Assembly: GCA_965243255.1 (NCBI GenBank)
Contig: CBDEUH010000004.1
Coordinates: 1,598,979-1,662,978 of the forward strand
Source of the DNA: Dehalococcoidia bacterium
GTDB taxonomy: Bacteria; Chloroflexota; Dehalococcoidia; Lucifugimonadales; UBA3495
Reading direction: 5' to 3'
DNA: 64,000 bases
Shown here: positions 1 to 64,000 of the stretch, piece by piece
Layout: each line of letters starts with the position of its first letter
How positions within the stretch are numbered: the stretch's first letter is position 1
Position numbers and translations under genes: made by a program
The notes under the pieces: generated by a model
The model's input: only the letters and a program-made list of their open reading frames with translations
Databases searched by the model: none
What the model was told of the DNA's origin: nothing

Positions 1-1
1 G

Positions 2-493
2 GCCGACGTAATAGCGCTGGCCGCCCGCCACCCGTCGGTGATTGCCCTGCGCTCAATGACGAAGGACTACGCGCTCACCGCCTTGCGGCTGGGCTATGCC
101 GTCGGCAGCGCGCCGGTCATCGCCAGGCTGGCGGCGCTGCAGCCCGATTGGAGCGTCAACGGGTTGGCCCAGGCCGCCGGAGAGGTGGCCCTTGCCGACG
201 TAGAGTATCTGCCCCGGGCACGGGCTGCCGTCGCTGAGTCGCTGCGCTGCGTAGTGGATGGCCTGGATGCGCTGGGCATCCGTTGCTATCCCGCGGCGGC
301 CAACTTCGTGCTGGCGCAGGTGGGCGACGCCGGGGTCTTGCGGGACAAGCTGGCCCGGCGCGGGCTGTTTGTGCGAGATTGCGCATCTTTTGGATTGCCG
401 GATTGCATCCGCATCGGCCTGCGTCACGCCGAAGATTGCCAGCGCCTGATCGACGCCATTGCCGAATTAGGGAAACACAACGCCACAAAGTAG
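2..493 (+). CDS. Class I/II PLP-dependent aminotransferase, C-terminal part (HisC/CobD-like); 5' end truncated by the window edge
   Basis: The reading frame is open from nt 2. The stretch SMTKDYALTALRLGYAVG matches the S-x-S/T-K...G-x-R-x-GY PLP-lysine region of HisC/CobD-type enzymes. It is followed 9 nt later by a histidine phosphatase (CobC-like) gene. Confidence 0.6.
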   Translation, partial: ADVIALAARHPSVIALRSMTKDYALTALRLGYAVGSAPVIARLAALQPDWSVNGLAQAAGEVALADVEYLPRARAAVAESLRCVVDGLDALGIRCYPAAANFVLAQVGDAGVLRDKLARRGLFVRDCASFGLPDCIRIGLRHAEDCQRLIDAIAELGKHNATK

Positions 494-502
494 GGGAGCA
501 GA

Positions 503-1132
503 ATGGGCATCATCTACATCAGCCGCCACGGCGAAACCGAGTGGAACGTTGCCGGCCGGATTCAGGGGCACACCGACGTGTCATTATCCGAACGCGGCCG
601 AGAGCAGGCCCGGATGCTGGGGCGGCGCCTGTCCTCCGTGCGCATCGACGCCGCATATTCGTCGGACCTGTCCCGCGCCGCCGAAACGGCCCGCGTTGCC
701 CTGGGCGAGCGCGATGTTCCCATAACCTTCACCGAGGAGTTGCGGGAATACAACAAGGGTGTGTTCGAGGGTCTGACCGAGGACGAGTACCGCGAGAAGT
801 ACCCCGAACTCTACGAGCCTTCGATGGTCAACGACCTGGACTTCGCGCCCCCCGGCGGCGAAACCATCCGCGAAACCAGTACACGCCTGGCCGGCATCGT
901 GCAACGGGTGAAGGACGCTCACCTGGACGAGAGCGCGCTCATCGTCGGGCATGGCGGCAGCCTGCGGGCCGGCATCGTTTCCCTGCTTGACCTGCCCCTG
1001 GAGGCCAACTGGAAGTTCGCCATGTCCAACTGCTCGCTGACGGTCATCTACACCTTTCCCGACAACGCCGTGATGCACCTCTACAACGACACCTCCCACA
1101 TCGCCGGCGTGGTGCGGGCGTGGGAGCGGTAA
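503..1132 (+). CDS. Histidine phosphatase family protein (phosphoglycerate mutase-like / alpha-ribazole phosphatase-like)
   Basis: N-terminal RHGET motif (ISRHGETEWN) and a second catalytic His in VGHGGSLR. GGGGAG RBS upstream. Confidence 0.8.
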   Translation: MGIIYISRHGETEWNVAGRIQGHTDVSLSERGREQARMLGRRLSSVRIDAAYSSDLSRAAETARVALGERDVPITFTEELREYNKGVFEGLTEDEYREKYPELYEPSMVNDLDFAPPGGETIRETSTRLAGIVQRVKDAHLDESALIVGHGGSLRAGIVSLLDLPLEANWKFAMSNCSLTVIYTFPDNAVMHLYNDTSHIAGVVRAWER

Positions 1133-1228
1133 CCACTCGGCTTCTCACAATGCCGAGGCTTCTAACAGAAAGCGGAAAGTGCGCCGCATATGTGCTAATA
1201 TGCAGGGGTGGAGGAGTGGAGCTGAAGG

Positions 1229-1447
1229 ATGACTACGACCACGGGTGAACCGACGGTATCGCCGGCTGACCTATCCGAGCGTCTGGCCCGGCTGGAAGGT
1301 GCCTATGAGCACCTGGCGACGAAAGCCGACTTGGCCGAACTGCGGATTGAGATGGCCCGAATGGAAACCCGGTTGCTGCTCCGGCTGGGCAGCCTAGTCG
1401 TCGTCGCCATCGCCGCGGCTACCGCCATTACCCGGTTCGTCAGCTGA
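1229..1447 (+). CDS. Hypothetical small protein with a coiled-coil and a C-terminal transmembrane helix
   Basis: 72-aa ORF with GGAGG-rich upstream sequence. Heptad-like segment LARLEGAYEHLATKADLAELRIEMARME followed by hydrophobic LGSLVVVAIAAATAI. Confidence 0.45.
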   Translation: MTTTTGEPTVSPADLSERLARLEGAYEHLATKADLAELRIEMARMETRLLLRLGSLVVVAIAAATAITRFVS

Positions 1448-1477
1448 CCGAACCCCAGTTTAAGGCGCGCCTACAAA

Positions 1478-2413
1478 TCAACGGGTCGATTGGTTTATCC
1501 GCGCCTTGAGGTCTTCAATGTTCTCCAGGTTCCCCCACGGTGCCTGAGCGCGTAGCTCGCTGATTGTCATGCCGGAGTGTTCAGCAATATCATCCAACGG
1601 GATTTTCCACAGGATTCCCTGGCGGGCTAAGTAGATTCCTACGGAATCGAGGCCGTACTCGTCTTTTGCGTCGAGCAGAGCGTAGGCGATGACCTGTCTG
1701 ACAAATTTAGTAGCTGATGACGGCCTCGTCACGCACTTGACATCGATCAGACACCTTTCATCTATTATGTCGGCATCAGCTCCGCCTATCCAACGGCTTG
1801 CGCTGAACGTCGGTCCGAACACTGGATTTGACAGATTGAGTTTTCGTTGTGCGGTTTCCAGTAAAGCTTGAAGGTCTCCCATTAGTCTTTCCAGGAGTTC
1901 ACCTCCGCCCGATTCAAGCGCATCCCAAGCTTCTTTCCCTCGGCCACTCCTAAATTCTATGTCCGCCACAGCTGCATATATGCTTCGCTTGTCAAGATCG
2001 TCGTTCGATAGTCCTTCCTGCACTGCGACGTATTTCGTTGGGCTCATCCGACTTTCATATACTCCCCGTTCAACCTCCTCAAGAGGATATGCGAGCGAGT
2101 GTGCGCCGACTTTCACAACGTCGTCGCTGTAATGCGGTTCATATTCGTATCGCAGCCTGCGATCGAACGCCGTCCCCATAAACGATTCCCATCCTTTAGG
2201 GGCCTTCGTTACAAGGTAAAGTCCTTTTGGCAGCTGCAGAGACTTTACATAGCTAGCCAAGCGGGGAAACGCGTCGTTCATGTAGTAATGCGCGCACCCT
2301 CCTCGCTGTAGTTCCCGAGTAAGCGACAATCTGCGGCGAAGGTCAAATGAGCATTCCTGCGGAGGACACTGAAGGCACGGATCGGTTCTTGGGATTTCGG
2401 GCACCGTAGGCAT
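1478..2413 (-). CDS. Hypothetical protein with a C-terminal RecB/Cas4-like PD-(D/E)xK nuclease motif set
   Basis: 311-aa ORF in a visibly lower-G+C segment. Motifs GGADADIID...LIDVKC...RQVIAY give a D / (D/E)-x-K / Q-x-x-x-Y arrangement. Cys-rich N-terminus (CLQCPPQEC). Confidence 0.55.
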   Translation of the reverse strand: MPTVPEIPRTDPCLQCPPQECSFDLRRRLSLTRELQRGGCAHYYMNDAFPRLASYVKSLQLPKGLYLVTKAPKGWESFMGTAFDRRLRYEYEPHYSDDVVKVGAHSLAYPLEEVERGVYESRMSPTKYVAVQEGLSNDDLDKRSIYAAVADIEFRSGRGKEAWDALESGGGELLERLMGDLQALLETAQRKLNLSNPVFGPTFSASRWIGGADADIIDERCLIDVKCVTRPSSATKFVRQVIAYALLDAKDEYGLDSVGIYLARQGILWKIPLDDIAEHSGMTISELRAQAPWGNLENIEDLKARINQSTR

Positions 2414-2430
2414 TGGAACTTATTCCCCAG

Positions 2431-3735
2431 TTAGGTCGCTGACGCGATGGCGTGGTCGAGGATGTCCGCCGCCAGGTCCATCTGGGCTTCAGTGGTGGTG
2501 AACGGCGGCACGAAACGCAGCACCGACCCCTGCCGCCGGATGCTTACTATCAGCCCGTCTTCCAGCAGCTGCCGGCCGATTTGCCGACCCTGAGCGTAGG
2601 CGGGTTCCCGGGTCTCCCGGTCGGTTACGAACTCGATGCCCTGGAGCAGGCCCCGCCCGCGCACGTCGCCAATCAACTCGTGCCTTTCCTGCAATCGCAG
2701 CAGGTGCGCCTGCCAGTAGTCGCCGATTCGCCGGGCCACGTCAACCAGGTTCTCCTCCAAGATGATGTCCAGGCTGGCGATGGCGGCATGGCAGGTCAGC
2801 GGGTCGTTGGAGTGGGAGTGCGCCACCACCAGGCCGGTTTCCACCGCCTTCTCCTCGATTTCATCGGTGGTGATGGTCGCGCTGATGGCGATGCCGCCGC
2901 CGAAGTGCTTGGAGATGGTGAAAATGTCCGGCACGACGCCCTCCTGCTCAGAGGCCCACATCGTGCCCAGCTTGGCCAGCCCGGTTTGCGCTTCGTCCAG
3001 AATCAGCAGCATCCCCCGTCGCTCGCAGCGCAGCTTCAACTCCTGCAGCCATCCCGCAGGCGGCTCGATCACGCCGCCGGCGCTGAACAGCGGCTCGGTG
3101 ATGACGCCGGCCATCTGCCCGTCGGACTGTGCGTCCAGTAACTCAAAACTGGTGTCCAGGCAGGTGTAATCGCAGGCCGGCCGTTCTTTGCAGAAGGCGC
3201 AGCGGTAGCGGTAGGGAGCGATGATGGGATAGTTGCCCGGGGCATAGGGGCCGTAGCCCTGGCGCCAGCCCGCAAAGGTAACGGCCCGGGCGGCGTCGCT
3301 CATGCCGTGAAAGCTGACCACCGGGCTGGCCACTTCGTAGCCGCCGGTGTAGCGCCGGGCGATGGCCATGGCCGCCTCGTTGGAATCGCTGCCGGAGCCG
3401 AGGAACATACTGCGGTTGAGGCCTTCCGGCGTGATTTCGGCCAGCCGGGCGGCCAGGATAATCTCCTGGTCGTTAAGTATCGTCATGTGGCTGTGGATGA
3501 TCGACTCGGCGCTCTCCTGCAACGCCTGCACAATCCGGGGATGGTTATGCCCTAGGGCGGCGCACATCTGGCCGGAGTTGAAATCCAGGTACTCCTTGCC
3601 GTTAACGTCGCGCACCACGGAGCCGCGGCCCCACACGAAAATCGGGCCGGTTACTCCGCTGCGGTCCATCCGGCTGCGGAAGCTGTACTTCCGGGCCAGG
3701 TCAAGCAGTTCTTCTTCCGAATGCGTATCCGGCAT
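2431..3735 (-). CDS. Class III (omega) PLP aminotransferase family protein
   Basis: GSGSDSNEAAMAIARRY, LILDEAQTGLAKLG and FTISKHFGGG (PLP lysine) motifs. GGGAGG RBS. Confidence 0.85.
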   Translation of the reverse strand: MPDTHSEEELLDLARKYSFRSRMDRSGVTGPIFVWGRGSVVRDVNGKEYLDFNSGQMCAALGHNHPRIVQALQESAESIIHSHMTILNDQEIILAARLAEITPEGLNRSMFLGSGSDSNEAAMAIARRYTGGYEVASPVVSFHGMSDAARAVTFAGWRQGYGPYAPGNYPIIAPYRYRCAFCKERPACDYTCLDTSFELLDAQSDGQMAGVITEPLFSAGGVIEPPAGWLQELKLRCERRGMLLILDEAQTGLAKLGTMWASEQEGVVPDIFTISKHFGGGIAISATITTDEIEEKAVETGLVVAHSHSNDPLTCHAAIASLDIILEENLVDVARRIGDYWQAHLLRLQERHELIGDVRGRGLLQGIEFVTDRETREPAYAQGRQIGRQLLEDGLIVSIRRQGSVLRFVPPFTTTEAQMDLAADILDHAIASAT

Positions 3736-3852
3736 AACGGGCCTCCCGATGTTCTGATGCGGGCCATTCTAGGGTGGCTCCCGCCACTGTCAACCCCGGC
3801 TGCTCCCGGCAGCGGCAGGATGGCCTGGTTGCTATCTAGGTAGTGATGTCTA

Positions 3853-3886
3853 TTGATACGTTTTATATCAACTCCAATGATATAAT
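3853..3886 (+). promoter_or_regulatory. Candidate nirK promoter: inverted repeat TTGATA-N7-TATCAA (3853-3871) just upstream of an extended -10 TGaTATAAT (3878-3886)
   Basis: Read directly from an AT-rich patch 50-85 nt upstream of the nirK ATG. The half sites resemble Crp/Fnr-family TTGAT/ATCAA boxes, but the spacing is non-canonical. Confidence 0.35.
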
Positions 3887-3936
3887 GGAAGTACCGGGCA
3901 ACCAAACTACAGCCCGGTCCCAGCAAGGGGGAAACC

Positions 3937-5181
3937 ATGAGGCATCAGAATCGGAACCGAATCATTCCGTTGACGCTGTTATTGTTGGCCGCTACGGCGC
4001 TGCTCATGAGCGCGGCGGCCTGCCGCAGCGGCGCTGACGCTACACCCGCACCGGAGTTCGCTCTGCCCACTGCGTTGCCCAGCCCGGAAGCCGTACCCGC
4101 CCCCGGCGCCGGCAGCGAGGCCACCGCCTCTCGAACCTCGGATTACTGGACCGGCCCCACCACCTGGGAGCCCGAGGACGTGAGCAGCCTGGAACGGGTA
4201 ACCCAGGAACTGGTCGCGCCGCCGTTCCTGCCCGAACACCAGCAGGTGAACACCGGCGAGCCCAGGGTTGTGGAAGTCCACATGGTGGTGGAGGAAAAGG
4301 AAATTGAGGTTGCCCCCGGCGCGTTCATCTGGGCCTTTACCTTCAACGGCTCCGTCCCCGGCCCCATCATCGTGGTGCACGAGGGCGACTACGTAGAGCT
4401 GACCCTGGTGAACCCGTCGAGCAGCGAGTTGCTCCACAACATCGACTTCCACGCCTCGGTCGGCGCGCTGGGCGGCGGCTCCCTGACCCAGGTGGGGCCA
4501 GGACAGGAGGTCGTGCTGCGTTTCCGGGCCGTCAAGCCCGGCGTGTTCGTGTACCACTGCGCCCCCGGCGGCACCATGGTGCCCTGGCACGTAACCCACG
4601 GCATGAACGGCGCCATCATGGTTCTGCCCAAAGACGGGCTGAGAGACCCGGCCGGCAACCCGGTACCCTACGACCGCGCCTACTACATCGGCGAACAGGA
4701 TTACTACCTGCCCCGGGACGCCCACGGTGACTTCAAGCGCTACGACAGTCCGGCAGCGTCCCTGGTTGACGACCTGGAGGCAATGCAGACGCTGATGCCC
4801 ACGCACATCGTGTTCAACGGCGTAACCGGCGCGCTACAGGGCGACGGGCAGCTGACGGCCAACGTCGGCGAAAATGTCCTGATCGTCCACGCCCAGGCCA
4901 ACCGCCAGTCCTATCCCCACCTCATCGGCGGCCACGGCGACTACGTATGGGAGCGCGGCGGTTTCAACGACCCGCCCGAGCTGGACCTGGAAACCTGGAT
5001 CATCGCCGCAGGGTCCGCCGCGGCCTCCATCCACACCATCCGCCAGCCGGGAACCTACGTGTATCTGTCCCACAACCTGATTGAAGCCTTTGCCTGCGAT
5101 GCCAAGGCAATCCTGGTGGCCGAAGGCGAATGGAACGACGACCTGATGGAGCAGGTCAAGCCGCCGACCAACATCCAGTAG
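3937..5181 (+). CDS. nirK: Copper-containing nitrite reductase (NirK), predicted lipoprotein with a Pro/Ala-rich N-terminal linker
   Basis: HNIDFHA (type 2 Cu His), [20 protein letters not shown] (type 1 Cu Cys/His/Met) and HLIGGHGD. Lipobox-like LMSAAAC. Confidence 0.9.
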
Positions 5182-5200
5182 CCAGCGATCACTCTCACTC

Positions 5201-5235
5201 CGGGAGCGCGGTTGCATTGCGGCTGCGCTCCTTGT
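5201..5235 (+). terminator. Hairpin GGAGCGC-N15-GCGCTCC followed by a T-rich run, downstream of nirK
   Basis: Seen in sequence 20 nt after the nirK stop. Confidence 0.5.
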
Positions 5236-5297
5236 TATGTATAAAGCCAATCAAACCACGTCGGCCCACCAGATTGCCAGGCCGGGAGGCTTCCGCG

Positions 5298-5717
5298 ATG
5301 ACCACACCCAAATACACCTACACCTACGACCACATCCACGTCCGCACCAAGGACCCGGAGGGCATGGCCGGCTTTTTCGAGACCATGTTCGGCGCGAAAG
5401 TGCTCCGCCTCATCCAGAGCGACGGCGTGCCCCGCGTTGACCTGGATATCAACGGCCTGGCCATCTTCATCGCCTCGGTGCCGCCGGAAGAGCACCTTGA
5501 CCTGAGCCCGCGCGACCCCCACCTGGGCCTGGACCACTTCGGTTTCCGCGTGGACGACATCGACGGCGCCGTGGAAGACCTGCGCGGCAAGGGCGCCGAG
5601 ATTTACACCGAGCCGCGCACCATCCGGCCCGGCGTCCGCATTGCCTTCGTTCGCGGCCCCGACGACGTGCGCATCGAACTGCTGCAACGGGACGGGTCAG
5701 GTCTGATGGAAGAATAG
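5298..5717 (+). CDS. VOC (glyoxalase/bleomycin resistance/dioxygenase) family protein
   Basis: HIHVRTKDPEGMAGFFETMFGA and LDHFGFRVDDIDGAVEDLRGKG are typical VOC beta-alpha-beta-beta-beta modules. The start was moved to the internal ATG at 5298, because the ORF-track start at 5130 overlaps the nirK end. Confidence 0.8.
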   Translation: MTTPKYTYTYDHIHVRTKDPEGMAGFFETMFGAKVLRLIQSDGVPRVDLDINGLAIFIASVPPEEHLDLSPRDPHLGLDHFGFRVDDIDGAVEDLRGKGAEIYTEPRTIRPGVRIAFVRGPDDVRIELLQRDGSGLMEE

Positions 5718-5748
5718 GCTATGCCCGACGGCCCCGTGGAGCCGTAAA

Positions 5749-6576
5749 TCATCGCAGCCGGTAGGTCGCCGCCGTCTCCGCAACGCGCCCATCCTGGCGC
5801 AGCTTTTCCAGGTGGGTCCGCACGTTCCTGCCGGCAGCCTCCCGCAGCGACTTGCGCAGGTTCCGCGGATACACGGCGGTTACGATCTCATCCACCGTAC
5901 CGGCGCCGCCGGCCACCGCCGCCACTACCTGCTCCTCCCGGCCCTGGCGGTGGGCTATCTGCTGCAGGATGCGCTGTTCGCCCCGCAGGATGGTGTTGCC
6001 GTGGCCCGGACATACCACTTGGGGCCGGGTTTTCGCCATTCGGTTCAGCGAGTTCATATACAGTTTCAGGTTGCGCACGCTGGACGACGAGTTGCCCAGC
6101 AGGTTGTCGCCGCTAAAGAGCACCCGGTCGGGGCGGAGAAAGTAACAAACGTGGTCTTCTTCGTGTCCCGGCGTGAATAGAGGCCGCAGCCTGGCGCCGC
6201 CTCCGGTCTCGATGGTCTCCCGCGCGCCCAGCGCCGACACCGAATCGCCGCCCAGAATGTGCTGCAAGCGGGGTGCCAGCTTGGGATGGCAGCGCACCGG
6301 GCAGTCAAACGCTTCCTGCAGCCGGTCCAGCCCGCCGATGTGGTCGCCGTGCCCGTGGGTAATCAGGATGGCGTCGATGGCAGGTTCCCCCAGCTCCGTC
6401 CAGTATTCCAGGATTTGCCGCCGCCAAGCCCGGTACGGCTCGCCCGAGTCGATCATCACCATACGGCCGTTGGGGTCGCCAACGAAGTAAATCTGCGTGC
6501 CGCCCGGGTGCATCGCGCCGTAGGCGTTGGGGTCTTCGGAGATGTGCGTGCTGTACACCAGCTCGGTAATCTGCAT
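5749..6576 (-). CDS. MBL-fold metallo-hydrolase
   Basis: THGHGDHIGG motif, downstream TPGHEEDH and CPGHG. The start lies 10 nt after the trxB stop, suggesting co-transcription. Confidence 0.85.
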   Translation of the reverse strand: MQITELVYSTHISEDPNAYGAMHPGGTQIYFVGDPNGRMVMIDSGEPYRAWRRQILEYWTELGEPAIDAILITHGHGDHIGGLDRLQEAFDCPVRCHPKLAPRLQHILGGDSVSALGARETIETGGGARLRPLFTPGHEEDHVCYFLRPDRVLFSGDNLLGNSSSSVRNLKLYMNSLNRMAKTRPQVVCPGHGNTILRGEQRILQQIAHRQGREEQVVAAVAGGAGTVDEIVTAVYPRNLRKSLREAAGRNVRTHLEKLRQDGRVAETAATYRLR

Positions 6577-6585
6577 GGCGATGCC

Positions 6586-7512
6586 TTACCACTCTTTGCC
6601 GCGAATGTACCGGAACGCCGCCACGGCGGCCGTCGCGCCGTCGCCGGCCGACGCCACCAGCTGCGCCGCCGACTGCTGCCGGATGTCGCCGGCGGCGTAC
6701 AGCCCCGCCTGCGGCGTGTCCATGTTCAGCCCCACCGGAATGTGTCCGGCGTTGTCCAGCGGCACCAGGTCGGCCACCGAAGCCGAGTTGGGGTCAAGGC
6801 CCACGTAGATGAACAGCCCGCTCACCGGCTCCACCGTTTCGCCGTCAGCGCTGCGGACTTTCACGCCGGAAACGGTATCCTCGCCCACGATCTCGACCAC
6901 TTCCGTATTGTAGCGAACTTCAATCTTGGGTTCGGCGGCGATGCGGTCCTGCAAAACCTGCTGCGCGCCCAAGGCGTCGCCGCGCACGAACAGCACGACG
7001 CGCTCGGTGTACTCGGTCAGGGTCAGGGCCTCGTCCGCTGCCGAGTCGCCGCCGCCCACCACGGCAACGGTCTGGCCCATGTACAGCGGCCCGTCGCAGG
7101 TAGCGCAGTGTGAGACGCCGCGGCCGTCGAATTCCACCTCGCCGGGGATGCCCAGCGAGCGCAGCGAGGAGCCGGCGGCCATGATGACGGCCTTGCTGCG
7201 GTAGCTGCCGCCCATGTCGCCGTTGACGAGGAAATAATCGCCGTCGGTTGACACGCCGACCACCGTGTCCATCAGCACTTCCACGCCGGCGTTCATCGCC
7301 TGCTCCTGGGTCGCCGGGCCCAGCTCGTAGCCGGCGATGCCCTGGGGAAAGCCGGGGTAGTTCTCAATCTTCTCCAGGTTGATGATCTGGGCGCCGGCCA
7401 TCATCTGCTCCACGATGGCGGTGTTCAGGCCGTAGCGGGCGCCGTAAATGCCGGCGGTGAGGCCGGCCATGCCGCCGCCGATGATCAGCAGGTCAAATTC
7501 TTGTTGGGGCAC
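6586..7512 (-). CDS. trxB: Thioredoxin-disulfide reductase
   Basis: GGGMAGLTAG FAD motif, redox-active CATCDG and a second GGGDSA dinucleotide motif. GTG start with a GAGG RBS. Confidence 0.9.
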   Translation of the reverse strand: MPQQEFDLLIIGGGMAGLTAGIYGARYGLNTAIVEQMMAGAQIINLEKIENYPGFPQGIAGYELGPATQEQAMNAGVEVLMDTVVGVSTDGDYFLVNGDMGGSYRSKAVIMAAGSSLRSLGIPGEVEFDGRGVSHCATCDGPLYMGQTVAVVGGGDSAADEALTLTEYTERVVLFVRGDALGAQQVLQDRIAAEPKIEVRYNTEVVEIVGEDTVSGVKVRSADGETVEPVSGLFIYVGLDPNSASVADLVPLDNAGHIPVGLNMDTPQAGLYAAGDIRQQSAAQLVASAGDGATAAVAAFRYIRGKEW

Positions 7513-7571
7513 TGGTGTTACCTCGCATCACGATGTTCGCGGCGATTGTATCACCATTCACCCGCCGTCGG

Positions 7572-8399
7572 TTAGGGCCAGGTCGGCGTGCTAGTCCTCT
7601 GCAGCATCTCCCGGACTTCCAGGCCCGACGGTGTATCCGGCGGTTGCAGCCGTGCTGCCTGGGCCCTGCTGTCCAGCTTCGCCTCTACCCTGGCCACTCT
7701 TTCCTGCGCCAACCGGCAGTATTCCTCCGACAGGTCGATGCCAACGTACTGCCGGCCTTCCAGGAGGGCGGCCACCGCCGTGGTGCCGCTGCCGATGAAC
7801 GGGTCCAGCACGATGTCCGCCGTCGTTGCCGCAATCGCCCGCTGCGCCAGCTCCACCGGAAACGGCGCCGGATGCGGGTTGCCTCTATCCTGCCGCACGC
7901 GCCAAACGTCGCCGATGCCGCCGGCCTTGGACGCCAGCCGGAACTCCGGCTTGGCAATCAGGTAAATCACCTCGTAGGTGGGCAGGAAGTAGCCGGGGTT
8001 GTGATTGAAACCGCCCGAACGCTGCCAGATGATGATTTGCCGCACCGGGAAGCCCTCGACAATGTCGGCCCGGTCTTGCAGCAACCCCTTCTGAACCCGC
8101 CACTTGTGATTGTAGAAAATCGCGCCGTCGGGCGTCAGCACCCGCAGCATCTCCCGCAGGCACTCCCGCTGCCACTCCACGTAGTCGTCGTGGGGCATTG
8201 CGTCGGAGTGGCCGGCGTAGCCCTGCATCAGGGCGGCCCGGGACCACTTGCCGCCGTTGCCGTTCTTCATGCCGTTGCCGCTGCTGTTCAGCAGGTTATA
8301 GGGCGGCGACGTTACCACCAGGTTCACCGACGCGTCCGGCATCCGGGCCAGCTGCGTCAGGCAATCCCCCTGTAGAATCTGATTGAGCCAGTTGTGCAT
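7572..8399 (-). CDS. Site-specific DNA methyltransferase, beta-class N4/N6 (motif IV SPPY precedes motif I)
   Basis: VVTSPPYN (motif IV) and VLDPFIGSGTTAVAA (motif I). No adjacent endonuclease-like ORF. Confidence 0.85.
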   Translation of the reverse strand: MHNWLNQILQGDCLTQLARMPDASVNLVVTSPPYNLLNSSGNGMKNGNGGKWSRAALMQGYAGHSDAMPHDDYVEWQRECLREMLRVLTPDGAIFYNHKWRVQKGLLQDRADIVEGFPVRQIIIWQRSGGFNHNPGYFLPTYEVIYLIAKPEFRLASKAGGIGDVWRVRQDRGNPHPAPFPVELAQRAIAATTADIVLDPFIGSGTTAVAALLEGRQYVGIDLSEEYCRLAQERVARVEAKLDSRAQAARLQPPDTPSGLEVREMLQRTSTPTWP

Positions 8400-8507
8400 G
8401 AGATTGGCGCTTTTCCAAAAACTTCGCTAACTTTTAGCGCCCTATTGAACCGCAAACCCGGCTGGCCGTGCATAGCGGTGCATCCGCAACTTTTGCCCAA
8501 TCCGCCG

Positions 8508-8536
8508 TTGCGCCCCGCCAGTTGCGCCCCTACAAT
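8508..8536 (+). promoter_or_regulatory. Candidate promoter TTGCGC-17-TACAAT upstream of the gluconolactonase-like gene
   Basis: Hexamers and spacing read from the sequence. Not validated. Confidence 0.3.
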
Positions 8537-8601
8537 GGCGGCGTCAGCATCCGCTCCCACATCGCCCGGCCACCGCTCCGGGCAGCACCAGGAGGCGCAC
8601 C

Positions 8602-9507
8602 ATGCCCATTGAAAAGCTATCCCCCGCCCTGGACGCCATCATCGACGGCGACGCGCCCATCGAGGAACACGGTTCCGGGTACGGCGGCGCAGAAGGCCCG
8701 GCGGAAGGGCCCCTGTGGTGGAGCGACGGCGGCTACCTGCTGTTCAGCGACATCCACAACAACCGCCGGATGCGCTACACCCCCGGCAGCGGCGTCACAG
8801 TGGAGGCCGAGCCGGTCAACCGCCACAACGGCCTGACCCGCGACCTGCAAGGTCGGCTCATCGCCGCCGAGCACGACGGCCGCCGCGTCAGCCGCCTGGA
8901 GCACGACGGCTCCACCACCGTCCTGGCCAACCAGTTCCAGGGTCGCCAGCTCAACCGTCCCAACGACGTGGTGGTCAAGTCCGACGGCAGCATCTACTTC
9001 ACCGACCCCTGGACTTTCCGCCGCCCCCGGGAGCAGTGGGAGCAGACCATCTCCGGCGTCTTCCGCCTCTCCGCCGATCTGGGCACCCTGACCCTGCTGG
9101 TGGGCGATTTCGTCGTCCCCAACGGCCTGGCTTTCTCTCCCGACGAGAGCATTCTCTACATTAACGACTCGCGCAAGGGCATCATCCGCGCCTTTGACGT
9201 GCAGGACGACGGCAGCCTGTCCCTGGCCTCCGACCGCCTCTTTGCCGACATGCGAGGCGACCGCGAGGGCGTGCCCGACGGCATGAAGGTGGACGTTGAG
9301 GGCAACGTCTATTGCGGCGGAGAGGGCGGCCTGCACATCCTCAACGCCGGCGGCGAACGGCTGGGCATCGTGGTGCACGGCCAGTCCGCCACCACCAACC
9401 TCTGCTTCGGCGGCGCCGACTGGAAGACGATGTACTTCACCAGCCGCAACACCGTCGGCAGCTTTCCCGTAAAAATCGCCGGCATCCCCGTGCCGGCGTC
9501 CCGCTAA
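8602..9507 (+). CDS. SMP-30/gluconolactonase/LRE family protein
   Basis: EGPLWW...LLFSDI, NRPNDVVV..DGSIYFTDP and PDGMKVD..GNVY are typical six-bladed propeller lactonase motifs. AGGAGG RBS. Confidence 0.85.
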   Translation: MPIEKLSPALDAIIDGDAPIEEHGSGYGGAEGPAEGPLWWSDGGYLLFSDIHNNRRMRYTPGSGVTVEAEPVNRHNGLTRDLQGRLIAAEHDGRRVSRLEHDGSTTVLANQFQGRQLNRPNDVVVKSDGSIYFTDPWTFRRPREQWEQTISGVFRLSADLGTLTLLVGDFVVPNGLAFSPDESILYINDSRKGIIRAFDVQDDGSLSLASDRLFADMRGDREGVPDGMKVDVEGNVYCGGEGGLHILNAGGERLGIVVHGQSATTNLCFGGADWKTMYFTSRNTVGSFPVKIAGIPVPASR

Positions 9508-9558
9508 CACCCCTCACCCACCAGGGAGAGGGGACAACCGACAACAGGAGGTAACATC

Positions 9559-9933
9559 ATGCGCGTAGTACGCATCGCCAACGTCGAACACGTACCCCTG
9601 GGCCCCGCCGAGCCGGTTCCCGGCTGGACCGGCGGCGAAGTCCACCGCACCCGCCAGCCCATCATCCCGGAGGGCGAAAGCGACTTCTTCAACGCCAGCG
9701 TCGTCAACTTCCAGACGGGAGCGCAGACCGGCTGGCATCGCCACAGCAGCGACCAGATTCTGGTCATCACCGTGGGCAACGGCATCGTCGCCACCGAGAC
9801 CGAGGAGCATCACGTGGGCGTCGGCGACGTGGTGCAGGTCAAGGCCGGTGAGAATCACTGGCACGGCGCCACCGCCAACGGCTACATGGGCCACATCACC
9901 ATCACCACCAGCGACAGCACCGCCAGCCGGTAG
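9559..9933 (+). CDS. Cupin domain protein
   Basis: GWHRHSSDQILVITVG...GDVVQVKAGENHWHGA cupin motifs 1 and 2. AGGAGG RBS. Confidence 0.8.
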   Translation: MRVVRIANVEHVPLGPAEPVPGWTGGEVHRTRQPIIPEGESDFFNASVVNFQTGAQTGWHRHSSDQILVITVGNGIVATETEEHHVGVGDVVQVKAGENHWHGATANGYMGHITITTSDSTASR

Positions 9934-9940
9934 CGCCGAC

Positions 9941-9998
9941 GTAGGGGCGGATACCCGTCATTCCCGCGCAGGCGGGAATCCACGTCCCCCGCCCCTAC
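9941..9998. repeat. Nested palindromic REP-like element: outer GTAGGGGCGG/CCGCCCCTAC, inner ATTCCCGC-N4-GCGGGAAT
   Basis: Intergenic. The inner palindrome recurs at 44503-44522 and 49637-49656. The outer GTAGGGGCG/CGCCCCTAC arms recur at 15833-15860 and 34817-34841. Confidence 0.7.
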
Positions 9999-10014
9999 GC
10001 ACGAGGATGCAACC

Positions 10015-10437
10015 ATGGACCTGATTGACGAAATCCTGGACAACGTGAAGACCATCGCCGTGGTCGGCCTCTCCGACAACCCGGCCCGGGACAGCCACGG
10101 AGTCTCCGCCTATATGCAGTCCCAGGGCTACCGCATCATTCCGGTGAACCCGGCCCTGAACGGCGCGACGGTACTGGGCGAGCAGTCCTATGACGACCTG
10201 CAATCCGCCTGCGCTGCCGCCGGCGAGCAGGGCGTCGCCATCGACTTGGTGGACGTTTTCCGCCGCAGCGAGTTCGCCGGCGCGGTCACCGACGACGCCA
10301 TCGCCATCGGCGCCCGTTACGTCTGGATGCAGGACGGGGTAGTTGACCAGCCGGCAGCCCAGCGAGCGCAGACCGCCGGCCTGGGCGTCATCATGGACGA
10401 CTGCATCCTGCGCCAACACAAGCGGCGGCGCTCCTGA
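10015..10437 (+). CDS. CoA-binding domain protein (YccU-like)
   Basis: IAVVGLSDNPARDSHGVSAYMQSQGYRIIPVNP is typical of the CoA_binding_2 family. Confidence 0.8.
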   Translation: MDLIDEILDNVKTIAVVGLSDNPARDSHGVSAYMQSQGYRIIPVNPALNGATVLGEQSYDDLQSACAAAGEQGVAIDLVDVFRRSEFAGAVTDDAIAIGARYVWMQDGVVDQPAAQRAQTAGLGVIMDDCILRQHKRRRS

Positions 10438-10566
10438 CCCCTATTCCCCCAGCAATCCCTGCGGCCTTGGACTCCGCCATAGCCGCAGCGGCAGCGGCGG
10501 CGTTTTCCCGGATTACTGAGGGCCTGACCCATCATCCGCGATGCCATTGAGCGGCAACACGATCGG

Positions 10567-11223
10567 ATGGCCGGCGCCGCGCGGCTCCACATCGTCGATT
10601 TCGGCAGCGGCGCCCTGGCAATGCAGTTCGGATTGACCCTGGCCGTGCTGGACGCGTCGGAACGCGGTTTCCGGGTTCCTGAAGTCGGCGTTTCCCTTTT
10701 TGAACCCAACGACGCGATGCTGCGCATGGGCCTGAATGTATGGCAACGGTTCCTGCGCATCATGCACTATGATGGCGATGCTGACATCCCCACGTTGACC
10801 TCTTCCGTCCAAATCGGGGCCACCATGATACGCTCCGCGCGAATCACCAAGACCTCCGACATCAGCCTCCCCACGGACTCCCACCGTTGGTTGGTTGCCA
10901 TGCACGCCTACTACGCCGACGACCGGGAAAACATCAAACGCGACCTGGAGGCAATTCACCGGGCAGCCAAGCCTGATCTCGGTTTTCTGACTTACCACTA
11001 CGCCAGCCTCGACGGTATTCGCTACGTGTCGCCTTTTGCCAAACCGGGCAGTCCGGGCCCAATACCGCCGCTCCCGTTGTCCGGCGAACTAACCGAGGTC
11101 AACTCCTGGCGCAGTTCTCTGTCCCGGGCTCTGGGGTACCACGACGAAACCCGGTTAACCCGGCCAACTGAATGGGACCCGGTTCGGGGGCGGAGAGATA
11201 ACCGAGCCATCCTCTACGCCTAG
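10567..11223 (+). CDS. Hypothetical protein, possibly an N-terminally truncated Rossmann/methyltransferase-like remnant
   Basis: A VDFGSG glycine-rich loop lies only 10 aa from the start. There is an in-frame stop 40 nt upstream and no clear RBS. Confidence 0.45.
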   Translation: MAGAARLHIVDFGSGALAMQFGLTLAVLDASERGFRVPEVGVSLFEPNDAMLRMGLNVWQRFLRIMHYDGDADIPTLTSSVQIGATMIRSARITKTSDISLPTDSHRWLVAMHAYYADDRENIKRDLEAIHRAAKPDLGFLTYHYASLDGIRYVSPFAKPGSPGPIPPLPLSGELTEVNSWRSSLSRALGYHDETRLTRPTEWDPVRGRRDNRAILYA

Positions 11224-11276
11224 TCCCCTCCATCCTCGCCATCCGCGTAAAGATAAAATCCCTGACCCTGAAGCGC

Positions 11277-11306
11277 TTGACAATTGCCCGAACATCAGTT
11301 CATAAT
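11277..11306 (+). promoter_or_regulatory. Near-consensus promoter TTGACA-18-CATAAT driving the structured RNA element (copy 1)
   Basis: The same hexamers and the same 18-nt spacing are conserved in copy 2 (46213-46242, minus strand). Confidence 0.55.
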
Positions 11307-11312
11307 GGCCTT

Positions 11313-11834
11313 GTGCACATCCAAACCTGCCCCGTGCTCGATACGGGGTCCATCCATCCACAGCCTGCCAACGAGGTCAACATCACAACGGTCGTCAACG
11401 GCCAAAAACAGTCAGCTAATCCTAAATCGCACGAACGGTGCGGCCACAGCTGCCATTGACGGAGAACCGACTACCGTCATAGACACTGGAAGTGGCAACG
11501 GTGCGGCCACAGCTGCCATTGGCGGAGAACCGACTACCGTCATAGACACTGGAAGTGGCACGGTGCGACCACAGCTGCCATTGACGGATAACAGATTGCC
11601 GTCACAAACACTGGAAGTGGAAGTGCGTAAGAACCCCCCGGCCGTGGGACTGGCGGCGACCAAAGTGAATTCCGGAAACCGACCTCAGGCAGGCTACAAC
11701 CCAACCACCAACCACCGGAGGCCAACCCCAAATCCCGAAAATCCTGATTCTGACAACCCACCGGAGGCCATCCCCAACGAAAACCGCTAATCCCGTCAAC
11801 CCCCATAACTGCTTGCCCCGTACTCCATACGGGG
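11313..11834 (+). ncRNA. Candidate novel structured RNA, copy 1 (approximate ends): 5' hairpin, long-range helix enclosing three tandem hairpin modules, C/A-rich tail, 3' hairpin
   Basis: Long-range helix 11390-11403 / 11640-11661. Modules start at 11436, 11499 and 11561. GGAAGUG occurs four times and CACCGGAGGCCA twice. Hairpins CCCCGT-N7-ACGGGG lie at 11330-11348 and 11816-11834. The overlapping 168-aa ORF reads identical repeat units in two different frames. Confidence 0.55.
11436..11620 (+). repeat. Tandem repeat of three units (63, 62 and 60 nt) inside the candidate RNA
   Basis: Unit: CGGTGCGGCCACAGCTGCCATTGACGG-N11-CCGTCATAGACACTGGAAGTGGCAA. Units 1 and 2 are nearly identical. Unit 3 has a different loop and a 1-nt deletion. 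Confidence 0.9.
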
Positions 11835-11881
11835 AGCGGAAATCCTGATTCCGACGACTGCTGCGCGCCAGGCTATTCTTC

Positions 11882-11910
11882 TTGACACGGCAACTCCCGG
11901 CGGGTACTAT
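11882..11910 (+). promoter_or_regulatory. Candidate second promoter TTGACA-17-TACTAT in front of the DUF1800 operon leader
   Basis: Hexamers and spacing read from the sequence. An analogous TTGACC-17-TTTACT lies at the equivalent position of copy 2. Confidence 0.45.
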
Positions 11911-12033
11911 TCGGGCATCAGCCCGGAACCGTCGTGCGGCTGTGCTGTCATGTGGCCGTTCGCTACGGTTTCCGCCGTCAACCGACCCGTTTCGTAACCG
12001 AAACCGTCATCGACACCGCAGGAGGTACTTCTT

Positions 12034-13440
12034 ATGCCCACCAACCAGGAAATTGCCCAGATGGCGCACCTGATGCGTCGGGCCGGCTTCGGCGCCACCT
12101 ACGCCGAGCTGGAACAGCGCGCCGCCAATGGCTACGAAGCCACTGTCGAAGAACTGCTCAACCCCACCGCCCAGCCCGACCTGGAGATGGACATCCTCGA
12201 GCGCCACTTCGTCGATTGGAAAGAGATGAACGCCCTGGAAGTTAACCAGGCCTATCTCACCTATCGGATGATCAACACCGAGCGCCCCTTGCAGGAGAAG
12301 ATGTCCCTCTTCTGGCACGGCATCCTCTGCACCGGCAACTCCAAGTGCGAGCACGGCCGGCAGATTCAGTTGCAGTTGGACATGTTCCGCGAGCTGGGCA
12401 TGGGCAACTTTGAAGCCCTGCTCAAGGGCCTGGCCCGCGACCCGGCCATGGTCTTCTACCTGGACAACTGCATGAGCCACAAGGGCGCCATCAATGAGAA
12501 CTGGGGCCGCGAGTTGCTGGAACTCTTCGCCATGGGCGTCGGCATGGACGGCCACGCCAACTACAGCGAGGACGACGTCAAGGAAGCCGCCCGCGCCTTC
12601 ACCGGGTGGACCATCACCAACGCCATCCCGCGTTACCCCTACGGCCGTTATGAGTCCGGCTTCATCTACAATCCCTACGACCACGACGAAGAGGACAAGA
12701 CCTTCCTCGGCGAGACGGGCAACTTCAACGGCGACGACATCGTTGAAATCATCTGCCGCCAGCCCTCCGCCGCACGGTTCGTTTCCCGCCACCTCTACAA
12801 CTTCTTCGTGGCCGACGAGGTGCAGGTGCCGGCCTGGCAGAACACGCCGCCGCGGGACCCCGAGGCCATCGCCCTGCTGGAGCAGACCTACTTCGACTCC
12901 GGGTACAACCTGACCGCCATGCTGCGCGTTCTGTTCAACTCCGACTTCTTCAAGAACGCCCGCTTCGAGAAGGTTAAGAGCCCCACCGAAGTGGTCATCG
13001 GAACCATGCGCCTGGTGCAGGACTTCACCACCCCCAAGCTGGGCCTGCAGCCCCTGGCCAACACCATCCGCTACATGGGTCAGGACCTGATGAACCCGCC
13101 CACCGTGGAAGGCTGGCACACCGGCGCCGAGTGGATTGACTCCGGCACCCTGGTGGAGCGCATCAACTTCGCCGCCGACCAGGTTGGCAACACCAGCCTG
13201 CCCGGCGTCCGCGATATCGTGTCCCGCCTGAACAACGAGCAGGTGACCAGCCCGGACGCCATCGTTGACCGCTGCCTGGAGTTGGTCGGCTCCTACGAAC
13301 TTTCGCCGGAAACCCGCGATCAACTGATTGCCTATACCAGCGGCAGCGGCACTCCCGCCCCCGGCACGCCGGAATACTCTGAGGCCATCGCCCAGACTCT
13401 CCAGCTCATCGTCAGCACGCAGGAGTACCAGTTCGCTTAG
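12034..13440 (+). CDS. DUF1800 family protein
   Basis: HLMRRAGFGATYAELE N-terminal signature and the size are typical of DUF1800. It is followed by its usual DUF1501 partner. AGGAGG RBS. Confidence 0.85.
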   Translation: MPTNQEIAQMAHLMRRAGFGATYAELEQRAANGYEATVEELLNPTAQPDLEMDILERHFVDWKEMNALEVNQAYLTYRMINTERPLQEKMSLFWHGILCTGNSKCEHGRQIQLQLDMFRELGMGNFEALLKGLARDPAMVFYLDNCMSHKGAINENWGRELLELFAMGVGMDGHANYSEDDVKEAARAFTGWTITNAIPRYPYGRYESGFIYNPYDHDEEDKTFLGETGNFNGDDIVEIICRQPSAARFVSRHLYNFFVADEVQVPAWQNTPPRDPEAIALLEQTYFDSGYNLTAMLRVLFNSDFFKNARFEKVKSPTEVVIGTMRLVQDFTTPKLGLQPLANTIRYMGQDLMNPPTVEGWHTGAEWIDSGTLVERINFAADQVGNTSLPGVRDIVSRLNNEQVTSPDAIVDRCLELVGSYELSPETRDQLIAYTSGSGTPAPGTPEYSEAIAQTLQLIVSTQEYQFA

Positions 13441-13520
13441 CCGATCTCGGAAAGCTACACCGGCAGGAACGCTGCGATCTTCGTTCCTGCCTTCTCCACC
13501 GATTCACAAGGAGAACCAAA

Positions 13521-14654
13521 ATGACTGCTACCAAGAAAGATCCGGTGCTGGTAGTCCTCCAGCTTTCCGGCGGCAACGACGCCCTGAACACCCTGGTGCC
13601 TCACGGCGATCCGCTCTATTACGACAATCGCCCCTCCGTGCGCGTACCGGAAGGCCAGGCGCTGGACCTCAACGGTTACGTCGGCCTCAACCCCAACATG
13701 GGCCCCATGAAGCGGCTCTACGATGAGGGCAAAATGGCCATCATCCAGGGCGTTGGCTATGCCAACCCCAACCGCAGCCACTTCCGCAGCATGGACATCT
13801 GGCACACCTGCGAGCCCGACAAGCAGGGCACCGAGGGCTGGCTGGGCCGCGCCATCCGGGAGATTGATCCCAACAAGGAAAACGTGCTGACCGGCGTGAA
13901 CTTCGGCCGCGGCCTGCCCCGGGCGTTGGCCGCTCCGGGCGTGCCCGTGGCGTCCGTCGGCAACCTGGCCACCTACGGCGTGCTCACCGGCATCGAGGCC
14001 GACGAGCAGCGCACCGAGGCCCTGGACATCTTCTCCAAGATGTACTCCCCCACCATCGGGCGCAGCTCCGTCGTGGACTACCTGTCCCAGACGGGCATGG
14101 ATGCGCTGAAAGGCGCCGACATTCTCAGCACCGCGCCCGAAATGTACAGCTCCTCCGTGGAGTACGGCGACGACGTGGTCGCCCAGTACATGAAGAACAT
14201 CGCCCAGGTGCACCTGGCCGGGTTCGGCACCCGCATCCTGTACACCACGGCGCCCTACAACAGCTTCGACACCCACGCCGGCGAGCTGGCGGCCCACGCC
14301 AAGCTCTGGCAGAACACCTCCAACGCGGTCGGCGACTTCATGGATGACCTGCGGGAACACGACGCCAGCGACAACGTAACCCTGCTGGTCTTCACCGAGT
14401 TCGGCCGCCGCGTCCACGACAACGGCTCCGGCACCGACCACGGCAGCGGCGGCGTTGCCTTCGTCATCGGTGAGAACGTGAAGGGCGGCCTGTACGGCGA
14501 GTACCCCTCCCTGGAAGAGGACAAGCTCCTGGAAGGCGACCTCCACTTCAACAACGACTTCCGCAGCATCTACACCGACCTGCTGGAGAACTGGATGGGG
14601 ATGGATGCCCAACCGCTGGTTAACGGCCAGTTCGAGAAGTTCAACTTCATCTAG
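13521..14654 (+). CDS. DUF1501 family protein (sulfatase/alkaline-phosphatase-like fold)
   Basis: LVVLQLSGGNDALNTLVP and TEFGRRVHDNGSGTDHG signatures. No Tat or Sec signal is visible. Confidence 0.85.
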   Translation: MTATKKDPVLVVLQLSGGNDALNTLVPHGDPLYYDNRPSVRVPEGQALDLNGYVGLNPNMGPMKRLYDEGKMAIIQGVGYANPNRSHFRSMDIWHTCEPDKQGTEGWLGRAIREIDPNKENVLTGVNFGRGLPRALAAPGVPVASVGNLATYGVLTGIEADEQRTEALDIFSKMYSPTIGRSSVVDYLSQTGMDALKGADILSTAPEMYSSSVEYGDDVVAQYMKNIAQVHLAGFGTRILYTTAPYNSFDTHAGELAAHAKLWQNTSNAVGDFMDDLREHDASDNVTLLVFTEFGRRVHDNGSGTDHGSGGVAFVIGENVKGGLYGEYPSLEEDKLLEGDLHFNNDFRSIYTDLLENWMGMDAQPLVNGQFEKFNFI

Positions 14655-14737
14655 CCCATGGCCAATACGGGGGGCGAGCTGCGGTTCGCCCCCGCCAACC
14701 TGTCCGCCTCGCCATCCGTGCCAACGGAGGAACCCTT

Positions 14738-15811
14738 ATGACCACTACCATTGAAAGCACGGCATTGCCGACCATCGGCATTTCCCTGCAATACACCCAC
14801 ACCATCGGCAGAGCCGAGTTCTCCGGGCCTGGCTTCCGCAATCCCACCGCCATGGCTCGCGCCGAAGACGACGTGATGTACGTCGCCAACCGCTCCTATG
14901 ACTACCGTCCCGACGGCAAGCGCATCACCATGTGCACCGTGGGCGAAGAGTTCATCAGCGAGTTCGCCAAGGGAGTCTTCGAGCAGGGCGACGGCGAACC
15001 GGTGGCCACCGACGGCGCCATCATCTGGCCCACCGCCATCACCGTGGGCCCCAATGGCAACGTCTATCTGGCCGACGAGTACCTGGACCGCATCAGCATC
15101 TACTCCCCGGAAGGCGAGTACCTCACCAAGTGGGAGCGCTCCGGTGACGGCGACGGCCAGTGGAACAAGCCCAGCGGTCTCGTCTTCGGCAAGGACGGCG
15201 TGCTGTACCTGGTGGACTGCAACAATCACCGGATTCAGATGCTCAGCGCCGACGGCGAATATATCGGTCAGTGGGGTGAGCTCGGTTCCGGTCCCGGACA
15301 GTTCAATATGCCCTTCGGCATTGAAACCGACGCGGCCGGCAACGTGTACGTCGCCGACTGGCGCAACGACCGCATCCAGAAGTTCACCGCCGACGGAAAG
15401 TTCCTGATGGCTTTCGGCGAGACCGGCGACGGCCCCGGCCAGTTCAACCGGCCCACCGACGTGGCCGTGGACAGGGACGGCGCCATCTATGTCGCCGACT
15501 GGAACAACGACCGGATGCAGGCTTTCCATCCTGACGGCTCCTTTGCCGGCATGACCTACGGCGAAGCCACCATCTCCCAGTGGGGCATCGGCAAGCTGGA
15601 AGCGAATCCCGAAATGTGGGAAGAGCGCAAGATTGCCCAGGGGCTGGACCGGGAAAAGCTGTTCTGGGGGCCCATTGCCGTCGAGTGCGATAACGAGGGG
15701 CGCATCTTCGTGGTTGAAACTGCCCGCTCGCGCATCCAGGTCTTCCAGAAGCAAACCCCGCTGTTCTACGGGGTCAACGAACGGGTTGCCGGTGGCGGCG
15801 GTCGCCTCTAG
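14738..15811 (+). CDS. NHL-repeat beta-propeller protein
   Basis: Repeated G(Q/P)GQFN.P.G(I/V)..D..GN(V/I)YVAD..N.RIQ(K/M)F units, about six times. Confidence 0.8.
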   Translation: MTTTIESTALPTIGISLQYTHTIGRAEFSGPGFRNPTAMARAEDDVMYVANRSYDYRPDGKRITMCTVGEEFISEFAKGVFEQGDGEPVATDGAIIWPTAITVGPNGNVYLADEYLDRISIYSPEGEYLTKWERSGDGDGQWNKPSGLVFGKDGVLYLVDCNNHRIQMLSADGEYIGQWGELGSGPGQFNMPFGIETDAAGNVYVADWRNDRIQKFTADGKFLMAFGETGDGPGQFNRPTDVAVDRDGAIYVADWNNDRMQAFHPDGSFAGMTYGEATISQWGIGKLEANPEMWEERKIAQGLDREKLFWGPIAVECDNEGRIFVVETARSRIQVFQKQTPLFYGVNERVAGGGGRL

Positions 15812-15832
15812 GCCCGTTGGCGTTCATCTCAG

Positions 15833-15860
15833 GTAGGGGCGGATTGTTATTCGCCCCTAC
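15833..15860 (+). terminator. Hairpin GTAGGGGCG-N10-CGCCCCTAC followed by TGTTTA, after the NHL gene
   Basis: Seen in sequence. It belongs to the same arm-sequence family as 9941-9998. Confidence 0.5.
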
Positions 15861-15959
15861 TGTTTATGACGCTGGGGAACACGCCCATTCCGCACAGCAT
15901 CAATGATTTTCACGGATGCTATACTGTACTAGGAAACTTGCCAAAGCGGACGGAACGAT

Positions 15960-16388
15960 TTGACTACTCAGGAACATCTGGTATCCCGGCTCAAGCCGCT
16001 GGGAATCCGCCTGACTCCTCAGCGCCTCGCCATTGCCGAGGTGGTGGTCAATTCCGCCGACCATCCCACGGTCCGCGAAATCTTTGAGAGGGTGAGGGAT
16101 TTCTTCCCCTACGTAACCTTGGCAACGGTTTACTCCACGTTGGGCCTGCTGGAGCAGGCTGGCATCGTTCGCGAGCTTCCTTTCCAGAAACTCTCTCGCT
16201 ACGACGCCAACCTGTCCCCTCACGCCAACCTCGTTTGCCTCGGCTGCGGCTCCATAGTGGACGCCGACGTGGGACAGGAACGGGTGGCCGAGCTGGAGCG
16301 CTCCATCAGCCAGACCAGCGAGTTCCGTATCTCATCCCAGCGGGTAGATTTCTACGGCTACTGCGACGGTTGCGCCAGAAACGCATGA
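15960..16388 (+). CDS. Fur family transcriptional regulator (Fur/Zur/PerR type)
   Basis: TPQRLAIAEVV winged-helix region, plus CLGCGSIVD and CDGC zinc-site cysteines. TTG start with a weak RBS. Confidence 0.8.
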   Translation: MTTQEHLVSRLKPLGIRLTPQRLAIAEVVVNSADHPTVREIFERVRDFFPYVTLATVYSTLGLLEQAGIVRELPFQKLSRYDANLSPHANLVCLGCGSIVDADVGQERVAELERSISQTSEFRISSQRVDFYGYCDGCARNA

Positions 16389-16471
16389 CCCGCTATCTCG
16401 TCAGCTAGTGTGAACCGCCGAGACCACCGGGTGCGCCGGCGCGGCGGGCGGCAACCAGTCACCCCCGGGGC

Positions 16472-17659
16472 TTGCCGTTGGCTTACCTGTCCCGATTGAG
16501 CCTTACCAACTACCGCAATTTCCGGCAGGTTGACCTCGAACTGCCAGCGGGAGTATCGGTGTTCTACGGCGCCAACGCCCAGGGCAAAACCGCCCTGCTG
16601 GAGGCCGCCTACACCCTGGCGGTGGGACGTTCTTTCCGGGCAGAACGTGAGCGACAGGTAGTTAGCCTCGACGCTGCCCCCAGCGGCCAGGCCGCGTACA
16701 TCACCGGCGCCGCCGAGCGGGACCAGCAAGCGTTCACGGTGGTGGTCGGCTACCAGCCTGTCGCCGCTGAGACGGCCCGCCCGCCCGATGACGATGGAAG
16801 CAACACGGCGCCGTCAGTATCCAAACAGATCCGAGTCAACCGGCGGCCCAGCACCGCCGCCGGTCTCCTGGGGCGTGTTGGCGCAGTCCTTTTCGTCGTC
16901 GATGACCTAAATCTGGTTCTCGGCTCTCCGTCCCACCGACGCCGTTACCTGGATGTGCTTATCTCACAATGCCATCGGCCGTATCTAGACGCGCTGCAAC
17001 GTTACCAGGCTGCGCTGCGAAACCGGAACGGCCTGCTCCGTCGCCAGCGCACCGCTCCCGTCGCTCCCGATGAAATGGAGTATTGGGACACGCAACTGGT
17101 ACAGGCCGGCGCGGCAGTGGCAGCCGACCGCGCCGCCGCTATTGAGCGTTTGGCGGATTTTGCGGGCAGTCATTACGTGGAACTCGCCGAGCCGGACCAG
17201 GCGCTAACCATCGCCTATCGACCCAACGTGCCGCCGCAGGACTCAGCTGCTGCCACCGAAGCTCTCTTTCGGCAAATGTTGCAGCGGAATGCAACGCGAG
17301 AGCGCGCCACCGCGGTTACCGCCGCCGGTCCTCATCGGGATGATTTCGCCATCTTCGCCGACGGTCTGGACGCCCACGCTTTTGCCTCCCGGGGCGAAGC
17401 CCGCACCATCGCGCTATCCCTGCGCCTGGCCGAAGCCGACTACCTGGCCGAGGCACGGGACGACGACCCCATCATTATGCTGGACGATGTCTTCTCCGAA
17501 ATGGACGCACAGCGACGCCAGAGGGTACTGCGCAAAGCCGCCGCTTACCGACAAACTCTCATCACCACCACCGACCCGGAAGCAGTGCGGTCCGTCCTGG
17601 GCAACGGGGCGACCTACTTTCACGTTTCAAACGGAGTCGTATCGCCGCCGGAGTCTTGA
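16472..17659 (+). CDS. recF: DNA replication and repair protein RecF
   Basis: LSLTNYRNF...FYGANAQGKTALLEA Walker A. C-terminal signature SRGEARTIALSLRLAE and Walker B ...IIMLDDVFSEMD. Confidence 0.85.
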   Translation: MPLAYLSRLSLTNYRNFRQVDLELPAGVSVFYGANAQGKTALLEAAYTLAVGRSFRAERERQVVSLDAAPSGQAAYITGAAERDQQAFTVVVGYQPVAAETARPPDDDGSNTAPSVSKQIRVNRRPSTAAGLLGRVGAVLFVVDDLNLVLGSPSHRRRYLDVLISQCHRPYLDALQRYQAALRNRNGLLRRQRTAPVAPDEMEYWDTQLVQAGAAVAADRAAAIERLADFAGSHYVELAEPDQALTIAYRPNVPPQDSAAATEALFRQMLQRNATRERATAVTAAGPHRDDFAIFADGLDAHAFASRGEARTIALSLRLAEADYLAEARDDDPIIMLDDVFSEMDAQRRQRVLRKAAAYRQTLITTTDPEAVRSVLGNGATYFHVSNGVVSPPES

Positions 17660-17704
17660 ACCGCCACGCAGCGTATCTCCGATTCTTCCTGATAAAATTG
17701 TGTC

Positions 17705-18490
17705 ATGGACTCCATTAACGCTGCTGTTGACATCCTGGCGGCATCCGAGTACGCCATCGCGCTCACCGGCGCCGGACTATCTGCCGAGAGCGGCATTCCG
17801 ACCTTCCGCGGCCCGGATGGTCTGTGGACGACATATGGACAACCTTCCAACCTGTCGTATCGCGCGTTTTCACAGGACCCGCAAGGGTGGTGGGAACGCC
17901 GCCTGGACGACGAGGTTACGCCAGGCAACCCGACCTACGACCTAAAGGACGCGGTGGACAAGGCCGTGCCTAATCCGGGCCATATTGCCGTGGCCGATCT
18001 GGAAGACATGGGCGTCATCAAGTCAGTCATCACGCAGAACGTGGACGGTCTGCACACTCGGGCCGGCAACCGGAACGTCCTGGAAATTCACGGCAACCGT
18101 AGTTACCTGCGCTGCCTGGGCTGCGGGCATCGTCAACCCAGGGCCCCTTACATCATCACCGACTTGCCGCCAATCTGCGCCGACTGCGGCGGGGTCATCA
18201 AGCTGGATACCGTAATGTTCGGCGAGCCCATCCCGCCGGCGACGCTGGAAGCCTGCTTCGCCGAAGTGCAGCGCTGCGACGCCATGCTGTTGGTCGGGAC
18301 GTCCGGAGCCGTCAATCCGGCCGCTCAATTCCCGCTGCTGGCTAGAGAGCGCGGCGCGCAAATCATCGAGGTGAACCCGGTTCCAACACAACTTACGCCC
18401 GCTGCCCACGTCGTAGTGAGCGGGCCGGCGGGAGAGCTGATGCCCCAAATTACCCTGACCCTGCGTACTCAAAAGGCACGGCAAATTTGA
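17705..18490 (+). CDS. cobB: NAD-dependent protein deacylase (Sir2/CobB family)
   Basis: GAGLSAESGIPTFRG, QNVDGLH, and Zn-ribbon CLGCG...CADCGG. Its stop lies 1 nt before the next gene's ATG. Confidence 0.85.
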   Translation: MDSINAAVDILAASEYAIALTGAGLSAESGIPTFRGPDGLWTTYGQPSNLSYRAFSQDPQGWWERRLDDEVTPGNPTYDLKDAVDKAVPNPGHIAVADLEDMGVIKSVITQNVDGLHTRAGNRNVLEIHGNRSYLRCLGCGHRQPRAPYIITDLPPICADCGGVIKLDTVMFGEPIPPATLEACFAEVQRCDAMLLVGTSGAVNPAAQFPLLARERGAQIIEVNPVPTQLTPAAHVVVSGPAGELMPQITLTLRTQKARQI

Positions 18491-18491
18491 G

Positions 18492-19715
18492 ATGAGCGAA
18501 ATAGCCCAAAACTGGTGGCAGGCCATCTCCAATTGGGCCGCCGGAACCACCGTAACCTGGATTGACCTGCTAGTCAGCGTCATAGTACTGGCAGCGGCCG
18601 CTGTCGTTGCCTTGGCGTTCAGCCGGCTGTTTTCCAGGTTGCTGCTGCGGGTGGCCCGCTTCTCCGCCGGCGACCTGGACGACACCATAATTGCAGCCGG
18701 TCGCGGCCCGATAACCGCTTTCATCATCCTGGCCGGGGCGTACCTGGCCATAACCGTCCCGCTGACCCTCGCGCCGGCCGTCCACGACGTAGTCAACAGG
18801 GTTGCCTCGCTGGCCGCCATCTTCATCGGCGCCTATATGATCAACGCCATCGGGTCAGCGGTCCTGAGATGGCTTGAAGCGCACCTGGAAAGCAGTGATG
18901 CCGCCAACACCGGCGGATGGGCGTTGCCGCTGGCGCGCCGCGGAATGGTTGTCGTGGTATTCGCCATGTCGGCCATGGTGTCCCTGGACATACTGGGCAT
19001 CAACATCAGTCCACTCATCGCCGGCCTGGGCATCGGCGGGCTGGCCATCGCCCTGGCCCTCCAGCCCACGCTGAGCAACCTGTTCGCCGGCACCTACGTC
19101 ATCACCGAGGGCGTCGTCAACGAAGGCGATTACATCGAGATGGAAAACGGCATCACCGGGTACGTGGTGGACGTGAGCTGGCGCAGCACCCGCCTCCGCA
19201 CCTGGACCAACAACCTGGTAGTGATACCAAACTCACGCTTCGCCGAGACCATCATCACCAACTACGACCAGCCCCAAGAGCACGTCAACGTTTTCTTGAC
19301 TTGCGGCGTTGCCTACGAAAGCGACCTGCAGCACGTGGAAGCCGTCAGCATGGAAGTGATGCACCAAGTGGAACGGGAACACCCTGGGGTGGTGAAGGAC
19401 TACGGAGTCTATTTCGGGTACGATACTTTCGGTGAGAGCAACGTGGATTTCTGGCTCTTCATGCAGGCCAACAGCCGCCTGGCCAGCTTTGAAGTTCGCA
19501 CCGCACTCATCAAACTACTGCACGCCCGCCTGACCGACGAGGGTATCACCATCAACTACCCGGTGAGGACGCTGCACTTCCCGGACGGCTGGACACCCGA
19601 CGGCCAACCGTCGGCGGGGATGCAGACGGCCCGCCGCCGCTCCAGCCGGGCGCAACCGCAAGGCCCGTTGCCGGCCGATGCTCCCGGCGGCGGAGGTGAC
19701 GGACCTGACGTTTAG
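18492..19715 (+). CDS. Mechanosensitive ion channel (MscS) family protein
   Basis: Multiple N-terminal TM helices, then the pore helix plus beta domain (LSNLFAGTYVITEGVVNEGDYIE...GYVVDVSWRSTRLRT). Confidence 0.85.
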   Translation: MSEIAQNWWQAISNWAAGTTVTWIDLLVSVIVLAAAAVVALAFSRLFSRLLLRVARFSAGDLDDTIIAAGRGPITAFIILAGAYLAITVPLTLAPAVHDVVNRVASLAAIFIGAYMINAIGSAVLRWLEAHLESSDAANTGGWALPLARRGMVVVVFAMSAMVSLDILGINISPLIAGLGIGGLAIALALQPTLSNLFAGTYVITEGVVNEGDYIEMENGITGYVVDVSWRSTRLRTWTNNLVVIPNSRFAETIITNYDQPQEHVNVFLTCGVAYESDLQHVEAVSMEVMHQVEREHPGVVKDYGVYFGYDTFGESNVDFWLFMQANSRLASFEVRTALIKLLHARLTDEGITINYPVRTLHFPDGWTPDGQPSAGMQTARRRSSRAQPQGPLPADAPGGGGDGPDV

Positions 19716-19729
19716 GCTGCTGCGAAGCG

Positions 19730-20938
19730 TTACCGAGACAACCCGTAGGCCGTCGCCTGTAGCCTGGCGTCGCCGGTGGCGTTCAGACGCTGAGAGATGC
19801 GGTCAATCAGCGCGCCCACGGCGGTTTCGCCCCAGAACCAGCGATGGATCTCCGGCTCGCTGTCGTTGGGACGTTGGGCCATGCGCGCCTCGTAGCAGAA
19901 CGCCTTGAGGTCGTCGGCGCAGTAGCGGGCGAACTGGGGCAGGGAAACGTCGGCCGGCCGCTCGTCCATGTCGGCACCGTCGCTCTCGGCGTAGGATTCC
20001 AGGAAACGGATGATGCCCCGGAAGCGTCGCTGGGGTATGCCGGTGATGCCCACGGCGGTGCGGCCCCGCTGTTCCTGCCAACGTTCATAGTAGCCGCGAA
20101 AGGCGGTGATTTCACCGGCGGCGTCGAGGGTCCTGGCGGCGCTGCCGTTGCCGTTTGACGCGGCAGCCACCTCGGACGCTTGGGGCATACCGATGGGCCC
20201 CGCCTCTTCAGGGTAATCGACCAGCACCGGGCCGGCGTCCGCCTCCAGGGTTGCCAGCATGGCGGCAATCACCTGGTGCTGGAAGTCCGGGTCGTCGGGT
20301 TTGCCCAGGGCGTAGCCGAAGTAGAATGGCACCCACAGCGCTCGAGGCGGACGTACCCGCTGGGCATGTTCCCGAACCAATGCGACGGCGACCGTGGTCA
20401 ACCCGGCAGCCTCAAAGACCCTGGCCAACACGCTCACGGCGTGGGTGCACAAGGGTCAAGTGGGGGTCAGCAGGACCAGGTCGACGCCTTCGTCTTTGAG
20501 GCGCTGGGCGACCTCCGGGCCGGTTTGCTCGGCGACGACGGTACAATCGCGCAAGGCACCCATGAACGAGTAATTGTTGGGTGCAACGCTGCCGATTACA
20601 CCCCGTTCGGCTAATTCCTGCAGCCGGTCAATAGGGTAGGTAACGTTGATGTCCCGGTAAATTGCGGTGCGGTCAAAGCCGATGCTGAAGTGGCTCTGTA
20701 CGATGTCGGCGACGTTGGCGTCGCTGGGCAGCACGCGGTAGGTGGATTCGCCGCCGGGATGGTCACTGTTGAAGGGCTTGTCATCGCGCAGGTGCAGGCC
20801 CGCGGTGGTGACTATGGCTACCGTGCTTTCCGACAGCGGTTTGTCCAGGGGCGTCCAGGGCGTGCCGTCGGCCTCCATGCAGGGGAAGAATTCCAGCATC
20901 CGGCGCTGGACTTCGGACAGAATTTCGAGGCGTGGCAT
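19730..20938 (-). CDS. Glycine/sarcosine/betaine/D-proline reductase selenoprotein B (GrdB/PrdB) family protein with in-frame UGA (candidate Sec) at 20456-20458
   Basis: Two ORF-track pieces (20456..20938 and 19730..20452) are in the same frame, separated only by TGA. Read-through gives VLLTPT-U-PLCTH..., a U-x-x-C-T context like the GrdB Sec site as I recall it. AGGAG RBS at the upstream start only. Confidence 0.65.
20417..20457 (-). promoter_or_regulatory. SECIS-like imperfect stem-loop starting inside the UGA codon
   Basis: In the mRNA, GACCCU (nt 2-7) pairs with AGGGUC (nt 37-42) and CC with GG. The apical stem is CACGC/GCGUG with loop CGUGA, 16-30 nt after the UGA. Confidence 0.4.
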
Positions 20939-20948
20939 TACCGGTCTC

Positions 20949-22049
20949 CTAGTCGAACATGATTGCGCCGCGACCGATCTCGCCGTTATCCAGGTCGGCG
21001 TAAGCTTCGTTGATCTGGTCCAAAGAGTAGTGGCGCACTACCAGGTCGTCCAGGTTCAGCTTGCCGGAGCGGTACATATCCACCATCACCGGCATATCGG
21101 TGCGGGAGCGGGCGGAGCCATAGTACGAGCCGCGCAGGGTTTTCTCGTTGCGCACCAAGTCCACGGCGTTGATGGCGGCTTCCTGACCCCAGGGGGCGAT
21201 GCCGACCACGGTGACAACGCCACGCTTGGCAGCCATGTCGTAGGCCGCCTTGGTGGTATCGGCGCCGCCGAAGACTTCAAAGGTGTAGTCGGCGCCGCGC
21301 CCGCCGGTAAGGTCCTTAACCTGCTGTACCGGGTCCAGGTCGGCAGCGTTGACGGTGTGGGTCGCTCCAAAGCGCATAGCGAACTCGAGCTGCGCCTCGC
21401 GGATGTCCACGGCGATGATCTGCGCCGCATTGGCCAGGGCCGCGCCCATGATGACGTTCAGCCCGACGCCGCCGCAGCCGATGACGGCCACGGTGCTGCC
21501 GGCCCTGATTTCCGCGCTATACAGCGCCGCGCCTACGCCGGTGGTTACCGAGCAACCAATCATGGCGGCCTTGTCCATGGGGAGAGAGTCGGTGATGGGC
21601 ACTACGCCGGTTTCGGGAATCACGGCGTACTCGGCGAAGCAGGCCACTTTGCCCATATGGTGGATGTCTCTGCCGGCGGAGTGGAGACGCGTGGTGCCGT
21701 CCAGCAGGTTGGCCCCGGTGGCGGCGTGGAGGTCACACAGGTTGCTGTGGCCCTCCAGGCAGGACCGGCAGCGTCCGCACGCCGGCACGAAGGACAGGAT
21801 GACCTGGTCGCCCTCGCTGGCGAGGGTAACGCCGGGGCCAGTCTGCACCACCGTTCCGGCGCCTTCGTGTCCCAGCACCACCGGGATGGCAATGGGAGCG
21901 TCGCCGTGCATAAAGTGGCGGTCGCTGCGGCAAATGCCGGCCGCCCCTACCTTCACCAGCACTTCGCCGGCTTTGGGTTCGTCCAGGTCAACCTCGCAAA
22001 TGTCCAAGGGTTGACCCACTTCCCACAATACAGCAGCTTTAACCTTCAA
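20949..22049 (-). CDS. Zinc-dependent alcohol dehydrogenase (class III ADH-like)
   Basis: GICRSDRHFMHGD..VLGHEGAG, CGRCRSCLEGHSNLC structural Zn site and GCGGVGLN Rossmann motif. The start is set at TTG 22049, which has a GGAGG RBS 8 nt upstream; the track's 22148 start adds an unsupported extension. Confidence 0.85.
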   Translation of the reverse strand: MKVKAAVLWEVGQPLDICEVDLDEPKAGEVLVKVGAAGICRSDRHFMHGDAPIAIPVVLGHEGAGTVVQTGPGVTLASEGDQVILSFVPACGRCRSCLEGHSNLCDLHAATGANLLDGTTRLHSAGRDIHHMGKVACFAEYAVIPETGVVPITDSLPMDKAAMIGCSVTTGVGAALYSAEIRAGSTVAVIGCGGVGLNVIMGAALANAAQIIAVDIREAQLEFAMRFGATHTVNAADLDPVQQVKDLTGGRGADYTFEVFGGADTTKAAYDMAAKRGVVTVVGIAPWGQEAAINAVDLVRNEKTLRGSYYGSARSRTDMPVMVDMYRSGKLNLDDLVVRHYSLDQINEAYADLDNGEIGRGAIMFD

Positions 22050-22226
22050 AACGTGTCCCTCCTGACGGACGTTGCGCAGCAGGCCGAGAACCATGGCGCA
22101 CGTCAAAGTCGTCGGCTCATTGTAAATTACCCGGCCCAATCCCGCCATAGCCGGCAGTGTGGCAACACAAGGGGCGGCGGAATGTTCCCGCCGCCCCTGA
22201 CGTAGAGCCGTGCCTGTGTGTGCTGG

Positions 22227-23159
22227 CTATACCTGCCGCTGCTTGGGGTCCAGCCGGTCGCGCAGCCAGTCGCCCAGCAGGTTCATGCACAGCACTACCA
22301 GCATAATCGCCAAGCCGGGGAACAGCGAGACCCACCAGCCCTGGGCCGATGCAATCAACACGCGACCATCGGCCACCATGAGACCCCATGCCGGCTGTGG
22401 GGGCGGGATGCCGACGGCCAGGAAGCTCAACGTGGCTTCCAGTACGATTACGAATCCCACGTTGAGCGTGGCCAGCACGATGACGCTGTTGAACACGTTG
22501 GGGAACACATGGCGGAACATGATGCGGCGGTGGCTGGAGCCGGCGACCTGTGCCCGGGAGATAAAGTCCTGCACTCGCACCGCCAGGGTTTCGCCTCGCA
22601 CCAGTCGGGCATAGCGCGACCACATTAGCAGCACCAGCACGACAATCACGTTCAGGATGCTCGGCTGCGTGGCGGCCACTATCACCAACGCCAGCAGGAT
22701 AATCGGTATCGAGAGGGATATGTCCACCAGCCTCATTACCAGGGCATCCACCCAACCACCCCAATAGCCGGCGATGATGCCCAGAGAAGTACCCAGCAAC
22801 CCGGCGATGAAGATGGCGACGGCGGCGATGGTTACCGATACGCGGGCGCCGTGCATAATTCGGGACAGGATGTCGCGGCCCACCCGGTCGGTGCCCAACA
22901 GGTGGTTGGTGTCGCCACCCTCCATCCAGAAGGGCGGCTGCAACCGGGCCGACAGGCTGCCGGTGGTAGCGGAGTGAGGAGCGATGATATCGGAAAAGAT
23001 GGCGGGAATGACCAGCACCAACAGGAGCAGCACGATGGGGAACAGCGGGTAACGCCGCGCTTCTCCCCAGAAGCGTACCAAAATACCAGGCCTAGCCGAT
23101 GACTCGGCCGCCGATTCTTCTACTGCCGATGGAGTGGCAACACGGTTCTCCGTTGCCAT
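22227..23159 (-). CDS. ABC transporter permease (Dpp/Opp C-type)
   Basis: N-terminal anchor plus the EAA-like region and a typical DppC C-terminus ([27 protein letters not shown]). Confidence 0.9.
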
Positions 23160-23171
23160 AGAGGCATTCTC

Positions 23172-24095
23172 CTAATCGAAGCGGATCCGGGGGTCAACGT
23201 AGGCGTAGGCAATGTCCACCAGCAGGTTGGCCACGATATAGACCATGCAGAAGGTTATCACCACCGCCTGGACTACCGGAAAGTCCTTGGTGTTCGCTGC
23301 GTCCACTGCCAGTCGGCCCACGCCGGGCCAGGCAAACACAAATTCGATGGACACAGAGCCCACCATCAGGGATCCGATAATCAGCGCGAAGTACGTGAAC
23401 GGCGCGATGGCCGCGTTGCGCAGGCAGTGTTTCCAGATTACCTTCCACTCCACAACGCCCTTGATGCGAGCCAGCTTCACGTATTCGGAATCCAGTACGT
23501 CCAGCATCGATGAACGCACCAGGCGCATCAGGGCCGCTACCTGGAACCAGCCGATGGCGATGGCGGGCAGAACGTACGACAGCACTCCCTCTTCCTTGCC
23601 GGATACCGGGAACCATCCCAACTGGGCGGCGAATACCCACATCAGCATCAGGCCCAGCCAGAAGGCCGGCAGCGACTGTCCGAACAGGGCAATCGCCTTG
23701 CCCACATAATCAAAGGGAGTGTCTTTCTTCACCGCCGATAATACGCCAATGGGTACGGCGATTGCCGTGGCAACCACGACGGCCACGCCGGCCAGCGCTG
23801 CTGTGTTGGGCAGTCGCTCCAGAACCAGGCTCATGGCGGTGCGACCGCGCACGCGCAGGGATTCGCCGAAGTCTCCGGTCAGCGCGTTGCCCAGGAAGGT
23901 GAAATATTGGACATAGAGGGGGCGGTCCAAACCCCATTCCGCCCGCAGCCGTTCGGCGTCCTGTACGGTTGCCTCCAAGGGCAGCAAGACGTCCAACGGA
24001 TCGCCGGCAATGCGAGCCAGTGAAAAGACGATAACCGTCAAAATCAGCAGGGTCAGAACGGACTGAGCGACCCGCATCAGGATGTAACGTTGCAC
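23172..24095 (-). CDS. ABC transporter permease (Dpp/Opp B-type)
   Basis: MQRYILMRVAQSVLTLLILTVIVF start and C-terminal NLLVDIAYAYVDPRIR are DppB/OppB hallmarks. GTG start. Confidence 0.9.
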   Translation of the reverse strand: MQRYILMRVAQSVLTLLILTVIVFSLARIAGDPLDVLLPLEATVQDAERLRAEWGLDRPLYVQYFTFLGNALTGDFGESLRVRGRTAMSLVLERLPNTAALAGVAVVVATAIAVPIGVLSAVKKDTPFDYVGKAIALFGQSLPAFWLGLMLMWVFAAQLGWFPVSGKEEGVLSYVLPAIAIGWFQVAALMRLVRSSMLDVLDSEYVKLARIKGVVEWKVIWKHCLRNAAIAPFTYFALIIGSLMVGSVSIEFVFAWPGVGRLAVDAANTKDFPVVQAVVITFCMVYIVANLLVDIAYAYVDPRIRFD

Positions 24096-24184
24096 AGTTC
24101 GCTACCTTACAGGGCTTCCCGCCAGGTCATGCCACCAAAGCCGGGATGCGTCTTATTCCATCGATAGGTTGTTTGCCAGCCGAT

Positions 24185-24212
24185 GTAGAGGCGGGTTACG
24201 TCCCGCCTCTAC
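24185..24212. other. Perfect 11-bp stem hairpin (GTAGAGGCGGG-N6-CCCGCCTCTAC) between the binding-protein and permease genes
   Basis: Seen in sequence within the 143-nt intra-operon gap. Confidence 0.6.
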
Positions 24213-24238
24213 CAATTGGCTCTTGCCTCTTGCCCAGA

Positions 24239-26077
24239 CTACTGAGCGGGAGTGATGTACTCGGTGTGGGTGAAGGAGGCGTTGATGTTGCCCGGCCACG
24301 CCATTTCGCCGATCTCGGCGGGGTTGACCACGATCTGGGCGGGCAGCCACACGATCGGCACTTCCGAATACAGGTCAAACTTCAGGTCTCCCAGGTCGGA
24401 GAGAGCCTTGGCTTTGACCTCCGGGTCAACACTCTGAGTGGCCTTGTCGTACAACACGTCGGTCATTGGGTCAACCGAGGTGCGCCAGAAACCTGCGTCG
24501 CCGCTGCGGTTGTAGAAGCGCAGGGTGATGTCGGCCGGGCGGTAAGTGCCGCGGGTAGCCGCCAGCGTACCGTGGGTCTTGCCGGGACGGTAGTACTTGG
24601 CCCGGTAGTCAGACCACTTGAGGGGCTGCGTGGTTACGTTGATGCCGATGGCGGTCAGGTAGGAGAAAGCAGCCTCGCCCATGGGAATCATCTCGGGAAC
24701 CCCGGGCAGTTCCGTGAGCAGTAGCGTTAGTTCGTAGCCCGCGTATCCCGATTCTTCCAGCAGCTCGCGCGCCTTGTCCGGGTCGTAGCCGTACTTTTCG
24801 TCAAACTCTTCGGTCCAGCGGGGGTTGTAGCCAGGCAGAGCCGGGTGGTAGCCCCAAACGGTGTGCTGCCGACCAATGCCGCCGAACAACTCGGTGTTGA
24901 TTTCTTCCCGGTTGATGGCCCGGTTGATGGCCTCGCGAACCATCGGGTTCAGGTGCGGCTCTCCCTCCTGGTAGAAGCAGTCCTCAAAGCCTTCCTGCTT
25001 ACAGGGCCCGGCTTCCTCAGGGTTGTACACACCGCCGATAATGAAGGCCACCTGGATGGAGGGTAGTTCGCTTTGCAGGACAGCCAGATTCTGGCCCTGC
25101 GCGTCAGTGTGCAGCTCGCGACTGATTTCACCAATCTGAACCTGCCCGGTGGTCAACTGGGCCAACCGGGTGGTTTCTTCGGGAATCAGCACATACTCCA
25201 TTTCCTCGAAGAAAGGCGACCGGCGGTAGTGGTCGGCGTTGCGGGAGTACAGCAGGTTGACGTCGATGGTGCGCTCCACGAACTGCCAGGGACCCACGCC
25301 GGTGGGGTTTTCGTAAGCCTCGATGCCACCGTCGTCATACTGGGCCTTGGAGTACATAAACAGGTTGCCCTGCTGAGCGCCAGCGAAGAAGTCCATCAGG
25401 GAGTTGGGGGTCTTCAAATTGAACTGGACGGTATTGTCATCCAGGGCAACGATGTTGGAGAGCAGTTCCGCCTCGTTATCGCCGAAGAGCCCCCGGAATA
25501 GTCCGGTGTCGGTGGCGATGGCGTCTTCACGGATGATCAGCGCCGCGCTGTGAGGCACGTCGTTGGCTGTGAAGAGCGTTCCATCGTGAAAGTTCACGTC
25601 GTCCCGCAGATGGAACGTCCACTGAGTGCCGTCCTCGTTGGCTTCCCATTCGGTGGCCAGGCCGGGCACTAGCGAACCGTCAAAGCGGTCTGTATGAACC
25701 AGGGGGTCGGTGAAGGGACGCACCTGGGTGTTAGCCGAGGTGGTAGTACCCAGCCAACTGCCCACCAGCTGCTGCACCGGCGGGATGGTCGCAATACGCA
25801 GCCGGCCACCCAGCGCGGCAGTCTCCTGCGCCGCCGTGGGCGTGTTGGTCGGACTGGGGGTTGCCGTTGCGATTACAGGGGTGGGAACCGGAGTGGCCGG
25901 AGCCGCTGGGGCTTGAGTGGCCGCCGGAGCCGAGCCGGCAGTTCCCTGTTGCTCACCCTGCTGGGTGGTTTGTCCGGCAGACGGAGCCGATGGCTCGTCA
26001 GCGGCCCCGCCGCAGGCAACGCCGATGGTCAGCAAAAGAGCTGCCGCAATTACGGTGATTATCGTAGGCTTAACCAA
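24239..26077 (-). CDS. ABC transporter substrate-binding protein, family 5 (peptide/nickel/opine type), lipoprotein
   Basis: Lipobox LTIGVACGG, Pro/Thr/Ala linker, and a family-5 SBP body. The start is set at TTG 26077, which has a GGAGG RBS 7 nt upstream. Confidence 0.85.
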   Translation of the reverse strand: MVKPTIITVIAAALLLTIGVACGGAADEPSAPSAGQTTQQGEQQGTAGSAPAATQAPAAPATPVPTPVIATATPSPTNTPTAAQETAALGGRLRIATIPPVQQLVGSWLGTTTSANTQVRPFTDPLVHTDRFDGSLVPGLATEWEANEDGTQWTFHLRDDVNFHDGTLFTANDVPHSAALIIREDAIATDTGLFRGLFGDNEAELLSNIVALDDNTVQFNLKTPNSLMDFFAGAQQGNLFMYSKAQYDDGGIEAYENPTGVGPWQFVERTIDVNLLYSRNADHYRRSPFFEEMEYVLIPEETTRLAQLTTGQVQIGEISRELHTDAQGQNLAVLQSELPSIQVAFIIGGVYNPEEAGPCKQEGFEDCFYQEGEPHLNPMVREAINRAINREEINTELFGGIGRQHTVWGYHPALPGYNPRWTEEFDEKYGYDPDKARELLEESGYAGYELTLLLTELPGVPEMIPMGEAAFSYLTAIGINVTTQPLKWSDYRAKYYRPGKTHGTLAATRGTYRPADITLRFYNRSGDAGFWRTSVDPMTDVLYDKATQSVDPEVKAKALSDLGDLKFDLYSEVPIVWLPAQIVVNPAEIGEMAWPGNINASFTHTEYITPAQ

Positions 26078-26181
26078 TTTGGTTCCTCCGATGTCGTAGC
26101 ATTTGTGCCGCCTTGGTTGGAGCCGAGGCGACAAAGTTCGCCCAGTATATTACCCGCACCCTTGCAGGTCAATTCCTTAAT

Positions 26182-28722
26182 CTAGCCTCTCTCCAGAGGC
26201 GCCAGGGAGACCAGGAGGCGCTTCAGTCCTACTTCGCCGCCAAAGTTCACCGTGGCCTGCTCGGTGTCCCCGGTTCCCTGCACTTCCTGCACTACGCCCT
26301 CTCCAAATACGGAATGGCGCACGATTTCACCCACTGTCAGCGGGACGCGCTGCGGGTTTTTCGGGCCCGCTGAGCGGCTGGAATCCCATTCGGTGAGTCG
26401 CTCGTCGATGTTGCCGCGCAGCCGACCACGGGTTGCGTCCCCGCCAGTCCCGGCGCCGTCGCCCAGGCGGGTGCGCGATTCCCGGCGGCGGGTGGCGTAT
26501 TCGCCGCCGATGACTGCGTGCTCGTTGCGGTTGGAACGTCCCGGCGTCAAGCCATGCTCGCCTGACTGAGAACCCGGGCGTCGTTCCGACGCCGGTGAAG
26601 TCAGCACGTTCTCGGGCACGTCCTCCAGGAATCGCGAGGGCAGGGAAACCCCGCCGGAGGATGGATAACGTCGCCGGAAGGCCCGCAGGAGGTACAGCCG
26701 CTCTTTGGCCCGCGTCATTCCCACGTAGCACAGGCGGCGTTCTTCTTCGGTTTCCCGCGCCGTATCCATGGAGCGGCTGTGGGGCAGCAGCCCTTCTTCC
26801 ATACCGGCCATCATCACGACGGGAAACTCCAGCCCCTTGGCCTGGTGCAGCGTAATCAACGTCAGCGCATCGTCGGATTGCTCGTAACTGTCAACGTCGG
26901 ACACCAGCGATACGCGTTCCAGGAAAGCGCCCAGGCCATCGACGGAGCCGTCGCCGGACGGCCCATAGTCTTCCGCCAGGCCGCGCAACTCCAGGATGTT
27001 CTCCCAGCGCTCTTCGCTGTCGTCCTGCGCGTGGATGTGCCGGGCCAGCCCGCTCATGTCCAGCGCCCGGTCCAGCAGGTCGGCAACCCCGAGTTCCCGC
27101 GCCGCCTCGCCCAGCCGTTCCAGCGTAATCGACAGGTCTGCGATGGAGCGCGCCGCTCGCGTAGTAACCTGGACGGGATAGGGTCGGTTTTCCGTTCGGG
27201 CTGCCGCCATCTCCCGCATCGCGGCCCGCGCAGTAATGCCCGACCTGGCGGCGAACCCGGTCAACTGCTGCACCGTCTTGGCGCCGATGCCACGGGGCGG
27301 TGTGTTGATTATGCGCTGCAGGCTCACCTCATCGTCGGGATTGTAAATCACCCGCAGGTAGCACATGGCATCCTTGATTTCCTTGCGGTGATAAAACCTT
27401 ACCCCGCCCACCAGGCGGTAGGGGATGCCTTGCCGCATACACTGGTCTTCAAAGGCCCGGCTCTGGGCGTTGATGCGGTACATAATGGCGCAGTCGCCAG
27501 ACCGGTATTCCTGCGACCGGGCCAGCCGGGTAACTTCGTCCACTGCCCAGGCCGCTTCGTCCTCTTCACTGAATGCCTCGTGCAGGGTAATGGGTTGTCC
27601 CACCTGGTTGTTGGTGAACAGGGGACGCTCGATGCGCTCCGTGTTGACGGAAATGACGGCGGCGGCCGCGTTGAGGATGTTCTGCGTTGAGCGGTAGTTT
27701 TCGCCCAGGCCGATAACCGTGGCGTTGGGAAAGTCGCTCTGGAAACTGAGAATGTTGCGGATGTCGGCATTGCGCCAGGAGTAGATGCTCTGGTCGGGGT
27801 CGCCAACAACGCAGAGGTTCTGATGGGCGCCGGTGAGCAACCTGGCCAACCGGTACTGGGCCACGTTGGTGTCCTGGAACTCGTCAATCAGGAGGTGCCG
27901 GTAGCGGTCATGGTACTGGGCCTGCACTTCCGGAATGTTTTCAAGCAGTTGCGTTGTCCGCATCAGCAGGTCGTCGAAATCCAGGGCGTTCTGCCGCGTC
28001 AGCGCCTCTTCGTAGTAGTGGTACACCCGCGCGCACACGTCAACCCAGTGAGCGCCATACTCGTCGTCCGCGTCGTAAGCCGTCGCCGCCAATTGCCGAG
28101 AGTCCAGCAGGCTGCTTTTCGCCGCCGAGATGCGGGACAGCAAGGCCCGCGGGTTGTAGCTTCGGGAGTCTATGTCGGCCAGCTGCATGGCCGACTTGAC
28201 GGCGTCAACCTGGTCGTCCTGGTCGTAAATCGTAAAGTTACGGTCAAGGCCAACCCGTTCGCCGTGCCGTCGCAGAATGCGCGCGCAAACCGCGTGGAAG
28301 GTTCCCATGGTTACGGCCTGGCTGGGACCCATCATCAGGCGGTCGAGCCGTTCCCGCATCTCCCGGGCCGCCTTGTTGGTAAAAGTTACGGCCAGGATGC
28401 GCCACGGCGCGACGTCGCACACGGTCACCAGATAGGCGATGCGGTGGGTAATCACGCGGGTTTTGCCCGAGCCTGGGCCGGCAACAATCAGCAGCGGCCC
28501 CTGGGTGCAGAGCACGGCCTGCTGCTGTGGCTCGTTCAGCCCCTGCAGAATGGCCGGCGAACGTTCAGGGGACGCAGTACCAGAGATTGCAGCAATCTCA
28601 ATTTCCGTCAACTCGGCATTGTTCCAGTAGGGCGAGGACGCCGGTTCTGCCCAGTAGGGAGCCGATGCCGGGGGACCGGAATTGCCGGGCGGATGTTCGG
28701 AAAGCTGGGGCTGCAAGGACAT
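26182..28722 (-). CDS. pcrA: ATP-dependent DNA helicase PcrA/UvrD
   Basis: AGPGSGKTRV (Walker A), TFTNKAAREMRERL, LLIDEFQDTN, and a C-terminal Tudor-like segment HSVFGEGVV. Confidence 0.9.
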   Translation of the reverse strand: MSLQPQLSEHPPGNSGPPASAPYWAEPASSPYWNNAELTEIEIAAISGTASPERSPAILQGLNEPQQQAVLCTQGPLLIVAGPGSGKTRVITHRIAYLVTVCDVAPWRILAVTFTNKAAREMRERLDRLMMGPSQAVTMGTFHAVCARILRRHGERVGLDRNFTIYDQDDQVDAVKSAMQLADIDSRSYNPRALLSRISAAKSSLLDSRQLAATAYDADDEYGAHWVDVCARVYHYYEEALTRQNALDFDDLLMRTTQLLENIPEVQAQYHDRYRHLLIDEFQDTNVAQYRLARLLTGAHQNLCVVGDPDQSIYSWRNADIRNILSFQSDFPNATVIGLGENYRSTQNILNAAAAVISVNTERIERPLFTNNQVGQPITLHEAFSEEDEAAWAVDEVTRLARSQEYRSGDCAIMYRINAQSRAFEDQCMRQGIPYRLVGGVRFYHRKEIKDAMCYLRVIYNPDDEVSLQRIINTPPRGIGAKTVQQLTGFAARSGITARAAMREMAAARTENRPYPVQVTTRAARSIADLSITLERLGEAARELGVADLLDRALDMSGLARHIHAQDDSEERWENILELRGLAEDYGPSGDGSVDGLGAFLERVSLVSDVDSYEQSDDALTLITLHQAKGLEFPVVMMAGMEEGLLPHSRSMDTARETEEERRLCYVGMTRAKERLYLLRAFRRRYPSSGGVSLPSRFLEDVPENVLTSPASERRPGSQSGEHGLTPGRSNRNEHAVIGGEYATRRRESRTRLGDGAGTGGDATRGRLRGNIDERLTEWDSSRSAGPKNPQRVPLTVGEIVRHSVFGEGVVQEVQGTGDTEQATVNFGGEVGLKRLLVSLAPLERG

Positions 28723-28797
28723 AACGCGGCGATTATAGCACGCACGACCCTGCCGCCCCCCGGCCGCAATCTGCTACAATAGCAGGCGAACCCATGC

Positions 28798-28888
28798 GGA
28801 GAGGTGGCCGAGTGGTTGAAGGCGCCGGTCTCGAAAACCGGTATGCGTCTCTGGCGCATCGCGGGTTCGAATCCCGCTCTCTCCGCCA
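28798..28888 (+). tRNA. tRNA-Ser (anticodon CGA), CCA encoded
   Basis: Manual fold: acceptor GGAGAGG/TCTCTCC, anticodon arm CCGGT-CTCGAAA-ACCGG, long variable arm ATGCG/CGCAT, T arm GCGGG-TTCGAAT-CCCGC. Confidence 0.9.
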
Positions 28889-28920
28889 TTTTGCCAAGTA
28901 ACCGGTCTGTGCTGTGCGAT

Positions 28921-28960
28921 GGCCATTTCGCGCTTGATTGCGGAACGAAATGGCCGTTTT
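28921..28960 (+). terminator. Rho-independent-type terminator GGCCATTTCG-N15-CGAAATGGCC plus GTTTT
   Basis: Seen in sequence 33 nt after tRNA-Ser. Confidence 0.6.
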
Positions 28961-28994
28961 GCCGTCCTTTAATCTTTGGCCAGGAGCCGCGCTA

Positions 28995-29819
28995 ATGCCC
29001 GAGGCTAACGCCCCGACACCCGAATACACCATGGGCTACAGCCCGGAATTTCTGCAACTGCTGGACCGCCGCAACGCTCAGGCCAACGCCGCGCACCTGC
29101 TGCCGCATTTGGAAAGCGGGTTCAGCCTGCTTGACTTCGGCTGCGGGCCCGGCACCATCACGGTGGGCTTGGCTGATGCGGTGCGACCCGGGGAAGTCCA
29201 CGGCATAGACATGGAGGAATCGCAGGTTGAGCTGGCTCGCGCCGCCGCCGCCGGCGGACACGACAACATCACTTTCCACGTGGGGAACGTGTACGAACTG
29301 CCCTTTGAGGACGGCTACTTTGACGCGGCGCACTGCCACGCCGTCCTGATGCACGTTCCCGACACCCAGCGGGCGTTGCGGGAAGTACAGCGGGTGCTGA
29401 AGCCCGGCGGCATCATCGCCAGCCGGGAGATGATTGCCTCCAGTTCCTTCAGCGAGCCAATGGGCGAAACTACCCCGGAAGCGTGGAGCACGTTCATCAA
29501 GCTGCTGGCCGCCAACGGAGGCCATCCCGAAATGGGGAAGGAATTGAAAGCTCACCTGCTGCGGGCCGGGTTCGCCGACATCCGCGCCGACGCGTCCTTT
29601 GACTTTTTCGGCTCCGCCGCCGACGTGGCATTCTTGCACGCTTTCATCTGCGACTGGTTCTTTATGCCCAGAGTGGTTGAGGCGGCCACGCAGTACGGGC
29701 TGGCGACACACGAGCAGTTTGAGCGGTGGCGCGTCGAGATGGACCAGTGGAAGGACGAACCGGGCGCGGTGGGCGGCCTCGCGTTCGGAGAGGTCATTGG
29801 CGTCAAACCCCATCGATAG
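28995..29819 (+). CDS. Class I SAM-dependent methyltransferase
   Basis: LLDFGCGPGTIT (motif I) and LKPGGII (post-motif II). The start is set at ATG 28995, which has an AGGAG RBS. Confidence 0.8.
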   Translation: MPEANAPTPEYTMGYSPEFLQLLDRRNAQANAAHLLPHLESGFSLLDFGCGPGTITVGLADAVRPGEVHGIDMEESQVELARAAAAGGHDNITFHVGNVYELPFEDGYFDAAHCHAVLMHVPDTQRALREVQRVLKPGGIIASREMIASSSFSEPMGETTPEAWSTFIKLLAANGGHPEMGKELKAHLLRAGFADIRADASFDFFGSAADVAFLHAFICDWFFMPRVVEAATQYGLATHEQFERWRVEMDQWKDEPGAVGGLAFGEVIGVKPHR

Positions 29820-29825
29820 CGCCCA

Positions 29826-31811
29826 ATGCTCTCCGCATCCAACATCAGCAAAGCCTACGCCGACCGTGTCCTGTTCGGCGATTTGAACTTCTCCATTACG
29901 GCTGGCGACCGCATCGCGTTGATTGGCGCGAACGGGTCGGGCAAAACCACGCTGCTGGACATCCTGGCCGGGGAAACCCTGGCGGATACCGGAACCGTAT
30001 CGGGACAACGCAATGTCTCGGTGGGCTATCTCAAGCAGGAACCCGCGGCCTTCGCCGGACGTTCGCTGCTGGACGAAGTGCTGCAAGCAAATGCGGAGGT
30101 CATCGCCCTCTCAAGACGCATAGCCGACGAGCGCAGTGTTCTGGCCTCGGAAACGGACCCGGCGAGACAGCGTGAACTGATGGCAACGCTCGCCGAACTT
30201 GACCGGGAGTTGGAGGGCGCCGGCGGAGTCGGCCGGGAGTATGAGGCCAAAGCGATTCTGTCCGGGCTGGGATTCAAGGCAACAGATTCCTCCCGCGATA
30301 TGAGCGAGTTCAGCGGCGGCTGGATTATGCGGGCCGAGTTGGCCCGGCTGCTGTTTCGCAATCCGGACGTGCTGCTGCTGGACGAACCGACCAACCATCT
30401 GGACCTGGAAGCCAATCTCTGGTTCGAGAAGTATCTTGCCGCCTTTGCCGGTGGTGTGATCATCACCTCTCACGACCGTGCCTTTTTGAATCAGGTGGCC
30501 ACCCGGGTGCTGGCCATTGAACCGGATGGGGTTGTGCATCACCGGGGCAACTATGACGACTACCTGGTGGCCAGGGAGCGCGCCCTGGAAATCAAGGAGG
30601 CTGCCGCGGCGCGACAGGAACGGGAGATGCGGCGGCAGATGCGTTTCGTCGAGCGGTTTCGCTATAAGGCGACCAAGGCGAGGCAGGTGCAAAGCCGGCT
30701 GAAGCAGCTGGAAAAGATTGAGATTATCGAGCTGCCAAGAGCCACCAGGAAAGTCCGCTATTCGTTCCCAGAACCAGCCCGCAGCGGCGCCGAAGTCATC
30801 GCCCTCTCCGACGTCAGCAAGGCATACGGCGACAATACAGTTTATGGCGGCTTGAATCTGGCGCTGGAACGAGGAGACCGCGTTGCCCTGGTTGGGCCCA
30901 ACGGAGCGGGCAAGTCAACGCTGTTGAAACTGCTGGCCGGCGTGCTGCCGATTGACTCCGGCGAGCGGAAGACCGGCCACAACGTACAGACGGCCTACTA
31001 CGCTCAGCACGTGCTGGACCTGCTCAATCCGGCCAACACGCCCATTGAGGAACTGCAGGAGGCCGCGCCGGCGGAATCGGAGCAGAACCTGCGCAACACG
31101 CTGGGCGGTTTCCTGTTCAGCGGCGACGACATTTTGAAACCGATTTCGGTGCTGTCGGGCGGCGAAAAGGCAAGGGTGGCGCTGGCAAAAATGCTGATGC
31201 AGCCGAGCAATTTCCTGCTCATGGACGAGCCCACCAACCACCTGGACATCGCATCCCGGGAAATTCTGGCCGATGCCCTGGGAGACTACCGAGGCACAAT
31301 TTGCCTGATTACCCACGACCGCACCTTGATTCGGCAGGTAGCCAACAAAATCATTGAAATCGACGGCGGACGGCCGCGGGTACTTCCCGGCGATTATGAC
31401 AACTATCTGTACCGTAAGCAGCAGGAAGCCAGCGTGAAAACTGTGACGGCTTCCGCCAACGGCAGCGAGCCCGACGACTCCACCAAAGTAAAGGCGGCCC
31501 GGCGTTCACGTCGCCGGCCGCTCACGGTAGAAGAGGAACAGAAGCGTGCTCTAAACAGCCGGGCCCGCAAGCTTGCTGTACGCATCGACGAGATTGGCGC
31601 TGCCATCGCCGAGCGGGAATCGCTCACTTCGGAATTGGAAACGATGTTCACCGACCCGGAGCAGTTCGACGACCGGGCGCAACTGGAAGCGTCCGGTAAG
31701 CAGTACCGCATGATTAAGGAAGAAGAGCAGACGCTATGGGACGAATGGGAGCGGCTATCGCTGGAAGCCGAGGATATTGACCGACAACTGGCCGAGATTA
31801 AGGCCAGCTGA
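29826..31811 (+). CDS. ABC-F family ATPase (two fused ATP-binding cassettes, no TM domain)
   Basis: Two Walker A motifs ([18 protein letters not shown]), two LSGG signatures ([13 protein letters not shown]) and a C-terminal coiled-coil. Confidence 0.9.
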
Positions 31812-31821
31812 GACGCCGGCT

Positions 31822-33006
31822 TCAGGTTATGACTTCTCTCTCCACCAGGTCAGCCATCTGGCCCTCGGACAGGCCCAGCAGGTCGCCGTAGATTTCCCGG
31901 TTGTGCTCGCCATAGTGCGGTATAGGCCCGGCCGTGGTAGGGGTCTTGGAGAACTTGATGATGGTAGGACCGGGCACCAGGACTTTCTGCCCCGGCGGTT
32001 CGTGGGCGTCGGCTTCCATCATCACCTCACGCTCCCACATATGGCTATCGGCCAGCACTTCGGGGATGGACTTGACCACGCCCACCGGGATGTCGGCCGC
32101 GACCAGGGCTTCTTCCACCTCCTTGACGGTGCGCTCCTCGCACCACATCCGCAGCAGCTCCATACGGATCTGGGCCATGCCGGTGGCAAACATGGGCGCG
32201 GCAAATTCGGGATCCTTGGCCAGCTCGTCGTAGTCCATGACCTTGAGCATCCGCTCCCACATTCCGGCGCGGGCCGCCCCGGTGGTTACCCAGCCGTCGG
32301 TGCACTTGAGGAAGGTGCCCACCCGCACGAAGTCGTTGGTATCGGTTTCGTAGCACATAGCCAGGGCGACTTCTTCCAGGGTTATGCCGCCGTCGAGCAT
32401 GGCCACTTCCAGCCACTGGCCTTCACCGGTGCGGTCGCGATGGCGGAGGGCGCCCAGGATTCCGATAACGGCGTGCAGCGCGGCGGTGCGGTCCATCACC
32501 GGGCCGTTGCCCATTATTGGTTCTCCGAAGCCCCGGCCCGTCTGGTCGCCGAAGCCGCTCATGGCCTGGATGATGGGATCAAAGCACTGGCGATCGCGAT
32601 AGGGGCCGTACTGTCCGAACCCTGAAACCGAAGCCAGGATGATGCCGGGGTTGACCTTGCGCATCGCCTCGTAGCCGAATCCCATCTGCTCCATGGTTCC
32701 GGGACGGAAGTTTTCCAGTACCACGTCGGAAACTTCCAGTAGTCGGAAGAACAGTTCCTTGCCTTCAGCGTGGCGGGTGTTCAGAGTAACGCTCTTTTTG
32801 CCCCGGTTGTAGGCGGCGAACTGAACGCTCATTTTGCCGACGAAGGGGCCGGAATCCCGCAGGTCAGCGCCCTTGCGCCATTCCAGCTTGATGACCTCTG
32901 CGCCCATGTCCCGCAGGATCAGGCCTCCGCGCGGGGCCGCCTGCCAGCGGGCCAGTTCCAGAATCCGCACGCCGTCCAGTGTCGCCGCTGCGCCGTTGGC
33001 TGCCAT
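31822..33006 (-). CDS. CaiB/BaiF family (type III) CoA-transferase
   Basis: LDGVRILELARWQAAPRGGLILRDMGAEVIKLE N-terminus is typical. The start is set at ATG 33006, which has a GGAGG RBS. Confidence 0.85.
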   Translation of the reverse strand: MAANGAAATLDGVRILELARWQAAPRGGLILRDMGAEVIKLEWRKGADLRDSGPFVGKMSVQFAAYNRGKKSVTLNTRHAEGKELFFRLLEVSDVVLENFRPGTMEQMGFGYEAMRKVNPGIILASVSGFGQYGPYRDRQCFDPIIQAMSGFGDQTGRGFGEPIMGNGPVMDRTAALHAVIGILGALRHRDRTGEGQWLEVAMLDGGITLEEVALAMCYETDTNDFVRVGTFLKCTDGWVTTGAARAGMWERMLKVMDYDELAKDPEFAAPMFATGMAQIRMELLRMWCEERTVKEVEEALVAADIPVGVVKSIPEVLADSHMWEREVMMEADAHEPPGQKVLVPGPTIIKFSKTPTTAGPIPHYGEHNREIYGDLLGLSEGQMADLVEREVIT

Positions 33007-33141
33007 AAAGTTCCTCCCGTGTATCGACGTTGCCCGCGCTATTGTACTCGTACTGAACGCCGCGGCAAAGTTGGCGTTGCTCAGCGGGTTAGTGCGATGT
33101 ACACTCACGTTGACGCTGGCCACCTACGGGAGGTGCTACAA

Positions 33142-33342
33142 ATGCCGGTATCCAATGAAACTCTGAAGCGAATTATCGCGGAGTACGGCGGGTTCGAGCT
33201 GTCGGACGCGGAGTTGGAACTGGTCAGGCCCGAGTTGGACAACTACCTGACCGAGTTGCAAAACCTGCGAGACCTGGACCTGTCGGACGTGATGTCATCG
33301 CGCCTGCTGCGGGCTGCGGAAGGAGACGAAGCCGATGCCTGA
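33142..33342 (+). CDS. Small GatC/AtzG-like putative amidase accessory subunit
   Basis: 66-aa acidic helical ORF with a GGGAGG RBS. It overlaps the amidase start by 8 nt, consistent with translational coupling. Confidence 0.5.
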   Translation: MPVSNETLKRIIAEYGGFELSDAELELVRPELDNYLTELQNLRDLDLSDVMSSRLLRAAEGDEADA

Positions 33343-34759
33343 TTCCGAACTACTCAAGCTGACCATCTCCGAAATCGCGCCTCTGATCCAGTCGCGGGAG
33401 GTGTCTCCGGTGGATTTGACCGAGGCGGCGCTTTCGGAAGCCGAGCGGCGCCAGCCAACGCTGAACTCCTTCATCACCATAATGCGGGACGAAGCGCTAG
33501 CACAGGCCGAGGCCGCGGAGGAATCGCTGTCTCGGGGCGAGTATCTAGGCCCACTGCACGGCGTTCCCATCGGCATCAAGGACAACATCGCCACCGCCGG
33601 CATCACCACCACCGTGGGGACGAAGGTGTTGAGGGACAATGTTCCCGATGAAGACGCCGAGGTGGTGCGTCGCTGCCAGGCGGCCGGCGCAATCATCATC
33701 GGCAAAGAGAACCTGGAAGAATTTGCCGCCGGCGCAACGTCGAACAACCCGCACTACGGAGCAGTGCACAATCCCTGGGGTCTTGACCACGTACCCGGCG
33801 GTTCCAGTGGAGGCGGCGGCGCCAACGTGGCCGCCGGCGTGACCTTTGCGTCGCTGGGCACGGACCTGGGCGGCTCGGTACGATTGCCGGGCGCGTTCTG
33901 CGGTGTGGTTGGGCTGAAGCAGACCTTTGGTCGGGTAAGCCAACGGGGGCTGCTGGTTACCAGCTTCAACGGCGATCACATCGGGCCGATGACCCGCTCG
34001 GTGCGGGACAGCGCGCTGGTGCTGCAGGTAATCGCCGGCTACGACCCGCTGGATCCCAGCACCGTGCCCGTCCCGATGGACGACTATGCCCTGGTCATGG
34101 AGCGCGGGGTTCGGGGCTTGACCATGGGAATCCCCAGCAATCACTACTTTGACCTGCTGGACCCTGAGGTAGAAGCAGCGGTGCGCCGGGCCATCGCCGC
34201 GCTGGAGGAATTGGGCGTCGCCAGCCGCGAGGTCAGCCTGCCCAGCATGGAGTACGTTGGGGCGCTGCGCTTTTCGGCCATGGCCGACAGCGTAGTTACC
34301 CACGAGCCTTACATCGCGTCCAAGCGTGAGGACTACAGCCCGGACACGCTGTACCGCACGCTGGCCGGGCAATTCGTGCTGGGGCGGGATTACTCCAAAG
34401 CGATGAAGGTACAGCGCATTATCAAGGAAGAGCACGCTCGCGTGTTGCAGGATGTGGACTTCCTGGTTACGCCGACCACCCCGATGCCGGCACCGCGCAT
34501 TGACGCGGAGACTGTCGTGGTGGACGGGCAGCCGCAGAAGGTGCGCGGGCCCGGTTCGGGCCACGTCTCCCGCAACACCAGCCCGATGAACGCCACCGGA
34601 TTCCCGGCAATCACAGTGCCCTGCGGGTTCAGCGAAGCTGGGCTGCCCATCGGGTTGCAGTTTATCGGCCGGCCGTGGGAAGAGGGGAATATGTTCCGCA
34701 TTGCCCACGCATACGAGGGAGTTTCGCCCAGCCGGGGCGTTTGGCCGGATCTAGGGTGA
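33335..34759 (+). CDS. Amidase signature family enzyme (GatA/AtzE-like)
   Basis: GIKDNI...TT.G and the GGSSGG signature sequence, with the Ser-cisSer-Lys triad context. Confidence 0.9.
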   Translation: MPDSELLKLTISEIAPLIQSREVSPVDLTEAALSEAERRQPTLNSFITIMRDEALAQAEAAEESLSRGEYLGPLHGVPIGIKDNIATAGITTTVGTKVLRDNVPDEDAEVVRRCQAAGAIIIGKENLEEFAAGATSNNPHYGAVHNPWGLDHVPGGSSGGGGANVAAGVTFASLGTDLGGSVRLPGAFCGVVGLKQTFGRVSQRGLLVTSFNGDHIGPMTRSVRDSALVLQVIAGYDPLDPSTVPVPMDDYALVMERGVRGLTMGIPSNHYFDLLDPEVEAAVRRAIAALEELGVASREVSLPSMEYVGALRFSAMADSVVTHEPYIASKREDYSPDTLYRTLAGQFVLGRDYSKAMKVQRIIKEEHARVLQDVDFLVTPTTPMPAPRIDAETVVVDGQPQKVRGPGSGHVSRNTSPMNATGFPAITVPCGFSEAGLPIGLQFIGRPWEEGNMFRIAHAYEGVSPSRGVWPDLG

Positions 34760-34816
34760 TACCGCACCATTTCCGCCCATGCTTTGACAGGTTCAGGATG
34801 AGCGGGATGAATAAAG

Positions 34817-34839
34817 GGGGCGACTGGTCAGTCGCCCCT
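34817..34839. terminator. GC-rich hairpin between the convergent amidase and GMC oxidoreductase genes
   Basis: GGGGCGACTG-GT-CAGTCGCCCC, seen in sequence. It could act as a bidirectional terminator. Confidence 0.5.
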
Positions 34840-34864
34840 ACGTGGTTGGTGATTGCGGCGCGGG

Positions 34865-36439
34865 TCAGCCGGCCGCCACCCAATCGGCGACGCGTTCGGC
34901 AACCATGATGACGGTGGGGTGGATGCCGCCGGAGCGGGGGATGCGGGGCATAACCGAGGCGTCAACAACCCACAGGTTCTGCACGCCGCGGACGCGGCAG
35001 TACTGGTCAACTACGGCCATGTCGTCGCCGTCGGGGCCCATGCGGCAGGTGCCGGAGACGTGGCGGGCTGTGCCAACGTTCTGACGGCCCCAGAGGTCCA
35101 GGGCGTCGTCATCGTTCAGGATTTGGTCGGTGGGATTGATGCGGAAGTCGTAGACATCCTTGAAGGCATCCGATTCCAACAGCCGGGCCCCTTTGCGCAG
35201 GCCATCGCGGACGCGCCGGGCGTCGTTGGGATGCCGCAGGTACTGATAGTTGAACTCCGGCTGCACGTCGGGATCGGAGGACGCCAGCCGCACGAAGCCG
35301 GAACCATCGGGCAGGCCGAGGGTGCAGGAGATGCGCGCGGATCGTTCGGCCGGCACGTCGCCGGTGTTGTAGCGGGTGCGCACGCCGGCTACCTTCTCTT
35401 CCCGCTCGTCAACGACGGTGTTGGAGCGCAACACCATGTCGTTGGTGTAGCTGGAACCGTCGGCGGTGTAATGGAGGCTGAAGTGGGGCGCGTCGTGGTC
35501 GCCGGTTAGGGTCTTATCGTCTTTCACCTTGTAAGTGATGTGAACGCTGAGGTGGTTCCACAGACCATGACCCACGCCGGGGCTATCGTGGACTACCGGT
35601 ATCGCAAACTGCTGCAGGTGGTCTTTGGGGCCGACGCCGGAAAGCATCAGCAGCTGGGGCGAGCGGATGGCGCCGGAACTGAGGACGACCCGGTCGGCGG
35701 ACACGGTGAAAACCTCGCCGCCGCTTTCGGCCTCCACGCCGACGGCCTTCCTGTCCTCGAACAGCACGCGGCGGACGTACACGTTGCCGCGGACCGTCAG
35801 GTTGAGGCGGTGGCGCATGGGATTGAGGTGGGTCATGGCGGCGCTCATACGGACGCCGCCGAGGTTGTTGGTGGGCGAAACGCCGACGCCGGTGGGGTTG
35901 GGGCCGTTGGTGTCGGACACCGTGCCGTAGCCTTCGCCCAGGCAGGCGTCATAGAAGGCTTTTTGGATGTCGGCCCAGGTACCCGACTGGCGGCGGCGCA
36001 CCGGCATGGGGCCGTTGGCGCCGTGGTAGTCGTCCTGGATGTCCATGTCATGCTCCATCTTGCGATAGAAGGGGAGCACTTTGTCGTAAGACCACTGATC
36101 GTTGCCCATGGCGGCCCAAGTATCGAAGTCCTCGGGAAAACCGCGCTGCATGGCCTGTCCGTTGATGGAGGAACCGCCGCCGATGACCTTGCCCTGGGCG
36201 ACGTGAATCTCGCCCTGCTCTTCGGTGGGAGTGCCGCGGAGGGCCCAATTGTGGATGGAATCCTGGGCCTCGGCGTAGCGAGTGCCGCCGAACTTGACGT
36301 CGTCGGGCAGGGTTTCTGGATCGGGATAGTCGTTGCCCGCCTCCAGCAGGATCACGGAGGTATTGGCGTCCTCGGCAAGTCGCGCGGCCAGGGTAGAGCC
36401 GGCAGCGCCGCCGCCGACAACGATAACGTCGTACTTCAT
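34865..36439 (-). CDS. GMC family oxidoreductase (choline dehydrogenase-like), copy 1
   Basis: YDVIVVGGGAAGSTLAARLAE FAD motif, GKVIGGGSSINGQ GMC signature, and a C-terminal HVSGTCRMG active-site region. 524 aa. Confidence 0.9.
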   Translation of the reverse strand: MKYDVIVVGGGAAGSTLAARLAEDANTSVILLEAGNDYPDPETLPDDVKFGGTRYAEAQDSIHNWALRGTPTEEQGEIHVAQGKVIGGGSSINGQAMQRGFPEDFDTWAAMGNDQWSYDKVLPFYRKMEHDMDIQDDYHGANGPMPVRRRQSGTWADIQKAFYDACLGEGYGTVSDTNGPNPTGVGVSPTNNLGGVRMSAAMTHLNPMRHRLNLTVRGNVYVRRVLFEDRKAVGVEAESGGEVFTVSADRVVLSSGAIRSPQLLMLSGVGPKDHLQQFAIPVVHDSPGVGHGLWNHLSVHITYKVKDDKTLTGDHDAPHFSLHYTADGSSYTNDMVLRSNTVVDEREEKVAGVRTRYNTGDVPAERSARISCTLGLPDGSGFVRLASSDPDVQPEFNYQYLRHPNDARRVRDGLRKGARLLESDAFKDVYDFRINPTDQILNDDDALDLWGRQNVGTARHVSGTCRMGPDGDDMAVVDQYCRVRGVQNLWVVDASVMPRIPRSGGIHPTVIMVAERVADWVAAG

Positions 36440-36526
36440 GGTGCCTCCTTAGGCATCGAACATCGCGGGAAAGACGGAGAAAGGATAACGCAGAGTTTAT
36501 ACCATACGGGAGTCGCTGGCGACGGC

Positions 36527-37726
36527 TCAGCCCAGAGCGGTCACGCAGCGGGCCGGGTTGGATTCCAACAGCACCCGGTCGCGGTGGCCGGTGTGAATGT
36601 AGTCGGCGAGCAACTTGCCGGCCATGGGGCCACGCCCGAACCCGGAGGATGCCAAGCCGCTGACGACGTAAAGATTATCCACCTGGGGGATACTGCCGAT
36701 AATGGGCTTTCCGTCCAGAGAGAATGGCATCAGCCCCGACCATGAGCGTTTGATGGGCAACTCACCCAGGAAGGGCAGGATTTCTACCACGTGCTTTATG
36801 TTGACGTCGATGCCGTCGGCGTCCACGGTGCGGTCATAGCCAAGGGCCTGCCGATCTCCACCGAAGATGACCTCGCCGTCCTGGGTTTGGCGACCGTAAA
36901 GGTGCCGGGTAACGCGTTCGTCGCCGACGTGGGTTAGTTCCGGCGGCTGGCCGGGGGAGATCTCCGGGTTGCCAGCCCAGTAGGAGTAAGACTCCGCAGC
37001 GGATATTGAGTGAAACACTCGTGGGGGTAAGGGCTCAGTGGCCCACATCTGCCCGCGCACCGGAACCACGGGTATCCAAACTCCGAGCATTTCACCCAGC
37101 GGGCCACACCAGGCCCCGGCCGCCAGCGCCAGACGCTCGGCGCGGAAGGCGTCTCCCGAGCAATCTACAATGAAAGTTCCGTCGGGGGTGCGAGTGATAC
37201 CGATAACCGCTTTGCCGGTGACGACATCCGCACCATGCTGCTGGGCCGCGTCCGCGAGAGCGCGGGTTGCTTTTGAGGGGTCGGCCTGGGCTCGCAACGG
37301 GAAGTGTATGGCGCCGGCCAATCGGGGGTTCAAGTTCGGCTCGATGCTGCGGGCTTGGCCGACGGTGAGCAGCTCCGCCGTATAGCCGCGGGAACGCAGG
37401 GCAGATATGCGATTCCTGGCGTATTCGTACTCTTCCGCCGACTGGACGGCCTGCAGGCCACCGGATTGCCGAAACTCGATGCCGTAGCCGAGGTCCAGTT
37501 GCAGACTGCGAAAGATCTCCAGGCTTCCCATGGTAAGGTGGGATTCCAAATCGGGAGCGTTGCCCCAACCGAGGGCTCCGATGCCGCCCGCGTTGACTCC
37601 CGACGATTCGGATGCGATAGCGCCGCGCTCAAGCAAGGTAACCCGGCGACCGTGCTGCGCCAGGTGGAAGGCAGTGGAAGCTCCGGCAATACCGCCTCCG
37701 ATAACGACGACTTCCGATTCAAACAT
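36527..37726 (-). CDS. FAD-dependent oxidoreductase (DAO family; sarcosine/D-amino-acid oxidase-like)
   Basis: VVVIGGGIAGASTAFHLAQHG dinucleotide motif. The start is set at ATG 37726, because the track's longer N-terminus translates a tRNA-Thr fragment repeat. Confidence 0.85.
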   Translation of the reverse strand: MFESEVVVIGGGIAGASTAFHLAQHGRRVTLLERGAIASESSGVNAGGIGALGWGNAPDLESHLTMGSLEIFRSLQLDLGYGIEFRQSGGLQAVQSAEEYEYARNRISALRSRGYTAELLTVGQARSIEPNLNPRLAGAIHFPLRAQADPSKATRALADAAQQHGADVVTGKAVIGITRTPDGTFIVDCSGDAFRAERLALAAGAWCGPLGEMLGVWIPVVPVRGQMWATEPLPPRVFHSISAAESYSYWAGNPEISPGQPPELTHVGDERVTRHLYGRQTQDGEVIFGGDRQALGYDRTVDADGIDVNIKHVVEILPFLGELPIKRSWSGLMPFSLDGKPIIGSIPQVDNLYVVSGLASSGFGRGPMAGKLLADYIHTGHRDRVLLESNPARCVTALG

Positions 37727-37779
37727 CGCAGACCAGTATGTCCCGCTGCCGGCGGTTGGAGCACCAAGAAGTGGAGGAA

Positions 37780-37796
37780 TGGAGCCGATGAAGGGA
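37780..37796. repeat. Exact 17-nt copy (TGGAGCCGATGAAGGGA) of the 3' end of tRNA-Thr (40057-40073); att-like direct repeat
   Basis: Identical strings were read at both positions. The right copy forms the CCA end, acceptor stem and part of the T arm of the tRNA gene. Confidence 0.75.
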
Positions 37797-38180
37797 GACG
37801 ATAATATCATTAAAGCAGGGCATTATTGAGTACCGTAGAGTGAGATTTCCTACTCAAATCTCGATCAGCGGTGCGGAATGGTGATGTAGGGTGCTGGGAA
37901 TTTGTCCGGCAAAGATGTTCGAGCGATTCTGCGCCGGTTTTTCGACAATGGCCTGAATCCGGGTACGGTTGGTCGACACCCTTGGCACAGGAGCGAAAGC
38001 GGATTGACAAGCACCGAAGACCGGCAATAAGCTCCAACCACTTTTTTCGGACCCTGCTGGTCGGCCGATATGGAGAATGCCGGTTTATAATCGGTGAAAT
38101 CCCAGAACGTCCTATCCTCAGAGGAATCGGTTGAATCTGGGAAATCCTGCGTTGGAAGACGAAGCATTTAAGGAGAACCC

Positions 38181-39755
38181 ATGAAATATGACGTTGTTAT
38201 CGTCGGTGGGGGAGCGGCTGGATCGGTGTTGGCCTCCAGATTGGCTGAGAACGCGAATACCTCCGTTTTGTTGCTGGAAGCCGGCCGAGATTACCCTGAC
38301 CCAGACTATCTCCCGGACGAGATAAAGTTCGGCTACACAAGTTATGCCGAATCCCCAGAATCGGAGCACAACTGGGCCCTGCGGGGAACGATCACCGAGG
38401 AGCAGGGGGAGATCCACGTAGCGCAGGGCAAGGTGATCGGCGGCGGGTCGTCCATCAACGGCCAGGCAATGCAAAGGGGGTTACCCGAGGATTTCGACTC
38501 CTGGTCTGCCATGGGCAATGATGAATGGTCCTACGACAAGGTACTGCCCTACTTCAGGAGATCTGAACACGACCTCGACATTCGTGATGATTTTCATGGA
38601 ACCGACGGACCTATGCCGGTCAGGCGTCGTCAAACCGGGGCCTTGTCAGGCATCCAGAGGGCCTTCCACGCAGCCTGTTTGGAGGCGGGTTACGGGATAG
38701 TCGAGGATACCAATGGCCCGAACCCCGCGGGCATTGGCGTGTGGCCCTCGAATAACCTGGACGGCTGGAGGATGAGCGCTGCTATCACTCACCTGAATCC
38801 CATGCGCCACCGGTTGAACCTTACGGTGAGGGGAGAAGTTCTCGTCAGGAAGGTATTGATCGAGGATCGAAAGGTCGTCGGTGTCGAAGCAGAAAGCGGA
38901 GGCGAAATTTTCAACGTTGAAGCGGACCGGGTTGTGTTGAGCGCCGGAGCTCTCAAGTCGCCCCACCTGCTGATGCTGTCGGGAATCGGCCCCAAAGACC
39001 AACTTGAGCAATTTGGGATACCTCTCGTTCACGAGCTTCCCGGAGTGGGACAGAACCTGTTCAACCACCTGAGCGCCCAGATCACCTTTAAAGTCAAAGA
39101 CGGAGTTACCCTGACTTCCGATCTCGATGCGGCGCGCTTCTGTTTGCACTACACCTCCCAGGGGTCCGGCGAAGTCAATGATATGTTGCTGAGGACCACC
39201 CCGATGGTTGACGAACGGCCGGAGCGCGTCCCCGGTTTACGGACCAAGTTCCTCAATGATGACGTTCCCGCGGACCGGGTTGCGCGAATCTCGTGCACGC
39301 TCGGACTACCCGACGGGGCAGGCTACGTCAGGCTGGCGTCTGCCGATCCAACAGTGCAGCCAGAGTTCAACTACCGCTACCTTCAGCATCCAAACGACAT
39401 CCGTCGGGTGAGGGAAGGCATCAGAATGGCCATCGGATTCCTTGAAACCGATGCGTATAAAGACGTGGCAGATTATCGGCTCCATCCAACGGATGAGATC
39501 ATGGCCGACGACAACGCTCTGGACGTCTATATCCGCCAAACCGTTGGAACAGCCAGGCATGTGTCGGGCACCTGCAAGATGGGCCCGGATTCAGACCCAA
39601 TGGCAGTTGTAGATCAATACTGCAACGTCAAGGGAGTAACGGGGTTGTCGGTGGTCGATGCATCGGTGATGCCGCGGGTTACAAGGTCAGGTGGCAGCCA
39701 TGCAACGGTTGTCATGATCGGGGAACGCGCCGCCGACCTGATTGCGTCGGCATAA
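38181..39755 (+). CDS. GMC family oxidoreductase, copy 2 (paralog of 34865..36439)
   Basis: Also 524 aa. About 70% identical to copy 1 by eye over the N-terminal 60 aa (44/60), with the same motifs. Codon usage is more AT-rich. AAGGAG RBS. Confidence 0.9.
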   Translation: MKYDVVIVGGGAAGSVLASRLAENANTSVLLLEAGRDYPDPDYLPDEIKFGYTSYAESPESEHNWALRGTITEEQGEIHVAQGKVIGGGSSINGQAMQRGLPEDFDSWSAMGNDEWSYDKVLPYFRRSEHDLDIRDDFHGTDGPMPVRRRQTGALSGIQRAFHAACLEAGYGIVEDTNGPNPAGIGVWPSNNLDGWRMSAAITHLNPMRHRLNLTVRGEVLVRKVLIEDRKVVGVEAESGGEIFNVEADRVVLSAGALKSPHLLMLSGIGPKDQLEQFGIPLVHELPGVGQNLFNHLSAQITFKVKDGVTLTSDLDAARFCLHYTSQGSGEVNDMLLRTTPMVDERPERVPGLRTKFLNDDVPADRVARISCTLGLPDGAGYVRLASADPTVQPEFNYRYLQHPNDIRRVREGIRMAIGFLETDAYKDVADYRLHPTDEIMADDNALDVYIRQTVGTARHVSGTCKMGPDSDPMAVVDQYCNVKGVTGLSVVDASVMPRVTRSGGSHATVVMIGERAADLIASA

Positions 39756-39892
39756 CCCCGCCTGGCCGCTGCCTGAAATCTATGGTCTAAGCCGGGTCGA
39801 GGACCCCGGCTCTGGCGAAAGAAGAATGTGCTACGCCCCGGACGGCTTTGCATTACCCCGGGGCGTATTGCCATTAGGCCAATCGGGAACAA

Positions 39893-39923
39893 AATCACGC
39901 CCTGGAGGGACCAGGGCGTGATT
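39893..39923 (+). terminator. Perfect 13-bp hairpin AATCACGCCCTGG-AGGGA-CCAGGGCGTGATT, third of three consecutive hairpins after GMC copy 2
   Basis: Seen in sequence. The preceding hairpins are GCCGGG-N8-CCCGGC and ACGCCCCGG-N14-CCGGGGCGT. No U-tract. Confidence 0.45.
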
Positions 39924-40056
39924 GCCGTCTAGTGGTGTGGAGTAAGGCCTGATGCTGGACGTTGTGGGGAATTTGTCCAACAAAACGGGCCAAAATCGGT
40001 TGAAACCCTGCTTATTGATACCGGGCTAGGTACGGTGACTGCCCCCATTAAGAGAG

Positions 40057-40132
40057 TGGAGCCGATGAAGGGACTCGAACCCTTGACCTGCGGTTTACGA
40101 AACCGCTGCTCTTCCGGCTGAGCTACATCGGC
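40057..40132 (-). tRNA. tRNA-Thr (anticodon CGT), CCA encoded
   Basis: Manual fold of the reverse complement: acceptor GCCGATG/CATCGGC, D arm GCTC/GAGC, anticodon arm GCGGT-TTCGTAA-ACCGC, T arm AAGGG-TTCGAGT-CCCTT. Confidence 0.9.
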
Positions 40133-40238
40133 GCCCGTATATTGTACGACGGAAATCGGCGGTTTCTCAACATCTGCATTTGCCCTACAATGCGCTAAAA
40201 TACCAGCGGCAAACCCGATACAGGAGGCAACCTGAACC

Positions 40239-40604
40239 ATGTTCGTGCGCATTTACACCGGAGACGACGGCCAGACTCACTTTGAGGACCTGGACCTTCC
40301 CGCCGATCGGGCCATTCACAGTGGAATGCAGGTTACGCCGGGCGTCAACTTCCGCCGGTTTGAGCCGGGCTACTTTTCCGACTGGCACACCGCTCCGCGC
40401 CGGCAGTACGTCATCACCCTGTCTGGCGAGATGGAAATCGGCATCGGCGACGGCACCAAGCGTCGATTCGGGGCCGGCGACGTCCTGATGGCGGACGACC
40501 TAACCGGGCAGGGGCATACTACGGCGGTGGTGGGCGACCAGCCGCGAGTGTCCGTTACCATTCCCATTACCCTGTGGTCGCCGTGGCTGCCGGCAGAGGG
40601 GTAG
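40239..40604 (+). CDS. Small cupin-like protein
   Basis: WHTAPRRQYVITLSGEMEIGIGDGTKRRFGAGDVLMADD resembles a cupin barrel. AGGAGG RBS. Confidence 0.6.
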   Translation: MFVRIYTGDDGQTHFEDLDLPADRAIHSGMQVTPGVNFRRFEPGYFSDWHTAPRRQYVITLSGEMEIGIGDGTKRRFGAGDVLMADDLTGQGHTTAVVGDQPRVSVTIPITLWSPWLPAEG

Positions 40605-40646
40605 GAGCGTCCTTCTACAAGCTCGGGATGAGCGGACCGGGGTGAG

Positions 40647-41639
40647 CTAGGCCGGAGCGTTGGCGCGGATAATCTCCATGGCCGAGGCGCCGGCGGCCTC
40701 GCCGGCGACGCGGGGAGCAATAATCGGCAGGGTTATCCCGGCCTCCCGATATTCCGCCAACCGGTCACGCCGGGCACCCGGGTCGGATGGCAGCGACATA
40801 CGGTCAATCAGTCCCGGCGGTACCAGCCGTTCCGCCCTGGGGAGGTTGCCCTCACGCCAGGCCAGGCGCACCAGTTCCACTTCGTCGGCAAAGCCCGCCT
40901 CCGCCATCAGCCGGCGGTAGCGGGGGAACCGTCCGGCGTAAGTGGCCGCCACACGGCGCATCCCGCCGTCTCCGGCGCCGGGCGACGCGACGGACAGCAG
41001 GGTAGCCAATTCCACTTCGGAGGGATCCACTCCGGCGCGCGCTGCGCCAATGGCTGCGTGGTGGGCAGCTGTGCGGGCGTGTTCCGGGGTGCACCAGGTG
41101 AGCAGGATGCCCTGGCTGATTTCCCCGGCGATTTCGAGCATCCTGGGGAACACCGCCGCCAGGTAGATAGGCAACTCAGGTCGTAGAACAGGGAAGTGCA
41201 GGTCAAAGGTGTCAATGCTGATGACCTCGCCCCGGTAATGCACCAGGTTGCCGTCGCGCAGCAGGCGACGCACGATTTCCACCGTGTCCCGGACTCTCGG
41301 AATCGGGGCGGAAAATTCGAGGCCATGCTCCGGCTCCACCTGCACCTTGTGGCTGCTGCCCAGGCCGAGGATGAAACGGCCCTGGGAGTAGTGGTCAACG
41401 CAGGCGGCAGCCATGGCGATGGTGGGCGCGCTGCGGACGAAAACGCTGCTGATGCTGGTGCCAAGCTTGATGGAAGAGGTGGCCATGGCGCAGGCGGTGA
41501 GGATAGCAAACTGGTCGCCGCCGTGTCCCTCGGCAACCCACGCCGATTCGTAGCCCAGCTCCTCGGCCAACTGCACGCACTGGACGATTTCGGGCGGGGA
41601 CATTCCGCCGCCGGTGAAGGCTACGCCGATTCTTTCCAC
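40647..41639 (-). CDS. LLM class (luciferase-like) flavin/F420-dependent oxidoreductase
   Basis: GYESAWVAEGHGGD and LGLGSSHK motifs are typical of the luciferase-like family. GTG start with a GGAGG RBS. Confidence 0.85.
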   Translation of the reverse strand: MERIGVAFTGGGMSPPEIVQCVQLAEELGYESAWVAEGHGGDQFAILTACAMATSSIKLGTSISSVFVRSAPTIAMAAACVDHYSQGRFILGLGSSHKVQVEPEHGLEFSAPIPRVRDTVEIVRRLLRDGNLVHYRGEVISIDTFDLHFPVLRPELPIYLAAVFPRMLEIAGEISQGILLTWCTPEHARTAAHHAAIGAARAGVDPSEVELATLLSVASPGAGDGGMRRVAATYAGRFPRYRRLMAEAGFADEVELVRLAWREGNLPRAERLVPPGLIDRMSLPSDPGARRDRLAEYREAGITLPIIAPRVAGEAAGASAMEIIRANAPA

Positions 41640-41652
41640 CGTATCCTCCGGT

Positions 41653-42492
41653 TCAGCTTAATAGTCGCCCGTGGGTTTCCCAGGTCAGCAGCACCGTCCG
41701 CGCCTGGCTGAGCCAACGGGGCGTCAGGCCGTGGTCCGTGCGCTGGAAAAACCGCTCCAAGTTTGCGGATACTGATTGCCGGGTTGCGTCATCATCGCTG
41801 TCCAGCCAGCGCATGGCCAACGCAATCGCGTCCGCATCAGACAGATTCCGCTCGGCGTCGGTGAGCCACCAGGGTTCATCGGGCAGGGGACGGATTTCTG
41901 GCAGGAGGCCCATTTCCCACAGGACGGCGGCCAACTCCGGCAGTCCCGGCCATGGAGGTGGTCGATCTCCACGTACAACTTCCCGCAGGTCGGAAGCCAT
42001 GTCTCCGGGCGTGGGGCTCCAGACGGTAATCATCACGCGACGGGCCGCTGCGTTGTGCAGCTTGGCAACGAAAGGCACGATGTCGCGGACGAAATACGTA
42101 ACGTCGGAAAGGTGAACCACGTCGCCAGTTTCGTCCGAATCCATCCACCAATCGGAGGTGATGCGCGCGTTGGTGATTCCGGCCTGGTCGCGGGCGGCGA
42201 TGAATTGTTCCCGCATCCCATCCGATGGTTCGATCAGCACCACCTCTTTGACACAATCTGCCAGAGCGAGGGAAATTCGGCCGGCCCCACCGCCCACATC
42301 CAGCAGCACGTCCGACGGCTCCAGGTAATCGATCAACCGCGACAGGTTGGCATCCCGGGGCCGCCTGGGATCCAGCCGGAACATCTCGGCCATCTCCGCC
42401 CAGTGATCCCCGGGCTTACGATGATCCACAAAATGGTCGGCTGCCACCACGGCATCATACACCGCTGCGTATCGGCCGGCGGCGGACGTCAT
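41653..42492 (-). CDS. Class I SAM-dependent methyltransferase
   Basis: VLLDVGGGAGRISLALA motif I followed by VVLIEPS. ATGA overlap with the upstream gene. Confidence 0.8.
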   Translation of the reverse strand: MTSAAGRYAAVYDAVVAADHFVDHRKPGDHWAEMAEMFRLDPRRPRDANLSRLIDYLEPSDVLLDVGGGAGRISLALADCVKEVVLIEPSDGMREQFIAARDQAGITNARITSDWWMDSDETGDVVHLSDVTYFVRDIVPFVAKLHNAAARRVMITVWSPTPGDMASDLREVVRGDRPPPWPGLPELAAVLWEMGLLPEIRPLPDEPWWLTDAERNLSDADAIALAMRWLDSDDDATRQSVSANLERFFQRTDHGLTPRWLSQARTVLLTWETHGRLLS

Positions 42493-43460
42493 GGCGTCAG
42501 AATCACCTTTCCCCTGGTGCCCCGAGAGGCCAGGTGTTGGTGGGCGCTGCCGGCTTCTGACATGGGCAAGATGCGGTCAACGATGAGCTTGAGCCGGCCG
42601 TCCATAATCATCGGAACCAGGTCCTGCATCGCGCCCTGATGGTCCAGGGAGCCGATGGGAGAGCGGCCCATGCTGAACCCGACAACGGTGCGGTTCAGCG
42701 TGGTGATGTCAGCGGCGGACAGATTGGCTGGCTGGCCGCTGGCGTTGCCGTAGCTGACCAGCCGTCCGTAGGAGGCCACGCAGCGCACCGACTTTTCCAG
42801 CACCGGACCGCCGACGCATTCCAGCACCAGGGCAACGCCGCGCCCGTCGGTCAAGGACTTCACCTCGTCTTCAAAGTCAACCTCAGTGTAGTTGATGGTG
42901 ATGTCGGCGCCGAGGGAGCGGCACAAATCCAGCTTGTCCTCGGTGGACGCCGTGGCTATCACCCGCGCACCCCATTCTTTGGCGAGCTGGATGGCGACGG
43001 TGCCCACGCCGGAGGCTCCGGCCTGGACCAGCACGGTGTCGCCGGGCTGCATTGCGCCCCGGGACTTGAGCAGGTGGTAGGAAGTGAGGAAGGTGATGGG
43101 CATACCGCCGGCGTGAACCGGGTCAATGCCGTCGGGGTAGGGGAAGACGAAATTGTGGTTGACGGCGACGTACTCGGCCTGGCCCTGAGGGCCCATGGCC
43201 ATCACCCTCTGGCCGATGGCAAGCCGGCCGTCGGTTACGTCGGAACCGAGCGCGGTGACGGTGCCAGCGGCTTCCAGGCCCAGAGTAGCCGGCAGGTCGG
43301 GGCCGGGGTAGTTGCCCTGGCGTCGCATGATGTCGGCGTAGTTGACGCCGGCGGCGTCCACCTTGATGAGGACCTGGTGGGGGCTGGGAGTGGGTTCCGG
43401 GGCGTCTTTCCACTGCAGGACGCCAACGTCGCCGTATTCCTCAATTCGTAGCGCTTTCAT
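42489..43460 (-). CDS. NADPH:quinone oxidoreductase / zinc-type ADH superfamily (MDR) protein
   Basis: GVNYADIMRRQGNYP and VLVQAGASGVGTVAIQLAK are typical of Qor-like MDRs. Confidence 0.85.
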   Translation of the reverse strand: MKALRIEEYGDVGVLQWKDAPEPTPSPHQVLIKVDAAGVNYADIMRRQGNYPGPDLPATLGLEAAGTVTALGSDVTDGRLAIGQRVMAMGPQGQAEYVAVNHNFVFPYPDGIDPVHAGGMPITFLTSYHLLKSRGAMQPGDTVLVQAGASGVGTVAIQLAKEWGARVIATASTEDKLDLCRSLGADITINYTEVDFEDEVKSLTDGRGVALVLECVGGPVLEKSVRCVASYGRLVSYGNASGQPANLSAADITTLNRTVVGFSMGRSPIGSLDHQGAMQDLVPMIMDGRLKLIVDRILPMSEAGSAHQHLASRGTRGKVILTP

Positions 43461-43482
43461 TGTGTATCTCCGTTCAAGGGAT

Positions 43483-44475
43483 TTATGCAGCCGGGCCGCG
43501 CAGGTTGCCGGCCGTGAGGACGTCGGGGTTGATTACCCGGACGGGTTCGCCAGACGCGAAGGCGCGGATGTCTTCCACGACGCCGGCGTAGAAGGCACGG
43601 TAGCCGTCATCCGTTACGTAGCCGACGTGGGGAGTGATGAGGGTGTTATCCAGCGTCAAAAAGGGATGACCGGCGGGCAGGGGTTCCACGTCGAAGGTAT
43701 CCAGGGCCGCGCCGGCGATGGAGTTGCGTTGCAGGGCGTCCACCAGGGCGGCTTCGTCAACGATGGGGCCGCGGGAGATGTTGACCAGGACGGCGGACGG
43801 CTTCATCAGTCCGATTTCGTGGGCGCCGACCAGCCCGCGGGTGCGGTCGCTGAGCTGGACATGAACGGATACCACGTCTCCCTGGGCAAAGAGGGTGTCT
43901 TTATCCACCAGGGTTGCGCTGCACTCGGCCGCGCGTTCGGCGGTCAGGTTCTGGCTCCAGGCGATGACGCGCATGTCGAAGGCGTTGCCGACGCGGGCCA
44001 CCAGGGAGCCGATGTGTCCCAGGCCGAGGAGGGCCAGGGTTTTGCCCTGCAGGCTGGCGCCGACGTGGATCCCCCACTTGCCCTGTTCGCGGGTGGCGCG
44101 GTCTTCTTGGGGTATTTGGCGCAGGATGCCGAGAATCAGGCCCCAGGTCAGTTCCGTCGGCCCTTCGCCGGCGCCGGGGGAGCCGCAGACGGTGATGCCC
44201 AGGTCGGTGGCGGCGTTGAGGTCGAAGGAGGCGTTGCGCCCTCCGGTGGTGATGAGGCAGCGCAATGAGGGCAGGCGTTCCAGGAGGGAGCGTGGAAACG
44301 GCGTGCGTTCGCGCATCCCCATGATGATGTCGAAGTCGGCGAGGCGGGCGGCCAGGGCGTCCTCGTCGGTGAGATGGTCGCTGAAAAAGGTTACGTCGGT
44401 GCCGGCCGGCAGGCTGCTCCAGTCGGCCAGATCGGCGGCGACGCCTTGGTAGTCGTCAAGGATGGCTACTTTCAT
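43483..44475 (-). CDS. D-isomer-specific 2-hydroxyacid dehydrogenase family protein
   Basis: LGLGHIGSLVARV NAD motif and a catalytic R...E...H arrangement (ISRGPIVDE...TPHVGY). Confidence 0.85.
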   Translation of the reverse strand: MKVAILDDYQGVAADLADWSSLPAGTDVTFFSDHLTDEDALAARLADFDIIMGMRERTPFPRSLLERLPSLRCLITTGGRNASFDLNAATDLGITVCGSPGAGEGPTELTWGLILGILRQIPQEDRATREQGKWGIHVGASLQGKTLALLGLGHIGSLVARVGNAFDMRVIAWSQNLTAERAAECSATLVDKDTLFAQGDVVSVHVQLSDRTRGLVGAHEIGLMKPSAVLVNISRGPIVDEAALVDALQRNSIAGAALDTFDVEPLPAGHPFLTLDNTLITPHVGYVTDDGYRAFYAGVVEDIRAFASGEPVRVINPDVLTAGNLRGPAA

Positions 44476-44502
44476 GCAAATGACTTCCTCAATAGTTCCT
44501 AG

Positions 44503-44522
44503 ATTCCCGCCTACGCGGGAAT
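44503..44522. repeat. REP-like palindrome ATTCCCGC-N4-GCGGGAAT
   Basis: Same palindrome as at 9960-9979 and 49637-49656. Intergenic. Confidence 0.7.
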
Positions 44523-44589
44523 GACGGGTAAGGAGCGGGTTGAATGACGGGTAAGGAGCGGGTTGAATGACGGATAGGGAGCAGGTTAT
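44521..44589. repeat. Tandem 23-bp repeat in three copies (ATGACGGGTAAGGAGCGGGTTGA; third copy diverged), contiguous with the REP palindrome
   Basis: Period 23, with units starting at 44521, 44544 and 44567. The last unit runs into the stop codon of the LLM gene at 44586. Confidence 0.85.
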
Positions 44590-45635
44590 TTGAAGGCGGG
44601 AATTACTTTTTCGCAGAGGAGGCGGATGTTGCGCACCACCGTGTCGTGGGGAATCAGGCCGCCGGCGTTGAGTTCGGCGACGACGCCGTCGAGGCCCAAC
44701 TCCTCGCGCAGTTCGGCAAACCGGTCAACCAAACCCTCGGGAGTGCCGAAGGCCACCTTGGTTTGCAGGATGTCGTCGTAGCTGAGGGCGGCAAGGCGGG
44801 AGGCGCGCTGGTCGCGCAGTTCGGTCTGCTCGATACCGGCGGAACCGGAGTCGGCGGCGTAGAGGCGGCCCATGCGTCCGAAGTAGTTCTGGATGCTCTC
44901 GAAGGGCTCTTCGATGGCGGATTTTTCGGTGAGGCCCAGGTACACAGGGACGCGCAGGGACACGTCGCCGTTGCCATCGTGGCCGGCGGCGCGCCAGGCT
45001 TTGCGGTATTCCTTGAGGTTGTCGCGCAACTCGGGCACGTCCATACCGCGCAGGCCGACGAAGATAGGGTAGCCGTCGGCGCCGGCGCGGGGGAAGGTTT
45101 CGGCGGTGGTGGCGGCCATGCGGAAGGGCGGATGCGGCTTCTGGTAGGGCAGGGGCGCGACAGTGGCGTTGCTGACCTGGTGATACTTGCCGTCGTAGGA
45201 AAAGGGCTGGCCCTGCCACGCCTGCATGATGATGTCCAGGGCCTCGCGGAAACGGTCGCGGCTTTCGGCGTAGGGCACGCCGTAGATGTCGTAGGAGCGG
45301 GCGAAGCCGCTGCGCCCGATGCCGAAGTCGAAGCGCCCTTCGCTGATCTGGTCAACGGTGGCGACTTCCTCGGCGATGCGCAGGGGGTTGTTCAGGGGGA
45401 GGACGTACACGGCCATGCCGATGCGCAGGCGCCGGGTGCGGGTGGCGATGCTGCTGGCGATGGTGATGGGCGAGGACAGCACGGAGCGGTCGGGCGTGAA
45501 GTGCATTTCGGCCAGCCAGGCGCCGTCGAGTCCGCAGGCTTCGGCGGTGTCAACCAGCTCGAAGCCTTCGGAGAAAGCCTCGGCCTGGGAGCCGCCGGGC
45601 CGGGTTTCGAACTGCATAAACATACCGAAGTGCAT
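44586..45635 (-). CDS. LLM class flavin-dependent oxidoreductase/monooxygenase
   Basis: GLDGAWLAEMHF and FDFGIGRSG motifs with the typical length. AGGAG RBS. Confidence 0.85.
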   Translation of the reverse strand: MHFGMFMQFETRPGGSQAEAFSEGFELVDTAEACGLDGAWLAEMHFTPDRSVLSSPITIASSIATRTRRLRIGMAVYVLPLNNPLRIAEEVATVDQISEGRFDFGIGRSGFARSYDIYGVPYAESRDRFREALDIIMQAWQGQPFSYDGKYHQVSNATVAPLPYQKPHPPFRMAATTAETFPRAGADGYPIFVGLRGMDVPELRDNLKEYRKAWRAAGHDGNGDVSLRVPVYLGLTEKSAIEEPFESIQNYFGRMGRLYAADSGSAGIEQTELRDQRASRLAALSYDDILQTKVAFGTPEGLVDRFAELREELGLDGVVAELNAGGLIPHDTVVRNIRLLCEKVIPAFK

Positions 45636-45721
45636 CGTTCACGCTCCTGGAACCGCCGCTGAGTGCCCCTGCTGCCGTCGGTTCCGCAATTGCGCCAGTA
45701 AAGCACAGGGGTAAAAGGGGG

Positions 45722-46212
45722 TCAAGTTGGGGTTGTGGGGACGCCGGTGAGGGGCGTAGCGATGTGGCCGTTCGGGTTTGAGGTTCGTGGTATCGGCTTC
45801 ATTTTGGTTGGCTCCTTCGGATTGGGATTCGGTTTTCGGTAGGTTGGGCAGCCTGCGAGAGGTAAGGTGGTCGTTGTCAGCCCCACGGCCGGGGGTTGGT
45901 TACGCACTTCCACATAGGTGTTTTCGTACGAGCATGTAGTTAGCCGCACTGGCCGCAGTGGTATCGCGCCGTTGCCACTTCCGGTGTCTATGACGGTCAT
46001 CTGTTATCCGCCAATGGCAGCTGTGGCCGCACCGTTGTCACTTCCAGTGTTTGTGACGGCGATCTGTTATCCGTCAATGGCAGCAGTGACCGCACCGGCG
46101 TGCGTTGTTAGGATTTGCTGACGGTTGTGGCCGTTGACGACCGGAACCGTGATGGTTCTTGATTTACCTCGTTGCAGGCTGTGGGTTACCGATGATTCAC
46201 GCGTGTAGGGAT
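45722..46212 (-). ncRNA. Candidate novel structured RNA, copy 2 (diverged homolog of 11313-11834; approximate ends)
   Basis: Same block order as copy 1. Long-range helix 46129-46142 / 45869-45890. Two good modules plus one degenerate module (45903-46097). GGAAGUG occurs three times. C/A-rich tail with GGAGCCAACC. In-frame stop codons fall where copy 1 has an ORF. Confidence 0.5.
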
Positions 46213-46242
46213 ATTATGAACGAATGTTCGGTCAATTGTCAA
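46213..46242 (-). promoter_or_regulatory. Promoter TTGACA-18-CATAAT of RNA copy 2
   Basis: Hexamers and spacing are identical to copy 1, and the spacer is 15/18 identical. Confidence 0.55.
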
Positions 46243-46467
46243 TAGGCCGGCGTCGGTGATGTTGAGGGCGGTTTTGAGGACCCGGGGTTGTCGCCCCCCG
46301 GGTGATGTAGGCTCGCGGTTGTGTCGGAACCGGCGGAGGTTTTGAAGGTGCAGTGGGCCGGCATATCGCCGCTTGCTTCAGTTAAAGCGTATAATAGGCG
46401 ACGCGCCGGGCGGCGGGGCCGCGGTCCGGCAGGCAACGCAAACACACTGACAGGGAGCGGATGAGTC

Positions 46468-47658
46468 ATGCCCAGCAACGCCGAATACATCGCCATTGAG
46501 CAGAAATACTACGCGCAGACGGTGCGCCGCCGGCCGGTGGTCATCGTCCGGGGCGAAGGCTCCCGAGTGTGGGACGCCGACGGCAAGGAGTACATCGACT
46601 TTGTGGCCGGCTGGGCCGTGGACAACCTGGGGCACTGCCCTCCGGTGGTGGTAGACGCCATCGCGCAGCAGGCGGCGACGCTGATCCAGACGTCCAACCA
46701 GTTCTACACGCTGCCGCAACTGGACATCGCCGAGATGCTGATCGAGAACTCGTGCATGGACCGGGTGTTTTTCTGCAACAGCGGCGCGGAGGCAGTGGAG
46801 GGCGCGCTGAAGCTGGCCCGTCGCTACGGCAAGCTGCACAAGAACGGGGCCTATGAAGTCATCACCGCGTTCAACTCCTTCCACGGGCGGACGATGAACG
46901 CCGTGGCCGCCACCGGGCAGCCGCACTACCACGAACTGTTTGAGCCCATCCCGGAAGGGTTCACCTACGTTGACTTCAACGACGTGGAAGCGGTGATGAA
47001 CGCCACCACGGAGAACACGGTGGCCGTGATGGTGGAGCCGGTGCAGGGCGAAGGCGGCGTCAACATTCCCGATTCCGACTACTTTGTTCGCCTGCGCCAG
47101 TGGTGCGATGAGAACGACATCCTGCTGATTTTGGACGAGGTGCAGACGGGCATGGGCCGGTTGGGCAGCCTGTTCGGCCACCAGGAATACGACGTAGAGC
47201 CGGACGTGATGATACTGGCCAAGGGCCTGGGCTACGGCGTGCCCATCGGCGCTTTTTTGTCGAAGGAATCGGCGATGGCGCTGACCTACGGCGACCACGG
47301 CAGCACCTTCGGGGGCAACGCGCTGACGACCGCCGCCGCTGCCGCCGGCACGCGCTACCTGTTGGACAACGACGTGCTGGGCAACGTGAGGCGGATGGAA
47401 GTGGTGCTGAACGACCAGCTCAACGGGCTGAAGGCGAAGTACGGTTTCGTAGAGGAAATCCGCTGCAAGGGTCTGCTGGCCGCCGTGCAGTTCGACAGCG
47501 ACATCATGCCGCAGGTGATGGACGCTGCCGAAGCTGCGGGGGTGCTGCTCAACGGCGTCCGTCCCAACGCGGTGCGCATCATGCCGGCGCTGAACATCAC
47601 CGAAGCGGAGATTGGCGAAGGCGTCGGCCGGCTGGACGCGGCGCTGGGGAGCCTGTAG
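46468..47658 (+). CDS. argD: Acetylornithine aminotransferase (class III PLP aminotransferase)
   Basis: FCNSGAEAVEGALKLARRY and LILDEVQTGMGRLG motifs, about 396 aa, and convergent with argG. Confidence 0.75.
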   Translation: MPSNAEYIAIEQKYYAQTVRRRPVVIVRGEGSRVWDADGKEYIDFVAGWAVDNLGHCPPVVVDAIAQQAATLIQTSNQFYTLPQLDIAEMLIENSCMDRVFFCNSGAEAVEGALKLARRYGKLHKNGAYEVITAFNSFHGRTMNAVAATGQPHYHELFEPIPEGFTYVDFNDVEAVMNATTENTVAVMVEPVQGEGGVNIPDSDYFVRLRQWCDENDILLILDEVQTGMGRLGSLFGHQEYDVEPDVMILAKGLGYGVPIGAFLSKESAMALTYGDHGSTFGGNALTTAAAAAGTRYLLDNDVLGNVRRMEVVLNDQLNGLKAKYGFVEEIRCKGLLAAVQFDSDIMPQVMDAAEAAGVLLNGVRPNAVRIMPALNITEAEIGEGVGRLDAALGSL

Positions 47659-47664
47659 GAGCAG

Positions 47665-48852
47665 CTAGCCCTGTCGCCGTCGCTGGGTGCGCGAGGGCAG
47701 GCCGTAGATGTCGATGAAGCCTTTGGCCGCCGTGTGGTCGAACTCGTCGGCGCGGTCGTAGGTGGCAAGGCCGTAGTCGTAGAGCGGGCGGTCGGCGGCG
47801 CGGCCCACCACCACGCAGGCGCCTTTATGCAGGCGCAGGCGGACGTTGCCGGTTACGTGGCGCTGGGTGCTGTCCACGTAAGCGTCCAAGTCGTGCCGGT
47901 GGGCGGTGTACCAGAGGCCGTTATAGACCAGCTCGGCGTACTCCTGGGCGATTCGTTCCTTGAAGCGACTCTGCTCGCGGGAGAGGGTCATGGTCTCCAG
48001 GGCGCGATGGGCGGCGTGGAGCAGGACGGCAGCGGGTGATTCGTACACCTCGCGGCTCTTGATGCCGACCAGTCGGTTTTCCAGGTGGTCAATGCGGCCG
48101 ATGCCGTGGGCGCCGGCCAAGCCGTTGAGATGGCTAATGAGGGCGACGCCGGCCATGGTTTCGCCGTCAACCGACGTGGGGATGCCTTCCTCGAAGCGTA
48201 TTTCCACGTAGGCGGGCTCGTCGGGCGCGGAGGCCGGGCTGGTGGTCCACTCGTAGGCGTCTTCGGGGGGTTCGTTCCAGGGGTCTTCCAGCTCGCCGGC
48301 CTCGGCGCTGCGGCCCCAGAGGTTTTCGTCGGTGCTGTACTTGTTGTTGGACGGAGCGATGGGGAGGTTGCGCTGGCGGGCGTACTCCACCTCGTCCTCT
48401 CGGTTCATGCCCCATTCCCGGATGGGGGCGATGAGCTCCACGCCGGGGGCCAGGGTGGATACACCCACCTCGATACGCACCTGGTCGTTGCCCTTGCCGG
48501 TGCAGCCGTGGGCCACGGCGTCGGCGTTGTGCTCACGGGCCACGTCGGCCAAGTAGCGGGCGATGAGGGGACGGCCCAACGCAGTAGCCAGCGGATACTG
48601 TCCCTCGTAAATCGCCCCGGCGCGGAGAGCGGGCCAGAGAAACTCGTTGACCAGGGTCTCCCGGCCATCCACGGTAACCGCCTCCGACGCACCGACGGCA
48701 TAGGCACGCTGGCGGATGGTTTCCAGATCCACCATGCCCAGGTCGATAGTACAGGTGATTACCTCGGCGTCGTACTGGTCCTGCAACCAGGGCACGGCTA
48801 CGGAGGTATCGAGGCCGCCGGAGTAAGCGAGGACGATTTTCTTGCTGGCCAT
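47665..48852 (-). CDS. argG: Argininosuccinate synthase
   Basis: AYSGGLDTSV ATP-PPase motif, GCTGKGNDQVR, and the typical length. Confidence 0.92.
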   Translation of the reverse strand: MASKKIVLAYSGGLDTSVAVPWLQDQYDAEVITCTIDLGMVDLETIRQRAYAVGASEAVTVDGRETLVNEFLWPALRAGAIYEGQYPLATALGRPLIARYLADVAREHNADAVAHGCTGKGNDQVRIEVGVSTLAPGVELIAPIREWGMNREDEVEYARQRNLPIAPSNNKYSTDENLWGRSAEAGELEDPWNEPPEDAYEWTTSPASAPDEPAYVEIRFEEGIPTSVDGETMAGVALISHLNGLAGAHGIGRIDHLENRLVGIKSREVYESPAAVLLHAAHRALETMTLSREQSRFKERIAQEYAELVYNGLWYTAHRHDLDAYVDSTQRHVTGNVRLRLHKGACVVVGRAADRPLYDYGLATYDRADEFDHTAAKGFIDIYGLPSRTQRRRQG

Positions 48853-48895
48853 TGGCGGTTGACTCCTTTGTCAATAACGATGCTGGCCGTCTATT

Positions 48896-49552
48896 CTACC
48901 AGCCGTTCCAGTGCACGATGTCTTCCAGCGACTCCCGATGGGCCGGGCGGAAACGGTCGCCGATGGTGTAGGCCATGGGGATCAGGCCGGCCTGCATCAC
49001 CCGGCGGTAGGGGATGCCCAGAACCTCGGCGGCCTCCTCTTCCCGCATCAGGTGGATGCACGTGAAGACGGAGCCGAGGCCGCGGGCGCGGGCGGCCAGC
49101 ATCAGGCTCCAAGCCGCCGGCATAATGGTTCCCCACTGGGCGCTCTGCACCAGCGCCGGGGCCGAATCGGTGCGCCCGGCGATGCAGGGGATTACCATTA
49201 CCGGGGCGCGGTGCAGGTTGTCGGCCAGGTACTGGGCCGAATCGCCCACCCTTTCCTGCACGGCGGCGCGGATTGGGTCCTGGTATTGGAGGTTAGTGGC
49301 CGCGGTAGGGGACTGGGTGTACTGCTGCCAACCCTGGCGGTACAGCTCGGCCAGCGCCAGCCGCTTGTCGGCATCGGTAACGACCATGAAGTGCCAGTTC
49401 TGCCGGTTGCTGGCGGTGGGAGCCTGCTGGGCCACGGCGAGGCATTCTTGGATAACCTCATCGGGCACGGGACGGTCGAAATCCAGCCGCTTGCGGACGG
49501 CGCGGGTGGTAGTAAGCAGTTCATCGGGCGGCAGGTTGTGAACAACGGGCAT
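48896..49552 (-). CDS. Nitroreductase family protein
   Basis: TTRAVRKRLDFDRPVP...AQQAPTASNRQNWHFMVV is the typical N-terminal FMN-binding region. Confidence 0.85.
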   Translation of the reverse strand: MPVVHNLPPDELLTTTRAVRKRLDFDRPVPDEVIQECLAVAQQAPTASNRQNWHFMVVTDADKRLALAELYRQGWQQYTQSPTAATNLQYQDPIRAAVQERVGDSAQYLADNLHRAPVMVIPCIAGRTDSAPALVQSAQWGTIMPAAWSLMLAARARGLGSVFTCIHLMREEEAAEVLGIPYRRVMQAGLIPMAYTIGDRFRPAHRESLEDIVHWNGW

Positions 49553-49636
49553 GGCGATTGGCTCCTACTCGATGATGGGAGGATAAATCATATCACCTGC
49601 TTTGCACCGGTAGCCGTGGATGATTAAATCCCCTGG

Positions 49637-49656
49637 ATTCCCGCCTTCGCGGGAAT
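49637..49656. repeat. REP-like palindrome ATTCCCGC-N4-GCGGGAAT followed by GACGG
   Basis: Third copy of the palindrome. Intergenic. Confidence 0.7.
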
Positions 49657-49772
49657 GACGGTTTTAGCTGGGCGGATGGGGGGCGTTGTGCCAAAGGGCG
49701 TGAAAAAGTGGTAACCTTGCGGCAAGGGCTGGAACCTGAAACTGCCATACCTTTTTGAGGGAACGCTACGTT

Positions 49773-50939
49773 ATGACTATCGCCACCCGCATGAGCCGCC
49801 TGGGAACCGAATCTGCCTTCGAGGTGCTGGCCAAAGCCCGCGCTCTGGAAGCGCAAGGCAGGGAAATCATTCACCTGGAAATCGGAGAACCCGATTTTGA
49901 GACTCCCGAGCACATCGTCCAGGCCGGCATCAAGGCTCTGCAGGATGGCTACACGCACTACGGTCCAACGCCGGGGCTGCCGGAGTTGCGCCAGGCGGTG
50001 GCTCGCAACAGCCGGGAAGTGCGCGGGATCGACACCGACTGGGAGCAGGTGGTGGTTACGCCGGGGGCCAAGCCGATAATGTTCTACGTGCTGCTGGCCC
50101 TGGCCGAAGCCGGCGCCGAGGTTATCTACCCCAACCCCGGCTTCCCCATATACGAGTCGATGATTGAGTTCAGCGGTGCCAAAGCGGTGCCGATGCAGCT
50201 GCTGGAAGACCGGGCTTATCATCCCGACCTGAGCAAGCTGCCCGGGATGGTGAACGAAAATACGCGGCTGCTCATCATAAATTCGCCGGAGAATCCGTGC
50301 GGTTCCGCACTGACGGGAGAGGAGCTGGAGACCATAGCGGACGTGGTGCGCAGCCATCCCGACATGTACGTGATGTCCGATGAAATCTACAAGGACATCC
50401 TGTACTCCGGCGAGCACCACAGCATCGCCGCGCTGCCCGGCATGGCCGACCGCACCATCATCCTGGACGGTTTCTCCAAGAGCTACGCCATGACCGGCTG
50501 GCGGCTGGGCTACGGCATAATGCCCGATGAGCTGGTGCCCCACGTGTCTCGCCTGGCGACCAACAGCGTGTCGTGCGCGGCGTCGTTCAGCCAGATGGCC
50601 GGCGTGGCGGCGTTGGACGGGCCGCAGGACGCGGTGCAGGAGATGGCCGCGGAGTTCGGGCGGAGGCGGCGACTCATCGCCGACGGGTTGCAGTCCATCC
50701 CCGGCATCAACTGCCCCGAACCGGAGGGAGCGTTCTACGCTTTTCCCAGCATCAAGGACACCGGGCTCACCAGCGCCGAATTTGAAGACCGGGCCATGCA
50801 GGAGGCGGGCGTCGCGCTGCTGTCCGGATCGGCCTTTGGCGAGTTCGGCGAGGGGTATGTGCGGCTGTCCTACGCCAACAGCCAGGAAAACATCAGCAAG
50901 GCGCTGGAAAGTCTGGACGCAATGGTGCGCGGACTGTAA
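49773..50939 (+). CDS. Class I PLP aminotransferase (aspartate/aromatic aminotransferase-like)
   Basis: LDGFSKSYAMTGWRLGY (PLP lysine) and INSPENPCG. The start is set at ATG 49773. Confidence 0.85.
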   Translation: MTIATRMSRLGTESAFEVLAKARALEAQGREIIHLEIGEPDFETPEHIVQAGIKALQDGYTHYGPTPGLPELRQAVARNSREVRGIDTDWEQVVVTPGAKPIMFYVLLALAEAGAEVIYPNPGFPIYESMIEFSGAKAVPMQLLEDRAYHPDLSKLPGMVNENTRLLIINSPENPCGSALTGEELETIADVVRSHPDMYVMSDEIYKDILYSGEHHSIAALPGMADRTIILDGFSKSYAMTGWRLGYGIMPDELVPHVSRLATNSVSCAASFSQMAGVAALDGPQDAVQEMAAEFGRRRRLIADGLQSIPGINCPEPEGAFYAFPSIKDTGLTSAEFEDRAMQEAGVALLSGSAFGEFGEGYVRLSYANSQENISKALESLDAMVRGL

Positions 50940-51012
50940 CCTTACTCGACGCTACCGAATATCACGCTCGCCACGACGCAAGGCTCCGAGCCGTCGGGCA
51001 GGAGGTTTTAAC

Positions 51013-51462
51013 ATGGCAGGTCAGAAATTTACGTCCTGGGTACACGGCTCTGCGATGACCGGGGAGTACCTCAATCGCATCACGTCGGTGCGGCACTGCG
51101 GGCCCTTCGTGCGCATTGAGGGTAACGAGGGGCAGAACACCTGGGTGCATTTTGCCATCCCTACGCCCACCGTGCAGAACGGCAGTCGCACCAAGGCCGA
51201 GTCGGTGGCCGTGTCCTTCCGGGCCCGCTCTCACGCCAACGTGGCCGAGGTGCTGGTGTACGACGGTGAGAAAATCATCGCCGAGCACCTGGGCATGGCG
51301 ATGAAGGGCGACAACCTGGATGCCAGTTTCGAGATACCCGGCACCCCCGAGGTTGACCGGGGCATCAACGTGGTCGTGGGCGTTACCTTTGATCAGGGCG
51401 CGCCTGACGTCCGCTCAATGCAGGTGGAAATCGTCGGCGTCGGCGTGGACTTTGAGGGGTAG
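51013..51462 (+). CDS. Hypothetical protein (149 aa, predicted all-beta)
   Basis: GGAGG RBS 8 nt upstream of the ATG. I recognise no motif. Confidence 0.6.
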   Translation: MAGQKFTSWVHGSAMTGEYLNRITSVRHCGPFVRIEGNEGQNTWVHFAIPTPTVQNGSRTKAESVAVSFRARSHANVAEVLVYDGEKIIAEHLGMAMKGDNLDASFEIPGTPEVDRGINVVVGVTFDQGAPDVRSMQVEIVGVGVDFEG

Positions 51463-51465
51463 GGA

Positions 51466-51753
51466 CTACACCCCTTCGACGATCATCACGTTGGAGACGG
51501 TGGACTGGATGCGGAGTTCCTTCGGCCCGGCGTAGTCGTCGGAGTAATACCACTCCTTCGCCTTCTCCAGGCTGTCGAACTCCAGCACCACCGTCCGACG
51601 CTCCGGTTGGTCGCCTTCGACGACCGAAACCTGGCCGCCGCGGACGAGGTAGCGTCCGCCGTGCTTTTCGATGGTTGCCGGCACCTGGCCCCGGTACACC
51701 TCGAACTGCTCCGGGTCGGTGACCTCAATGGTGGCTATGATGTAACCGGCCAT
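51466..51753 (-). CDS. DUF1330 family protein
   Basis: MAGYIIATIEVTDPEQFEVYRGQV...EFDSLEKAKEWYYSDDY matches the DUF1330 pattern. The start is set at ATG 51753, which has a GGAG RBS. Confidence 0.75.
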   Translation of the reverse strand: MAGYIIATIEVTDPEQFEVYRGQVPATIEKHGGRYLVRGGQVSVVEGDQPERRTVVLEFDSLEKAKEWYYSDDYAGPKELRIQSTVSNVMIVEGV

Positions 51754-51767
51754 GTCGCTCCTTTCCT

Positions 51768-52766
51768 TTACGACTGCGTCAGTTCCCGGATGGTTTCGGT
51801 CAGCGCCGGCAGCACCCGCTCCCAATCGCCTACCACGCCGTAGCGGGCGTCCTTGAAGATGTTGGCGTCGGCGTCCTTGTTGATGGCCACGATGGCCTTG
51901 GAGCCACTGCAGCCGGCCATGTGCTGGCTGGCGCCGGAGATGGCGACGGTGATGTACAGGTCGGGGGTGATGGTCTTGCCGGTCAGCCCCACCTGGTAGT
52001 TGGCCGGAACCCAGCCGGAGTCCACAGCGGCCCGGGACGCACCGACGGCGCCGCCAAGCAGGGTGGCCAACTCCTCCAGCTGGGTGAAGGGTTCGGGGCC
52101 GCCCAGGCCGCGCCCGCCAGAGACGACGATGCGGGCGTCTTCCAGCTTGATGCCCTCGGCCTCTTCCTTCACCACGTCGATGACGCGGGTTTTGGCCGCG
52201 GCGGGATCGATTTCCACCGGGAACGCCACCACCTGGCCGCTGCGAGACGGGTCGGCGTCCAGGGGTTCGTAGGTCTTGGGGCGGATGGCGGCGATCTGCG
52301 GAGTCTGGTTGCAGCTGACAACGGCCACGGCGCTGCCGCCGTACACCGGACGGTTGGCCAGCAGCCGGCCGGTACCGGCGTCGGCGGACACTTCCAGGCA
52401 GTCCTGGGCCAGACCGACGCCCAGGCGGAAGGCCAATCTGGGGGCCAGTTCCCGGCCCTCGTTGTTGCGGGCAACCAGGATGATACCGGGGTTGACTTCG
52501 CCGGCCAGGGTCTGCATCGCCGAGAGGTAGAGGTCAGGGTGGTAGTCGGCCAGGGCCGGATTGGTTACGGCGTAGGCCTTATCTGCGCCGTGGGCGATGG
52601 CCTGCTGCGGCGCATTGGCCGGGTCGGCGCCGATGACTCCGATGGCGAGTTCCTGGCCCAGAGTGTCGGCCAGGCTGCGGCCGGCGGCCAGCAGTTCCTG
52701 AGCGGTGGCGGCGAGTTCACCCTGGGGCGCATCGCCGAAAACTAGAATCCCGGTAGCGTCGGCCAT
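51768..52766 (-). CDS. etfA: Electron transfer flavoprotein subunit alpha
   Basis: VSGGRGLG and the C-terminal FAD-binding block [18 protein letters not shown]...IVAINKD. Confidence 0.9.
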
Positions 52767-52808
52767 TGCAGTAAGTCTCCGTATCAGTGTGTCCGAATCC
52801 TGGGCGGG

Positions 52809-53609
52809 TTAAATGAACCGGTCTTCGCGCAGTTTCAGCGCCAATTGGCGGGCGGCGTCGGCGTCATCGTCGCCCTCGATAATCTCGCACTCCTGGTCTC
52901 TCACGGGCACAAACAGGTCGTGGAGCGTCAGGCGCGGTTCCAGCTGGCCTTCGTCCAGGTCAAGGTCGCCGGTGGTCCAAACGGTGGGGCGCTTGCGGGT
53001 GGCCGCCATGATGCCGCGCAGCGTGGGATAGCGGGGCTGGCCCAGTTCGTTGCTGACGGTAACCAGGGCCGGCAGGTCGGCTTCGACGACTTCATAGCCG
53101 TCGGGAGCCAATCGCTCGACCACCACCTTGCTGTCCTGCACGTCCACCTTTTTGCCCAGGGTAATGCAGGCCATCCCCAGCGTTTCGGCAACGCCCAGGG
53201 GCACCTGCGCGTTATCCCAGTCCGATGCCTGGCGGCCGCAGATGATAAGGTCAAACCCGCCCAACTTGTTGATGGCGGCACTGAGCAGCTGGACGGTGAA
53301 GAAGGAATCGACGGAGTTGGCGAAGGCGTCATCCTGCAGGAGCACCAGTTCGTCAGCCCCCATGGACAGCGGCTTTTTCATCACATCCAGAGCGAAGGAA
53401 GTACCGGAGGAAATGACGGTGATATTCGCCCCCTGTTCATCCTTGATTTGCAGTGCGGCTTCAACTGCGTTTTCGTCGAAACCGTTGACCACCGGCGGTA
53501 TATTGGCCGGCGGGACGACCTCGCGGGCGTTGGGGTCGATACGGAAGGCGGCGGCCGGCATTTCAGGGTCAACGACCTGCTTGGCCAACACGCAAATGTT
53601 CACGGACAT
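52809..53609 (-). CDS. etfB: Electron transfer flavoprotein subunit beta
   Basis: MSVNICVLAKQVVD, DLIICGRQASDWD and the recognition-loop region. The start is set at ATG 53609. Confidence 0.9.
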   Translation of the reverse strand: MSVNICVLAKQVVDPEMPAAAFRIDPNAREVVPPANIPPVVNGFDENAVEAALQIKDEQGANITVISSGTSFALDVMKKPLSMGADELVLLQDDAFANSVDSFFTVQLLSAAINKLGGFDLIICGRQASDWDNAQVPLGVAETLGMACITLGKKVDVQDSKVVVERLAPDGYEVVEADLPALVTVSNELGQPRYPTLRGIMAATRKRPTVWTTGDLDLDEGQLEPRLTLHDLFVPVRDQECEIIEGDDDADAARQLALKLREDRFI

Positions 53610-53782
53610 GGGTAAGCTGCTCCCGTCGAAAATCGTAAAAGGTGCTCTGTGAAAGTTATCACTAGCCCATTGCAGTGTCAAACTGCGGCGGCCTTGCCAA
53701 CATTTACATTAGCGATGACATTTATTTGCGGCTTGTGGTAATCTTGGCGTACGCCACAAAGAACCGGAGTGAGGAAAACCCT

Positions 53783-55228
53783 ATGTGCGCTATGGTAAAG
53801 AACCGCAATGGACTGACGGTCACCACAGCCTCGCCGGCTGCTGCCGACCTGTACCAGGAAGGGGTGGACCTGGTGCTTTCGCAGAATTATGGGCCCGAAG
53901 AGAAAATTCGGGCGGCGATTGAAGCCGACGACGGCTTTGCCATGGCCAACGTAGCGCTGGCCTACGTTCTGCACCTCCAGATGAACGTCCCGGCGGCCCG
54001 GGAGGCCGCTGAGCGCGGCGTTGAACTCTCGGCCGGTCTTTCGCGGGAAGAACGGCAGTTGGCGCAGATCATGCACTGCTTCACCCACGGCAAGGGACGC
54101 GAGGCCATCAAACTCATCCACGAGCACATGGAGGATTTCCCCACCGACACTTTGGCCATGCGCGTCGCTCAGCGACTCTACATGCTCGGCTGCTTTGGCG
54201 CCGGCGTGCCCGACTTTCCCAGCCACCTGATGGCGATGATGCGCAAAGTGGCCCCGGCCAACGGCGATGAGTGGTCGTTCCTGGGTCAGTATGCCTTCGC
54301 CCACCACGAGACCAACCAGCCGGAAAAGGCGATGGAGTTGGCGTTGCGCTCGCTGGAGGGCAACCCGCAGAACGCAGTGGCCAGCCACTCTGTAACCCAC
54401 TCTTACTTTGAACAGGGCGACGCGGCCAACGGCGGGGCATGGCTCGCTGACTGGCTGGACAGGTTTGACCGCCGGGCGGCATACAACGTCCATCTTTCCT
54501 GGCACCTGGCTCTCTTTGAACTGGCGCAGGGCCGATACCGGGAGACCCTTGACCTGTACGAAACACACATCCGGCCTGGGGTCCAGGCGCGGAACTTGTC
54601 CAACCTGCAGGACGCCGCGTCGCTGATGTGGCGGCTGCAAATCTATTCGGGTGAACAACCCGGCAAGCCGTGGGACGAGGTTCGGGACATGGCTATGCCG
54701 GCCGCGACCGGCCCCGGAGCGGCATTCCGGGACTGCCATGCCGCCCTGGCCTTCGCCGGCGCCGGCGATGCCGACGCCACGCAGCAGCTGGTTGACCGCC
54801 TCACCGCCCAGGGCGAAAAGGGCGATGACCTCTCTCGTGAGATGACCCTGCCCATCGCGTTGGGCGCCGCCGCGTTCGCTTCCGGCGATTACGATACCGC
54901 CGCCGACCTGATGGGGCCGACCTACCCGATGCTGGCCCGCATCGGAGGCAGCCACGCCCAGCGAGAAGTCTTTGAGGATACCCTGCTGGAAACCTACATT
55001 CGCGCTGGCCGTTACGATGAAGCCAAGGCGATGCTGGACGAAAGGCTGTCCCGGCGCTCGTCGGTACGGGATACGTACTGGCTGGGCCGGCTGGAAGCCG
55101 AGGCAGTGCGGGGCAACCCGGAGGCTTCGCGGGAGCTGTTGGTTCGGGCGCGGGCCGCCTGGGCGCCTACCGCCGACGAAAGGGCCGCTGAGCTGCAACG
55201 TTTGGCTACATCCGTGGATTGCGGCTAA
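53783..55228 (+). CDS. Tetratricopeptide-repeat protein (TTC38-like)
   Basis: About 480-aa all-helical protein with repeated A/L/Y TPR-like periodicity. Assigned by resemblance only. Confidence 0.55.
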   Translation: MCAMVKNRNGLTVTTASPAAADLYQEGVDLVLSQNYGPEEKIRAAIEADDGFAMANVALAYVLHLQMNVPAAREAAERGVELSAGLSREERQLAQIMHCFTHGKGREAIKLIHEHMEDFPTDTLAMRVAQRLYMLGCFGAGVPDFPSHLMAMMRKVAPANGDEWSFLGQYAFAHHETNQPEKAMELALRSLEGNPQNAVASHSVTHSYFEQGDAANGGAWLADWLDRFDRRAAYNVHLSWHLALFELAQGRYRETLDLYETHIRPGVQARNLSNLQDAASLMWRLQIYSGEQPGKPWDEVRDMAMPAATGPGAAFRDCHAALAFAGAGDADATQQLVDRLTAQGEKGDDLSREMTLPIALGAAAFASGDYDTAADLMGPTYPMLARIGGSHAQREVFEDTLLETYIRAGRYDEAKAMLDERLSRRSSVRDTYWLGRLEAEAVRGNPEASRELLVRARAAWAPTADERAAELQRLATSVDCG

Positions 55229-56109
55229 TCGGGTAAAGGTTCCGGAAGCCGGTCGAGCAGGCTTTCCAGACCGAGAGACTGACAAAGCTCGTCAAGTTCG
55301 GGCTGGCGGCCGCCGGCCCAACGCAGTTGCTCCGGCTCGGTTTCCGGCAGGGGCACGTCCAGCCGCAGCGTTGCTAAACGGCGGTAGAGGAGAGCGTCAT
55401 CTCGTTGCTCGGCCAGGGATTTGGCAAGGCCCTGGGCTCCGCGCACCTGGATATCCCAGTCCCCGGCGTCCGTGGGGATCTGGTCAAGGCTGCCGTAGCG
55501 GGTAAGGATGGCGGCGGTGGAACGGGCGCCCCAGCGGGGGATGCCGGGTATGCCGTCGGCGGCGTCGCCCACCAGCGCCAGGTAGTCGGGGATGGCAGGC
55601 GGAGGGACGCCGAACTTTTCGATTACGCCGGCTTCGTCGATCACTTCTGCCTTGCGCCGGTCCAGCATAACGACGCGCTGGGCGGACACCACCTGGGCCA
55701 AATCCTTGTCCGGGGAGCACATCAGAACCTGATCAACTGCCGGGAACTGGGCAAAGTGGACTGCGGCGGCGGCGATGGCGTCGTCGGCCTCGAACTCCTG
55801 CATCGGCCAGACGGTCAGCCCGAGAGCGGACGTGATCCGCTCCGCCAGGGGGAACTGCGCCAGCAGGTCCGGCTCCACGCCGTCGCCAGTTTTGTAGCCG
55901 TCAAACAGGTCGTTGCGGAAAGAGCGAATGACGGAGTCGAAAGCGATGCCGACGTGGGTAACTTCGGGCTGATTGAGGAGGGCGATGAGAGATTGCGCCA
56001 GCCCGTGGGTTGCCTTAACGTCCTGCCCGTCGGGAGCAGTACGGCCGGGGCGAGGGGAGTAATGGGCGCGGAATAACTCGTAAGTGCCGTCAACCAGGTG
56101 AATTTTCAT
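55225..56109 (-). CDS. 5'-3' exonuclease (Pol I N-terminal / FEN-like, PIN plus H3TH domains)
   Basis: MKIHLVDGTYELFRA, EADD acidic cluster and GDAADGIPGIPRWG (H3TH). The start is set at ATG 56109. Confidence 0.8.
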   Translation of the reverse strand: MKIHLVDGTYELFRAHYSPRPGRTAPDGQDVKATHGLAQSLIALLNQPEVTHVGIAFDSVIRSFRNDLFDGYKTGDGVEPDLLAQFPLAERITSALGLTVWPMQEFEADDAIAAAAVHFAQFPAVDQVLMCSPDKDLAQVVSAQRVVMLDRRKAEVIDEAGVIEKFGVPPPAIPDYLALVGDAADGIPGIPRWGARSTAAILTRYGSLDQIPTDAGDWDIQVRGAQGLAKSLAEQRDDALLYRRLATLRLDVPLPETEPEQLRWAGGRQPELDELCQSLGLESLLDRLPEPLPD

Positions 56110-56137
56110 CGGGGATGATGTGAACTGCCCTACGCGA

Positions 56138-57715
56138 TCAGTCCAGGTAGCGGTAACCGGGCAGGGTGAGGAACTCGATGAAATCGTCGGACAGGACGAT
56201 TTCGTCCAGCAGTTCCACCGCCTTGTCCAGCGCGCCGGCATTATCCTGGCCACGCTGCTCCACCAGAGCGGCGGCCTCCTGGGCGCGGGTCTGGCGATAC
56301 AGCTCGGCGGTGATGGGCCGACCATCGTTCAAGGACGCGCCGTGCCTGACCCATTGCCAGAGCTGGGAGCGGGAAATCTCCGCCGTTGCGGCGTCTTCCA
56401 TCAAACCGTAGATGGCGACGGCGCCGTTGCCGCGGGTCCAGGCGTCGATGTACTGCAAGGCGACGCTGATGTTGTTGCGGAGGCCGGCCTCGGTGATTTC
56501 GCCCTCAGGAACGGCTAGCAAATCGTCGGGAGCGATGCGGACTTCGGGGATGACGGAGAGCTGGTTGTCGGTGGCGAACGCCGACTGGAAAACGTCGAGC
56601 ACCGGCGGGACCAGGCCGGGGTGGGCGACCCACGCGCCGTCAAAGCCCTGGTCGGCCTCGCGCTGCTTGTCGGAACGCACCTGGGCGAAGGCGGCTTCGT
56701 TGGCCGCCTCGTCGTCGCGACGGGGGATGAACGCGGACATTCCGCCCAAGGCGTGGGCGCCGCGACGGTGGCAGGTGTTGACCAGCAGATGGGCCGCCGA
56801 GGTCAGGAAGTGCGTCGCCATGGTTACCTGGGCGCGGTCGGGAAAGACCATGTCGGCGCGGTTGTTGAACACCTTGATGACGCTGAAGATGTAATCCCAA
56901 CGTCCCAGGTTCAGGCCGGCCGGCCTTTCCCGGAACTCGTACAGGATTTCTTCCATCTCGAAGGCGGCGAGGATGTGCTCGATGAGCACGGTAGGGCTGA
57001 TGGTTCCCGCGGGTATGTTCAGGCGTTCCTCGGCGTACTTGAACGCGTCGTTCCAGAGGCGGGCTTCCAGGTACGACTGGAGCTTGGGCAGGTAGTAGTA
57101 GGGGCCGGTGTCGTGGCTGTTTTGGGCCACGTGATTGTGGTAGATGGTCAAGCCGAAGTCGAAGAAGCTGCCGGCGACGGGTTCGCCATCCACGAGCAGG
57201 TGGCGTTCCATCAAGTGGAGACCGCGGGGGCGCACGCAAAGGGTGGCAGTCTCGTCGTTCAGTTGATACTGGCGTCCGTCGGCGGCATGGTCGCTGATGG
57301 TGCGGCGGTAGGCGTCGCGAACGTTGAGCTGACCGTCCAGAGTGGGAAGCCAGGCGGGTGAGTGGGCATCCTCGAAGTCGGTCATATAGACTTGGGCGCC
57401 GCAGTTGAGCGCGTTGATGACCATGCGCCGGCTGGACGAGGGGCCGGTGATTTCCACGCGGCGGTTGGTGAGGTCGGCCGGGGCCGGCTGCACGCGCCAG
57501 TCGCCTTCGCGGACGCCGCGGGTTTCCGTCAGGAAGTCGGGCGTCGCGCCGGCGTCAATCTCAGCCTGGCGACGCGAGCGGGCCGTCATCAGGCGGCGTC
57601 GGGTGGTCTCGAAGTTGCGGTGCAGTTCGGCGACGAAGGCCAGCGCGTCGTCGGTAACTACTTCAGCGTACTGCGCGGGAACCGGGCCAAGAATCTGGAT
57701 GCTGTCAGATGGCAT
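56138..57715 (-). CDS. aceB: Malate synthase A
   Basis: The length (525 aa) and blocks RRVEITGP, YMTDFEDA, YYYLPKL and GGMSAFIP are typical of the AceB type. Confidence 0.9.
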   Translation of the reverse strand: MPSDSIQILGPVPAQYAEVVTDDALAFVAELHRNFETTRRRLMTARSRRQAEIDAGATPDFLTETRGVREGDWRVQPAPADLTNRRVEITGPSSSRRMVINALNCGAQVYMTDFEDAHSPAWLPTLDGQLNVRDAYRRTISDHAADGRQYQLNDETATLCVRPRGLHLMERHLLVDGEPVAGSFFDFGLTIYHNHVAQNSHDTGPYYYLPKLQSYLEARLWNDAFKYAEERLNIPAGTISPTVLIEHILAAFEMEEILYEFRERPAGLNLGRWDYIFSVIKVFNNRADMVFPDRAQVTMATHFLTSAAHLLVNTCHRRGAHALGGMSAFIPRRDDEAANEAAFAQVRSDKQREADQGFDGAWVAHPGLVPPVLDVFQSAFATDNQLSVIPEVRIAPDDLLAVPEGEITEAGLRNNISVALQYIDAWTRGNGAVAIYGLMEDAATAEISRSQLWQWVRHGASLNDGRPITAELYRQTRAQEAAALVEQRGQDNAGALDKAVELLDEIVLSDDFIEFLTLPGYRYLD

Positions 57716-57736
57716 AGTTATACGTCCTGCTAGTGA

Positions 57737-60040
57737 TTACTGGTCTGCCGGCAGGCCCAGCTCAACCAGTCGTTGCCGGCCGACCTGGTCGAGAGACAAA
57801 CCGGAGGCCAAGCCTTCGCGGTACTTCCGCTCCAGTTCGCGTAGCTGATAGGCCACCGGCCTCATTCCCTCGCCACGCTGGGCCGCGACTTCCGCCAGGG
57901 TTTCGTAGGCCTGGTCCAGAGACCAGTAGAAGGAAAAGAGCCACGAGAGTTCCCGCTGGTTGGTGGGGGATGGTATGTCGGCGATGTCCAGGATGGTGTT
58001 GACCACCTTGGTGTAGCGGAGGATGCCGGCTTTGTCCTGCTGGTCGCGGCCGTAGTAGCGCCGGTGCATCAGTTCGTGGACGCGGTTGGCGTAATCACCC
58101 TCGCCGTAGATGTTGACGGGCAGCCACTCGCGCAGGTCCACCACCTCGTTGCCGTCGGAGTCCAGCACGCCGACGGCCACCTCGGAGCGCAGCACGCCGT
58201 CGTACTCGAACTTGACCGCGTTGCGGAGCAGGGCTTCCTGCAGCAGCATGGTCAACTCGCGGGGGATTTTCACGTAGCGGGAGCCGGAGGCCTCTTCGTT
58301 GCTGTCGGCGCCCACGCCGCCCGTATTGAAGGCGTAGTACTGCTGGGGCATTCCGCCCCAGGCCAGTTGCTGCAGCACGTGGTACAACAGATTGGCGTTT
58401 TCATCTTCAAGGCCGATGATGAAGGGGTCGGAGAAGTATTCAACGTAAGGCCGGCCGATGGCGCCGATGGCCGCGCCCATCTGCACGGCCTCGCCGTACA
58501 TCAGCACGCGAATGTACTGCTCCAGGCTGAGGCGGCGCAGGGGCGGGATCACGGTGTTCTGGCGCATGACCTCTTGCCAGAAGACCCGGTCGGTGCTGTC
58601 CATGGGGACGTGCACGGAGTCGGTGAGGCGGCCGCCGGTGATTTTGGAAATCAGGCCGGCCGCGCCCTTGCGCTGCAGGAGGCCACGGCGGGACAGTATC
58701 ATCCGCATATTGCGGACCGGGTTCTCCAGATAGTTGGGCTCCTGGCTTTCGACGTGGACGGGGACGTTTTCCAGGGTCTCGTCGGGGGTGGTAACTCCCG
58801 GAGCGCCGCGCAGCACGTCGTAGGTAATCGGGTCGTCCTCGCGGGTGAGGCCGAAGGGCACGGCGTAGAAGTTGTTTTCAGTACCGTCGATGCCGTAGGT
58901 GATGAGGGCGCTGCTGCCACCCTGGCGGCTGGCGATGGGGGAGTCCAGGGGCTGGAGCAGCACGATGTCGTCATTCATGGGATAGACCCCTTCTTCGGGG
59001 TCATGGGGCAGGTTAAGGATGCCGGCCAGTTCGCTGTCGGCCAGCTCGACCATGATGGTCAAGGTGCTCTTGCCGTGGAGGGACGGGCCGACGGTTACCA
59101 GGGCGGTATTGGCAACGTTGCCGGTGAGGGTGCGGGTGCGGGCCATGCTGAGAGCCGCCTGGACTGCCAGACCGTTCTTCTCCTTGACCTGGTGCATGGC
59201 GATGGACAGGGGGCCCATCTTGTGCTCGCCCACGTAGTCGAAGCCGAAGTGCAGGGAGAGGCCGCGGGTGGGGGCCTTGAACACCAGTTGGGTGATGCCG
59301 GCGTCGCGGAGTTGGGTCTTGAGAGCCTCGTCCAGGCCGAGGTCGTCCATCCAGTGGGGGACCGACACCTCGAGGATGTCGGGGGGTTCCGGCCACTGTT
59401 CCTGAGGAAGCTCGAAGGTGAGGCGGCGCCACATATAAGGAGCCTGCATGTAGCGGGTGCCGAAAAGCAGCTGGCGGGCGTGGTAGGAGCGACCGGGCGC
59501 GTCGCAGATCTGGCGGTCGGTCTGGACAATGTCCTCGCCGGACGAAAAGGCGGCTTCCATCGTGTCGCAAACCTGGTGAAAGACCTGGGTGAAGAGGCGC
59601 TGATTGTCTTCGGAGAAGGCCAGGGCGTCGCGGTTGCGGGTGAAACCTTCGATGAAATACTGGGTCAGGTCGGGGCGGCGTACGACACCGAGTTGGCTGA
59701 AAAAGGCGAGGCCGCCGTTGTCCAGGCGGAACACGGTTTCGGGCCAGACCTTGCTGGAGGCGCGGCCGGCGGCGTTGGCCTCAACCGCCTCGGCTTCCAG
59801 GTCGCGAGCCTGGGCCAGCAACTCGGCCTGGCGGGGAGCCGGCAGGTCCTGAAAGACGGGCATTTTGCCGACGATCCACTCTTCCGAGGGATTGTAGAGG
59901 GGACTATCGGCGCGTTGACCCTGCCGGGCGATGGCGCAGAGGCGGGTCAGGGCGGCTTCGAACTCGGGCACGATGTTGGGACCGGCCAGGGGCGACTTGC
60001 CATCGGGCCGGTCGGTGGAGCTCGCGGTGGGGCTGGTCAA
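57737..60040 (-). CDS. Divergent phosphoenolpyruvate carboxykinase (ATP)-family protein with N- and C-terminal extensions
   Basis: From memory, these blocks align to E. coli PckA. YVGEHKMGPLS matches YGGEMKKGMFS. GPSLHGKSTLT matches GLSGTGKTTLS. NNFYAVPFGLTREDDPITYDV...TLENVPV matches [21 protein letters not shown]...LLENVTV. IPPLRRLSLEQYIRVLMYG matches LPPVSRLTADQTQYHFLSG. TTG start with a GGAG RBS. Confidence 0.55.
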   Translation of the reverse strand: MTSPTASSTDRPDGKSPLAGPNIVPEFEAALTRLCAIARQGQRADSPLYNPSEEWIVGKMPVFQDLPAPRQAELLAQARDLEAEAVEANAAGRASSKVWPETVFRLDNGGLAFFSQLGVVRRPDLTQYFIEGFTRNRDALAFSEDNQRLFTQVFHQVCDTMEAAFSSGEDIVQTDRQICDAPGRSYHARQLLFGTRYMQAPYMWRRLTFELPQEQWPEPPDILEVSVPHWMDDLGLDEALKTQLRDAGITQLVFKAPTRGLSLHFGFDYVGEHKMGPLSIAMHQVKEKNGLAVQAALSMARTRTLTGNVANTALVTVGPSLHGKSTLTIMVELADSELAGILNLPHDPEEGVYPMNDDIVLLQPLDSPIASRQGGSSALITYGIDGTENNFYAVPFGLTREDDPITYDVLRGAPGVTTPDETLENVPVHVESQEPNYLENPVRNMRMILSRRGLLQRKGAAGLISKITGGRLTDSVHVPMDSTDRVFWQEVMRQNTVIPPLRRLSLEQYIRVLMYGEAVQMGAAIGAIGRPYVEYFSDPFIIGLEDENANLLYHVLQQLAWGGMPQQYYAFNTGGVGADSNEEASGSRYVKIPRELTMLLQEALLRNAVKFEYDGVLRSEVAVGVLDSDGNEVVDLREWLPVNIYGEGDYANRVHELMHRRYYGRDQQDKAGILRYTKVVNTILDIADIPSPTNQRELSWLFSFYWSLDQAYETLAEVAAQRGEGMRPVAYQLRELERKYREGLASGLSLDQVGRQRLVELGLPADQ

Positions 60041-60161
60041 GGCGTATCTCCGAAGGGGATAATTTTAAGGAAGAGAGAGGCACGGTTATGCTACCCCCAA
60101 CCGCCCCGGCTGTCAAAATGACGGGGTTGCCGGAATGGGGATTTCGGGGGTGGTGGTGGGG

Positions 60162-61334
60162 TTAGGGGCCGGTGCCTTCGAACATTGGCAACTGGCGGAT
60201 TTGGACGTCGGGGGAGAAGTGCTTGCTGAGGATGCGGCCGGCTTCCTGGTATGAGGAGCCGACTCTGGGGCCGTACCACCGGTCCGGCGGCTCCAGCATC
60301 TGCTCAAAGGCGAGGGTGCACACGGTTTGTCCCGGGCCCACCATGAAAGGGACATCGTGGGCGCGAACTTCCAGAACGGGCTGGATACCTCCCAACCGGC
60401 CGTTTTCGCCATAGCCGAATCCAGGGTCGAAGAAGCCGGCGTAATGAGTCCGGAGCTCGCCTTTGGCAGTTTCGTAAGCGGTCATCTCGGCGGCCAGCTG
60501 TGGGGGTATGCTCACGCTCTCTATTGAGGACACCAGGTAGAATTCTTCGGGCTCCAAAATCAGGCTGTGGCCCCGGTCTGCGAAAACAGGTTCCCAGAAA
60601 TCGCGGGGCGGGTAGCAATTGGTCAGCGAGAGGTCGAGAAGGCTGCTGTTCCTTTTGGCCCGGTAACCCACGAACCCCGACACGGCCAGCAAGTTGACGC
60701 TGAATCCCATTGAGTTACTGTCGTCAATCTCGGAGGATTGGGCGGGCTGCCGATCTTTGGTGAACAGAATGGGATCCCGCTCGTGCACGCGCCGCAGGTG
60801 TCCCGACTCACAGACGGGGCTGCCTTTGAACAGGCGAATCTGGTTCAAAGACAGACCCGTCTTCACCTTTACGGTGAATGACCTGGAGAACACCTCCAGG
60901 AACATACGGCCGTGATAGCCATCGGCGATGTCGTCGAAGCGTGGGCTGGCGTCGGTGATGACACGGGTGAAGATATCCAGCCGGCCGGTGGAGCTTTTGG
61001 GGTTGGTCTTGCCACGAATCCCGGGAGGCAGCTTGAGGCCCTCGATGAGAGGGATCAGATAGGCGCGGTTCTTTTCGAGAATCGCGCCATCGCGCAGGTC
61101 CATGTCCGCGATGGCAAGATCGGCCAACTTGTCCTGGACCGGGCCGGCGTAGGGCAGGAAACTGCTCTGCAAGACGTAGGCCGTTTCGCCCAGCCTCAGG
61201 TCGAGGCTAGCGGGCTGGTAATTTTGATCGGGGATCGTATATTGGCTGACGATAACCCCATCCTGAACGGCTTGCCTAAGCCATTTGGTCGGCAGGATAC
61301 CCCCCCTATCGATTTCGTTGATGTCCTGGAGCAT
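60162..61334 (-). CDS. 2'-deoxycytidine 5'-triphosphate deaminase (long DCD-family form)
   Basis: 390 aa. QPASLDLRLGETAYVLQSSFLP and duplicated dUTPase-like barrels resemble the DCD family as I recall it. Confidence 0.6.
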   Translation of the reverse strand: MLQDINEIDRGGILPTKWLRQAVQDGVIVSQYTIPDQNYQPASLDLRLGETAYVLQSSFLPYAGPVQDKLADLAIADMDLRDGAILEKNRAYLIPLIEGLKLPPGIRGKTNPKSSTGRLDIFTRVITDASPRFDDIADGYHGRMFLEVFSRSFTVKVKTGLSLNQIRLFKGSPVCESGHLRRVHERDPILFTKDRQPAQSSEIDDSNSMGFSVNLLAVSGFVGYRAKRNSSLLDLSLTNCYPPRDFWEPVFADRGHSLILEPEEFYLVSSIESVSIPPQLAAEMTAYETAKGELRTHYAGFFDPGFGYGENGRLGGIQPVLEVRAHDVPFMVGPGQTVCTLAFEQMLEPPDRWYGPRVGSSYQEAGRILSKHFSPDVQIRQLPMFEGTGP

Positions 61335-61341
61335 ATAGCGG

Positions 61342-62307
61342 TTATTCGGGGGTTACGAGGGACTCGGCCTCCTCGCCGTTGAGGACGCGGAGGATGTTGC
61401 CGTAGGCGAAGTGGGCGGCGCGCAGAGCGGTTTCCTGGCTTTGGCCGGCCATGTGGGGAGTGATGATGACGTTGTCCAGGTCGAACAGGGGGTTTTCGGC
61501 CGGGGTTGGTTCCACTTCGAGAACGTCCAGGCCGGCGCCGGCGATTTTGCCTTCGGTGAGGGCACGGTAGAGCGCGGGTTCGTCCACCACGGGGCCGCGG
61601 CAGAGGTTGATGAAGAAGGCGGTTGACTTCATCAGATCGAACTCGCGGTCGGACATCATGCCGCGGGTGCGACGGGTCAACGGGACGTGGAGGCTGACAA
61701 TATCGGAGGTCGACAGAAGTTCGTCGAAACCAACGGGCTCGGCCTTGACCGCCTGCTGCACGTCTTCGGGGATGTCCTCAATGTCGTAGAAGATGGTGCG
61801 GGTGTCGAAGCCGGTGAGCCGCTTGGCGACCTGGCGGCCGATGCGTCCCATACCGATGATGCCCACCGTCTTGTCGGTTACCTCGGAGAGGTCGGTCTGG
61901 TAGAGGTCGCCCCGCCACTGGCGCTGCCTGGTGGTGGTGTCCCACTGGGCCATCAGGTTGCGGCTGATGCCAATCATCAGGGCAAGGGTTTGCTCGGAAA
62001 CGGAGATGGCGTTGGCGCCGCCGTTGTTGGCCACGGGGATGCCCATTTCGAGGATGGTCTCGAGGTCCATGCGGTCGTAGCCGGCGCTGAGGGTCTGGAT
62101 GAGCTTGACGTTGGGGCATTCGCGGAGCACCTCGGTGGTTACTTCGCTGGAGATGATGGCGTCGGCGTCGCGGCACAGTTGGATTTGTTCGGCGGCGGGC
62201 AGCGTGCGATCCACGACGGTAACTTCCACATTATCGGGGGCGTTATCGAGCATGACGTCGGCGCGGGCGCCGACACCGGTGAAATAGGCTACTTTCCAAG
62301 AGGGCAT
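61342..62307 (-). CDS. D-isomer-specific 2-hydroxyacid dehydrogenase family protein
   Basis: GIIGMGRIGRQVAKRL NAD motif and LCRGPVVDE...TPHMAG catalytic residues. The start is set at ATG 62307, which has a GGAG RBS. Confidence 0.85.
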   Translation of the reverse strand: MPSWKVAYFTGVGARADVMLDNAPDNVEVTVVDRTLPAAEQIQLCRDADAIISSEVTTEVLRECPNVKLIQTLSAGYDRMDLETILEMGIPVANNGGANAISVSEQTLALMIGISRNLMAQWDTTTRQRQWRGDLYQTDLSEVTDKTVGIIGMGRIGRQVAKRLTGFDTRTIFYDIEDIPEDVQQAVKAEPVGFDELLSTSDIVSLHVPLTRRTRGMMSDREFDLMKSTAFFINLCRGPVVDEPALYRALTEGKIAGAGLDVLEVEPTPAENPLFDLDNVIITPHMAGQSQETALRAAHFAYGNILRVLNGEEAESLVTPE

Positions 62308-62339
62308 TGTTGTTATCTCCTTTGGGATCTGCTTAGTGC

Positions 62340-62711
62340 TTACAGCGGGCCGCCCCAGCCGAGGGACAGCCACTGTGCCGGGGCCAGTCGTTCGCCGGTG
62401 GGGTCAACGACCAGGTTGAAAATCTCCCGGGTGGATGCGCCGAGGAGATAGTTGTCATCCGGGCCGAAGATGACCGGGCAAGGGCGCTCTTCGCCGTCAA
62501 TGCTGAATCGGGCGAAGCCATAGCCGTAACGCACCCGGCTGCCGTTAGCGAGGATGAAGCCGAGTTCTTCGCGCGGCTCGATGCGAAGCTGGGTCATCAG
62601 AGTCGCCGGCAGCATTGAGTGGGCCGCTCCGGTATCCACAACGGGCTGCACCGGCGCCAAGTCGCCGCCATCCAGATGGCCGACGCCTATATCCACCTTG
62701 AACATTGACAT
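62340..62711 (-). CDS. Retropepsin-like (clan AA) aspartic protease domain protein
   Basis: VVDTGAAHSMLP contains the D-T-G-A active-site motif in a protein of about 120 aa. Confidence 0.55.
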   Translation of the reverse strand: MSMFKVDIGVGHLDGGDLAPVQPVVDTGAAHSMLPATLMTQLRIEPREELGFILANGSRVRYGYGFARFSIDGEERPCPVIFGPDDNYLLGASTREIFNLVVDPTGERLAPAQWLSLGWGGPL

Positions 62712-62847
62712 ATCAAAACACCTGTTGCTTGCGGTCAAGGCCATTGTACCATCAGAGCCCGTTAGGCGGCTGGCAGGCTGCCGTTCACGCTGTTATGATG
62801 ATGACGCTTTCAGCGTATCCAAATCGATTGAGGAACCAGCAACCGAT

Positions 62848-63270
62848 ATGACCCAACCATCCAACGCGGGCGCCAATCAGGAATCCGGCCTAGCCCCCGG
62901 CCTCATCGGCCGGCAGGAGGTACTGGTAAGCGAGGACAACGCTGCGCCCCACGTCAAGAAAATCAGCACGCCGTCCATGATTCAGGCCATGGAACAGGCT
63001 TCGCAACTGGCGGTGCTGGAGTACCTGCCGGAGGAGCAGTCCACGGTGGGGTTTGAGGTCAACATCCGCCACGTGGCCGGGGCCGACATCGGCGCTACCG
63101 TGGTGGCCGTGGCCGAACTGGAACGGGTGGACGGGCGCTGGCTCTACTTCAAAGTGGAAGCCCTGGAAGGCGACCGCACCATCGGCGTGGGGACCCATCG
63201 CCGGGCCATCATCACGCTGCCGCCCGGCGCCGAAAGCCGGGGCGGCCCAACGACCGCCACATCCACGTAG
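62848..63270 (+). CDS. Hotdog-fold thioesterase family protein
   Basis: STPSMIQAMEQAS...VGFEVNIRHVAGADIGATVVAVAELERVDGRWLYFKVEA follows the pattern of small FlK/YiiD-like thioesterases. Confidence 0.65.
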   Translation: MTQPSNAGANQESGLAPGLIGRQEVLVSEDNAAPHVKKISTPSMIQAMEQASQLAVLEYLPEEQSTVGFEVNIRHVAGADIGATVVAVAELERVDGRWLYFKVEALEGDRTIGVGTHRRAIITLPPGAESRGGPTTATST

Positions 63271-63297
63271 GGCAACTGACAAAAGGAGCATCAGGCA

Positions 63298-64000
63298 ATG
63301 GAACCCATCATCCACAACGTCAAGGATTTCCCGGCCGGCGCGGTCGCGCGTCTGATCAGCACGGACGACAACCCGAACCTGGTAACGCTGGCCTACTCGG
63401 TGATTGAGCCGGGCGGGACCAGCTCGCACCACATCCACGAGTGGGAGCACGAGGTGTACATCATCGAAGGCAGCGGCACGCTGGTGGCCGACGGAAAGGA
63501 GTACCCGGTGAAGGCCGGAGACGCCATGTTCATTCCGCCGATGGTGGACCACGTAACCCGCAACGACGGCGGGCAGGGGGACATCCGACGTATTGAAATC
63601 AACCCGCTGTCGGCCTCGGCCGGCAACGCGCGGCCCGGCGGGTCTGAGCCCGGAGCCGGCACGCCGCCGGTGATTCGCAACCACGCCGACCTGAACGCCG
63701 AGACGGGCCACACCATGCTGGGCGGTCGGGACGGCTGCCCCAACTACCTGATGCTGTACAACGGCTATATGCAGCCGGGCGCGGTGAGCCATCCGGAAAC
63801 CGGGGGCCACAATCACACCTGGGACCACACGGTGTTTGTCCTGGAAGGCACGGGCACGCTGACGGTGTCCGGCAAGGATTACACGGTGACGGCCGGGGAC
63901 GCCGTGCTGGTGCCGCCGAATGAGCATCACCAGTGGAAGAACGAGACCGACGCGCCGATGCTGCGGGTAACGTTCAACGACATCGTGTCCGAGGGGCACG
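63298..64000 (+). CDS. Bicupin protein, 3' end truncated by the window edge
   Basis: Not in the ORF track because no stop lies within the window. Manual translation from ATG 63298 (AGGAG RBS) gives two cupin modules: HHIHEWEHEVYIIEGSG...GDAMFIPP and HNHTWDHTVFVLEGTG...GDAVLVPPNEHHQ. Confidence 0.75.
   Translation, partial: MEPIIHNVKDFPAGAVARLISTDDNPNLVTLAYSVIEPGGTSSHHIHEWEHEVYIIEGSGTLVADGKEYPVKAGDAMFIPPMVDHVTRNDGGQGDIRRIEINPLSASAGNARPGGSEPGAGTPPVIRNHADLNAETGHTMLGGRDGCPNYLMLYNGYMQPGAVSHPETGGHNHTWDHTVFVLEGTGTLTVSGKDYTVTAGDAVLVPPNEHHQWKNETDAPMLRVTFNDIVSEGH

Follow-up and report, generated by a model that had tools for sequence, protein, structure and literature searches.

The element at positions 11277-11860 (plus strand) of the window, i.e., of the whole stretch of 64,000 nucleotides that was analysed, raises the question of whether it specifies an RNA or a protein and, if an RNA, whether this acts on the genes next to it or elsewhere. 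The host is an uncultivated member of the Chloroflexi, probably sponge-associated. Judged by its sequence, the element is a gene whose product is a structured noncoding RNA from a family not described before. The folded core measures about 335 nt, and the predicted transcript about 380-520 nt including the 5′ leader and the tail (Table 1). A promoter-driven noncoding RNA outside all named families was also the original prediction, and both parts of it hold: the element has its own promoter, keeps no ORF between copies and has no protein homologue, and a search of the window with the covariance models of Rfam 15 returned only two tRNAs. Over the element the Rfam scores were noise (E between 0.7 and 9.3), and every one of them fell far short of the gathering score; this also applies to a second, paralogous copy (copy 2). 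The original prediction had spoken of two copies, and we located the second on the minus strand of the window. Loci fetched for comparison are designated by L numbers.

Table 1. Positions in the window of the features of copy 1 and copy 2 of the RNA gene.
Feature	Position	Strand	Remarks
Copy 1 promoter	11277-11306	+	−35 TTGACA 11277-11282, 18-nt spacer, −10 CATAAT 11301-11306
Operator-like palindrome CGAAC-ATCA-GTTCA	11289-11302	.	in promoter spacer, abuts −10
8-nt perfect palindrome TGTGCACA	11312-11319	.	at predicted transcription start
5′ hairpin CCCCGT-N7-ACGGGG	11330-11348	+	accessory, unconserved
P1 5′ strand	11362-11378	+	P1a AGCCTGCC 11362-11369; P1b GAGGTC 11373-11378
P2 5′ strand GGTCG-TCA-ACGGCC	11390-11403	+	P2a 11390-11394; P2b 11398-11403
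P3 5′ strand GTCAGC	11411-11416	+	pairs with ACTGGC 11649-11654, crosses P2b
P4 5′ strand CGCAC	11428-11432	+	pairs with GTGCG 11623-11627, encloses module array
Module 1	11443-11496	+	GCCAC/GTGGC closing helix, asymmetric internal loop, TGACGG-N11-CCGTCA; covariance model R1, 82.2 bits
Module 2	11506-11559	+	hairpin TGGCGG/CCGTCA with G.U; R1, 82.0 bits
Module 3	11568-11621	+	preceding linker 1 nt shorter, different loop; R1, 79.9 bits
Scaffold 3′ half	11623-11695	+	3′ strands: P4 GTGCG 11623-11627; P2b GGCCGT 11640-11645; P3 ACTGGC 11649-11654; P2a CGACC 11657-11661; P1c GTGA 11665-11668; P1b GACCTC 11681-11686; P1a GGCAGGCT 11688-11695
C/A-rich, G-poor tail	11696-11812	+	C 43%, G 13%; CACCGGAGGCCA twice (11713 and 11759); candidate Rho loading/termination region
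3′ hairpin TGCCCCGT-N7-ACGGGG	11814-11834	+	accessory; possible 3′ end; degenerate in L002, present in L057
Repeat GGAAATCCTGATTCCGACGAC, right-hand copy	11838-11858	.	marks cassette edge
Copy 2, paralogous RNA gene	46242 to ~45850	-	promoter 46242-46213; operator 46230-46217
Copy 2 palindrome CACGCGTG	46205-46198	-
Copy 2 core	46180-45850	-
Copy 2 modules	46090-46037, 46027-45974	-
Copy 2 diverged B-type module	45962-45909	-

The promoter and a putative LexA operator

The near-consensus promoter that had been proposed ahead of copy 1 is present, and matches the consensus at 11 of 12 positions. Its −35 and −10 elements are the same in all six homologous promoters. We regard this predicted promoter as the RNA's own, strong and of the sigma-70 type. 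Each copy of the RNA gene carries a different palindrome of 6-10 nt, located 5-7 nt past the −10.

The spacer of the promoter contains a GAAC-N4-GTTC palindrome, a motif of the LexA/Cheo-box type (PMC3323433, PMC3091678). Perfect sites of this kind occur only twice in the 64 kb, once in each RNA promoter, and in a set of 56 fetched loci the motif was confined to the RNA promoter of L054/L055/L056. The half-sites GAAC and GTTC are kept in six promoters and the central four nucleotides vary (ATCA, ATTC, GCAC, GTAT). In all six the box overlaps the core promoter, with one half-site mismatch in L002. The motif suggests that the palindrome is a putative operator, to which a repressor of the LexA type would bind; LexA of Dehalococcoides is said to use the same motif, according to work of Fernandez de Henestrosa et al. 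from 2002. Neither the window nor the fetched loci contained a lexA or recA locus of this lineage. Because a LexA-type operator would lie in the promoter spacer, the RNA is likely to be made after DNA damage.

The tail and the downstream genes

Downstream of the RNA gene, DUF1800/DUF1501 genes are found at one locus and an LLM oxidoreductase gene at the other, and their functions are unrelated. Between the RNA and the downstream gene no intrinsic terminator was found, and the composition of the C-rich, G-poor tail points to Rho, which may end transcription there. The C/A-rich tail with its exact CACCGGAGGCCA repeats had been described before; both are present, but the exact repeats are specific to copy 1 and not conserved, being absent from copy 2, L002 and L054. 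A GGAGG-like motif lies about 25-45 nt past P1 in all copies.

The RNA could be a cis element, if transcripts from its promoter extend past the structured RNA and the C-rich tail and run on into DUF1800/DUF1501 or the LLM oxidoreductase gene. In that case Rho-dependent termination or the stability of the mRNA would be governed by the fold, and the whole would serve as a conditional, damage-induced second promoter and leader. The lack of an intrinsic terminator in the interval fits this view, the rut-like tail could attenuate, and wherever the downstream gene is known it has the same direction as the copy, a co-orientation that is not significant since only two independent loci are known. Against it, the two host loci are functionally unrelated, and the promoters of the downstream genes themselves, together with the DUF1800 leader, are conserved with and without the element. 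At copy 1 a TTGACA-17-TACTAT promoter at 11882-11910 separates the element from DUF1800, and this promoter and the leader that follows are conserved in loci that lack the element. We therefore consider the joint cis reading unlikely. The long cis-acting leader, one of two functions suggested originally, is likewise unlikely: genomes that lack the element still have the promoter and leader of DUF1800, and the element is also found upstream of unrelated genes.

Copies, distribution and edges of the element

The window contains two copies, and the nearest relatives at least three. Homologues are limited to a few closely related Chloroflexi assemblies (the metagenome-assembled genome SB0666_bin_1 and relatives). 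Scanning a genome collection with the module pattern returned this genome only, and one scan each with the module and the scaffold pattern found nothing in the JGI metagenomes. Scans of IMG/VR gave only chance single matches, as checked by BLAST, and BLAST against phage and plasmid collections gave nothing. Synteny walking found the element in L002/L043, L054-L056, L057 and L059, while it was missing from most orthologue loci of DUF1800 (L003-L017, L040, L041, L058) and of argD (L042, L044-L053). Presence and absence alternate at the same locus in close relatives (L058 empty versus L057 filled), and in L001, L055, L056 and L059 the element is located at contig ends.

Near-identical hairpins had been reported to bracket the element. 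In copy 1 they are indeed present (TGCCCCGT-N7-ACGGGG at 11328-11348 and 11814-11834; two matches versus 0.12 expected), but they are specific to this copy and absent from copy 2, L002 and L054. A different hairpin replaces them in L057 and L059, and in L001 the 5′ hairpin is present with its loop reverse-complemented. Besides the copy at the right-hand edge, GGAAATCCTGATTCCGACGAC occurs at 11737-11757 and, in diverged form, at about 11252-11275.

This pattern is what a small mobile or selfish cassette might leave, with an RNA that serves the spread or maintenance of the cassette itself. Such a cassette might, for example, be non-autonomous and depend on mobilisation in trans, or its RNA might be guide- or bridge-like and belong to an element whose genes lie elsewhere. 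The presence/absence polymorphism (L057 against L058; L003-L017, L040 and L041 empty), the three or more copies per genome, the contig-end positions and the flanking 16-nt repeat copies that adjoin in the empty site all favour a cassette. However, no copy is adjoined by a transposase, recombinase or reverse transcriptase gene, terminal inverted repeats are lacking, the locus of copy 2 does not have the 16-nt repeat, and the phage, plasmid and IMG/VR collections gave no match. A search of the flanks of seven loci for reverse transcriptase, recombinase and TnpB, as partners of a retron RNA or of an IS guide or omega RNA, was also negative. On balance we find a selfish cassette rather improbable.

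Long-range helices form a predicted scaffold

By the comparison of homologues, nested long-range helices (P1a/P1b, P2a/P2b and P4) are a conserved predicted scaffold, closing around a variable array of modules. The P2 helix had already been proposed, and it is substantiated in the sense of perfect conservation: its strands GGTCGTCAACGGCC (11390-11403) and GGCCGT...CGACC (11640-11661) are identical in all seven homologues. The outer helix P1 encloses P2. When five homologues were folded separately, each MFE structure contained P1a, P1b and P2a, and P2a was also part of the RNAalifold consensus. P3 crosses P2b and possibly forms a pseudoknot; it has one terminal mismatch in copy 1, and between homologues a U-A pair changes to U.G.

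Covariation was found in part of the structure. Two-sided changes that preserve pairing occur in P1b, which is GAGGTAA/TTACCTC in copy 2 and L054, in P4, which is CGCAAG/CTTGCG in the module-poor L054 and L057, in the closing helix of the modules, and between A-type and B-type hairpins, but most helices never vary. Since the seven homologues, two of them partial, come from two or three closely related species, the power to detect covariation is low. At the 63 positions of the helix cores, paralogue types share at least 97% identity versus 45-56% in linkers; since shared motifs served to define the cores, this comparison is in part circular. Folding z-scores were modest (−2.1 and −1.3). The P1 pairs were tabulated by hand, and automatic alignment of 'scaffold-only' constructs misaligned the P1 3′ strands.

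Exchangeable modules inside the scaffold

The tandem array (11434-11620) consists of three 63-nt units with 92% matches, spaced by 63 and then 62 nt. It agrees with the description given before: each unit has the hairpin TGACGG-N11-CCGTCA and one CACTGGAAGTG (at 11484, 11547 and 11609), GGAAGTG occurs four times, and unit 2 has TGGCGG, which retains pairing through a G.U pair. All other copies that have two or more units show this A-to-G difference in their second unit, and the junction of module 3, shorter by 1 nt, recurs in L001. In a module, the closing helix leads into an asymmetric internal loop that never varies, followed by a hairpin of 6 bp whose loop of 10-13 nt is free.

The interior of the RNA is replaceable, with one to three 54-nt modules of two kinds. 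L054 and L057 keep promoter and scaffold around a single diverged module, in which GGAAGUG is absent. The module covariance model R1 had no significant match to B-type modules (only 9.3 bits for that of copy 2). Between genomes, modules share about 98-100% identity, compared with 81-87% at the neutral four-fold sites of the same genomes. Kissing of the module loops with the loops of the bracketing hairpins was considered and discarded, since it is feasible in L002 alone and inconsistent across copies.

The repeated GGA had led to the suggestion of a sponge of the CsrB/RsmZ type that titrates CsrA, and GGA does occur three to five times per A-type RNA, in ACACUGGAAGUG contexts, with further GGAGG motifs in the tail. 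The CAC/GUG mini-hairpin proposed to present GGA shows no variation in any module. However, GGAAGUG overlaps the 5-bp closing helix GCCAC/GUGGC (GUCAC/GUGAC in one module), so that the GGA motifs adjoin or overlap a helix that carries a compensatory change. L054 and L057 lack this module and its GGAAGUG motifs, and a Rho-independent terminator is missing. The Rfam models for CsrB and RsmX/Y/Z did not match at the gathering score or at E ≤ 10, and csrA is not among the genes of the window. We rate a CsrA sponge as very unlikely.

The array could also be a repeat at the DNA level, with TGACGG-N11-CCGTCA as protein-binding sites or iterons. Tandem 63-bp units that are each an inverted repeat with variable spacer would suit such a role, as would the palindromes at the promoter and the transcription start. 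Nevertheless, G.U pairs recur on the RNA-sense strand only (module 2, P3, B-type hairpins); on the other strand they are mismatches, and in duplex DNA they are meaningless. Compensatory partners are spaced by 45 to more than 300 nt, and a conserved promoter is directed into the array. The chance that the repeat works as DNA and not as RNA is slight.

No reading frame is kept across the copies

Each of the six frames is interrupted by stop codons in at least one copy, and the frame reading GAATAAIDG has a TAA in three of five modules. Homologues that preserve the ORF had been named as a check on the noncoding reading, and no frame is kept across the homologues. As noted before, a 1-nt deletion puts unit 3 out of frame with units 1 and 2 in the 168-aa ORF. 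The GC3 values of two ORFs (0.57 and 0.63) compare with 0.7-0.9 for real genes, and the concatenated six-frame translation found zero homologues among 5.8 billion proteins. That the 168-aa ORF or a reverse-strand ORF is a protein-coding gene, or a pseudogene, with repeats of 21 residues is thus extremely improbable: the 63-nt period is divisible by three and ORFs of 168 aa (plus strand) and 83 aa (minus strand) exist, but the start of the ORF falls inside the promoter, the frame shift between units is also kept in L001, and stops, low GC3 and missing homologues speak against translation in any frame. A 26-codon ORF that follows GGAG in the tail of copy 2 was rejected as well; it shows two synonymous versus seven non-synonymous codon changes relative to L054 and is missing from copy 1.

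A possible trans-acting scaffold or decoy

The best explanation of the data as a whole, to which we give about an even chance, is an independently transcribed, probably damage-inducible RNA that acts in trans as a scaffold or decoy. It would be a multivalent platform, on which one RNA-binding factor may be bound in several copies by the repeated internal loops. In its 3′ half, the module resembles the Shine-Dalgarno-proximal part of the DUF1800 mRNA leader (20 of 22 nt, shuffle P<0.0005), and because of this resemblance the leader could be a natural competitor for the factor bound by the modules. The similarity weakens in more distant orthologues, and covariance model R1 had no significant match to DUF1800 leaders. 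A multivalent decoy is not the whole story, since L054 and L057 have a single diverged module without GGAAGUG.

A more specific version would be a damage-controlled, multi-copy display scaffold: a pseudoknotted frame, induced by cleavage of LexA, whose exchangeable modules mimic the DUF1800/DUF1501 leader and titrate its regulator, with gain and loss of the whole cassette between short direct repeats. That all of this is correct together seems to us unlikely.

Several known systems share single traits with the scaffold or decoy proposed here. Like CsrB, RsmY and RsmZ, the RNA is independently transcribed and its repeated short units present the same motif, including GGA, which could sequester several copies of a factor. 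Unlike in these RNAs, the motif is located in an internal loop beside the closing helix and not in hairpin loops, the units are placed inside a long-range scaffold, some family members lack them, and there is no intrinsic terminator. E. coli has SOS-controlled small RNAs and RNA-linked loci (istR-2, tisB/istR, symE/symR), short antisense regulators tied to a toxin gene. There too a LexA-type operator overlaps the promoter of a transcript that codes for no protein or has a tiny ORF, but our RNA is large and highly structured without a toxin ORF, and its putative operator is of the Gram-positive type GAAC-N4-GTTC.

Bacterial Y RNAs (YrlA/YrlB with Rsr/Ro60) are linked to the radiation and damage response in Deinococcus. 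In them, too, a conserved stem formed by the 5′ and 3′ ends encloses an interior that is modular and varies, and they also occur in several copies per genome, but the RNA described here has no tRNA-like module, the Rfam models for Y RNA and YrlA did not match, and a TROVE/Rsr gene is absent among the genes of the window. With type III antitoxin RNAs (ToxI-like) it has in common that a single promoter precedes a structured unit in tandem direct repeats; in contrast to these, its repeats are enclosed by the scaffold, orthologues exist without repeats, and no toxin endoribonuclease lies downstream. PADLOC found no type III toxin or defence system among the flanking proteins; its single match assigned the LLM gene to an 'oxidoreductase' family. 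OLE, GOLLD, ROOL, HEARO and raiA are large, 'ornate' orphan noncoding RNAs that were found by comparative genomics. Like them, the RNA combines a structured, conserved core with variable peripheral domains, but it is much smaller, has a very narrow distribution and a putative damage-type operator, and matches no Rfam family.

The practical weight of the finding is limited by this narrow distribution and the lack of a cultured host. A fixed scaffold with one to three swappable modules is nevertheless a natural experiment on module binding, and the resemblance between module and leader offers a handle on the regulation of the widespread DUF1800/DUF1501 gene pair. The display scaffold, if true, would be a new class of SOS-regulated RNA decoy. 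If expressed and controlled by LexA, the RNA would join the very few large structured RNAs that belong to an SOS regulon, and this uncultivated SAR202-like lineage of Chloroflexi would have its first described regulatory RNA.

A Paralogue of the Probable RNA Gene in the Same Window

The original prediction was a promoter-driven noncoding RNA with three GGAAGUG hairpin modules (11277–11860, copy 1). This observation was confirmed, since every feature listed was found where it had been placed: the promoter, the long-range segments, the tandem array with TGACGG-N11-CCGTCA (TGGCGG in unit 2) followed by CACTGGAAGTG in each unit, two CACCGGAGGCCA repeats, two TGCCCCGT-N7-ACGGGG hairpins, and a 168-aa ORF that switches frame in unit 3. 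CACTGGAAGTG was found again near 46000 on the minus strand, and reading this region revealed a paralogue (46242–45850, copy 2). Both copies contain the blocks GGTCGTCAACGGCC, GTCAGC and GTGGAAGTGCGTAA..CCCCCGGCCGTGGG; the interior of copy 2 comprises two good modules plus one that has diverged, and its tail has no sequence relationship to that of copy 1. Neither BLAST nor a module covariance model detected a further copy in the 64-kb window. A 26-codon ORF following AAGGAG in the copy 2 tail (45805–45725, minus strand) is probably no gene: it is missing in copy 1 and shows 7 non-synonymous and 2 synonymous differences from the orthologous locus L054.

Features of the RNA gene, its relatives and its surroundings (window coordinates unless a locus is named; L numbers denote loci fetched from related genomes)
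Feature	Location	Remark
Copy 1 promoter, TTGACA-18-CATAAT	11277–11306	11/12 consensus positions matched
Copy 2 promoter	46242–46213 (−)	28/30 positions identical to copy 1 promoter
Spacer palindrome CGAACATCAGTTCA	copy 1, L054, L057	
Spacer palindrome CGAACATTCGTTCA	copy 2	
Spacer palindrome GGAACGCACGTTCT	L001	
Spacer palindrome GAAACGTATGTTCT	L002	
Start-site palindromes	11312–11319; 46198–46205; same offset in L001, L002, L054, L057	5–7 nt past −10 hexamer
Tandem array, three units, period 63	11434–11620	copy 1; 92% matches; spacing 63, then 62 nt
GGTCGTCAACGGCC	11390–11403	copy 1
GGCCGT...CGACC	11640–11661	copy 1
Helix P1a		AGCCUGC(C)/(G)GCAGGCU
Helix P1b		GAGGUC/GACCUC
Helix P2a		GGUCG/CGACC
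Interior	copy 1, L001	three A-type modules
Interior	L002	two A-type modules
Interior	copy 2	two A-type, one B-type
Interior	L054, L057	one B-type module and other hairpins, without GGAAGUG
Further copy	L054 (with L055, L056)	orthologue of copy 2
Further copy	L057, DUF1800 locus	3.29-Mb contig
Further copy	L059	3′ part only
Short-read contig ends inside RNA	L001 3784; L055 1; L056 1; L059 1	
Direct repeat AAATCCTGAWWCYGRC, ~16 nt	~11252–11275, 11737–11757, 11838–11858; L057 2318–2340, 2808–2825; L058 616–650	flanks cassette at DUF1800 locus
REP-like hairpin ATTCCCGC-N4-GCGGGAAT	9960–9979, 44503–44522, 49637–49656	three intergenic sites
Compensatory REP-like variant ATTCCGGC-GNRA-GCCGGAAT	L057 2409–2428; L059 68–87	
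N6/N4 DNA methylase	7572–8399 (−)	
Fur-family regulator	15960–16388	
RecF-like ATPase	16472–17659	
UvrD/PcrA helicase	26182–28722 (−)	

A Palindrome in the Promoter Spacer

The −35 and −10 elements are kept in all six RNA promoters, and each spacer carries a GAAC-N4-GTTC palindrome abutting the −10, with conserved half-sites and variable centre and flanks. In Bacillus, Mycobacterium and other Gram-positives, GAAC-N4-GTTC serves as the LexA box (PMC3323433, PMC3091678). The only two perfect sites in the 64-kb window are those of copies 1 and 2, and among the first 56 loci fetched CGAAC-N4-GTTC matches only at the RNA promoter of L054, L055 and L056. Fernandez de Henestrosa and co-workers reportedly described the motif in 2002 as the LexA box of Dehalococcoides too. 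A repressor binding this palindrome probably controls the RNA. That it is LexA, which would therefore place the RNA in the SOS response, falls just short of an even call. No good box was found upstream of the window's RecF-like ATPase, UvrD/PcrA, methylase or Fur-family genes. At the predicted transcription start every copy has a perfect palindrome of 6–10 nt, too short for an RNA hairpin and different in sequence each time, with symmetric changes between orthologous pairs (e.g., CACGCGTG versus CACTAGTG).

Conserved Scaffold, Tail and Downstream Gene

MFE folds of five homologues each predicted the scaffold helices P1a, P1b and P2a independently. P1b shows a compensatory change (GAGGUAA/UUACCUC in copy 2 and L054), P2b (ACGGCC/GGCCGU) is invariant, and P4 (CGCAC/GUGCG; CGCAAG/CUUGCG in L054 and L057) surrounds the modules. 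P3 (GUCAGC/GCUGRC), in which a U-A to U·G change is seen, would cross P2b and thus form a predicted pseudoknot. Between paralogue types, identity is at least 97% in the helix cores and about 50% in the linkers, a comparison that is partly circular because the cores were chosen as shared motifs.

The CCCCGT hairpins count as accessory: copy 2, L002 and L054 lack them, their loop is inverted in L001, and in L057 and L059 they are replaced by the REP-like variant, which lies once within the 5′ leader of the RNA and once in the tail. No intrinsic terminator was predicted for the RNA. All tails are rich in C (39–43%) and poor in G (13–16%), with about 33% A, a candidate Rho loading site by composition, and have a GGAGG-like motif 25–45 nt past P1 that no conserved start codon follows.

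A role in cis, by read-through or attenuation, would be one alternative for such an RNA. DUF1800, downstream of copy 1, retains a promoter of its own (11882–11910) and a conserved leader, about 125 nt long, at 11/11 orthologous loci, whether the element is there or not; the element is therefore not its leader. The DUF1800/DUF1501 promoter and leader (11882–12033) are also seen in L002, L008, L013, L040, L041 and L057–L059; the leader is conserved and structured, with invariant blocks ACGGTATCCGCC, CGAAACCGTCA and AGGAGGTA and no Rfam match, and is itself a candidate cis-regulatory RNA. The 218-aa ORF at 10567–11223 matches no Pfam family and is a version, truncated at the N-terminus, of a 316–318-aa gene that is intact in L003–L010 and L040 and missing from the SB0666-type locus; this gene may be decaying in the RNA-carrying lineage.

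Distribution in Related Genomes

By its neighbouring proteins, the window belongs to a SAR202-like lineage of Dehalococcoidia/Chloroflexi, and sample labels suggest that this lineage may be sponge-associated. In the genome collection the module pattern matched solely two loci of 'Chloroflexi bacterium SB0666_bin_1' (L001, L002); JGI metagenomes, IMG/VR, phages and plasmids yielded none. Following the flanking DUF1800 and argD genes through their orthologues yielded three further copies, and the element is absent at related loci L003–L017, L040–L042, L044–L053 and L058. Several copies coincide exactly with contig ends, which is what a multi-copy repeat should produce; such copies break assemblies, so MAG copy numbers are probably underestimates.

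The RNA could also be a mobile cassette. L058, which shares its clade with the filled L057, is an empty site where two copies of AAATCCTGAWWCYGRC lie side by side, which suggests gain or loss through recombination at these repeats. Every copy is free of adjoining defence systems, toxins, recombinases, reverse transcriptases and obvious RNA-binding partners.

Modules and Possible Function

A-type and B-type modules are equal in length (53–54 nt) and share one plan, in which a closing helix, (G)CCAC/GUGG(C), is combined with two internal-loop strands and a hairpin of 6 bp whose loop measures 10–13 nt. A-type modules have UGACGG/CCGUCA as their hairpin; in B-type modules it is GUACGG/CCGUAC, GUACGG/CCGUGC or GUGCGG/UCGUAC. 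That the promoter strand is the transcribed one follows from G·U pairs in module 2, in P3 and in the B-type hairpins. Without loops, modules are about 98–100% identical between genomes, where four-fold sites are 81–87% identical. The loops are wholly different between genomes and common to the copies of one genome, which may reflect unconstrained loops with module turnover or a genome-specific specificity.

For a CsrA sponge, the CsrB/RsmZ-like role originally proposed, the CsrB label is not supported, but the RNA may still work like a sponge; the proposed CAC/GUG mini-hairpin does not vary across modules. Another reading takes the modules as repeats at the DNA level; the A-type closing helix shows one compensatory change (GUCAC/GUGAC) and one G·U. 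A coding gene was excluded, as all six frames are broken in at least one copy (the 'NGAATAAIDGEPTTVIDTGSG' frame of modules 1 and 2 meets TAA in module 3 and both copy 2 modules), GC3 is low (0.57 for the 168-aa and 0.63 for a 92-aa ORF versus 0.7–0.9 in the window's genes), and the concatenated six-frame translation of both copies had no homologue among 5.8 billion predicted proteins.

The loop and 3′ half of module 1 (AACCGACUACCGUCAUAGACAC) match the SD-proximal segment of the DUF1800 leader (AACCGAAACCGUCAUCGACAC) at 20/22 nt (P < 0.0005, shuffling). A collinear two-segment similarity is present in the nearest orthologues (P 0.002–0.02) and not in distant ones, and the module covariance model did not match the leader. 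We do not claim homology; the likeness is a lead that might hint at what the modules mimic.

Very probably, the region is a gene for a noncoding, structured RNA that represents a new family. That this RNA works in trans, serving as a decoy or multivalent binding platform, is unlikely when taken by itself, and ranks first among several options for its role that are all weak.

Follow-up and report, generated by a model that had tools for sequence, protein, structure and literature searches.

An element that occurs twice in the window (the whole 64-kb stretch of DNA analysed here), on the minus strand from 46242 to about 45726 and on the plus strand from 11277 to about 11880, is best read, at a probability of roughly 0.45, as a self-contained gene whose product is a structured non-coding RNA of ~350-550 nt, each copy being one member of a multi-copy accessory set and running from its own promoter to a rut-like tail. 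The earlier note had taken the two stretches for diverged copies of one element because they match block by block, and both alignment and direct reading of the blocks bear this out. On the evidence of sequence, the element is an accessory, multi-copy family in one lineage of uncultured Dehalococcoidia, found at different intergenic sites. There is a nearly even chance that it is an RNA gene added next to the operons that it faces, as opposed to a switch that is integral to them.

Two diverged copies in the window

The copy on the minus strand (copy 2) and the promoter downstream of it are made up as follows.

46213-46242, minus strand: promoter, with TTGACA (46242-46237), an 18-nt spacer and CATAAT (46218-46213)
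46218-46230, minus strand: spacer box CGAACATTCGTTC (46230-46218), of the form GAAC-N4-GTTC
46164-46181, minus strand: 5' strands of P1, CAGCCUGC (46181-46174) and GAGGUAA (46170-46164)
46100-46142, minus strand: 5' core, with P2a GGUCGU (46142-46137), P2b ACGGCC (46134-46129), X GUCAGC (46122-46117) and P3 ACGCAC (46105-46100)
45908-46099, minus strand: variable interior, with two good 63-nt hairpin modules (TRF 45965-46097) and one degenerate unit
45849-45907, minus strand: 3' core, with P3' GUGCGU (45907-45902), P2b' GGCCGU (45890-45885), X' GCUGAC (45881-45876), P2a' ACGACC (45874-45869), P1b' UUACCUC (45865-45859) and P1a' GCAGGCUG (45856-45849)
45726-45848, minus strand: C/A-rich, G-poor tail, holding GAAGGAGCCAACC (45818-45806), without an intrinsic terminator and putatively rut-like
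45697-45725, minus strand: native promoter of the LLM operon, TTGACC-17-TTTACT, outside the element and conserved at the L062 and L064 empty sites

The copy on the plus strand (copy 1) has the corresponding parts.

11277-11306, plus strand: promoter TTGACA-18-CATAAT, containing CGAACATCAGTTC at 11289-11301
11362-11432, plus strand: 5' scaffold, with P1a AGCCUGCC (11362-11369), P1b GAGGUC (11373-11378), P2a (11390-11395), P2b (11398-11403), X (11411-11415) and P3 CGCAC (11428-11432)
11434-11620, plus strand: interior, three tandem 63-nt hairpin modules
11623-11695, plus strand: 3' scaffold, with P3' (11623-11627), P2b' (11640-11645), X' CUGGC (11650-11654), P2a' GCGACC (11656-11661), P1b' (11681-11686) and P1a' (11688-11695)
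11696-11881, plus strand: C/A-rich tail, in which GGAGGCCA and a common intergenic motif, AATCCTGATTCYGAC, each occur twice, besides the hairpin CCCCGUACUCCAUACGGGG
11882-11910, plus strand: native promoter of the DUF1800 operon, TTGACA-17-TACTAT, outside the element and conserved in L043, which is element-free there

The pairwise alignment that the earlier note had proposed as a check indicates that the likeness of copy 1 and copy 2 is neither low-complexity nor due to chance. MAFFT alignment of 11230-12040 (plus strand) with 45630-46290 (minus strand) gave a mean column identity of 73%, while blastn gave 79.5% identity between the copies across 322 nt (the shared scaffold block) and 85-93% between modules. 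Within the window, the module core pattern at 0 mismatches is found only in copies 1 and 2, and CGAAC-N4-GTTC only in their promoters. The individual blocks on which the comparison had been based were recovered as well: the TTGACA-18-CATAAT promoter of both copies, with spacers identical at 15 of 18 positions; the block CCACAGCCTGC(C)AACGAGGT, again in both; the helix formed by GGTCGT..ACGGCC (46142-46129) and GGCCGT..ACGACC (45890-45869), complementary throughout; the junction GGAAGTGCGTAA..CCCCCGGCCGTGGG; and the C/A-rich tail with its motif GGAGCCAACC (45818-45806). The motif AATCCTGATTCYGAC in the tail of copy 1 was not accepted as one of the element's own parts, because it is a feature of the native regions upstream of promoters and is also seen where there is no element. 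Pfam also agrees with the described neighbourhood of copy 2, which faces a five-gene cluster encoding LLM, 2-hydroxyacid dehydrogenase, Zn-ADH/quinone oxidoreductase, methyltransferase and LLM proteins.

An accessory family in variable intergenic slots

Homologs of its DUF1800 protein, its ADH and its ArgG assign the window to uncultured Chloroflexota/Dehalococcoidia. All useful relatives came from contigs looked up through their proteins, and these contigs contain three more full copies, making five.

L043, 20555 to about 20960: copy between an ADH gene and tRNA-Gly(GCC)
L059, 14056 to about 14480: copy orthologous to copy 2, in the argD-LLM gap
L062, 1175 to about 690, minus strand: copy upstream of a PEPCK-like gene

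Partial duplicates of the L059 copy lie in L060 and L061. Four further copies, which bring the family to nine, were seen solely as translated spurious ORFs (P0361, P0362, P0365 and P0366) in a search of 1.84 billion protein representatives with the spurious ORF of copy 1 as query; at E<=0.001 this search yielded 8 matches, half of them short ORFs tracing to further copies of the element. All four carry the invariant PPAVGL, and P0361, which is encoded on a 3.07-Mb NCBI contig, shares the three-module array of copy 1. The search for more copies and the tabulation of their neighbours had both been recommended in the earlier note; of the added full copies, that in L043 faces tRNA-Gly and that in L062 a PEPCK-like gene.

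The five full copies occupy five loci in four unrelated intergenic slots, and empty sites are available at three of these slots. The argD-LLM gap of L062 (ArgG 96% identical) and of L064 (98%) is 201 nt long, element-free and retains TTGACC-17-TTTACT. In L043, 68 nt stand in place of 11223-11896 of the window, and homology restarts at the DUF1800 promoter, TTGACA-17-TAnTAT. Conversely, the window is without the L043 copy at the corresponding slot, and where L062 has its copy, the window carries a 390-aa ORF. The element is also absent upstream of the DUF1800 orthologs in L035-L052, which comprise all loci fetched for that gene. Because the empty sites keep TTGACC-17-TTTACT and TTGACA-17-TAnTAT, the second weak promoter that had been assigned to each copy is not a part of the element; it is the operon's own promoter, and the element was inserted upstream of it. 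The proposal that the element is a reusable regulatory cassette therefore survives in one half: the idea of a portable transcription unit is supported, that of a leader or regulator belonging to the operons that it faces is not, since the same operons are element-free in sister genomes. In keeping with this, a riboswitch or leader would be expected to accompany a conserved downstream gene family; none was found, and the element is absent at the orthologous DUF1800 loci of L035-L052 and at the argD-LLM loci of L062 and L064.

Genomes whose ArgG proteins are 96-98% identical differ at three loci in whether they have the element. Four short-read contigs (L044, L048, L060 and L061) end inside the element, as is expected of a multi-copy repeat. 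The copies lie in hypervariable intergenic slots, adjoining strain-specific ORFs or tRNA-Gly. The record of one ArgG match, at 82% identity, names the sponge Geodia barretti as its source, a weak hint as to habitat.

Broader searches were negative. Look-ups by exact sequence returned no record of proteins from the window. No copies past the five were found by nhmmer with scaffold profiles in all fetched loci. A scan of the genome collection with the module core GCTGCCATTGRCGGAKAAC, a pattern specific to the modules of the window, gave 34 single chance matches, of which the sole one in Chloroflexia (L004) sits within a gene; a scan of JGI metagenome contigs with GCGTAAN{2,4}CCCCCGGCCGTGGG gave 2 chance matches, two scans of viral contigs gave chance matches in coding regions, and blastn against plasmids and phages gave no match. 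Rfam 15 identified only 2 tRNAs in the whole window at the gathering threshold, and at E<=10 copies 1 and 2 and the L043 and L062 copies drew unrelated matches only, of 14-20 bits compared with gathering scores of 37-100. A tmRNA or tRNA-like identity was rejected, as ARAGORN found no tmRNA and Rfam was negative; a shared upstream partner ORF was likewise rejected, the proteins upstream of the copies being unrelated. Our literature search found no description of such an RNA.

Promoter, tail and the limits of the transcription unit

The TTGACA-18-CATAAT promoter, of the sigma-70 type, matches the consensus at 11/12 positions in both copies of the window, and these are two of the three such matches in its 64 kb. 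Likeness between family members starts at the -35 hexamer, and the promoter is separated from the closing helix P1 by 50-85 nt. A perfect GAAC-N4-GTTC palindrome lies between the -35 and -10 hexamers of copies 1, 2 and L059 (type A), with substitutions confined to the N4 and the flanks, and these copies share ancestry. The L062 and L043 copies (type B) have a degenerate and displaced box with 1-2 mismatches. In 402 kb of related sequence the palindrome occurs 9 times, 5 of them inside elements. The sequence analysed offers no SOS gene with which to compare the motif. The LexA protein of Dehalococcoides recognizes a GAAC-N4-GTTC box. That sequence is also the LexA box of Gram-positive bacteria (PMC3323433). 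In the type A promoter spacer the box may thus be a LexA operator, in which case DNA damage would induce these copies; with the box degenerate and out of position in type B, SOS control is a hypothesis that extends to type A only.

At the other end, the 110 nt that follow P1 are 41-45% C and 13-17% G in four of the five full copies, the whole window being 31% C and 32% G; the L043 tail is weaker in this respect (C 32%, G 18%). All five tails carry a GGAG(G)CCAA motif, and neither copy 1 nor copy 2 has a terminator-like hairpin. A long untranslated stretch that is C-rich and G-poor is the signature of a Rho utilisation site and normally triggers Rho termination, so a tail of this composition suggests that transcription would end in a Rho-dependent manner before the promoter of the neighbour. 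No expression platform, whether a terminator or a helix sequestering a Shine-Dalgarno sequence, was found before the downstream ORF, and a complete native promoter intervenes.

At each of the four independent loci the element points in the same direction as the downstream gene, and it ends ~20-200 nt from the promoter of that gene. This co-orientation fits a role in cis at least as well as a role in trans, and the element may have a read-through effect in cis on the downstream operon. A somewhat unlikely alternative to our reading is built on this arrangement: the element would be a portable promoter and leader cassette, which supplies an extra, possibly SOS-controlled promoter and whose structured leader modulates read-through into the downstream unit, for example by Rho-dependent attenuation or processive antitermination. 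The lack of an intrinsic terminator agrees with such a cassette, as does the description of putative mobile promoters with RNA motifs (PMC3575422). Nevertheless, the downstream units are functionally unrelated (the DUF1800 operon, the redox operon, tRNA-Gly and the PEPCK-like gene), keep their own conserved promoters and exist element-free in sister genomes, and co-orientation at 4/4 loci is expected by chance at a frequency of ~6%. Furthermore, an untranslated C-rich, G-poor tail of 110-200 nt would normally be expected to trigger Rho termination.

A conserved core and the case for RNA

The five full copies share one order of parts: promoter, P1 (in two segments), P2a, P2b, X, P3, interior, 3' strands and tail. 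This order is kept although interiors, linkers and tails are unrelated or diverged. Within P1 lies a nearly invariant core, GGUCGU-NN-ACGGCC on the 5' side and GGCCGU-GGGRCUGRC-RCGACC on the 3' side, which in all five copies provides P2a (GGUCGU/RCGACC) and P2b (ACGGCC/GGCCGU); a further helix, X (GUCAG/CUGRC), is likewise common to all five. P3, which closes the interior, exists in the variants CGCAC/GUGCG, CGCAAG/CUUGCG and CGCAA/UUGCG. The core strands can pair over a long range as P2a and P2b or form two local hairpins, and because P2b' precedes X' on the 3' side, X crosses P2b and would create a pseudoknot if both formed. RNAalifold preferred the local P2 hairpins, GGUCG(NNNN)CGGCC and CCCCG(GCCG)UGGGG, while keeping X, P3 and P1. 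Since the P2 positions are invariant, long-range P2 and the local hairpins are equally compatible with the data, and on these predictions the core may be bistable.

In a MAFFT scaffold alignment of the five copies, with the interior replaced by GAAA, the 29 named core pairs are paired in 98.6% of cases, as against 18-43% with slid partners. Most of these pairs (24) are invariant; two change on both sides, two switch between U-A and U-G and one is unpaired in a single copy. Position 6 of P1b is A-U in two copies, G-C in two and C-G in one, and position 5 of P3 is C-G in two copies and A-U in two. The outer part of P1 differs wholesale between the types and is still complementary, AGCCUGC/GCAGGCU being replaced by GCCAGAGGUGA/UCACCUCUGGC. 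Two purines opposite U, in X' and P2a', show independent A/G variation only, across all nine copies, those of the four ORF-only copies having been read from Ala/Thr codons. In the stems of the modules A-U changes to G-U, and in one case both partners change, from C-G to U-A (GGCCAC/GUGGC versus GGUCAC/GUGAC). Such wobble changes are neutral solely on the promoter strand. MFE z-scores were modest (-1.1, -2.2 and -1.7).

The earlier note had argued for selection at the RNA level, and the family agrees with that view: no reading frame is shared by the copies, compensatory and U-A/U-G changes preserve the helices and the same promoter recurs, so that the element appears to be non-coding and constrained as RNA on the promoter strand. 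Covariation is thin, and RNA structure in the element is likely on these comparisons. Because P2b and most of the core are invariant, they say nothing about pairing, and an invariant core would be expected just as well if the sequence itself were recognized, as DNA or as RNA.

That last property is shared by a selfish DNA repeat, MITE-like or a recombination cassette, in which the inverted blocks would be protein sites on DNA and the RNA would be functionless. The polymorphism at three loci, the hypervariable slots and the contigs that break inside the element are all as such a repeat would have them, as is the mosaic character of the family, seen in copy 1, which combines a type A body with an L062-like tail. 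We nonetheless consider this reading distinctly unlikely. Neither a repeat search nor the filled and empty junctions revealed terminal inverted repeats, the inverted blocks being internal and nested. The filled argD-LLM site replaces ~18 nt of the empty one with no target-site duplication to be seen, although a duplication could have been obscured there by the strong divergence of the flanks and by co-inserted extra DNA. No transposase or integrase gene adjoins the element in the window, and the IS1 in L035 lies at an element-free site. Moreover, family likeness begins at a functional -35 hexamer, and it is on one strand that the changes are wobble-neutral and compensatory.

A variable interior

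By TRF, the interior of copy 1 is a 63-nt repeat of 3.0 units at 11434-11620 with 92% matches, and that of copy 2 one of 2.1 units at 45965-46097 with 85% matches, followed by the degenerate unit. The description of copy 2 as having two good modules and one degenerate module, each ending in GGAAGUG, thus holds, but not for the family: tandem 63-nt arrays occur only in the copies of the window and in P0361. The type A interior of L059 has no good 63-nt modules and consists of one ancestral hairpin domain, with an outer CCAC/GUGG stem, an inner 6-bp stem and an 11-13-nt loop with UAAC; the degenerate unit of copy 2 is this ancestral hairpin, which stands there beside two good units, and copy 1 has three units of this type. 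In type B (L043 and L062) the interior, of ~190 nt, is unrelated to that of type A. The 3' strand of P3, GUGCG, is repeated in each 63-nt module, which gives P3 several registers in which to form. Between copies 1 and 2 the modules are 90-93% identical, above the 79.5% of the 322-nt scaffold block, and this likeness, together with the module-free ortholog of copy 2, points to amplification and exchange between copies in the lineage of the window, as judged from sequence identity.

Since promoter and two to three tandem 63-nt hairpin units follow one another, the modules might be protein-binding units of a repeat-RNA decoy, whether a ToxI-like type III antitoxin or a CsrB/RsmZ-like sponge, and the GGAA in an internal loop of each module and the SD-like GGAG motifs in the tail are suggestive in this regard. 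The absence of modules from the L059 ortholog and from type B means that they cannot be the core function of the family, and a decoy is very improbable on further grounds: no toxin-like gene follows any copy (the next units being DUF1800, LLM, tRNA-Gly and PEPCK-like), GGA is not enriched in copy 1 (~12 occurrences versus ~10 expected) and no CsrA was identified.

Coding potential

To a gene for a protein of 21-residue repeats, the ORF at 11284-11790, we give almost no credence, even though no stop interrupts its 168 codons in copy 1 and an ORF resembling it, P0361 (89% identity), has been called in another genome, because its start codons lie inside the promoter, its frame shifts register relative to the repeat in the third module of copy 1, the interior is absent or unrelated in other copies and the 8 matches at E<=0.001 among 1.84 billion representatives include just 4 short ORFs tracing to element copies. 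Closure of this frame by TAA in copy 2, reported in the earlier note, was confirmed, and no conserved open frame was found among the copies. A conserved small ORF after an SD-like motif was also rejected; the 26-codon ORF exists only in copy 2 and L059 and shows no purifying selection (7 non-synonymous versus 2 synonymous codon differences).

Proposed mode of action and implications

In the self-contained RNA gene that we favour, the RNA would be made from the element's own promoter, Rho would stop transcription in the rut-like tail before the neighbour's promoter is reached, and the RNA would act in trans through its conserved core, for example by means of a protein partner or as a decoy. No partner protein or target of the RNA was identified. 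The distal hairpin domain would be dispensable or dose-variable cargo, which was probably amplified in tandem to 3 units in the lineage of the window and exchanged between copies 1 and 2. A bolder version, which we regard as rather unlikely, is that the element represents a new class of mobile RNA gene: a promoter-to-rut unit that spreads between slots, with a bistable or pseudoknotted core as a handle for a protein (a recombinase, a defence effector or another RNP partner), an exchangeable interior as cargo and, in one subfamily, a LexA switch that responds to damage. Readings outside those discussed here share a slim remainder of the probability.

If real, these large structured RNAs would form an uncatalogued family within a bacterial lineage that is uncultured and abundant in the environment; their architecture would be unusual, a near-invariant core, capable of two exclusive or pseudoknotted folds, surrounding a swappable interior. 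Gain and loss between genomes whose housekeeping proteins are 96-98% identical is an unusual population behaviour, and the family would offer a tractable case for the movement and diversification of RNA genes, not just of protein genes. For annotation, the element accounts for several spurious 'hypothetical proteins' and for contig breaks; nearby operons should, on present evidence, not be annotated as element-regulated.

Comparison with known systems

In behaviour the element is closest to putative mobile promoters and promoter-bearing intergenic repeats. Putative mobile promoters (Matus-Garcia, Nijveen & van Passel 2012; commentary PMC3575422) are homologous non-coding promoter sequences upstream of unrelated genes in one genome, some of them with RNA motifs and none with a known mechanism of movement, and the element is likewise a promoter-bearing non-coding sequence before unrelated genes. 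The element differs in being much longer (>400 nt), in having a conserved helical core, a variable interior and a rut-like tail of its own, and in sitting upstream of intact native promoters instead of replacing them. Correia, ERIC and REPIN sequences resemble it in being multi-copy and intergenic, in presence/absence polymorphism, and in RNA hairpins and possible promoters; they are 100-150 bp long, with terminal inverted repeats and, for Correia, a TA duplication, whereas the blocks of the element are internal and nested. LexA-repressed promoters of the Gram-positive type share with copies 1, 2 and L059 a perfect GAAC-N4-GTTC box that overlaps the core promoter; the operator here is putative, and in type B copies the box is degenerate and shifted.

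In size and complexity the closest systems are GOLLD, ROOL, OLE, HEARO and raiA, which are also several hundred nucleotides long, multi-helix and patchy in distribution, in some cases near tRNA genes or in mobile DNA, and whose function was unknown when they were found. The element differs from them in having no Rfam 15 match, in its phylum and in its swappable interior. In ToxI-type (type III) antitoxins, too, a structured RNA unit is repeated directly and in tandem behind a promoter, but the element has no adjacent endoribonuclease toxin, and its repeats, which most family members lack, are set within a conserved scaffold. The sRNAs CsrB and RsmZ are stand-alone genes with strong promoters and a variable number of repeated hairpins with GGA loops; in the element, unlike in these, GGA is unenriched and the conserved part is a non-repeated core, and we know of no CsrA in this lineage. 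The element has the defining features of none of the compared systems. Known from nine copies and with little covariation, it is a credible candidate for a new RNA family, odd in its combination of core and cargo.

Variable slots in the arg/LLM region

The conserved arg/LLM region is dotted with hypervariable intergenic slots. Features of this region in the window and in contigs of uncultured Chloroflexota/Dehalococcoidia relatives (L numbers) are:

L062 11201-12291 and L064 11192-11778: toxin-antitoxin-like modules between argG and argD
L059 12582-13994: gene for a 470-aa protein with a signal peptide and an internal duplication, immediately upstream of the RNA element in that contig
Window 44519-44587, minus strand: 23-nt unit AACCCGCTCCTTACCCGTCATTC, in the gap that separates the genes for LLM and 2-hydroxyacid dehydrogenase

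The modules of the argG-argD slot differ between relatives (PIN-PIN, DUF433-DUF5615), and both the window and L059 have an empty slot there. The 470-aa protein of L059 had no Pfam match, and at this position the window has only ~150 nt, with the short stretch TTCAAAACCTC in common. Within the redox operon behind copy 2 of the element, the AACCCGCTCCTTACCCGTCATTC array, which adjoins on its downstream side a small hairpin and the SD of the next gene, is a second tandem-copy-number polymorphism, with three units in the window, two in L064 and one each in L059 and L062.

Slots at the DUF1800 and PEPCK-like genes

Window 10567-11223: 218-aa ORF upstream of copy 1 of the element
Window 11328-11348 and 11814-11834: near-identical hairpins TGCCCCGTRCTCSATACGGGG, flanking copy 1
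L035 5055-5814: IS1-family transposase (HTH_23 + DDE_Tnp_IS1), directly upstream of the DUF1800 gene
Window 60162-61334, minus strand: unannotated 390-aa ORF

The IS1-family transposase in L035 is a further sign that the slot upstream of DUF1800 is an insertion hot spot. The 218-aa ORF, for which no Pfam match was found, has diverged from its 318-aa ortholog in L043 far more than its neighbours have; only residues 102-313 of the ortholog match (52% identity), and the window ORF is either shorter at its N-terminus or mis-started. One TGCCCCGTRCTCSATACGGGG hairpin lies just past the copy 1 start site and the other in the copy 1 tail, and the same hairpin occurs in the tail of the L062 element copy (~715-735, minus strand). 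At L062 690-1806, a 170-aa ORF and the element stand where the window carries the 390-aa ORF. The genes flanking this slot (2-hydroxyacid dehydrogenase, PEPCK-like) show ~91% DNA identity between the window and L062.

A recurrent intergenic motif near promoter-like -35 boxes

The motif (A)AATCCYGATTCYGAC(R)A recurs in intergenic sequence:

Window 11740-11754, 11841-11855 and 60143-60129 (minus strand)
L055 6045; L062 689-703 (minus strand) and 19870; L063 4078 and 13769

Often preceded by AATCCCGAAAATCC, it lies directly before promoter-like -35 boxes or up to ~30 nt upstream of them, and in places appears to supply the -35 itself. Because it is found both with and without the RNA element, it is a feature separate from the latter, perhaps an UP-like or factor-binding site.
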